Assembly (NCBI RefSeq): GCF_032062105.1
Contig: NW_026921546.1
Coordinates: 62,001-126,000 of the forward strand
Reading direction: 5' to 3'
DNA length: 64,000 bases
From: Saccostrea cucullata
Taxonomy: Eukaryota
Shown here: one piece after another, positions 1-64,000 of the stretch
Position numbering within the stretch: position 1 is the stretch's first letter
Layout of the letters: each line of letters starts with the position of its first letter
The notes under the pieces: generated by a model
What the model was told of the DNA's origin: nothing
Databases searched by the model: none
The model's input: only the letters and a program-made list of their open reading frames with translations
Program-made: the position numbers and the translations under genes

Positions 1-8370
<8,370 letters not shown>

Positions 8371-10197
8371 ATTGGAAACAAGATCACATTGTTACTTACT
8401 TCGTTCGTTTTGATTAACAAGGAAATGTTCCCTTAGGTTTTGTGTGCATTGATTCTAAGACCTGGACGTAGCTGGGAGGAAGGAAATGAAAACTTCACTC
8501 TTTGAATTGTGGCAACGTTTGGATTGACACTAAAACATAATATCTGTAGAATTAAAACATTACTTCAGAGTTAAACCAATGACGAAATGATCGTACAGTA
8601 ACTCACACTTAAAATGAACTCGTTGTAAAATTCTTTTTCACTGAGTCACTTACAATTCTCTAAAGTTCCGGATCTCACGTCAACAGACATTGTTATACTC
8701 ATTTCTACATTGTATTTTGTCATTTTTATAGAAATACAGTCATGTACTCGTATTTTTTATCAAATGCTTATTTGGGTTTATTTTGCTGAATTATAAATAT
8801 TTGCAAATATCTCATTTTTGTTGTCATCTTAAAAGAAATTTCAATTAAAGCAATTAATTCATCTCAATTTACACCACCAAGTGTACTTTTAGTAAGACAG
8901 TCAGGAAAACGTCCCAGGAATAACGTCTTAAATTTGTACGTTGGTGTTATTTGTTACTAAGTCTATGTAGCGGAAACCTGTGACGGAGTGATCCTGTGAT
9001 TAAAGGTTGTAACACACGGAATTGAACATTAATTATTCCTACACGTGTCGAGTTGTATTGACAATGTCGAAAACTGAATGTGATGGATAATGGCATTTGA
9101 CCTTTAACCTTATTGAAAGACCTCGAGGAAATTTTTACACAATTACATAGCCTAATTACTGGAAAAGAGATGTAGAAGCATATATGTAATAAGTTTTATA
9201 AGAATAAACAACGATACTTATACATGTGTCTGATTTTTTTTTTTCTCGTTTCTTTTCTAACTTTATCTGCATTATAATGTTATTGCTTGTATTTAGATAA
9301 CGACAGACCAATGACTTGAATATCTGTTTATCTTCTTATATTTATGACATATATCTTCTGTTGTGTATGCGTAACAAGCATAGTATTATAAATGAATGTA
9401 ATACAAAAATTATTCATTTCATTCAATATGACTCAATAAATTATTTTACTGAAAAACATTCTAGGAAACACTATACTTTGAAGTTATTTTAAAGAGAATT
9501 ATTTAAAGTTCATTAGGTTAATTAAAACCTCCTACCTGGGTTTATCAGAGTTAAGTTGTATAAGCCATCGCTATGTCGTATTGACAGTAGAACCGCGTGT
9601 TACCTTTATCAGTCGACGGTAAATTAAGTTCATCAATATTTGTATAAAATGACCATCATTTCAGCTGTTCAATTGTCGTTATAAGGAGCAGATATTACCT
9701 CTCTCTACTTGATCGTCCCAGTAAATTGGGTCAAGTGTTTTTGCATTACCTCAAAATATTGTGTACTGCTTAACAACATAATGTTAGCATGGTGTATTCT
9801 GTCTCTCTCGTTTCATTTTTAAGAAATATTTTAAGAAAATTTTACTGTTGTAAAACTATTAAGTAAACACTATTAATGGAGCCTCTTTCTTTGTATTTGT
9901 CTGTAATTTAAACTCTTTCACGATATTAATTGTTGAAGTATACACTGTGACGGAGAACACGCACGGAGAACACGCGACTTCCCGCCCACCCTTAAGGGGC
10001 CAATTTACAAGATATACGACCCATCATTTCCGCCCCAACACAACACGTGTTAGGTCTCTTACTCTGTATGTATAAAGGAAAAAGATTCTTTTTATATTGA
10101 TAGAAATGCATTGTTATTTTATTTATAATCTTAGGGACAGAAGATATTTTTTGCATCATAAAAACATATTAAAGTATTTTATTAAAAAAAAAATTTA

Positions 10198-10347
10198 NNN
10201 NNNNNNNNNNNNNNNNNNNNNNNNNNNNNNNNNNNNNNNNNNNNNNNNNNNNNNNNNNNNNNNNNNNNNNNNNNNNNNNNNNNNNNNNNNNNNNNNNNNN
10301 NNNNNNNNNNNNNNNNNNNNNNNNNNNNNNNNNNNNNNNNNNNNNNN
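10198..10347. other. Assembly gap (150 N)
   Basis: Run of N characters. Confidence 1.
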
Positions 10348-12708
10348 TGTACTTTTCTTTAAAGTGATAAAAGTTGGAAAGTTTTGAGATGATTGCAGAA
10401 AGGTTGCTTATATATTTCGAACGATGTAAAAAGGTTACCAATCTAAACGTTTTTAGAATGATTTATATTTACATTATTTGCAACCGAAATAACTCTAAGT
10501 CTATAAATATACATGTGTAAATTAGGCATTTATTGTTTTGTTTCATCTGTCCTTAAAAAGTACATATTAGAAATAATAAATCATTTTCCAATCCTATATG
10601 ATTTATGTTTTAAAAAGCATCACATAAATATGCATTCATTTGATTGAATTATATTTCTAATAAAATGGTCAAGTTTAACATTGATATCATTCTATGCAAA
10701 TGATTATCTTAAAATATCCAATATTGAAGGGCTACATAATTTATCATCCAGTAGAGATATACACGCGTACCCAAATGTGCATCTTAATACCCTCCACATT
10801 TTCTGGAAGGTTAATTATTTAATTGATATATGCGGAATAATTCTGCAATATCACCGTCTCAAGTTAATTACGATAATGAATACGGTTATGTAATAGTAAC
10901 TGACGTATTGAATCTGCACTTATATCATTCCAATGAAAATTCCCTCGTCTTATGCCGTTTTGAGGAAATGGTACAGAGATAGACAATAACTATACGGAAT
11001 TTAACCACAGACACCTAGTTCCAAGCACTGATACAATACAAGCAACTGTTTTCTACTTCCGATAAAATATTTACACGTGATGTTCAATCGATTATTTGTA
11101 ATTGACAATAAAGAAACATAAATCACTGTATCACACTATTGTAGGGGAATCCTGGGCCGATTTTTGATGCTTGATCAAACTGAAATTGAATAACACGTCA
11201 TTTGTGATTCAAAAATACGTTCGAATATTAATCATATTATACGATTTCTTTTACGACGAAAATTTATTTATAACAAATGCTTCCGTGAACATATTTATTT
11301 CCTACACATAATAAGAATAAAGTATTTATTTTTGGTATAAGGATATCAAAAAGACAATTCTTGTTCACACATTAAGCTGGATTTTTTTTCTTTAAGTATC
11401 TTAGATTAATTGAATACTAATGTCAAATTCACTATATTGTTTGTTTAAACTTGCAAATTACCTTTTATATCAACTACATGTATATACATTAAATATATAT
11501 AGGCGACCATGTAATTTGGAGATAAGAGCGATTTGCCAAGTTTAAGAAGTAAATATTCTGTCCCCGAATATAGATTATTGCTATAAATTGGTAAGGAAAT
11601 ATATAATAAAATTTATTGTTCATATTTCACTTGAAATCTAATTTCATTATCAATAATCCTTTTATGCAGCAGATTTTAATCTTACGAGGCTCATTTCCTG
11701 GAATTTGTATTTAAACTGTTTTAAAATAAATCTCGTCGTACGACAGATCATGACATTGTGGTAATCTCAAAGGCACATGATTCTGTTATATTTTTTCATC
11801 CAAAGTATGAACATAATTATACTATAAGTGAAAAAATACAGAAATAAATGTCTGTTTTAACTTTTCTATCCTATAATATTTAGATAAAAATCATGAATCG
11901 AGTGTTTCTTATTATTGAAATTAAAAATGGAAATGGAAACCGTGCAAGTGGACTTTTTTTAATACAAAATTTTATTCTCCAATAAAGGTGAATAGGACTG
12001 CGCAGACAAAGCCTATTTTAGCCTTCTCCCTACATGGTCAAGGTGAACATACACACAGTATAGGTATAAAACTAGATAGACAAACATAGTGGAAAAGACA
12101 GAAGAAAAAAAATAAAATGTATAGTATCAGTTTGAAAATGTTGGCAGAAGTAACATACATGGCAGTGTTAAATAAAGGGTTTGCTTGCTACGATGTAAAC
12201 ATATACTGTTTAAAATATTTGAATATTGATACCAAGTCTATGATTAGGAATATCATACAAAAATAAATCAATTTCGTGAATTTGATCACAATCAATAATA
12301 TTTTGGGTTGTTTGAAAAAGTACATTTCTGGGAGAAACATGTTTTGAACAAAGAAATAATGATGAGCATGCATCTTCAACAGAGTCAATACAGTCTTCAC
12401 ACACTGGTGTTTCTGATAAAAATTGGTTGTAAAATCTGCCATTATTACTTGCATTATTCCGTAACTGACAATGTATTATATTGTACTTTCTTATTCCAAA
12501 ATGAAAAATTTCTTTATCTTTTTTTTTTTAAATAAGAATTTGAAAAACTCTTGAATGAAGATATTCCAGGAGCATTTCAAATTGGTAAGTTATGCCACAC
12601 TTTAGCAGTTGATGGAAGGAAACTTTCCATAAATGATGTAGTCCTTATATGAGGAATTTTGAATTCTTCATTCATTGGTTCTAAAGTTATATAGGAGTGA
12701 TTTGATGG

Positions 12709-13455
12709 GGGTAGACTTTACTTTACCGGTCCCCAAATCCGCAAGATCCTCGCGCTCATTGGACTATGACGTAACATTTACGTCACTCAACTGAAATGGG
12801 TTAAATTTGCACACTATATTCGACTGATTAGGGTTAGTTTTCCACCCACCTGAGAGATTAGGGTTAGTCCTTGCACTAGTATTCGACTGATTAGGGTTAG
12901 TCTTGCATCCATCCGAGAGATTAGGGTTAGTCCTTGCATATTATTCGACTGATTAGGGTTAGTTTAGCATCTGCCCGGGATATTTCATCTAAACGTCTTA
13001 GTCCCTGCACACTATCCGATGGATTAGGGTTAGTAACTCGTTCTTTTACATAAGTTAGGAAATTCAGGTGTTTCTGGATTTTTCCAAGATCATATAATTC
13101 AGCATTAAAGACATTTCGTTCGTTTGTTTACATGGAAGAATGGCTAAGTCCGAAAGAAATGACACTAAGCATGCGCCGCACGCGCTTCGTTAGAATTATT
13201 CCTTGACGATTTTTTCCATGAATAAACAATATTTATTTATTTTTTCAGAGAACGAGGTTAAAAACTACGTTTAAAAACGAAGTTTTAAACTAAACTTTTT
13301 ACCGTAGAATTCGATTTTGGGGTCAAAAGGCCAAAAAACCTCGTATTTAAATTTTTTTTTCGATCGCTCACGCGATCTCATATATAGTGAAGTCGCCTTC
13401 GGCGACACTACATTTTAGCGCGTTTTCCTGGGGACCGGTAAAGTAAAGTCGTTCC
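12709..13455. mobile_element. Non-autonomous DNA transposon (MITE), GG termini, 8-bp TSD (Merlin- or Mutator-like), with an internal TTAGGGTTAG array
   Basis: TIR GACTTTACTTTACCGGTCCCCA / TGGGGACCGGTAAAGTAAAGTC; TSD TTTGATGG at 12701-12708 and 13456-13463. Superfamily is inferred. Confidence 0.88.
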
Positions 13456-13932
13456 TTTGATGGACAAAAAGGTTCAATAAAGTCATATAAATATTGATAT
13501 GAATAGCCATTAGTGATTTTGTAAGAAAGTAGCAATATATATAGGAATATTCCTCCTTGTTTGTAAAAGATCCCTCCCTAAATCATCATACAATTTTGAC
13601 CGAAAGGAATTGAATCTTAAACCAGTAATGAAGAAAGTAAATGGAATTAAATTTCAGCGAGACAGATTTCATGTTTTATACAAAAAATTGGTATATTATT
13701 TTAGCGAGAACTAGTTTTAGTTGTTTTATAATAGCTGAAATAAAATGTAATCTATATTTAATTAAATCCTCTCTAAAAAAATTCTACTTCTACGGGGACG
13801 TTCCTTAAATTTGAAGACCATTCTAAAAATAAAATATAAATGTACTTTAAAGCATATATAAAATTCAGAAATGTACGCGGAAGTTTTTGTACTGAAATCT
13901 ATATTCAATATATATACAAATTCTTTCTGTTC

Positions 13933-13963
<31 letters not shown>

Positions 13964-15102
13964 AAAGCGGACATTAGAAATTTATTTTTAGATATGATAT
14001 GCTATTTTAGATCAAATATTAACACATTCAAACCACATTGTTTGTTTCAAGGGCATTTCATTATCATAGCCATACATACATCATGTACATATGCTTAATA
14101 TTTTATCAAGAATTTAACAAATTCAAAACACTCTGAAATCTTACTTTTTTTATTTAATGAAGAGTTTTAAGTTTTGCAGTTGTTTACAAACACTTTTCTG
14201 CATAAAGTATCCCCGCTCCCCCGTTCACCTGTATTTACCTATTCTGATTTACCTGACGGTCTGATTTCGTCATCTCTGCTCGTACGTATATTTCACACCT
14301 TGTTGATGCAAGTTTGTGTACAGCCACCAACCCGCAATGAACAGCTGGAACAACGACCAATAGATTGTATCGACGTCGGCTTACTCCCATTTTTTACGGA
14401 AAAAAATAATGGTTTACGTGAAAAGAAACCATTTATGATGAGAAACATTGTAACTAAAACAAAAACACATACATTTTCAAAATCAAACTTTAAAAAATTC
14501 AAAGAGCGAATGCATGAATAATATCTATTAGAACACATTAGTTTGATTTAATTTTATTTTTAGAAAACAAAATGTTGTCACACTCCGACGCATATAGATT
14601 TGTGTAGGTCTTTATATTGAAAATCATTTCCATCATTCAAAGACTTACACGTGCCACGGTTAATCTGTCGAGTTATGATGAAGTGATTATCGTTTGTCAC
14701 CCCCGTCTTCTGCAATCTGAAACAGACACAAGACAGACTTTTCTTCAATAACCCCCCGGGACAAAACGGAAGCAGTACTTTACGCACGCGACCGCAACAA
14801 TTCTTAAAATCAAAAGCCGTTTTGACAGATGATGGCATGTCAAAATTTTATAACGTCGGGCTGATGTTATTTATAACGAAGTTAAACTCTTATGAATTAA
14901 TTAGCGATTATGGTGATTCGTCATCCGGAAAAACAATACAGAACTACAAGTATATAATAAACACCGAGGACTCGTTAAACAAACTGTGTCTTAACAGAGC
15001 AACAGATTACATCTAGCAACTTGCGGCACTTTCTCATCAACGAAAGCAAACTATTTTTGCAGTCCACCGAAGTTTAACTGATTTTATTTTTCAAACGAAA
15101 TA

Positions 15103-16300
15103 ATGTACGCCAAAGTTTCTTTGATTTTATTTTCCGTCTTTGTACCTGAAGTTGTGTTTGGAGCATGTCGGATATATCCACAGAACTTACAGGCGGTTCC
15201 TGGAAAACCTGGTAAATATATTTACAGCGTTCCGAAAAGTTGTACGTTTTTTGTTTCATTTAAAAGCATTGTTGTTTTTTTTTCGTCATAATCAAACATC
15301 TTGTAATCATACGTAAATATATAATTTAAACGCACCTCTATTTTCTGCATTTGCAGTATATTGGTATTGGAGAATAAATTGCAATATTGTCGAATTCTAG
15401 GATAATGAAAATTTTTATGTGGATTATCCCTTTTTTAAATGTACTTTCACTTTCTCCTTGGCAGTATCATTGGACTGTTTATATAAGAACTCTATCCGGG
15501 TGGCCTATCAGGAGACGTACAGAGATCACGTGACCTGTGAGGACTGTTATTGTACAGAGACCGGGCTGGAGTGTTGTGGGTAGGTGTCGCTAATAATTCT
15601 TTGGTTGTCATTTTTAAGGTCTATATATAAAACTTGGACGAGAATCGCCTATTTTACATTTACTCTTTCAATATAAAATTTATACTGAAAACATGATAAT
15701 AATCATATTTACAACTAAATGTAGTTATTTTCAACTCGAGATTGAAATTTGATAAAAAGAAACACACACACACAAAAAGAAAAAAAACAATTGGTATTAT
15801 TTTTTTCTCGGTTTGAAAATAATTCTGTAATCTTCGAGCAATAGAATACATTAGTAAATAACAGAAAGAAATATTTCACAAAATTATGCACTACGTAAAT
15901 GCAGAAAACTTAGTCGACACTACATAGTATGTTTGAATAAAAAAAACTGAAATAATTTTGCAGGTTTGGAAGTAACGCAGGGACAGTTCAAATAGAAGGT
16001 TGCATCGAACAAAGAGATGGTTGTTATTCAAAATTCGTAGATGCCAGCGACCCCACCAAGCCTTGCCGTGCTACCATGACAACAACTCAAGCTCCGGTAA
16101 AACACGAGCTGGACAACCAAATATACAGAAATCCATTCTTGAACAAGGATAACTCACCATTTAATAGCTTCGGGAGCCCTAGCTCACTCTCTGGTCCTGA
16201 TAACTGGACCAATGATGATCTGGACACGAAGTCCCAGAGGCAACGACAATACTATTTGTTTCTGTGGTCCCTCATTAATTATTTCATGAATAACAATTAA
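15103..16300 (+). CDS. Beta-microseminoprotein (MSMB/PSP94)-like secreted protein, copy 1
   Basis: Exons 15103-15211, 15465-15579, 15964-16300 (intron phases 1, 2). Signal peptide, then C...C...TCEDCYCTETGLECC...C...C..FVDASDPTKPC: the 10-Cys PSP94 pattern, plus a ~75-aa C-terminal extension. TATA-like TATATAA near 14951. Confidence 0.85.
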
Positions 16301-17064
16301 TTTATTATTGCGTAATAGAGATATATGAAATCCATTTTCCATTAATTTATTGTGATTTTCTTTATTTATTAAAATAATTTTTGTACATTGTATTTATTTG
16401 TAAATCATAATCTTATTTATTTCTAATCATCTCTACCTGAAACATAAATGTTTTTACAACACTTCATTTTTGTGTGTTTTATTTTTTGCTTTATATAGAA
16501 AAATAAATGAAAGAGAAAGGCAATGATTGTGTTATATTTATTACATTTTTTGAGTTAGTAGCAGAGTGTTGCATGGTGTATTGAACTGCAACTTGTTTAC
16601 TGTTATCCTGTAAAACGAGAAACACCAACAAGTACATAAAGCATTTAGACAATCATTATTCCACACTTGTTCTATAAGAAATTAATTCATGCAGCAGCTC
16701 TGACATATCGTATTTGCATTTGTAAGAAAAGTATCCCATTATTATATGTGACAGAATCCTGAAAATTAACAGGATCTGCAGGCAGGTTATGTGCGATAGG
16801 TGGAGATAACAAGAAAATGTTCACTTACATTGTTTATGCAAAGCAAAGAACTACAAGACATAAAAAATACTTTCTAAACGTTAATTGTACTCGATAAAAA
16901 TTACTTGCAGTTTGTTACATAATATTCATTTACTCATCGTAAGCTGAGGGTTTTAGCGTGGGTGTGTCGAACACTTGACTAACGGGACACTGCGGGGCAT
17001 ACACATCCCAACAACACGGTGGGGCGGATAACAAAACACCGCGGCAGAGAGCCAGAGAACAGCC

Positions 17065-19064
17065 ATGTTCTATCGCTGGTTTGTCTTTGCTGTCCCTCTG
17101 CTGGGTTTCTTGTCTGATTTCTGTGTGGCGTTTGATGTCTGTAATACACTGATTCAGGTGGAACACGATCGAGATGAAAACAATCAAGGTAGGCTAGAAG
17201 AACTCGTATATTTACTTAATCTTGTCAATGGACACTTTAAAAATATTTTGTGAAAATATTCGTATTGTAAACACAAATCTGAAATACAATCGTAAGAAGC
17301 TTGACTTTCTGTTTAACAATAGATAGGCAGTTTTTGGAAATACAGTTTTCCAACAGTCTGTAGGAATATCCATAGGTACCAATTACGTACCATTATTAGC
17401 AGACTTATTTTCATATTCATTTGAAACAGAATAAGGCTAATTCGAAATCTTATACATGAGAAGAAAACACTTGATTTGGCCTTCAAATCGGCATTTAGAT
17501 ATATGGATGTTGTATTATCAATTGTACTAATTGTAAAGTCATTATAACACGCCTGATTGTCTACAGATTACTTTCTTATTTCCGATCATGACATAGAACT
17601 CCTGGCGGATGTGATGCGTGTGTCAGCAGGGGATGCTCACTCCTTCACGGCACCTGATCCCACCTTTGATGTTTTTCCAGTCTCTTTCTTCTTCTTCTGA
17701 TTTGTACTGTTGAAAAGACTTTTGAGCTTGAATACTGTTCGTTACATCTATATATTTGATTGATTGATCCTTACTTTTACATTGAGTCTTTTTATTCTAT
17801 ACACACCACTTCTACCAAAATGAATAAAAGCCTCGCAATTATTTTCACCGCTTGTCTTTGGATACTTAGCGCATAATTCTCGCTTCTAAAGAATTTGTGT
17901 AATAGTTATCATCTTTGTAGAACTTGACTTTAAATGAAAATTATCTTTTTTCTTAGTTTATTAAACTAAATATACCTTGTAATTAGGGACTCCTCATTCC
18001 ATCCAGGAAACACAACTTATAAATGCCTAAAACGCTTTTTTTAAAGAAATGACTATGGACTACATATATTTACAGTCTTGGCCTGCCGGTATCAAATACT
18101 GAAGTATGATCCTTCAGGAGTTTTTCTAAGAGAAACAGTGTCAACACCAGTAAACCAGACGCTATGTCACGTAGTTACTCAGACATTGTCCACATAGTAG
18201 GGATGTCAAAATTGTCAATAAGATATTCGAATATTCGTGTAGGGCGATAAAATAAATATATCTTGCATTATACATGTAATATGTATAGATCTTCACTCTT
18301 TTGTGAAGCAATACACGTTTTATGTCATTATTTTGGAATAAAATTTCAAGTAGATTTTGTAAATGCACTGTTATTATATTCTTGAAATATTTTACAGAAT
18401 GTAGTTACGTTTCAGACATTGTCCACATAGGTATCACTTAAAAGTAATACCTAAGGTCAATTAATTGTCACATTATGATTTTCTTATTCATAAGTTTTTT
18501 TTATTATCATTTACGATATGATGATAACAAAAATATATCAAAAGCCATCAATCAGTATCACCAGACTGCAACATTTAATTAAAATCAATGTTTTCAAGAT
18601 AAGATAATACTGCTCGAAGTACTGTCTGGTTTTACTTATTTCTATGTATAAATCGCACTATACTATTATTTTCTCTTTATAGCCATGTGCCTGAATGGGA
18701 GAGGTATCCAGTGGGAACATTTTTACCACCAGTAGGATGCACCTTTTCACAGAATCTGCAATGTGAATTAGAGACGATATGTCCAAGTATGACAGAGAAA
18801 CAAGCAACAGACACATTATCAAAAACAACAGTTCCTCCTCAGGAAGATACATACAAAGACATTATAAGTACTCCTTTCAAAGTGACAGTAAAAGTAGATA
18901 TCAGTACTCCTTATACTGGTGACGTAACCACGAAGCGACGGGGATCATCTCAAAACAGGGTAGCAACAGAAGCACCGCCATCAACAGGAAATTTTACACA
19001 TGTATCCGTATATATCTTATTTTTGTCATTACTTATGAACATTATTTATGTCATTGAATTGTGA
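17065..19064 (+). pseudogene. Divergent MSMB-like copy 2 with Thr-rich stalk and hydrophobic tail; middle exon appears disrupted
   Basis: Exon 1 17065-17188 (signal peptide, phase 1). Exon 2 starts 18076 (VLACRYQ...) but reaches TAG near 18197. A frameshifted remnant DCNI(Y)QCFQDKI(Y)CS lies at ~18561-18618. Last exon 18683-19064 is phase 2 with 3 Cys, a stalk and a hydrophobic C-terminus. AATAAA ~19102. Confidence 0.55.
17300..17750 (+). mobile_element. Internally deleted Penelope-like (Naiad) fragment in MSMB-like copy 2 intron 1
   Basis: Encodes VFQQSVGI.IGTN..PLLADLF, then jumps to the 3' UTR motif GGCACCTGATCCCACC. Confidence 0.8.
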
Positions 19065-19982
19065 TTGATATGGTAAAACAAGAAGCACCCATGAAAAGGC
19101 AAATAAAACATATATTGAATAGATATTCCATAAGCCCCCAAAAAGGAGTTATAATAGCTCAATAATACCTCTGCTTGACTTGTGTATGATAAAGTGGGAT
19201 ATATCCTTTTAATGAAATCAAAAACCGCAAGTAAATTAACTCAAGGATAGAAATATTGAAATTTTCAAGACAATGTAGCCACATCAATGTTATCAAAAGT
19301 GCTTTTTTTCATGGTTTTATTTGTAAGAAAGATCAATGATCTTCCTAGTGCAATGGGGTTGAGGTCATTTAATGAAAAAGAACTAAAATTTCCAAAGAAG
19401 TATATGCAAGATACTTCTTTTAATTTTGAAGTATATGCAAGATACTCCTAAATTTAAAAACTTCATACTCAAATTTTGTTATATTTGTATGTCTGTCATT
19501 TTTTATGCATTTTCACATGTACTTCCTCATAATATATAAATGCATTCATGTAAATAAATGCAAACTTTTGAGCATGACATTAAAAAAAATTCAAAAATCT
19601 TGAATCAAAAGTTAATTCATGAATGCAATTTTTAAAACAATGAAAAACAAAATATGTACCGCAAGGAAAAGTAATAAAGGGATTCGTCAATTTTGAATTT
19701 CTACAGTAACATACTGATTGGTCGATCCAGTTGCATTTTGTTTTGTAACCAATGGAAGAGTGTTTTTGTTGTTAGTCAAAAGTGAAGTTTATGTCTTTTT
19801 AATGATGTTGATTTAATTAGCATTTTAAAAAAACATTTGCTGTGACATTACGATGTTTTCACACGCTTATTATTTTTTAAGAAAATGTCTTTGATTTGTA
19901 TAATAGATAAAACATAAAACATTCGCTTCAATCACAATATCCATAGAAATGACCAATACATTTTAATGCAATAAATGTAGAA

Positions 19983-20600
19983 AACGAACACTATCAGAAC
20001 TCAGAATTCCTAAAATCAATTCATTTTTTGAAGCAGAGCAAACGCTGACCTCTAAAACATCAGAGGTGGGATGAGGGACCAATGAGGAGTGATCATCCCT
20101 CGCTGTTTGATCCTTGTCGTGTTGATTATCTATTATGTAGATAATAGTCCAGAAATTAGTAGGAACATCTGACTTAATGATTTTATGAGTTTATTTGTTG
20201 ATAACGTCTTTGTATCATTAAATAGAACGAAATGACGATTTTCTTGTTTTTCAGGAACTTGTTTGTCAATAAATTATCTCATAATAGCTACCTACCTACC
20301 TAGTCCTTGTTGCACCCGGAGGCACATAGGGTATCTCATAATATAAATTAAAAAATCTGTAGAACATTCTCTTCCATCCTGAACAAGCTAAGAAAGCCCA
20401 CATGCAGTTGATGGAGGTACATTACTGCATAAGTGAGGGAAATTGACGATTTAAAAATGAAAAAGTCTTTGCATTTATCATTACACTTGAATGTTTATAA
20501 CCATAAGCGCTTTTTTCAGTAAGGTATCCAAATGTTAAACAGATGTGGGTCACACTCTATAGCTAACCGAGTTATATTGCATCGACGTGAGAATGGAATA
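19983..20600 (-). mobile_element. Degenerate Penelope-like (Naiad) 3' fragment
   Basis: GCAGAGCAAAC..GACCTCTAAAACATCAGAGGTGGGAT is the reverse complement of the family 3' tail; further thumb-region remnants follow. Confidence 0.65.
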
Positions 20601-22398
20601 AAGCATTGATTATTGACATTTCGACATTAATTTTTTTTTACTTTATAGTTGAGCGTCACAGCAAGTATATTCTTCTTTTCACGTATAAGATTGTGAAACA
20701 AATTATGTTTCATATTCATTCAATTAAGTCTAAAAACTTTCAAACCTATGTATTTTTCTTCATATATATCATTTTCTCCTACCTTCATTGAGAATTCATG
20801 TCAACAGAAAAAAAAACATGAATATCTCTTTATTTTGAATGTTAAAGAAACCATTCTGCCAAATAAACAAATGTCATATTTCTATATTTTTGTCTCCCTC
20901 TCTCATTTTCCTCCATTTCCAAAGATGAAATTATTGGTTTAACCTCTTCAAATTAAAATTAGATAAAAACATTTATCATTATAATCTTTTCAAATTGAAT
21001 GGAAACGCATATACGATTTACGTTTCAGTTCATTTTTTTTAAACATGCTGTCTGAATTCCTTCAATGAAAATATTTTTAGAAAGACCTTGTCAAATAGCA
21101 GTGTGACCTATCTCATTAAGATCCGTTTTAGAAGCACCTGTACAGTAGACCAATGATGATATAGTTTGCTTTCATTTGTCATAAACTTAACATTAAGTTT
21201 GTACAATGATGAACTGTTCCAATTAGAAGATTGTTGTCTTTTACAAAAAAAATTAATTATCATTTTTAATTACTAGAGAATGCATTTAAATTTTAATTTA
21301 CAATCTAGCCATTCTTTAGCAAGATTGAGTATTCAAAGCAATTAGAAAACAGGAAGTATTCTTTAGAATGTAAAGCATAAAGTTATTATGAAATCTATTT
21401 AATGTACATATCATAAAAAGCAAGCAATAACAAAATTAAGAGAGAAAAAATGTGATAATCAGTTTGAAGCAAATAGCAATTAAGTATTTCATGTAACTTT
21501 TATATCATTTAAAAATTAATTATTTACATTGAATACTCGTAAACTACATGTAGCATATATATGTGATATTCTGACTGAAGTCTCTTTGTAAAGTAAAAAG
21601 GTAGGCCTACATGTATATAATATTTTGTAAAGATTCCTTATAATTGAAATCTGCACTATAATCATCAAAATTTACGTGTAAAGATCATATTCAGCTGAAT
21701 GAAGTTGATAAGTAGGTGGCTTTTAGGTGAGAAAATATAATACTATTGAGAAAAAAATCCTAAGATTATGCTGGTTTTGGTGGGTTTTTTGTTTTTGTTT
21801 TGTTATTGTTGATGTTACTGCAGGCCAGTTTTGATATTGTCCTTATGATAGATAAAATATGGAGATGTGACAAATGAAACTGATTCATATAATTTTCTTC
21901 AGGACGTAAACAAGGAGATTAATTTTGTTCAAGATTGTGTGGTAGTTACAAGACGAATCTGTTATCTTCTTGCACACATTTTATAATCACTTATCAGGTC
22001 CATTTTGTATTTGTTAACTCAGGCCATACAAACTGATGGTGGACGACGAATATTTCGTATTTCAGCAGATCTTGAATCAATATTAAAGAGAAACGCATTA
22101 TTTACATTACTTTGTCATTATGTTCTTGAGGCAATGAAAAAAGGACATGTTTATTAAATAATAATAATATTATTATTGGATAATGATAAAATCATAATAA
22201 ACCTAAAATGTAATAGATATTTAGAAATACAACCATAGAACATATTCAGGGGAACGAAAAAGAACTTACAATGATTAAACAAGAAGGATAATCGCTGCAC
22301 TTTTATGTACCAACATAGAAATGCAGTACCAAACTACTTCTCTATTGGCAACATTATCAATATATCATATTAAAAAAAACTTTGCAGTTTAATTATGA

Positions 22399-23410
22399 AG
22401 AGCATGCTCTACGTATGAACAATTTCTTAAACGAGGTAAATTATTGACAAGCAAGTTGATGAAACAAGAATATCAACAGTCTCGTTTAAAGTCATCATTT
22501 CGTAAATTCTATGGTCGATACAATGACCTTGTCAGCAAATACAATTTATCATTGAGTCAAATGCTGACTGACGTTTTTCATACCGATTGTTAGTCCATTA
22601 TTTATACACTGAATTGACTACGGATTTTTCCCGTTATTTCCTGATCATGACAACGAGCACACGGCGGGTGTGACCGGTCGGCAGGGGATGCTCACTCCTC
22701 CATGGCACCTGATCCCACCTCTGATGTTTCGGAGGTCTGTGTTTGCTCTGCTCTTATTTTGTATATTGTTTAATGGACGTTGAGATTGAATACTGTTCGT
22801 TATCTCCATATCCTTCTTTTACCCTTTTTAAATCATAAAACTAATAATATTGAATGTTGAATAAAGAAAATCACAATCCAGCTATAGGAAAATGTGATTA
22901 CTTTAATATGTCAATCGTCAACTTCCCTTACTTATTCAGCAATATACCTTCATCACCTTCAAACGGAGTTTATATCTCTTTATGGATTCGATACACAAGA
23001 GCATGCTCTACGTGTGTGTTTAATTTTTAAAACGAGGTAAATTTTTGACAATCAGATTGATGAAACAAGAATATCAGTAGTTAGTTTTAAATCATCATTT
23101 CGTAAGTTCTAAGGTCGATACATTGACTTGTCAGCAAATACAATTTCTCATTGAGTCAAATGCCGAATGACGTTTTTCGTACTGATTTGTCAATTCAATA
23201 TTTATACGCTGAATTGACAACGTATTTTCCGTTATTTCGCGATCATGACAAGGAGTGCAGGGCGAGTGTGACAGGTGGGCAGAGGATTCTTACTCTTCCG
23301 TGGCACCTGATCCCAACTCTGATGTTTTGGAGTTCTATGTTCGATCTGCTTCCATTTTGTGACGTTTAATGGACTTTTGAACTTGAATACTGTTCGTAAT
23401 CTCTTTATGA
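22399..23410 (+). mobile_element. Two tandem Penelope-like (Naiad) 3' ends (22399-22817 well preserved; ~22890-23410)
   Basis: RACSTYEQFLKRGKLLTSKLMKQEYQQSRLKSSFRKFYGRYNDLVSKYNLSLSQMLTDVFHTDC* followed by the complete 3' UTR, then a second more diverged copy. Confidence 0.9.
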
Positions 23411-24951
23411 TTCACTTACTTAATTACATGTACTTGATAATTACACAGAAATTCTTTAAACATTCCGGTAAAAGCTGCCATGCTGAGAAATAAAATAACA
23501 TGTCTTAATGCTTAAAAAATCCTCAAATTGACAACAGGACATATTTGTTCACAGTAAAAATACAATGATATTAGGGTCATTGGGTACAATGCGCCAATTA
23601 AGTGCATGCATTTTACCTTAAAGCCTAATACATTGAAGAAAATAACAAATTTACTTTCAAATGATTCTTCAATTTTAAATTTGAGGAAAAGAAGAAGGAA
23701 TTGAATTTCTGAAGACATAAATGTGTGTGTCACTAGGAATAAATGGGAAAAAAGTAACAATTTTCTGTGGTAATCCTAAATGCTACAATATAATAATGTT
23801 TTTATATGAAGATATTTTAATATTTTTTATACACTGTAGTTTGGATGGCGTTAACTAAATATACTAAATATACATCTGGCATTTCAAATCATCAGATGCA
23901 AATATAAACATGCTGTTCCAATCATGCAATTTATATCAAATTTAACAGTTACTGCTGTTATCAGCAGCTCGCGATTAAATGCTAGTTGGTACATATACGA
24001 TTTTTGCGTGTTCTTCACTTTAGTCTGGTGCTTAAATTTGAATGATTTTAATTATATACAGCACATGCAGCAGGAGACCCATAAATCTGGGATCCTGGAA
24101 ATCGAACCAAAGGAGTACGATGAAACCAGATGAGGTGTTCTGGAAATTTTGTTTCGTGGTTATTTTATGTTACAGCTCTAACTAGTCAGCATATTTGAAT
24201 TTTCTTTTTTGAATACTAGTATAAAAAATATTTTGTCTGAAGATTATATGTAAACTCTATATAAATGTTGAAGATAAAATCAGTTACATTTTTTGTAAAA
24301 TATATATATATATCTTCTTTGAAAGGAATGTTTGTGCATTTATTTTATTTGTGAAACAAATATATCTTAAGCTTACATGTAACATTACAAACACTGGACC
24401 TAAAGGTATACAATTACACGATCTGATCTCCAGTATAATACTATAGTCATTATCTTTAGTGTCCATTGCTGTCTTTAAGTCCTATACAAGACTGTACGAT
24501 TATATCGCTCATCTGAAAGTCAGTTTTACTTCCTACCTCAGTGTAATCGTATTCTCAGCAATTCAATGTTTTTAAAGTCAATTAAGTACTTTTAATCTAA
24601 AATGTTAAGATATGCACAATGTCCAGAGGTATCTGTTTTGAATTAAACATTTCAGATAGTCTTTACGTCTGCAAGGAATTGAAAAGAAATAAATTAACAT
24701 CTTTAAAAGTCATTATTAATAATTCAATTTAAACGTAAGAAAGATGCACTGAGTTCTGCATTTTTGCGATTTTTTACGACTTAATATATTTAGATTTATG
24801 TTCAATTTCAAAGGTTTGATAAACACATAGTGTACATCTCACCTATTTTCATATTCAAACCAAGCGTATCCTAACGTGCAAGAGAAATGATCGGCGGCAG
24901 GGGCCAGTCCAGGGATTGACACATCACTGAGCTAGGCTTCTGCACAGAAGC

Positions 24952-27872
24952 ATGGCGAACTCTCTGATCTGTCTGGTCTTGGTTATGTCTGTGTACTTCC
25001 TGGGGTCCATAGAATGTTCTTGTAAAATGTACACGGAAGGAGCAGAAGGGTATAACGTGGTGAGAGATGACAAAGGAGGTAAGTCTATAAAGTACATCTC
25101 GTAAAACTCACATAGGATAGGGCTTCTCTGGGAAAAAATCTCTTTTATTTCTGTTACATGAAATAGGTTTATTTTATCAAAATGAGATGAGATTCAAAAA
25201 AAATTTTGTTCATCGAAAGTATTTAATTGTCACTATATTACGAAAACAAACATGTATTTTTTACATTACTTTTTATTTTATAATGCAATGTTTTAAACAT
25301 TGTTGGTTTATATCAATACATTACTTATGACGATTTACAAGCACAATGGTAAAATCTTCATCTGTTTTTTATTTATGTGAAATGGTTTTAATTTTTATAC
25401 TTCATTGCAAGATCATAAAGTTGCAACGAGACTGATTTTTCTGAAGTTTACGGATATATAATATGTGAGTGAAGATGTAAAAAGAAGTATGGTATACATG
25501 AAAATCCTAAGACAGAGGCTGATACATAAAAAATCTGTTATTTAAAGTAGTGTTAATTATTATCCCATAAAGTATTCAGTTTAACAATCGAATTCAACAA
25601 AAACACAATGAATAGTGCATTAATTTGCTGGGTTTTGATAGATAATGCAGAGGTCAAATGAGACGCAATCAGTGATTTTTCACTGAAAAAAAGAGAATAA
25701 TATTTGCATATGTGCATTTTGAATCTCGTGGGAAAACTAAATCTGAGATCTTAACTGCCTGTATATAACAATTGATTTTTATAAGGGTAAACATTCAATA
25801 AATCTTTTAATCATTTTAAAACTTTGCTTTGGTAAAGAAATAATAGATTAGAAATAACTTAGAGTCTGCTAAACGTCTCTCAATTCAACATATATTACAT
25901 AGACTTTGCAGAAAAATATCAAAATAAGAATGACCATTTCCTCGAATATCATATTTCTTAACCAGTGTCCCTTATTTTTGCTTGAAATTTATTTTATGAA
26001 GTTTCATTAAGGCCAATTTGGGGTCAAACGTATCCTTGAAAAATCTTTCAATATTAAAGGAATGCTGATTTTATACAAATAACATCATTTAACACTGACA
26101 TACAGAGCAAATGATTTTTTTACAAGCATAATAAATTTGAATAAGACAAAAACTCCCTTTTTTCAGACTTATTCCTTTTGTATATCTTGACATTAGGTTT
26201 TATCAAAGTCGGTGACAATTAATAATTCTAGTCCCCGTGAGGTAAACTCCTCTGATAAGAAAACGGACAGCGCGCCAAGTGAAACTCTGATGAAGACGAA
26301 TGATAATTAATAGTGTTGTTAAAACTTCAGAGATGGGCTATTTGGGCAATGTAAAGTGAGAAATAGCGTCTGTGAAGGTGCAAACAACAAAAAGGCAATA
26401 TCCATTAACTTAATACTTATCTATACATTGAAGCAGCTCACAACCAACAACATTCTGTATAAATATGTGTAATGCTACTTTTTTGATGCTTTTATTTAAT
26501 AAAAGCGAACGTATGTTATGCATGTAAATGTAGTTTATAAGCTTCATCATAACTGATTTGCCATTGGCCCTAGAGCATTATATCAAAGGCTATAAAATAG
26601 AAACTACCTGTAGTTCTCCACTAAACATCCTCTTTATCTGGCAGAAGTCTTAATTGTTTGTGGGTGTGCTCTAAATAATCTTTTGACACAAGCTTTTCAT
26701 AATGGTCATTAAAGTTCTGAACAAAAGACAAAAAGTTAATAGATTTTATTCTCCAACCAACAGGGACCTTTTAAATAGCGAGATTTGTCCTGGTAGAAAA
26801 ATCATAAGATTACACATGTATCTCATTGGGATAAAAAAGTTAACCATTATTCTGTTTTTCCAGTGAAGTTATGTATTTACGTGGACGAGGCTGGGAGAAG
26901 TGTGGAGATAAAAGTTAATAGTACTCACCGCCACCCCACAGACTGCGAGGACTGCACCTGTCAGCCCTCGGGGGACCTACACTGCTGTATGTAAGTATAC
27001 AGAGGGGGCACCTGTCAGTCCTCCGGGGGTCTACACTGCTGTATGTAGGTAAACAGTGGAGAGAAGAATGAAGGTTACTGATGCTGTAACTCTCGATACA
27101 AAATCAAAGTTGAGTGTTATCGCCATCATTTTAAATTAATATAAGAAGCCAACTCATCATTTTACTTCTTAACAAAATACATGAAATTCAATCTCGTATT
27201 CAATCTGATTAAAATCATATGCTCGATCCGCTCCTTTTTTTTTTTTTTTTTGTTTTTGGTTTGTTTTGTCGTTGTTGGTGTCGTCGCTACACGAGGTAGC
27301 GACAATTAAAAAAAAAGGAACGGATCGAGGATATGATTTTAATCAGATTACTCTCGTATTATGATATTTAACGTTAAAGAGTATTATAACAAAGATTCAT
27401 AGTGCACGATAAAAACTAAACGTAAAAATTAATAACGTATCTCTTGTTGACGCGTTCTAACAATTACAACTCTATCTTTGAATAATGTTGTCTTTATTTT
27501 GAAATTCCCAATGCAATGATGCTTTATGTTTTTGTCATATAATAATTATTAATATTCTTGTTTCCTGATAGGTATGGAGTTAAGGCTGGTAAAATATTAT
27601 ATCCCTCGACCTGTACACTAGTTAAAGTCGGCAACTGTGATCACAAACTTGTTTTAAAATCTGACGAGAAAACCCCCTGCCTACAGGGACCAATTTACCC
27701 TCCCTCTACAACAGTATCGGTTCATTCCGATACCCAAGTCTCCAATCAAAGCACTCCCACAGGTTTACAACGAGATCCGAAATCACAAGGAGGGGGCGGG
27801 GCAGCGGAGTCCCTCAGGTGTTTCCCGCCATTTGTGTTGCTTTTTGGTATTATGTCTGTAATTTTGTATTAG
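24952..27872 (+). CDS. Beta-microseminoprotein (MSMB/PSP94)-like protein, copy 3, with Ser/Thr stalk and predicted GPI-anchor signal
   Basis: Exons 24952-25078, 26864-26990, 27572-27872 (phases 1, 2). Signal peptide; SC...LC...TDCEDCTCQPSGDLHCC...STC...GNCDHKLVLKSDEKTPC; tail GGGGAAESLRCFPPFVLLFGIMSVILY*; AATAAA ~27965. Confidence 0.88.
27201..27351. mobile_element. Small foldback MITE with 9-bp TSD (Mutator-like)
   Basis: TIR AATCTGATTAAAATCATAT.CTCGATCCG.TCCTTTT; TSD TCTCGTATT at 27192-27200 and 27352-27360. Confidence 0.85.
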
Positions 27873-28793
27873 ATTTCTTTTTACTTCTGTATTGTAATTG
27901 ATAAATTTTGTTCGCTTTTTTTAAATCTATGATACAGATGCATTCGATTTTGATAATGTTTTTGAATAAATATGTATAGTTTTTTAATGTTTAAAAGACA
28001 TAAAATATGAACAAAATCTTTAGTTTGTATACTTATATTTAGGAAAATATACACATAATTCTAATTTTTGTTGAAAGGAAAAATGATAATTTTTTTATTA
28101 GATTTGAATGATGGTTTTATCATATTATATAAATAGATGTACCTTTACTGCAATATGCTGTTTAAATGATCAAATGATATTGTATATAAATCACCTTTAA
28201 CCTTTTGTTGTATATATTAGGATTTTAAAAATTACAATTATTATTGTTAATACGTTTCATTTCCATGGCTAGATAAATTTAACGACAAAGATTTGATAAT
28301 TTATAAACATGATAAAGAATGATTTGATAATTTTGTCATAATTCACTTATTATTTGTAGCTTTTTCATATAAAAAAAATTGTGAGTTATGAAAGAGATTT
28401 GTTGTTTTATTTTTGTACTTTGTGAATTGTTTTTATTTTACATACCGTATGATAAATGAGTTTTATTACCCTGGTATTCTAGGATATCTTTAAATATATA
28501 GAATAACACTTGAAGCACAATATAGAAGTAAAAAACAACCCTCAATTGTTAATGTCAACTTTGTGAAGTTTTATGTCCAGAAGAAATATATTAGCCATAA
28601 AAAAGACGATATTCAAATTTGCTGCCTATGCCCATGCTTATATGTACATGTATAATTGTATTTTCAATTTAATGCAAGTAAGGTCCCGACAGCTTCGATA
28701 CTATTTTTCATATTAGAAAGTTAATACAAAAGCAGATGAAAAAATCCCTGAAAGCTTCTTTCATTGAGGATATAATGCATATTAAATAAAAAT

Positions 28794-28852
28794 TAAAATC
28801 AAAAGAAAGATCATATTATATAATATATAATATGATCTTTCTTTTGATTTTA
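28794..28852. repeat. Perfect 59-bp palindrome (29-bp arms, 1-nt spacer)
   Basis: TAAAATCAAAAGAAAGATCATATTATATA-A-TATATAATATGATCTTTCTTTTGATTTTA. Confidence 0.95.
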
Positions 28853-29309
28853 TATTATGTTTTCGCCTTTTAATACAATTCTAGTGTAATAATAAAGATA
28901 AGCTAAAATATCAAATAGTATGTGCTATTTTTTTCATTCCTAAAATACTCTAGGATTCATTATGAAAATAAAATAAATATTATAAATTATAACAGTAGCA
29001 AGACTTCACATAGTATAATTTCACCAAGTAAAAAAAACCTCCGGCCTTTCACACGGAAAATTATCAAAAAACAATCGAGTTGAGGAGAGAAAAATATTGT
29101 GTGTATTCAATGACGTTTGTTTAAATAAAAAATTAGATTTAAAATTTTAAGTGTAGATTTTTATTAAAGAACTCAGATTTCATTAGAATTTGAAATTCAT
29201 TTCGTTGTGGTACGTTAAAATCGACAAACTCTCTCTCTCTCTCTCTCTCTAGAACTCCAGAACTTAAAAGATCCATTGTAATCATACCTGACATTCCCAG
29301 TGACTGTGA

Positions 29310-29930
29310 AAATATAGATACCACAGAGTCTGACGTGTCTCTTTTTTACTTGAATACTGTAAACCAACTTTTAATTGCGACGACTTTACTTCGCGATTTA
29401 CTAGTTTGGTTTACAGTATGTTACCAGAAAGAGACGTTAGTGATAACGTAAAAACAAAGCTAATTGTGAAAAACGTGATGACTTTAACTATTCAATCATC
29501 AACTTCTCTTACCTATGCAGCAATATACCTTCATCACCTGCAGATGAGGATTTATATTTCTTAGCTTAATCTATAAGAAAGAGCATGCTCGATGTATGGT
29601 AAAAAAGTTTGATACGAGGTCAGCAATTGCCAAACAAGTTGATGAAACACGAATATCAACAGTCTCGTTAAACGTCGTCATTTCGTATGGTTCTAAGGTC
29701 AAAACAACGACCTTGTCAACAAATACAGTGTATCACAATGTAAAATACTAAATGACGATTTTCCTACTAACTATTAAGCCATTATTTACACACTGAATTG
29801 TCTGTCTACAGTTTTTCCCGAATGTTTCCTGATCATGACACGGATCACAGGCTGGTGGGATCGGTCTCTTGTGATACTCACTCCTCGAGAAATCCGATTC
29901 AACATCTGTTGTTTAATAGGACCGTTTCAA
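29310..29930 (+). mobile_element. Degenerate Penelope-like 3' fragment with a nested 64-bp TACTGTA..TACAGTA MITE (29355-29418)
   Basis: GATACCACAGAGTCTGAC (DTTESD) through to the 3' UTR; nested TACTGTAAACCAA...TTGGTTTACAGTA; (CT)n just upstream at ~29230. Confidence 0.75.
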
Positions 29931-30476
29931 TTCATCCTTTTTATAAGTTTTAAGAAGTGTACTCATCAAGCATTATTTCGTTGATCTAAAAATTTATAGA
30001 CTTTTTTCACAAACAATGAAAGATAACTCCTGAAGCAAAATTCAGAAAAAAATTCCTTAATTATGTCAGAATAATAGAACTTGTCAATTGTATTTGATTC
30101 AACTTCATTGTATGATTTCGTTCTATACATGTTTTCGTGGTATTTTAACTTTTGATTTTCAGAACGGCTTATCTCTGTTTATAATAAAGGACAGACCTTT
30201 GGATGTTTCCTGAAAAATACAAAGCATTTTGCCAATGCAAAAAAAAAAAAATAAAATAGAATAAAATCAGTAAATTAATCGAGCAAAATTAGCTTTTTTA
30301 CAGTATGCTTAATACAAGTTTATTCGACGTGATGACCATCTATTTTACTATATTTTCTGTACAAGAAATTACAATAATATAATTATATAAAATATTACTT
30401 AAAAAATGTTTAATGATTGACAATTTTAGCATTTAGCATGTGGTTGATGTAATTTGTATATTCTCTTCAATCTTAA

Positions 30477-31133
30477 GGATATCCGATCCTCAGCCAGGAA
30501 GGATAACTCCAAAAATTAATATATAATTTGAAATGCATCAAAATGAAGCTTGAAAATGACAGTTTTTCATGCAACAATTTTCATTTTATCGATCTTTATA
30601 AGATTGGTTTTTGGAAGTCTTAGAAAAGTTAACATTTGTACCCTAAAAAAGGAAAAAAAAATAATACAGTTTTAGAGAAATAAGATGTTCTTGAATTCAG
30701 CCTTAGATATCAATGCTTATTAGCATGATATGAAATAAGAAGTGATTTGTGGTGTCTTTTAATGATAGCAAAAGTCTTTCACACTATGTATTATAGAATA
30801 CATGATGGAAATAGAAAACAGAAAATACCAAATAAGTATGAAACTCATGACAATTTCTCTGAATGCCTGGATGCCTACAATTTTTTTTTTACCTAAAACA
30901 TATTTGTTGATCAATTTGCAATTAGAAAATGCATTGCTGTTATTTCAATTCCCCTCTTTGGAAAAAATATTGGAAATTTGACAATTTTCCCTATATAATA
31001 TTATATACTTTAATTTGAAACTTTAAAGAAATGCTGTGGATAAATTTACATAACTTTGTGGATTTAGAAATACTTTTATGAGTATTTTTGATTACTTAAC
31101 TGCTAATTTTATAAACCTGAGGATCGGACTACC
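30477..31133. mobile_element. Non-autonomous Kolobok-like DNA transposon
   Basis: TTAA|GG...TCCGATCCTCAG ... CTGAGGATCGGA...CC|TTAA: TTAA TSD with purine-purine termini. Confidence 0.8.
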
Positions 31134-31974
31134 TTAAATTAACATTGTAATTTTGTTTTTCTTTGGATAATAGAGCTAAACAATTCAAAAAAGGTCATAC
31201 TTAAAATCAAACGTGTAGAAAAAAATGTTTTAAGCGGTCAAAGGACTATTTTCAAAAGAACGGATACAAAGACAAAATTGTTATAATCTATTAGCCAAGA
31301 GAATGCTATAGTATTAAAGTCGTCATGTTTAATATTGTTTGTATTATGGTGAAAAAATTAATTTATCACATAGGTATCATTTTATAAATATCTTTCGTTA
31401 CCTTGTTAAACAATTAATTTCACATTGTTACAATGTGAGCTTAATTTGTGCTTGAAACCATGTTATATTTAAGAGAGCGCTGAACTGTACTTATAATTTA
31501 ATAAACTTAAAAAGTGCTGTTGCTCTCCCAAAATCGAGGTTATTATTTAATAAATGAATACAATATATACTTTATGAAGGTCACACATATTTCAACTAGA
31601 ACTACATAACATGAAAGCATTTATCATAAACAAATGGAAATTCTATTTAAAACAGTCGCACTTTTTACATGTAGGAAGTACAATGTGTATGGAAATTTAC
31701 ATCTTAAAATTTGAAATTTTAATAGGGTATATGCCTTTGCAATATTGAATTTTTTGTATGACCTACATGTACTACACATTATGTATATTTATCACGTGAC
31801 TTTGTGTTGACCAAACTAGATTCAATATATAGTGGATATACAATGTTATTGCGATATTAAAGTCATCTGGTACATAAAATAAAATAGCGTAGCAAAAATA
31901 AATCAGCATTTCAAAGGTAAGTATCTATTTGTATATTTTGTATATTTTTCGTTGATTTTTTCATAGTATGCCTT

Positions 31975-32700
31975 AACAGTGCTGCATTTCTGCGACCTTC
32001 AACTCAACATTTAGATATATCGACGTCGCATTGTCCATTAACAATGGTTATTTCGATTCCTATGTCGATGCAATATATCCCGGTGAGCTTGAGATAAATG
32101 ATACCACAGAATCTGACAAATTTGCTTCATATCTGAATATTTTACTTGAAAAGACGTTAATGGTTATCTAGAAACCGAGCTTTATGATGAATGAGATGAC
32201 TTTAACTTTTTCAATCGTGAACTTCCCCTACTTAAGCAGCATCACCTGCATACAGGGTTTATATCTCTCCGTAGATTTGATACACAAGAGCATGCTCTGC
32301 ATATATGCAATTCCAAAACGCGGTAAATTATAGACAAACAAGTTGAAACAAGAATTTCAGCAGTTTCGTTTAAAGTCATCATTTCGTAAGTTCTATGATC
32401 GATCTTATGACCTTGTCAACAAATACAATTTATCATTGAGTTAAATGATGTCTGTTTTTTTTTTATACTTTTTGTAAGGCATTTTTTTTATATGTTGAAT
32501 TGACGAACAATTTTTTTCATTATTTCCCGATCATGACAAGGAGCACACGGTGGGTGTGACCGGTCGGCGGGAGATGTTTACTCCTCCATGGCACCTGATC
32601 CCACCTCTGATGTTTAAAAGGTCCGTGTTTGCTCCTATTTGTATTATTTCAGTTGACGTTTTGGCTTGAATGCTGTTCATTTTCTCAATATGTTTCATTC
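31975..32700 (+). mobile_element. Penelope-like (Naiad) 3' fragment from RT motif C to 3' end
   Basis: TTCAACTCAACATTTAGATATATCGAC (FNSTFRYID) ... IYPGELEI ... 3' UTR GGCACCTGATCCCACCTCTGATG. Confidence 0.88.
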
Positions 32701-35700
32701 ATTCCATTTCAAATTAAAAAAAAAAAACAACACAGCCCTGATATTGATACAAAACAAGTCAGCCAAAATATGACCCAATGATATGTTATGTTTGCTTTCA
32801 AGTTCATTTGGAAACCAAGTCATTTTATATCATCGTACTGTAAATAGAAACGTCAGTGGTATTACTGGGTTAGTCAAAAGATTCACCTTTGAGAGATTCC
32901 TGAGGTAAAATAAAGAGAAATATTTTTCTTAGAAAATGATATGTGTTTACAACACTGCAGTCGATTTTCCGCGTTTAAGTATTTAACAATGAGTTAATAT
33001 TTTAACTCTACAATAAAAGTAAACAAATGGTGTAGTCAATAGCCCCGGTAACTTGAGCCTGAGTAAATAGTTCAGTTAATACCGGGGAAATTGTTTAGAT
33101 AATGAGCGGCGATGGGTAACTGTTTGACAATATTGACATTCTACGAAGAACAAAGGTCTTGTGAGAAATCTTCTAAATTAGAACAAAAAGCTGCAATTCA
33201 GAATATCAGATCCAGCTAGTTATAGGTGCAGCTGTTAAGTCAGTGACGACATTATTGTGTAATTTTAGTCCAAGATCTATAAGTATGCCTTGTTTTAAAC
33301 TCTGGGTATTTTACCAGATCTGTGTTGCTGGATACTTGTCGAGAAATCAAATCTATCTGAATTTTTAATTTTGTTTGTCAAAGGGAATCCTATGGAGAGA
33401 AACAGGTATGTCAGTTATACAGTAAAAAAGATAGAAGAAAAAAGTTATGAAAAATATTTTATGTAACTTGAATTTACACAATTTAGAATTTCTTTTAATA
33501 TCATATAAATGTTCCTCATGGAAATCAACATAATCAATTTACGCATTTAAATCATTATTTTCCAATGGTGTTATTTATTAGAGAGAAATTTATGAGAGCT
33601 TAACCATATCTTGGAAAACAAATTAATTATGATGGCACTGTACCTCGTATATTTTTTAAGACTCTTAAATGTTTTGATTCTATGTGTTCTAAGTTGAATG
33701 CTTTTTCTCGACAAAACTAATAGCTGTCGTCAAGAAATGAGATACTCGATATAAGGAACCGAAAGAAAAAAGTATTTTGATTTTTTAATTGTTAGAGAAC
33801 ATATTTCATTGGGGTTTTTTCCGACAGCAATATAAAGTAACTCTATATTTACATTTTTATTATGTTAAAAGAGTATGATAATTTTCTTTTAAAAATTCAT
33901 TTAATCCTCTAGATGAAAGATTTTTTTATCTTAAACTTGCACATAATAAATCATACTCTTTCTACATTTTGCATGAAAAGAGTATTTATCCACTTAATTT
34001 TCATAAATCATCCCAATGCATAGGAATAAATTGGATGATATGAATATCATCATCACTTTATGGAATTAAAGGTGAGAAAATTGAAAATAAAAATTAGTTT
34101 ATACAGAACTTCCGACATTTGATGACCGAAATATGGAAAAAATCTGGGTTAGCGTCCTTGACATTAAGGCAGACACTAAATCATTCATGACATAGCAGAA
34201 TAGAAAAGTCGCCCTTCTAAAATTCAACAAAAACGTTTTAAATGCGTTGTGTTTTATCAGTTTATTAATTTTCATTTTCTTCTTTTTTTTCGTCAGCATG
34301 TTTCGTTTTTCATATTATTTAAAGTTCTTTGAGTTAAGTCGGTGTATAATAATGCTGATTGATGATTTTCATACTAAATGTTAATCAATCATTTAAAAGC
34401 TGAATTTTTTTATATATTCTTTTCGAAACAAGACAAGAAACTGTGAGACCGTTTAGTCCGTTTAGTCGGGGGTGCTCACTTCCCCATGGCACCTGATCCC
34501 ACTACAGCATGTCACAGCAGTCCCGTCCTGGTTTAAGAAATTGTAAATCTATTAATAAAATTAAATTCACATGAGTTTAACTTTCTTCTTTTTGAGGAAA
34601 GCAGTTTAGCCCCCATCCCATAATTTTTCGAGGAAATATGTATATGTTATGTGTAATTAGAAAGAGAGTTTCTTTGCATGCATTTTGAATAGTTTTAGTT
34701 CTAAAAATAATTAATATTTGTAATTATAGATATTAGTATCTTTGATATCCAAAGAAGGTCATGACACACGGTGAACACATAATTGTAGAGATTGAAGAGT
34801 AAGTTTAATTTCAAATAAACACCATTACATTGTATAAAATCTCAGCACAGGTTTCCTTTTCGGGGTGCATATTTCTATCTATCAAAAGGTGTCTTACATC
34901 CGTATACATGTTATGACTTCGACAAAATCGAGAACGTTTGGTATATTATTTCAGGCCCAATGATCATAAACAGAGAACAGACTTATGTCAAAAATTAAAA
35001 TCAATAGAACTTTAAATAAAAAATAATGATACGGAAACTAAATTGCATCATTTGATGGAATTTGAATATTAAACATAACTGCAAAATTTTAAGAGCAGAT
35101 GTTAGGTAAAACTTAATTATTCAGGATCAAAATTTTGACTTAAGTCTATTCTCAGTTTATGTTCATGGGGCCTGGTATTCAATAAGTTGCATTGATTACT
35201 ATAGCTGCAAGCAATTCTTACGTACAAGATACGTGCAAATTATGAAATCTTTCTAACAAACGAGCAAAATAAAAAATTATAATCTTATAATAAAAGAAAG
35301 AAAAATGCAACTCTAGTACACACCAGCAAGTTCACAGTAACAGACATATGACAATACGTTAACCTGTTGCTTACATGACATTTTATAGAATATGTGGAAA
35401 ATGCATAATTTTGTAAGGTCGCCAGCCTGGGGCCAGATTGTGTTTTGTTACATTTGATTCCGAGGAAATCTTCTAGATAAGGTTAACCTTTTCCTACTAC
35501 TAAGAGCTTCTTGCTTACATTCAGATGTTTTTTCACTTGTGAGATCGAAGGTCCTGACTCAAACAATCCTTTTCAGGAGTATGGAGTCCAGGAAATCAAT
35601 GGATATATGAATGCCTGTTTGATCTATGATGTTTCGTTATGCTTGATCAGGCAACAGTAAATAGAAGGTGAGAAATTCTTGTTAATTAGCCAAAGCTTTA

Positions 35701-36607
35701 ATTGAGCACCGTGTAGAGACTGAACTCTCCTTAAATTAAGCCTTGTATTTGTTTTATTCTTTCAAAGATTTTATGCTTGTCATTTTAAAAAAATATGCTT
35801 TTTAGAATTTGATATTTTTACATTAGATTAATTCTTGCTTAAATTTTGGAAATCAGTTAATACTTATCTTGGATTTCTCTCTCGAGCAACAATAGTAACG
35901 TATAAATAAATACATGTAAGTATTTAAATAACGCAATTGCAATCCAAATCAAGACAAAAAAGAAACAACAAACAAAACAAAACAATAACTTTTGATGGCT
36001 TCAAAAAACCCTTTCTCATAATATTATTTAAATGTACGCACAATATTGAAAATAATGATCAAGAAATTATGAATATATATTTTGATGAACGTTTGGGGAG
36101 GCTTTCTTTCAATTAGTTGGAACTGTGTAAACATCGCTTTAATCTGAATAACATTAAATTATGGTATTAGAAAAATTTATTTCATACAATCCAAATTATT
36201 TTGTAAGTCTCCTTTAAGCGATTCAAAGACCTTTGCACAGTGTAACCGGTGGACGTGTTTTGCAGTAGGTGGATAAAACGTGATAATGTCTTCACTTTAT
36301 ATTTCTTGGAATCGTCATTAACTATCTAAAGTAATTATTTTCATTTTTCTTAAACCATCATAGATAAATCTTGATCATAGCAAAATAAATATTGATTTCA
36401 ATCTGTTGATCTTATAATTAAATATTAAAGCTATTTACACAAAGGGATAATTAGAAAATTCAACAATATAATGAACACATGACGAATCATTTTCAAAAAC
36501 CATGCTATGAAATAAAATTGAAATTTAAAGGGTAAAGATAAACATAAATTTTACTATGTCTTATAATTTTGCTACAGATGTTAATCTGATCAAATTCTAT
36601 TTGGAAG

Positions 36608-37816
36608 ATGATGAATGCAACAACTGTCCCCTTTTCTGCAGCAGCAACATCAGAGGTGAGCGCCACAGAAACAAAAACTCAAAGGTCAGGTGACGTCATA
36701 AATGCAGTCTATCCACCAATTCTCATCTTTGTTGGAGTCACGTGTAATGTACTCATCATACTGGTCATGCGCACAAAACAGTTTTGTAGACAATCAACTT
36801 CCGTCTTCATGACAACCAGTGCTGTTAATGACGCTCTAAGTTTGGTGATATCCATGACAACCCACTGGCTTTATGTTAGTTTTGATGGGATTTACTATCG
36901 AAATGATGTAAAAGGCATCTGTAAGTTCCTGGATTTTTACGGCTGGGGGAATTGTGACTTTGGTATTCTAATCACCAGTATGATGACCGTAGATAGGGCC
37001 TTAGCAATGAAGTTTCCCTTAAGGTTTAAAACAAAATCAATCACGCGAGCAAGAATTGTAGTGTTGGTGACGGTCATGATTGTTGTCGCCAAAGAATTCC
37101 ATTTCCTGATTGGATCTAACATGGTTCCAGAATCTCGGAAAGAAAGGCTTTGTGATGTTTTTCCAGAAACAGAGTCATACAAATTTTTCTGGAAGCAGGT
37201 TTGGCCTTGGCTGCATCTTGTATATCTGTCTGTGTGTTTCATCATCATCATTGGGAGTAACTCCGTTCTATTACTTCAGATACTGAAATCGTCAAATTTT
37301 CAGAAAATATTCAAGAAAACTAGCAAAAATTCCAAATTGCTTGATCAAAACAAATTCAATTACAGTACTCGGATGAGAAAACAATTGCATACCATAGCAC
37401 CTATGTTGATTGGAGAGTCCTTAGTGCTGTTATTGTTAACTTTCCCTTTCTCTGTACAATTATCAATATCAGGGTACAATCCGGAATTTTACAGTTCTCC
37501 AGATATGAGTCTATTATTCTCTGTGACGTTTTACATGCTTTACACCAATAAATGTGTTACATTTTTTGTTTACCTGGTGACTGGCGGTAAATTTAGAAAA
37601 TCACTGAAGCAGATATTCAGAAGATGGTTTAAAGGAAAGAACAGCGTGAGGAAGAGTCAGTTTAACAATTTTTCTAAGTGGTATTCAATAAAAGGAGATT
37701 TACAGACAAAGAAGCCCATCTGTAGGACCCCGAGCAGCGAGGTCTGGAACACGGGGAGCTCATTTTCATCGGACATTCAGACAGAGACAAGCTATGTTGT
37801 GTCCACACATCTGTAA
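36608..37816 (+). CDS. Rhodopsin-family (class A) GPCR, FMRFamide/sex-peptide-receptor-like or molluscan expanded chemoreceptor type
   Basis: 402-aa intact ORF with 7 hydrophobic segments; G..CN (TM1), AVND (TM2), C at start of TM3, DRA..M.FPL, LLTFP (TM6), N..VTFFVY..TG.KFR..L (TM7/H8). Acceptor TACAG at 36577; possible 5' UTR donor at 33405. Confidence 0.92.
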   Translation: MMNATTVPFSAAATSEVSATETKTQRSGDVINAVYPPILIFVGVTCNVLIILVMRTKQFCRQSTSVFMTTSAVNDALSLVISMTTHWLYVSFDGIYYRNDVKGICKFLDFYGWGNCDFGILITSMMTVDRALAMKFPLRFKTKSITRARIVVLVTVMIVVAKEFHFLIGSNMVPESRKERLCDVFPETESYKFFWKQVWPWLHLVYLSVCFIIIIGSNSVLLLQILKSSNFQKIFKKTSKNSKLLDQNKFNYSTRMRKQLHTIAPMLIGESLVLLLLTFPFSVQLSISGYNPEFYSSPDMSLLFSVTFYMLYTNKCVTFFVYLVTGGKFRKSLKQIFRRWFKGKNSVRKSQFNNFSKWYSIKGDLQTKKPICRTPSSEVWNTGSSFSSDIQTETSYVVSTHL

Positions 37817-38298
37817 ACGACTCATCAGCAGCAGCCATTCAAACAGAAAAAGCTTTGTTGTGTCCACATATCTGTAAATGAACAAAAATTGGAATGTTTG
37901 TTCAACTTTTGTTTATTCGTTTTCTGTGATTTTCATTTTATTTATATTTCGTAAAAGAGCAATATACTAGTATATTGTTGTTTGCAAAAAACTGTTTTTC
38001 TGTCGTTGTATATTTTATGATTGAAAATATGGATTCAACTGATATTTAAACACTTGAATTAAATATTAATTTTTAGTCAAAAAGGACACTTCTTATTTCA
38101 CATACTTTCTTTTTCATAATTTTACAATCTCATAAAAAGGGAACATATTTACGTATACCTGAAAGGTAAATCAAAGTACAGGTATATTTTTCTTACTTTC
38201 TCGGAGAAAATTAATAGGTTGGTATTTAAACATGTATGTCATTCGCTGGATGCCAGTTCAGCAGAATATATTATTCTGTTATCCTTGATCAGTTTAAG

Positions 38299-40360
38299 AA
38301 ATGAAACATATGGAGATAACGAACAGTATTCAAGATCAAAAACCCATCAAACAATACAAAATAGGAGCAGAGTAAACACGGACCAGAAGCCAGAGGGGTG
38401 AAGATCCCCTGTCGACAGGTCACATCCGCCGTATGCTCCTTGTCATGATCGGGAAAAAAACAGAAAAATCCGTCGTTAATTCCGTGTATAAATAATGGTC
38501 TAACTATTAGTATGAAAAACTTCATTCAGAATATGACTCAATGATAAATGTACTTGCTGACAAGAACATTGTATCGACCATAAAAGGTACAAAATGGTTA
38601 CTTTAAACGAGACAAGTGAAATTCTTGTTTCATCAACTTGTTTGACAATAATTTATCTCGTTTTAGAAATTTTTTAAACATAGATAATGTAAACTCTGTT
38701 TGCAGGTGATGAGGGTATACTGCTGCACAAGTAAAGGAAGTAGACAATAGAAAAGTTAAAGTCATCACGTTTATCATAGACCTTGGTTGTTATATTACCA
38801 TTAACGTCTTTATCAAGTAAAATAAACAAATGAGAATCAGATATAATAGATTATATGGTATCTTTTATCTCAAGCTCTTCACGATATATCGTATCGACAT
38901 AAGAATGGAAATTAACATTGTTAATTGACAATACGTCGTCGATATATCTAAATATCGAGTAGAAGGCCACAGCAAGTGTTTTCTTCTTTTCACGCATACT
39001 ATTTTGCACAAATTCTGCTTCATATGAATACAAAAATAGGTCTGCTAATAACGGGGCGGAATTGGTACCCATGGGAATTCAAATAGACTGTTAGAAAACC
39101 GGGTCTCCAAAAACAACATTGATACCGTCAGTCAGAAACTCAAGTATCTTTTTGCTATAAACTTCGGAGTACGTGTTACAATCAGAATGTTTTTAGCAAA
39201 TTTACGAGTTCCATTTTTATTGAAAAAGCAGTGTCAATGATATCAAAAAATACGTCGTCGATATATCTAAATATCGAGTAGAAGGCCACAGCAAGTGTTT
39301 TCTTCTTTTCACGCATACTATTTTGCACAAATTCTGCTTCATATGAATACAAAAATAGGTCTGCTAATAACGGGGCGGAATTGGTACCCATGGGAATTCA
39401 AATAGACTGTTAGAAAACCGGGTCTCCAAAAACAACATTGATACCGTCAGTCAGAAACTCAAGTATCTTTTTGCTATAAACTTCGGAGTACGTGTTACAA
39501 TCAGAATGTTTTAGCAAATTTACGAGTTCCATTTTTATTGAAAAAGCAGTGTCAATGATATCAAAAAGCCTGAACTTTAATTTATCGCGGGGAATGGATG
39601 ATAATTCGTAAGTTTTTAAGCTGTTGATGTTGGTGAAATCTTTTAATTTCAAATTGTCCAAAAGTTCCTTGGAATTTTTAAGTATCCACATCTGATTTAC
39701 ACCTCCTCTTGAATAATTATATTGTCACACAGTACTCTTAAAGTTCCTCAAATACTACTGTTAATTTCTTAGTGAGGAGTAAAGAAAGAGGCTTGGTTGA
39801 ACATTTACTGGAACCCGCTCTATATCTTTGTTTGTACGGATTCTTGTGAAATTTAATTGGAATCCAATTCGTATATAGTGATTCAAATTCATTTTGGTTC
39901 TTTGGGATATTAAAAACTGACATATGATTTTGAAGAATATCCTCCTTAGATAGGGAACTATGAGTATAAGTTGGATTATCACTTATGTCTTGTAGAATTA
40001 AATCCATGATCTTCTAAAATACAATTTATATAATGAGCCTTACAAATGAAGACAATGCTGTTATCTGCTTTTTCAGCGGGGACCAGTACGTACTGATCAT
40101 GTATTATATTTTGTTCTTTTTTTCACTTCTGTACTATTGAATCCAGAAGGATATATGGTTTTCACATTGCCCATCAATCTTTTGATACGAGATTTATTAT
40201 GGAATTGATACATTTCATCCATCCTGACAATGTGGCAACGTTTTTTTTTTCATATCTGGGCCATCGTCTGGCGTAATCTTCAACAGAATCCATAATATTT
40301 ATGAAATTCAAACGCAATTTGAAGGATCGGGGTTCCCTATGTTTAGGACCTTTAAGAAAA
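38299..40360 (-). mobile_element. 5'-truncated Penelope-like retroelement (Naiad type), frameshifted, with an internal 319-bp tandem duplication
   Basis: KGPK.REP; YVLVPA.KA.N; W.P.K.HKNPYKQRY.AGSSKCSTKPLS; MWILKNSKELL; MGTNSAPLLADLFLYSYE; FRYIDD; thumb; 3' UTR. Confidence 0.92.
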
Positions 40361-40519
40361 GATTAATTCTACGCATTGAAAAACTTTTTAATCGTAATTT
40401 TTCTCGTAATTGGATATTTTTCTAGAAAAGTTTTTAGTGGTAACTAACAACAAATCTTTATAATACACGTGATCAACTTTTCTACCATCAGCTTCCTTTA
40501 CTAATGTATCATTAATCCT

Positions 40520-40990
40520 GCATGTTGACTTTATTTCTCTCAGTTGATTCGATTGGCAAAATCATGCTGTTTGTCTGAATAAATTTTAAACGAGACCAGC
40601 TTTGGAAAATCAGATTGATGAAACAATTAAGGATATAATAACAGTCTTGTTTAAAATCATTATAATTGTTTAAAATCATTATTGCTTAAAATCATTATTT
40701 CGCTAGTTTTATGTTTGATATAGGACTTTGTCAGTAAATACAATCTATCATTAAGTCAAATGTTGAATGACGTTTTTCATTCTGATTGTTGGGGCATTAT
40801 CCACTATTTGAATTCTCTTTGAATATTTTTTTCTTTTTTCCCAATCATTCCAAGGAGCACACGGCGGATGTGATCAATCGGCAGGGAATTTCATCCCTAG
40901 ATGGCCCCTAATCCCACGTTTGCTGTTTTTGGAAGGTCGTGTTTTCTCCAGTCTTACTGAGCTTGACCTTTTGATACTGTTCATCACATC
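40520..40990 (+). mobile_element. Penelope-like 3' fragment in inverted orientation next to the 5' end of the 38.3-40.4 kb copy
   Basis: GATTGATGAAACAA...CAAATGTTGAATGACGTTTTTCAT...CAAGGAGCACACGGCGGATGTG. Confidence 0.75.
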
Positions 40991-41971
40991 GATATAAAAA
41001 ATCTGGATGGTGAAACTATAATCGATCAAGACAGTTTAGACTGTTTATCAACTTATTCAGTGTAAGAAAAACAATCATTAAAGTTTATATTATACATAAT
41101 TATACAGTAGAATATCTTTTTGCTTTTCCTGTATCAGAAATGGCAAATCTCAACCTTTATATTTTATGCCTTCCTCTCTGAAAATTTACTTGAAAATGCT
41201 TTAATTTGCAGGGAAAACTTTACAGAGAATGTGTCATTAGTCTAGTTAAATTACCAACATATTTAAATGTTTTGCATAAATGTAAGCAACTAATATGGTA
41301 TGACAAGATAAAGGTCACCAATTATGCAGCCGAGCTTCAGCCGCAGTTGTTTAAACATGAAGGTTATTATTTGCAGAATTTGTTTAATTATGCCTAAATT
41401 GTCAACTTACAGAACAGAATATTCTTTACAGATAATTAGGTCAGGGAACAGTTTTCCGTTTCTTGTCAATTTTGAGCAATTACGCCAGAAAACCTTACTC
41501 TTCTTGCTATCTTAAGAATAACGCTTTAAAGTCTAGCTTCTTCAACATTCACAATAAATTTACCAGTATTTCGTTTATCATACCATTTACCCATATAAGC
41601 GAATCAGCGTGGCCCAATATATACATAGCAATCATGGAAAATAGTCACATCATACAAAAAGGAAGCGTATTCTTGCTAGCTTAGAAATTAGTTTAAAAGT
41701 TAATTTTAATTTATCGACGAAATAAAAAAAGAGACATTAGCATTGACACATCAGTTTCTCATTTTTGCGTTATTTTCCGATCTGACAAGTAGCACGCGGC
41801 GGGTGTGACAGGTCGGTAGGTGATGCTCATTCATCTATGATTTTAAAAATTGAAAAGCTAAATGTATACTATAAAGGTAAAATGACTATCAAATCTAATA
41901 TATTGAGAAAACTTCATTCAAGTCAGCGTTAGTAGATTGAATGCTTGTTTCAGTTATTTAGTTTGCCGATT

Positions 41972-44702
41972 GAAGTGAAACATATGGAGATAACGAACAG
42001 TATTTAAGATCAAAATTCCATAAAACAATACAAAACAGGAGCAGAGCAAACCTGGACCTCCAAATCATCAGAGCTTGGATCAGGTGCCATGGAGGAGTGA
42101 GCATTCCCTACTGACCGGTCACACCCGCTGTGTGCTCCTTGTCATGATCGGGAAATAACGGAAAAATCCGTCGACAATTCAATATATTGATAGTGGACTA
42201 ACAATTAGTATGAAAAACATCAGTCAGCATTTGACTTAATGATAAATTGTATTTGCTGATAAGGACATTGTATAGACCATAGAACTTACGAAATGACTTT
42301 AAACGAGACTGCTGATATTCTTGGTTCATCAACTTGTTTGTCAATAACTTACCTCGTTTTAGAAATTGTTCATACGTAGAGCATGCTCTTGCGTATCGAA
42401 TCACCTCAGATGTATACACTCCGTATGCATGTGATGAATGTATATTGCTACATAAGTAAGGGAAGTTGACAATAGAAAAGTTAAAGTCAGCATGTTTATC
42501 ATATAGCTTGGTTGTTAGATTACCATTAAGTAAAATATCCAAGCAAAAAACAAATTTGTCAGACTCTGTGGTATCTTTAATCTCAAGCTCTCCAGGATAT
42601 ATCGTATCGACGTAGGAATGGAAATTACCATTGTTAATTGACAATACGTCGTCGATATATCTAAATGTCGAGTTGAAGACCACAGCAAGTGTTTTTCTTT
42701 TCTTTTTACTCATAAGATTTTGCACGAATTCTGCTTCATATGAATACATAGATATTGTCATTGAGAAACTCAAGCATCTTTTTGATGTCATCTTCAGAGT
42801 GCTTGTGTGTGCAATCAGAATGTGTTCTAACAAAATGATTTTCAAATGACCAATGACCAGGTAAGTAAATTTACCAGTTCCATTTTTATTGAAAAAGCAG
42901 CTGTCAATAATATCAAAAAGCCAGGTCTTTAATTTTTGTGGGGAATGGTTGTGTATAAAGTTGAAAAGTCTTACGTTTTTAAGCTGTTGATTTTGGTAAA
43001 GTCTTGTGATTTCAAATAGTCCAAAAGTTCCTTTTTTGAGTATCCACAGCTGATTCACACCACTTCTTGAATATCTTGTTGCACAGCACTCTTGACGTTT
43101 TTCCTTCACTACTGCCAATAGCTTAGTGAGGAGTAACGAAAGAGGCTTTGTTGAACATTTACTGGAACCCGCAATGTATCTTTTTTTTAAAGGATTCTTA
43201 TGAAGTTTCGGAATCCAATATATATAGGGTAGTTCAAATTCATTTTGGCTCTGTGGAATATTAAATATATTAAAACTGACATGATTTTGAAGAATTTCTA
43301 CCTTAGAAAGGGAAGTATGAGTATAGTACGATTACCACTTGTAGAATTATATCCAAGTTCTTATAAAATACAATTATATAATGAGCCTTACAAACGAAGA
43401 CAATGTTGTTACCTGCTTTGTCGGCAGGGACCAGTACGTACTGATCATGTAATCTATCTAATTTTTTTTTCACTTTTGGATTATTGAACACAGAAGGATA
43501 GATGGTTTTCATATTGCCCCTCAATCTTTTAATACGCGACTTTTACATGGATCTGGTACATTTAATCCATTCTGACAAGGTGTCAACGTCTTTTTTTGAT
43601 ATCTGGCCCATCGTCTGGCGTAATCTTCAACAGAATCCATAATATTTATGAAATTCCAACGCCAGTTCAAGGATTGGGGTTCCCTATATTTAGGACCTTT
43701 TAAAATAAGTTATCTAAGGTCCTCATTATGAACTATATTTACGTCATCTGTAATAACGTGTCCAGCAGGGCTATAGTTATAGGGCGAAGAAGAACATGAG
43801 CACGATGGAGGATTATATTTCAGATACTCGGTATCCGGTTAATGTAAAGTTTTTTTGTACTTGAAAAGTTTGGAAGCAATGGTCGATGTATATTTGTAGG
43901 AAATACAAGGTGTAGTCTTTAACTTGAAATATGGTGGAATACAAGACTGGACTCTTTTTTAATTTAGAATATTACTGATATTAACTGCGTCGATTCCTTT
44001 ATTGGCATATTGAAGTTTAAGGAAAACGCGGTTTGTTTTCGCTGCATTTTCTTCAGTAAAACATGCGGGTTTAAAAAACCTATTATTTGCAATATCCATA
44101 ATCACAGATCTGAGCCTATATTCTGGTAACGAGGAATCAAAAATTGGACTTTCCTAGGCCTTTTCAAAAAGACTATTTAAAAGTTTCAAAGGGACAGAGT
44201 AAATTAAGTTTGGTGCAAATATGATGTAGACCTAACTGTTGATTTCTATAAGGTAGTAATGAATCAAAAGAGACATCGTGTATTGCAGGTTTATTGTAAG
44301 ACCGATGCCCATGAGTGCGCTTACGTCTCTGTGTATGGTTAAAAAGTCCCATCACATTTACATTGTTACACTGTGGACTAGAAAGATTTCCAACACTATC
44401 GACATTGTCATTACATCCCTAGGGAAAGACTGTTCCTAGTTTTCTAACCCAAAATTCTTCTCATTGTCTACGGAGAGGTGTACTCAGCGACGGACTATTT
44501 GTGTTGTGTGGTGATAAATCTTTTGGAGAATTCTAACTTTCATTGACAAAATAGAATGATCAGGTAAATTAAAATGTTTGTAAAAAAGCTGCTGACCACC
44601 ATGATTTATTTGAAATCGATGACCTCATATTCTTTTAGTTAGTGATCCCTTGGTATCACCAACATAAACAAGTCCACACATATTACATTCTATTCCATAG
44701 AC
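41972..44702 (-). mobile_element. Near-full-length Naiad-type Penelope-like element: N-terminal GIY-YIG endonuclease, CxC linker, C-terminal RT (decayed)
   Basis: From 44702 downward: VYGIECNMCGLVYVGDTKGSLTKRI*GHR...YKHFN...EEFWVRKLGTVFP*GCN (GIY-YIG with CCHH); PPSCSC at 43802-43794; KGPKYREP; RT FRYIDD ~42660; ORF ends TDVFHTNC* at 42198. Multiple stops and frameshifts; the GTN..PLLADL motif is deleted. Confidence 0.92.
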
Positions 44703-45220
44703 AAAGATACATTGCAGGTTCCAGTAAATATTCAACCAAGCCTCTTTCTTTACTACTTACTAGATATTAACAGTAGTCAAGGAGAAACTTTAAGAGTTCT
44801 GTGTGACAATATATTCAAAAAGAGGAGTAAATCAGATGTGGATACTTAAAAATTCTAAGGAACTTTTGGACACAAAAGTACTCTGAATAATTGTCCCCGT
44901 TATTAGCAGACCTATATTTGTATTCAAGAAGCAGAATTTGTGCAAAATCTGATGCGAGAAAAAGAAGAACGTATGAACAATTTCTAAAATGAGGTAAATT
45001 ATTGACAAACATGTTGATGAAACAAGAATATCAGCAGTCTCGTTTAAAGTCATCATTTCTTAAGTTTATGGTCGATACAATGACCTTGTCAGTAAATACA
45101 ATTTACCATCGAGTCAAATGCTGACTGACACTTTTCATACTAATCCCTTGTCCATTATTGATTCACTGAATTGACAACGGATTTTTCTGCAATTTTCTGA
45201 TCATGACAAGGAGCACACTG
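44703..45220 (+). mobile_element. Inverted, internally deleted copy of the same Penelope-like family fused to the 5' end of the 42-44.7 kb element
   Basis: QRYIAGSSK...MWILKNSKELL, jump to PLLADL, jump to thumb, then 3' UTR to CAAGGAGCACAC. Confidence 0.85.
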
Positions 45221-45890
45221 AAGCAAAACCAGGTGTTGTGCTATATATGTCTTGTCTCGGTTCTGTAAGATACAATCCATCAGTGTTCATCTCCATATCC
45301 AAGATCACTTTTTCCTAGAAAATACTTTTGAAAAATATTTGCTTTTGAATTTTTTTATTTCACAATTTTATATTATCTTGTCAATGAATACATATATCAA
45401 CAATAAAAAAATTGTAACAATTAATCCAATAAAAAGAGATATCCATGTTTTAAAAGAATCATATCATAGTGTATCCACATATAAAGTAATACAAAAAACC
45501 CTCTTTATTTGATCTATAGCCCTCAAGAACATTTTTTAAATAATCATGTAAATGTACATAATGAATAAATAATATGTGTATAGTGTAATTATCTAAATAC
45601 TGAAAATGGTGCATGATTTAGCATTCCACTACTTTCTTCGTGTGATTAAAAAAGTTCAATTTAAAAAAAGTCGTCATAAAAGTAATCCTTACATAAAAAA
45701 AATCAATGGCATGAAGGTAAAAGTCACATTAACTTTGGAACTTCTCATCTTTTCATCACAGTAGTTCTGGATTGCAAAGTTTTCAACACATTTCCCATTT
45801 CAGACACAAGCATTCACAAAACCTTTCACTCAAGTATACCAAACTTGCATAGAGTGTCCACACAGTCTAATTACACATTAACTGGTCAAT

Positions 45891-52076
<6,186 letters not shown>

Positions 52077-52185
52077 TGTGAAAAAAAACTTCTGACTGCA
52101 GTTTGCGACGTTTTCTTGTGCTTCTTTTTCGCCGAAAGTTTCACCGGAAACAGAGAGTGCGACGGATTCGCGTCCTATATTTATG

Positions 52186-53357
52186 GGGTACAAGTCAAAA
52201 CGGCACCTGGTGAAAACGGCACTTAGGAAATATGCAAAACGGCACTTGAGAGTAGTCAAAACGGCACTTTAGAAAAGTCAGAACGGTACTTTTTTTTATT
52301 TTGAGAATTTGATATTGTTTATACAGAAAATGGATCTTTATGTTACATTTATAGTAATAAATGTGTATATTATTATTGATAAAAAGTTTAAAAAATATTT
52401 TAGGAAAAAAATTAAACTGATTCATTTGAAAATTATTACTAGTATACTTTTGTACAGGGGTTAGATTTTTAAAATGTATTTATATTTTAAATCATATATA
52501 TTTATTTACTACAAAAGAGATCAAATCCCAATTATATTATTATGATCCTTTGAAATTAAAAAATTTATAGTGTTGCAAATATGTATACTACTCTGTTTTG
52601 GGGGTTGCCAGTCACAGTTGACTAATTAGAAGCCAGTTAGAGTATGTTTACTAAGAATACACTTGTAGGTTTAGGAAACAAAAGACCATTTCACACCTCC
52701 CCTTCAATAATCTGTTGATCGTCAATTTGCAATCATATACAGCTACTATTGTGTATTTCTCGACAAAATGTCAAATGGATTGTACACAAGTTAGAAAAAC
52801 TTAGATAATCCTCTCGCAACTGTACATAAAATATGAGTAGCCATACAACATTTAATAATATAATAAACATGTACATACAAGAACAAAACATTTGTTTTTT
52901 TATAATGAAGATATACAATGTTGATATTGTTAAAATAATTTCTACAGAATTAGATAGAAATGTGAGATAAAGTGACTCTTACTGTAAATATTTTTTTTTT
53001 TAAATCATTTACACCATTTCTTTTTTCATATTATCAATACTACACTACAAATATAATTATTCTAAATCCCACATATTGTTGTGTTATTGCTTAAAAATAC
53101 TTCCTTTAAAAATAGGTTGAAAATAAAGCAAAATTGAAGCCACAAAAAATTCTAAAGTCAATAAAGTAAATTTTGACTTAAAAAGAACTTATGTGAAATA
53201 TATATCATAACACTATTATATACTTTTTTCTCTAAGTGCCGTTTTAACCAAGTGCCGTTTTCACTAAGTGCCGTTTTAACCAAGTGCCGTTTTGCATATT
53301 CCAGGTGCCGTTTTCACCAGGTGCCATTTTCACTAGGTGCCGTTCTAACCATAATTC
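52186..53357. mobile_element. Foldback/Mutator-like element with inverted arrays of AAAACGGCAC subterminal repeats, 8-bp TSD
   Basis: Left: 5x AAAACGG(C/T)AC. Right: 7x GTGCC(G/A)TT. TSD TATTTATG at 52178-52185 and 53358-53365. Confidence 0.85.
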
Positions 53358-53374
53358 TATTTATGTAACAGAAT

Positions 53375-53386
53375 AGTGACGTCACT
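53375..53386. promoter_or_regulatory. Palindromic CRE (AGTGACGTCACT), candidate C1orf50 promoter element
   Basis: Perfect TGACGTCA at 53377-53384, immediately outside the transposon TSD. Confidence 0.4.
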
Positions 53387-54226
53387 TAAATATTGATAAA
53401 TCGTACCTTTTCTTTTCGTTTAAATGCTCAAATTATACACTGGAATTTTACAAAATATTTTTTCACATAATGATAGAATCGGTTACGTATAAAACACAGA
53501 CTTCATAGAAACTGGGAGGATATACTAGCAAAAACCTAGAACAAAAGATTTTTTCAAATTGAAATTGTATCAGTGTATGCTTTTAATTGAAATAAAAAAG
53601 CAAAGTTAAAATGTAATAAACTTAATTTAATCCTAAATAAAACATATAACAAAATATACAGTACAAACAAACAAACAAAAAATGCAATATTCAGTGTCTG
53701 ATGTTGAAAATTACAAAGTAATTGTGTCTTAATTTTATTAACATGCATGGATAAATTGTGAAAATTTGAGAAAACTTTTACATTAGAGATATCATAATGA
53801 AGAAATTAAATAACTGAATGAAGATACACGAGGCTTAGGAGTTTTGTCGTGAGGATTGAAAAACTTACCATAATATTTTACATGTAACATCTTAACGTCA
53901 ATGTTTAGTATGAAATAATAAAAAATAATAATATAAAATAAATAGAATGTTAAAACAATATTTTGCCTTAAATACAAGATATGACTTTCAGGGGGATTTA
54001 ATCGTCGGTTGAACTATGGAAGACTGATCATGAACTTTAATTTCAGATGGTACCTTGAGTATCCTACCAACCTGATACTTGAGGAGATTTAATTATAGGG
54101 TTCCAGGTAGCACAAAACATTTTCAAAACATTTTAATGGTGTTGTTATGTAAAAAGGTTTTTTTTTCAAAACATTTCAGAATAAAAATTTTAAAAACATT
54201 TTAGTTTTATTTTCTCTTCTCATTAT

Positions 54227-54608
54227 TATGGTGGCATATTTATGCCATCCACATAATTTTTTGTCAACATAGCATATCATGTCAAGTCAAGATAACTATC
54301 TCGTCAAGTGATGAAAACTTTCAGGTTTGTCGTCAAACACCGACTTTTATCTTGTACAGTCAAGATAAGCTATCGTATTGTTGCGATAGCTATCTCGACA
54401 AAAAAAGAGATAATTTATTTTGCATCGCGAATAAATTAGATATATCGTCATGTCAAGATAGCTATTGCAACAAAATATGATAGCTATATCTTGACTAAAC
54501 AAGATATCAAGTCGGTGTTTGTCGACAAACCAGATAGTTATCTTGACTTGACATAATATGCTATGTTGATAAAAAAAATTATGTGGATGGCATTAATATG
54601 CCAGCATA
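54227..54608. mobile_element. Palindromic MITE, TATGG termini, 6-bp TSD (IS3EU-like)
   Basis: TATGGTGGCATATTTATGCCATCCACATAATTTTT / AAAAATTATGTGGATGGCATTAATATGCCAGCATA; TSD CATTAT at 54221-54226 and 54609-54614. Confidence 0.85.
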
Positions 54609-54929
54609 CATTATATAAAATTTTAAAATCATTTTTCAAATTTTTCAAGAAGCTTAAATATGGTAAAATCTTTAAGGAACATTTTTCTAAAATGTTTTTG
54701 AAACGTTTTAAAAAATGATTCCAGTGGTATGTTTAGTTTGCAAATATTGTCGTTTACTGATTTTTATTGGAAAATTAAAATAAGTACACGACTATAATTT
54801 GAAAATCAGTAAAAGACAATATTAAAAAATTTTTATATTACGTTTTAAAAACATTCTATCCGATATTCGTAGGGAAAAGCAAGGTAGTCCCGACACTGTA
54901 AGGAGTTTTTTTTTTCTTTTGCATAGCTG

Positions 54930-55021
54930 CATCTTCACCAGCCAAGGGTTTTAGATCTGCACCACGTTTATGCGGGAGCGGTGCGGATCGACCGAAAACC
55001 TTAAGTTGGCTAGCGAAGATG
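54930..55021. mobile_element. ~90-bp foldback MITE
   Basis: CATCTTC.C.AGCCAA..GGTTTT..GATC.GCACC / GG.GCGGATC..AAAACC..TTGGCT.G.GAAGATG; GCATAG near both flanks. Confidence 0.6.
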
Positions 55022-55357
55022 GCATAGGTACTGATGCAGTATGATGGAGGTGGGGAAGAAAAATAGCTTACAAAGATATCTTGAGGGTCTAGAGGGACCC
55101 CCTGGAATTTGCAGATTTGTATACTAAACCAAGTAAAAAGTGACCTTGGACCCCCCCCCCCCCCCCCGGAAAACGCAGACCCCCCCCCCTCAAAAACTTG
55201 GATATGGTTAAGTTTGTATGAAAAGTCATAGGTATGAGTAGGTACATGTATGAAGAAGATATGGAAGTCAACGACTACCCACCCATAGGCGCTTAGTTTC
55301 AGGATGGTGTATTTTGTGTATTATGTGTTTTGCTAGGTGTGTCTGAATACCCTCATC

Positions 55358-55497
55358 AAAATAAAAACAAAAATTCGCTGAAATTAGCACGTTTTAAAAA
55401 TGTCATATTTACTGTATATTATAGATACCTTATCATATACAGTAAATATGACATTTTTTAAAACGTGCTAATTTCAGCGAATTTTTGTTTTTATTTT
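55358..55497. repeat. Near-perfect long inverted repeat (~62-bp arms, short spacer)
   Basis: AAAATAAAAACAAAAATTCGCTGAAATTAGCACGTTTTAAAAATGTCATATTTACTGTATAT and its reverse complement. Confidence 0.92.
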
Positions 55498-55548
55498 ATG
55501 CCCCCACCCCCGAAATAGGATTTTCACGTTTTGGCGAGAATTGATAAG

Positions 55549-55588
<40 letters not shown>

Positions 55589-55867
55589 TGTTAACAAATT
55601 TCTGGGTTGGGTGAGATTTTTTTCTTTTACAGGAGTGGAACCCCCCGCCCATGGAAAAAAATTCCTGGATCCGCGCCTGCAGCCTTTCAATGAATATTTT
55701 CAATGATGTAAATTAAAGGTTATGCTTGAAAATAATTAAAAACATCTGTTTGAATTAAATAATTTAATCTCCCCTTGTCCCTGAAAACGAAAGTATTATA
55801 CACTGTTATACCCGACTTATTTTTTTTAAATCTTCTTTGTCAAACCACGCATATTTCACTTTATGTG

Positions 55868-56226
55868 CAGGCACGTAGCATCGTTTTTGAAAATGGGGGG
55901 GCCAACCAGAGAAAAAATTTTTTTTACTTACCTGAAAAAGTTGACAAGCAAAAAAAAAAAAAGGGGGGGGGACTCGAAAATCCTATTTCGTGGGAGGGGG
56001 GGGGGTGTAGTTGCTACCTTTTTTTTCAAGGCCAACTTCCTTTCACTTACAATTTTTTCAATACAATACTACATATCCTTATACTATGGTAAGCAGTGGG
56101 GAGGGGGGCCGGGGGGGGGGGCAACCAACCTTTCAATAGACATTTTCAATAGTAAAGGTAATGTTGGGAAAAAAGTGGGGGGGGCAGGTCCCCCCCCCCC
56201 TGGCCCCCCCTGTTGCTACGTCCCTG
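55868..56226. mobile_element. G/C-run-rich MITE, CAGG termini, 5-bp TSD
   Basis: CAGGCACGTAGCA / TGCTACGTCCCTG; ATGTG on both flanks. Confidence 0.78.
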
Positions 56227-56289
56227 ATGTGTGAAAATAAATAGGTCTAGAAGAAACTACAACCAAACCAGCTCTTATTGAAAGTCAAG

Positions 56290-56352
56290 TGCATTTGCAC
56301 CAGAAATATGCAAATTATACAAAATTCCCTGTGACGTCAATTGTCACGTGAC
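56290..56352 (+). promoter_or_regulatory. Candidate ERK proximal promoter: octamer, CRE, palindromic E-box
   Basis: ATGCAAAT 56308-56315, TGACGTCA 56332-56339, GTCACGTGAC 56343-56352; ATG at 56369. Confidence 0.55.
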
Positions 56353-56368
56353 TCCTGGCTCTATCAAC

Positions 56369-60876
<4,508 letters not shown>

Positions 60877-61186
60877 TAGCATCTGTGTATATAATATACT
60901 GAAACGCAAAAGAAACGCAACAAGCAGTAATCTACAAATGTTTGAATTTTTTATCTAACGATTTTCAAAAAAGAATACAGTAAGGCTAAACTCACTTTTC
61001 GGAACATCAGAGATTTGATAAAAATTTTAAATGTTTACATGTTTTAACTGTAAGTAACATTTGACTGTTAAAACACCCCCCTCCCAGCCATTCAATTACA
61101 ATGTGCAAGACTGTCCTAAACAACAATTGCAGCTTAATTTCTACGATACAGTAGGTTAATTAATATCGAGATCTGAGCGAAGGAAT

Positions 61187-61397
61187 TACTGTAAAAGCAC
61201 ATATTTTCGTGGGTATAAAATTTCGTTGATTTGTCATCAAAAATAGTTTCGTTGGCATTTAATTTCGTTGTTTTGAATGTAATCCTATTCAATATATAGT
61301 CATTTAAATTTTCGTTTGGGATTTAATTTCGTTGATAATTGTTAACAACGAAATAAACGAAATTTAATCCCCCACGAATTTTTGTGCTTTTACAGTA
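61187..61397. mobile_element. TACTGTA..TACAGTA MITE (TA TSD); older relative at ~58197-58408
   Basis: TACTGTAAAAGCACA.ATTTTCGTGGG / CCCACGAATTTTTGTGCTTTTACAGTA; AATTTCGTTG repeats; core AATCCTATTCAATATATAGTCAT shared with the 58.3 kb copy. Confidence 0.85.
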
Positions 61398-61671
61398 TTC
61401 TTTGCCATTTTTAAATGCCTGTTTTTCAGATGATTAGGTCGAATTTTCTCTAACTTAGTGCATTGTAGTAACCCTTGGACTTCCGGTCCAAGGACTATCA
61501 TTTATGCATATGATATGTAAGACCCCATTGAGGCCTAATGTAGTGTAATTTTGCATCATCAACTCTCCATCACCTTTACTTTGAGATTTTCCAGCTAGAG
61601 CAATGGAAATGTGTACTTAAGCCATTTTCAAGAGGCCTTAGCATCGTTACGAGAAACAAAAGGAGATTTTA

Positions 61672-62953
61672 TTTTTAGCTCACCTCAACGAAGTTGGGGG
61701 AGCTTATGTAATACCCTCGGCGTCGGTGTCGGCGTCCCAGGTTAAGTTTTTTGGAGCAGTTTTCTTTTTAAGTACTTCTGTGTCCTATATTGATTAGACA
61801 TGCATGGAAGATGCATCTAGTGTGTTTCATTGTACAAGTCAAGTTTCAGATGCTGCAATTTCAGCAAAGGAATGACCAGGTTAATGTTTTTGGAGCAGGT
61901 TAACATTTTTGGTGCAGTTTTGGGTGTAGGTCTCATTTCCAAGGAAATATAAGCCCTATGTTGACCAAACTTGCATGGATGGTACATCTAAGGATGTACA
62001 CTACCAGACTTGCTTCGGATGCTGAATCTGACCAACATTTTCCGGTTGAGTGAACAGGTTAATGTTTTTGGTGCAGGTCTCATTTCCGATTAACTAGAAG
62101 TCCTATGTTGACCAAACTTGCAATGATGATACATCTAAGGATGTACACTACCAGACTTGCTTCGGATGCTGAATATGACCTACATTTTCCGGTTGGGTGA
62201 ACAGGTTAATGTTTTTGGTGCAGGTCTCATTTCTGAGTAACTAGAAGTCCTATGTTGACCAAACTTGCATTTATGATACATCTAAGGATGTACACTACTA
62301 GACTTGCTTCAGATGCTGAATCTGACCTACATTTTCTTGATGAGTGAACAGGTTAAAGTTTTTGGGGCAGGTTTCATTTCCAAGTAACAATGAGCCTATA
62401 ATGACTAAACTTGCATGGATGATACATCTTAGGATGCATACTACCAGACTGGCTTCAGATGCTGAATCTGACCTACATTTTTTTCTGGATGAGTGAAGAG
62501 GTTAAATTTTTATGCAGGTTTCATTTCTAAGTAACTATTAGCCCTATGTTGTGCAAACTCGCATGGATGATACATCTTAGGATGCATACTAATAGACTTG
62601 CTACGGATGCTGAATTCGACATACATTTTCCAGATAATGGACCAGGTGAAAGTTATGGGTGCAGGTCTATCACCAAGAAAGAATAAGGCTTAAATAAACC
62701 AAACTTGCCCAAATGATGCATCAAGGGATGAAAACTCTTAAACTTGCTTCAGATGCTGGATTTTGATCACATTTTCGTGATGAAGAACTAGTTTGAAGTT
62801 TTTATATAAGTCTATTCCAAAGTATCAGATCAAAATTGCATAAATTTTGCATTTTTGGATGTACACTTTTTGTTGGGTAATTGTGTGACTTTGCCTTACT
62901 TAAAGACAACATTCGTTGAGGTGAGCTCTGTAATCTCTGATTACCTATGTTTT
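61672..62953 (+). mobile_element. Helentron-associated non-autonomous element (HINE/pearl-like) with an internal ~147-bp tandem array
   Basis: T-run insertion site; 5' subTIR AGCTCACCTCAACG; 3' subTIR CGTTGAGGTGAGCT (62914-62927); 3' hairpin GTAATC-TCT-GATTAC; unit starts at 62055, 62202, 62349. Confidence 0.88.
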
Positions 62954-63036
62954 GAAATATTGCTGCATTACTTACGATGAACAGTTAAAACCCTTAAAAC
63001 TCCATAATATTGCCAAATGTTTTGTTAAACATGCAA

Positions 63037-63177
63037 TTTTTAGCTCACCTCAACGAAGTTGGGGGAGCTTATGTAATACCCTCGGCGTCGGTGTCGGCGT
63101 TGGCGTCCCGGGTTAAGGTTAAGTTTTTATACCCCCCGCAAACGAAGTTTGGGGGGTGTATAAGAATCACCTTGTCC

Positions 63178-63215
<38 letters not shown>

Positions 63216-64000
63216 CTGTGCAATCGTGTCCGGTCCATATCTTTCTTACAGAGGGACATTAGAATCTACTACTCCACACTAAGATTGCCCATGACCCAAG
63301 GGTGTGTCATGACCTTGACCCAAGGTCATTTGGGGAAGTTCAAGGTCACTGGAAGAAAAATTTCATAATTTGTGTTTGATACATATCTTTATTATGGAAA
63401 AACGTACCTCTGAAAAACCCAGCGGGGGGTATTTTGTCCCGTTTGGACAGTTGTAGTTTGGAGCAGTTTTCTTTTTAAGTACTTCTATGTCCTATATTGA
63501 TTAGACTTGCATGGAAGATGTTTCTAATGTGTTTCATTGTACCAGTCAAAGTTTCAGATGCTGCAATATCAGCAAAGGAATGACCAGGTTAATGTTTTTG
63601 GAGCAGGTTAACATTTTTGGTGCAGTTTTGGGTGTAGGTCTCATTTTCGAGTAACTATAAGCCCTATGTTGACCAAACTTGCACAGATGGTACATCTAAG
63701 GATATACACTACCAGACTTGCTTCGGATGCTGAATCTGACCTACATTTTCCGGTTGAGTGAACATTACCAGGCCTGCTTTGGATGCTGAATGTGACCTAC
63801 ATTTTCCAGTTGAGTGATTAGGTTAAAGTTTTTGGTGCAGGTTTCATTTCCAAGATACTATGAACCCTATAATGACCAAACTTGCATGGACGATACATCT
63901 AAGGTTGCATTCTACCAGGCTTGCTTTGGATGCTGAATCTGACTTACATTTTTTTGGATGAGTGAAGAGGTTAAATTTTCATGCAAGTTTCATTTCTTAG
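63037..64000 (+). mobile_element. Second copy of the same HINE family, truncated by the window end
   Basis: Identical 5' end TTTTTAGCTCACCTCAACGAAGTTGGGGGAGCTTATGTAATACC and the same repeat unit. Confidence 0.88.
63124..63459 (+). mobile_element. Different HINE family nested in a T-run of the second HINE
   Basis: subTIRs ATACCCCCCGC / GCGGGGGGTAT; (GTCT)n microsatellite; internal TGACCTTG palindrome; 3' hairpin TGTCC-CGTTT-GGACA; host sequence resumes at GGAGCAG. Confidence 0.85.

What the first reader, a model, noticed from the sequence alone, without database searches (positions are those of the whole stretch)
15103..27872. Tandem cluster of beta-microseminoprotein-fold genes converted to stalked, membrane-anchored forms
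Seen: three co-oriented genes with matching intron phases (1, 2), signal peptides and PSP94-type Cys spacing, but very low mutual identity. Copy 3 ends in a Ser/Thr/Pro stalk, small residues (GGAA) and a hydrophobic terminus with no cytoplasmic tail. Copy 2 has a longer Thr-rich stalk and similar tail. Copy 1 has a polar extension and a short aromatic tail. Established: vertebrate MSMB is a small, soluble, fast-evolving secreted protein that binds CAP/CRISP proteins, and snake small serum proteins of this fold neutralise toxins. Inference: a diversified cell-surface (GPI) plus soluble set of MSMB-fold binders acting in gamete recognition, mucosal immunity or toxin capture. The ORF track misses them because the exons are short.
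Basis: partly seen in the sequence, partly recalled or inferred. Interest (0 to 1): 0.7.

Follow-up and report, generated by a model that had tools for sequence, protein, structure and literature searches.

The report
Membrane-tethered microseminoproteins in an oyster
Three neighbouring rock-oyster genes encode relatives of a small secreted binding protein known from semen and snake blood, and two of them carry a stalk and a predicted lipid-anchor signal that would display them on the cell surface, a form we did not find described for this family.

Summary
The three genes are real. My exon models translate letter for letter to RefSeq 'uncharacterized' Saccostrea cucullata proteins, with intron phases 1 and 2. 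Copies 1 and 3 are beta-microseminoprotein (MSMB/PSP94) relatives: ten cysteines, a profile that hits only MSMB-family structures, and a confident copy-3 model whose best matches are MSMB3, SSP-2 and PSP94. Copies 2 and 3 end in a stalk plus a textbook GPI-signal pattern, kept in Ostrea, Magallana and a pearl-oyster relative while the letters drift; 0 of 39 other search hits pass. Corrections: copy 1 fails the GPI pattern and resembles other bivalve relatives with a short terminal helix. Copy 2 is only weakly shown to be MSMB-like (eight cysteines when intact), and here its exon 2 is cut short at a repeat insertion, leaving six. Mollusc MSMB-like genes and tandem clusters are published; a GPI-anchored form was not found in my paper searches. 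Anchoring, tissue and ligand are untested. Verdict: new variant of a known family, moderate interest.

The parts
15103..15211 (+). Copy 1 exon 1: signal peptide and first cysteine (phase 1 donor)
   Evidence: joined exons equal P0011, RefSeq LOC134260290
15465..15579 (+). Copy 1 exon 2: C2, CxxCxC, CC (phase 2 donor)
15964..16300 (+). Copy 1 exon 3: C8-C10, polar extension (16070-16246), short conserved terminal helix (16247-16297), stop
   Evidence: fails the GPI pattern
17065..17188 (+). Copy 2 exon 1: signal peptide and first cysteine (phase 1 donor)
   Evidence: joined exons equal P0003, RefSeq LOC134260292
18076..18196 (+). Copy 2 exon 2 as RefSeq-type model, cut short at its 3' end: 18 residues with two cysteines of the intact form are replaced by 9 unrelated ones
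   Evidence: missing piece not found in the window or among the genome matches
18171..18197 (.). Left copy of a ~30-nt local duplication flanking the repeat insertion
   Evidence: its 19-nt core occurs only twice in the genome, both here
18198..18403 (.). ~206-nt end fragment of a dispersed repeat (478 first-look candidates, 40 scored, 78-91% identity); hAT-like start is recalled, not tested
18401..18430 (.). Right copy of the ~30-nt duplication, followed by a GT donor-like site
18683..19064 (+). Copy 2 exon 3: three cysteines, Thr-rich stalk (18786-18980), predicted GPI signal (18981-19061, omega candidate S-T-G), stop
24952..25078 (+). Copy 3 exon 1: signal peptide and first cysteine (phase 1 donor)
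   Evidence: joined exons equal P0008, RefSeq LOC134260276
26864..26990 (+). Copy 3 exon 2: C2, CxxCxC, CC (phase 2 donor)
27009..27050 (+). Imperfect tandem duplicate of the 3' end of copy 3 exon 2 with its donor, inside intron 2
   Evidence: an in-frame stop lies between the two donors (frame ends at 26991)
27572..27872 (+). Copy 3 exon 3: C8-C10, S/T/P stalk (27684-27794), predicted GPI signal (27795-27869, omega among G158-A163), stop

Best explanation
This is a three-gene oyster cluster of beta-microseminoprotein-family genes in which copies 2 and 3 are predicted to be GPI-anchored cell-surface proteins that likely capture an extracellular protein partner, while copy 1 is likely secreted. 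Shown: exon structure, ten-cysteine core in copies 1 and 3, stalk and GPI-type tail in copies 2 and 3, and the damage to copy 2 in this assembly. Predicted: MSMB fold of copy 3, disordered stalk. Inferred mechanism: the signal peptide takes the chain into the ER, GPI transamidase swaps the last 21-26 residues for a glycolipid, and a probably O-glycosylated stalk lifts the disulfide-locked beta-sheet head off the membrane. There its free N-terminal edge strand would pair with a strand of a partner protein, as PSP94 does with CAP/CRISP proteins, so that the partner is held or neutralised at an epithelial or gamete surface instead of in fluid. A CAP-superfamily protein is my first guess for the partner (about 0.3); the confidence given is for the architecture and surface display. 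Copy 1 keeps the commoner bivalve design, a head plus polar extension plus short amphipathic end helix, and is inferred to be released into mucus or matrix. Copy 2 is a much-diverged paralogue that lost one disulfide pair; the allele in this assembly is probably non-functional.
For: Family: profile of 35 relatives hits 6 of 177,635 PDB sequences at E<=10, all MSMB family (SSP-2 2.5e-11 to chicken MSMB3 1e-7). Copy 3 model: pLDDT 85-97 in each block of ten over residues 21-120, under 50 over most of the stalk; Foldseek ranks 1-4 are MSMB3, SSP-2, PSP94 (E 1.3e-4 to 3.9e-3); VIA-align best Z 7.2, rmsd 2.9, 79 aligned, MSMB3. Pfam PSP94 is reported for 25 of 51 proteins scanned, 3 over the cut-off; UniRef auto-labels the Magallana orthologue of copy 3 'Beta-microseminoprotein'. 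Anchor: the published pattern (small omega, non-Pro +1, small +2, polar spacer, hydrophobic end; passages of PMC10491789 and 10.1101/838680), applied as my own rule, passes 3 of 3 copy-2 and 5 of 5 copy-3 sequences tested and the Pinctada relative, against 0 of 3 copy-1 sequences, 0 of 4 other family genes of this genome, 0 of 39 other hits and 25 of 610 random frame ends. The copy-3 tail keeps its character at 21-33% identity to Magallana and Ostrea while the core keeps 53-56%, as sorting signals do. 14 of 15 listed members of the Magallana cluster end in the hydrophobic tail; whole proteins on ~1-kb Logan contigs (P0004, P0059, P0064 and others) are inferred to be spliced transcripts. Copy 2: same phases; cysteines at -1 and -10 from the exon 2/3 junction as in copy 3, and the two missing (C4, C6) form one disulfide in MSMB3 (PMC8167871 passages); profile-profile E 8e-4. 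Binding through the N-terminal strand: PMC8857485 passages.
Against: No trained GPI or signal-peptide predictor and no experiment; the rule is my own and 4% of random frame ends pass it. The hydrophobic runs of copy 3 are about 13 residues, under the 15-20 of the quoted pattern. One older Magallana model (K1Q413, P0062) uses another C-terminus, and one S. echinata copy-2 record (P0005) has a shortened tail (13-residue-window hydropathy 1.06). None of the three window proteins reaches Pfam's PSP94 cut-off (copy 1 14.7 of 22 bits; copy 3 and intact copy 2 no hit; window exon pieces no hit). TM-scores by target are only 0.51-0.61 and Z 7.2 is in the range the tool calls middling; tick CirpT1 is tied within 1 Z unit (6.8). 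Copy 2's model is poor (mean pLDDT 58.7), was built on the family alignment, and gives no Foldseek hit at E<=0.001 (CirpT1 0.033, MSMB3 0.31); hhalign probability 24%. The residue matching PSP94's CAP-contacting Phe is Ile, Met, Asn or Arg in copies 1 and 3 and their orthologues, so the CAP contact is not conserved by letter.
Confidence: 0.6

Rival explanations
1. Copies 2 and 3 are secreted, not anchored: their hydrophobic ends are longer versions of the short terminal helix of copy 1 and of other bivalve MSMB-like proteins, used for self-assembly into mucus, shell or egg-coat matrix.
For: All 4 other family genes whose last exon I read in this genome, and several bivalve hits, have a long extension and a short hydrophobic or amphipathic end helix; squid beta-MSP sits in the egg tunic without an anchor (passages of PMC4500399 and PMC3268785).
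Against: Those helices score 0.15-1.22 on a 13-residue window against 2.1-3.1 for copies 2 and 3, and only the latter pair a small-residue omega triplet with a long apolar end in every orthologue tested by the rule. Copy 1's tail is conserved by letter (17 of 17; 9 of 17), copy 3's only by character.
Confidence: 0.15
2. The hydrophobic end is kept as a single membrane-spanning helix (type I protein without a cytoplasmic tail) rather than swapped for GPI.
For: Copy 2 has an 18-22-residue uncharged run and both models end in a helix.
Against: At most a few residues follow the run and no basic stop-transfer cluster; small-residue omega triplets lie 7-16 residues upstream in every orthologue tested; copy 3's run is about 13 residues, short for a stable span.
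Confidence: 0.1
3. Anchored as above, but the partner is not a CAP protein: the heads bind complement-like thioester proteins, as tick CirpT1 binds C5, or microbial surfaces, and so shield the oyster's own cells.
For: CirpT1 is rank 5-6 in Foldseek and rank 2 in VIA-align for copy 3 (Z 6.8, rmsd 4.1, 80 aligned) and rank 1-2 in Foldseek for copy 2; a clam beta-microseminoprotein transcript fell 3-fold after Vibrio challenge (table row in PMC4234419); chicken MSMB3 is described as antibacterial (abstract of PMC8167871).
Against: A shared fold shows no function; by sequence the profile finds MSMB proteins and not CirpT1; the copy-2 model is low-confidence.
Confidence: 0.2
4. Copy 2 is not an MSMB relative but another small disulfide-rich surface protein (VWC/FN1/CirpT-like) that happens to lie between two MSMB genes.
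For: 5.6-6.0 bits against the outside profile, reached by 6-9 of 500 shuffles; branch length 5.55 in the tree; Atlas finds no named look-alike; VIA-align best Z 4.5 over 45 residues.
Against: Same orientation, three exons, phases 1 and 2; cysteine offsets from the splice junction match copy 3; the lost cysteines are a disulfide pair, and the same pair is lost in relative P0042; the best VIA-align row is MSMB3 (rmsd 1.8).
Confidence: 0.2

Closest known systems
Beta-microseminoprotein MSMB/PSP94 (Pfam PF05825; PDB 3IX0, 2IZ3, 1XHH; chicken MSMB3 6RWC)
   Same: Signal peptide, ten cysteines in the same order, two-domain beta fold, mature N-terminus one residue before the first cysteine (copies 1, 3); tandem duplication and low paralogue identity.
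   Different: Described as ~10-kDa, non-glycosylated, soluble miniproteins (PMC8167871 passage). Here: 60-95-residue C-terminal additions, predicted GPI signal in two copies, an N-glycosylation sequon in the core of copies 2 and 3, three coding exons like MSMP rather than four (PMC3268785 passage), below the Pfam cut-off.
Snake small serum proteins, SSP-2 (PDB 6IMF chain B) and the tandem SSP array
   Same: Best sequence-profile hit (E 2.5e-11); tandem array of divergent paralogues with transposon fragments and truncated members (PMC6609765 passages).
   Different: SSPs circulate in serum and bind venom proteins; no anchor; no ligand is known here.
Invertebrate MSMB-like proteins: mollusc ESTs (PMC3268785), squid Loligo beta-MSP egg-tunic pheromone, sea cucumber 11-gene PSP94-like cluster (PMC5638244)
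   Same: Same family in molluscs; tandem clusters; display on an extracellular surface in squid.
   Different: The passages read describe secreted proteins and mention no stalk or lipid anchor; supplements and figures were not read.
Tick complement inhibitor CirpT1 (PDB 6RPT, 6RQJ)
   Same: Similar predicted fold, next after the MSMB entries.
   Different: Not found by the sequence profile; salivary and soluble (recalled); its paper was not held.
Ly6/uPAR three-finger family, e.g. CD59 versus secreted members (recalled analogy)
   Same: A small disulfide-rich binding head that exists in soluble and GPI-anchored versions.
   Different: Unrelated fold; used only as a model of how the system may work, not tested.

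Membership tests
MSMB/PSP94 family | Ten conserved cysteines in the order C..C..CxxCxC..CC..C..C..C (copies 1 and 3) | tested here: met
   10 mature cysteines, gaps 2,1,6-7,0,13-14,6-7,13 in the conserved part; aligned to SSP-2 and PSP94 through the profile
MSMB/PSP94 family | Ten conserved cysteines (copy 2) | tested here: not met
   8 in intact relatives, 6 in the window allele. Members with 8 are known (marsupial USM), so this lowers but does not exclude kinship
MSMB/PSP94 family | Sequence-profile match to solved members (copies 1 and 3) | tested here: met
   6 hits, all MSMB family; 67 and 62 bits against an outside profile, 0 of 500 shuffles
MSMB/PSP94 family | Pfam PF05825 at its curated cut-off of 22 bits | tested here: not met
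   copy 1 14.7 bits; copy 3 and intact copy 2 no hit; window exon pieces no hit; Ostrea orthologue 20.5; 3 of 51 proteins over the cut-off. Most invertebrate relatives also fall short
MSMB/PSP94 family | Two-domain beta fold (copy 3) | tested here: met
   predicted model, TM by target 0.51-0.61
MSMB/PSP94 family | Two-domain beta fold (copy 2) | tested here: inconclusive
   mean pLDDT 58.7, model built on the family alignment; MSMB3 E 0.31, Z 4.5
MSMB/PSP94 family | Two-domain beta fold (copy 1) | not tested
   both folding jobs went to copies 2 and 3
MSMB/PSP94 family | Disulfide pairing 1-7, 2-5, 3-9, 4-6, 8-10 | not testable with these tools
   model coordinates are not returned; indirect support from pairwise cysteine loss in copy 2, P0042, P0022, P0044
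MSMB/PSP94 family | N-terminal signal peptide, secretory pathway | tested here: inconclusive
   hydrophobic N-terminal helix in all three; no predictor available
MSMB/PSP94 family | Binding to CAP/CRISP proteins | not tested
   no whole oyster CAP domain was in hand; 4 partial exon matches only
GPI-anchored proteins | Omega site, small omega+2, polar spacer, hydrophobic end, no cytoplasmic tail (copies 2 and 3) | tested here: met
   own rule after PMC10491789; hydrophobic run at the short end for copy 3
GPI-anchored proteins | Same pattern (copy 1) | tested here: not met
   13-residue-window hydropathy 0.68-1.10; only a rare Thr omega candidate
GPI-anchored proteins | Actual GPI attachment, PI-PLC release | not testable with these tools
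   needs experiment

The most novel reading that the evidence does not exclude
Oysters and pearl oysters turned the soluble microseminoprotein binder into a GPI-tethered surface trap, a CD59-like shield or a gamete-surface receptor, that catches CAP-family proteins or complement-like proteins directly on the animal's own cells; it would be the first membrane-bound branch of the MSMB family, with a segregating broken allele of copy 2 as a natural knockout.
Probability: 0.3. Interest if true: 0.65.

Novelty: new variant of a known kind. Interest (0 to 1): 0.42.

Why it matters
MSMB proteins are known as small soluble binders whose physiological job is still debated. A lipid-anchored branch, kept across oyster genera, would show that the fold can serve as a surface receptor or shield, and it makes the ligand question easy to test: an anchored head marks its own tissue and can be used for pull-down. 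Orthologues exist in the farmed Pacific, eastern and flat oysters, where immune and fertilisation surface proteins are of practical interest. The databases list nearly all these records as uncharacterized, and the RefSeq model of copy 2 appears to rest on a damaged allele.

Tried and rejected
No RNA holder was listed for window 24900-28000, so no reads were laid; this says nothing on expression. Copy 3 head with copy 1 head in complex prediction: no answer (scores 0.12 and 0.01, mark 0.34; my alignments were not used); neither support nor evidence against. Pfam PSP94 over the own genome listed 5 matches, none in this window; the three over the cut-off look like VWC repeats. Single-sequence PDB search with the copy-3 orthologue gave only an Evasin at E 2, rejected. 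Atlas feature searches gave leads under 0.9 only (DGCR2-like for copy 3, nothing named for copy 2). A seeming fourth copy at minus-strand 34530 is a chance 8-residue match; the family profile finds no further copy in 2,868 window frames or 1,821 frames of 40 kb of flanks (best flank E 0.03-0.05). Trees did not settle the order of events: copy 2 is a very long branch; copy 1 + copy 3 + Pinctada as one clade was not rejected in the quick tree (p-AU 0.52) but appeared in 0 of 200 bootstrap trees of the careful tree; Pinctada's GPI-tailed protein is nearest copy 1 (41%; SH-aLRT 88 in the quick tree, unresolved in the careful one). Intact copy-2 DNA was not found in metagenome contigs (135 pattern matches, none confirmed), so the lesion could not be read against an intact allele. 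dN/dS was not computed (no orthologue DNA). Two of the 49 profile hits (P0043, P0056) were dropped as false, two (P0017, P0020) as fragments of the Magallana orthologue, before the 0-of-39 count. Paper searches listed no paper on these loci or, by title and abstract start, on an anchored MSMB; only listings were seen for most, broad searches showed 15-20 of many, and subscription journals are not covered. Cummins 2011 and the CirpT paper were not held.
Full report
Observation. The window holds three + strand genes between 15103 and 27872. Copy 1 has exons 15103-15211, 15465-15579, 15964-16300; copy 2 17065-17188, 18076-18196, 18683-19064; copy 3 24952-25078, 26864-26990, 27572-27872, with GT-AG introns in phases 1 and 2. 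The joined exons equal stored proteins P0011, P0003 and P0008, RefSeq 'uncharacterized' proteins of Saccostrea cucullata. The family profile finds no fourth copy in the window or in 40 kb of flanks.

Family. With the cores of copies 1 and 3 as a three-sequence profile, 49 proteins were found among 1.84 billion at E<=0.001; those looked up by name (10 of the 47 new ones) are from oysters, pearl oyster, mussel, scallop, Solemya, Lingula and a rotifer, three clusters carrying a 'beta-microseminoprotein' label. Pfam PSP94 is reported for 25 of 51 proteins scanned but passes its cut-off in only 3; copy 1 scores 14.7 of 22 bits, copy 3 and intact copy 2 nothing (the window's exon pieces nothing). 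A 35-sequence profile hits 6 of 177,635 PDB sequences, all MSMB family. Against a profile of 28 relatives from outside this locus copies 1 and 3 score 67 and 62 bits, 0 of 500 shuffles reaching that. The copy-3 model is confident over the core, disordered over the stalk and ends in a helix; Foldseek ranks MSMB3, SSP-2 and PSP94 first, then tick CirpT1, and VIA-align gives MSMB3 Z 7.2 (rmsd 2.9, 79 aligned), CirpT1 6.8, SSP-2 5.4. Copies 1 and 3 are therefore members; copy 1 was not folded.

Copy 2. Intact relatives (P0004, 217 aa, on a 1,056-base Logan contig; P0009 and P0005 from S. echinata) have eight mature cysteines. Two sit at -1 and -10 from the exon 2/3 junction, exactly as C7 and C5 of copy 3; the missing ones are C4 and C6, which are bonded to each other in chicken MSMB3 (PMC8167871 passages). 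Sequence scores are marginal (6-9 of 500 shuffles reach them; hhalign E 8e-4, probability 24%) and the model is poor and leans on the family alignment. I put kinship at about 0.8. In the window, exon 2 matches the intact form only up to the third cysteine; the next 18 residues with two cysteines are absent from the window and from the genome matches. At that point lies a ~206-base end fragment of a dispersed repeat (478 candidates, 40 scored) between two copies of a ~30-base locus-specific segment. The RefSeq-type model keeps the frame through a donor at the repeat's edge and yields a six-cysteine head. I infer a damaged allele; an assembly error is not excluded.

Anchors. GPI signals consist of a small omega residue, a non-proline, a small omega+2, a polar spacer and a hydrophobic end (passages of PMC10491789 and 10.1101/838680). 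Applied as my own rule, this passes the window's copies 2 and 3, two more copy-2 and four more copy-3 sequences (S. echinata, Ostrea edulis, Magallana gigas, one unnamed) and a Pinctada protein; it fails copy 1 in three species, four other family genes of this genome and 39 of 39 other hits; 25 of 610 random frame ends pass (a stricter version gave the same split, and 22 of 610). P0005, a copy-2 record with a shortened tail, and P0006, with a read-through end, were not run through the rule. The copy-3 tail is conserved in character at 21-33% identity while the core keeps 53-56%; copy 1's tail is conserved by letter (17 of 17, 9 of 17). Fourteen of 15 listed members of the Magallana cluster (45 members) end in the hydrophobic tail; the exception is an older model. 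Whole proteins called on ~1-kb Logan contigs are most simply spliced transcripts; that is inference.

Copy 1 and the wider family. Elsewhere in the genome at least four more family genes (three on contig C14465, one on C14010) have a long low-complexity extension and a short end helix, as do several mussel and scallop hits. Extensions are thus ordinary for bivalve members; the GPI-type end is what is special, and among the sequences seen it is confined to this locus's orthologues and one pearl-oyster protein whose head is nearest copy 1 (41%). Whether copy 1 lost an ancestral anchor or anchors arose twice is unresolved.

Mechanism. PSP94 binds CAP proteins at 6-70 nM through its first strand, and SSP-2 binds a venom CRISP in what is described as likely the same way (PMC8857485 passages). 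A C-terminal stalk and lipid anchor leave that N-terminal edge free, so the simplest reading is a tethered trap or receptor for an extracellular protein. The genome encodes CAP domains (4 matches at E<=0.001 of 62 candidates), but the contact residue is not conserved by letter, and CirpT1's closeness keeps complement-like partners open. Cores are more conserved than stalks, which fits a stable partner better than an arms race, although copy 3 has changed faster than copy 1 between genera.

What is known. Mollusc MSMB-like genes were reported in 2011 (PMC3268785, section 10 and passages); an 11-gene tandem cluster in sea cucumber (PMC5638244 passages); a tandem snake array with transposon fragments (PMC6609765 passages); a squid egg-tunic pheromone (seen only as cited in PMC3268785, PMC4500399, PMC9759900); single mentions in clam and mussel expression studies. 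Searches for the accessions gave no paper; searches joining the family with GPI or membrane anchoring listed nothing on an anchored member (listings only). Supplements were not read and could hold expression rows for these loci. The Ly6/CD59 analogy, the hAT-like label and O-glycosylation of the stalks are recalled or inferred, not tested.

Verdict. Observation partly confirmed, interpretation partly supported. A new variant of a known family: predicted GPI-anchored, stalked MSMB-fold proteins conserved in oysters. Interest 0.42; the anchor needs one simple experiment, and the ligand is open.

Noticed in passing
window 550-8391 (- strand) and L034/L035: Class C GPCR gene (ANF_receptor, NCD3G, 7tm_3) left of the cluster, with a second similar copy in the adjoining 20 kb: a tandem pair.
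   Followed up: partly
window 36590-37813 (+): Single-exon rhodopsin-family GPCR, about 400 aa.
   Followed up: partly
window 57235-57534 (+): Protein kinase exon; it looks like an ERK/MAPK exon (recalled).
   Followed up: partly
window 42201-43331 (-), 22400-23400, 17300-17760: Fragments of a reverse-transcriptase-type repeat, several copies, one inside copy 2's first intron; no Pfam hit at E<=0.001 for the longest frame. Class recalled, not tested.
   Followed up: no
window 26955-27050: The 3' end of copy 3's exon 2 with its donor is duplicated in tandem at a 54-base spacing; both copy 2 and copy 3 thus show short duplications at the end of exon 2.
   Followed up: partly
L032 1677-2462 and 6461-9166, L043 189-2028 (contig C14465); L042 1363-2316 (contig C14010): At least four more MSMB-like genes with 100-150-residue low-complexity extensions and a short Met/Leu-rich end helix; this tail type recurs in mussel and scallop relatives and has no explanation here.
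   Followed up: partly
window 16220-16297 (copy 1 tail): A basic stretch before the end helix is conserved in Crassostrea virginica; it could be a convertase site that releases the terminal peptide. Speculation.
   Followed up: no
P0005 versus P0009 (S. echinata copy 2 records): One of two records has a shortened hydrophobic tail, a possible soluble or defective variant; with the damaged allele here, copy 2 may be decaying or polymorphic.
   Followed up: no
fold searches of copies 2 and 3: Tick complement inhibitor CirpT1 ranks beside the MSMB structures.
   Followed up: partly
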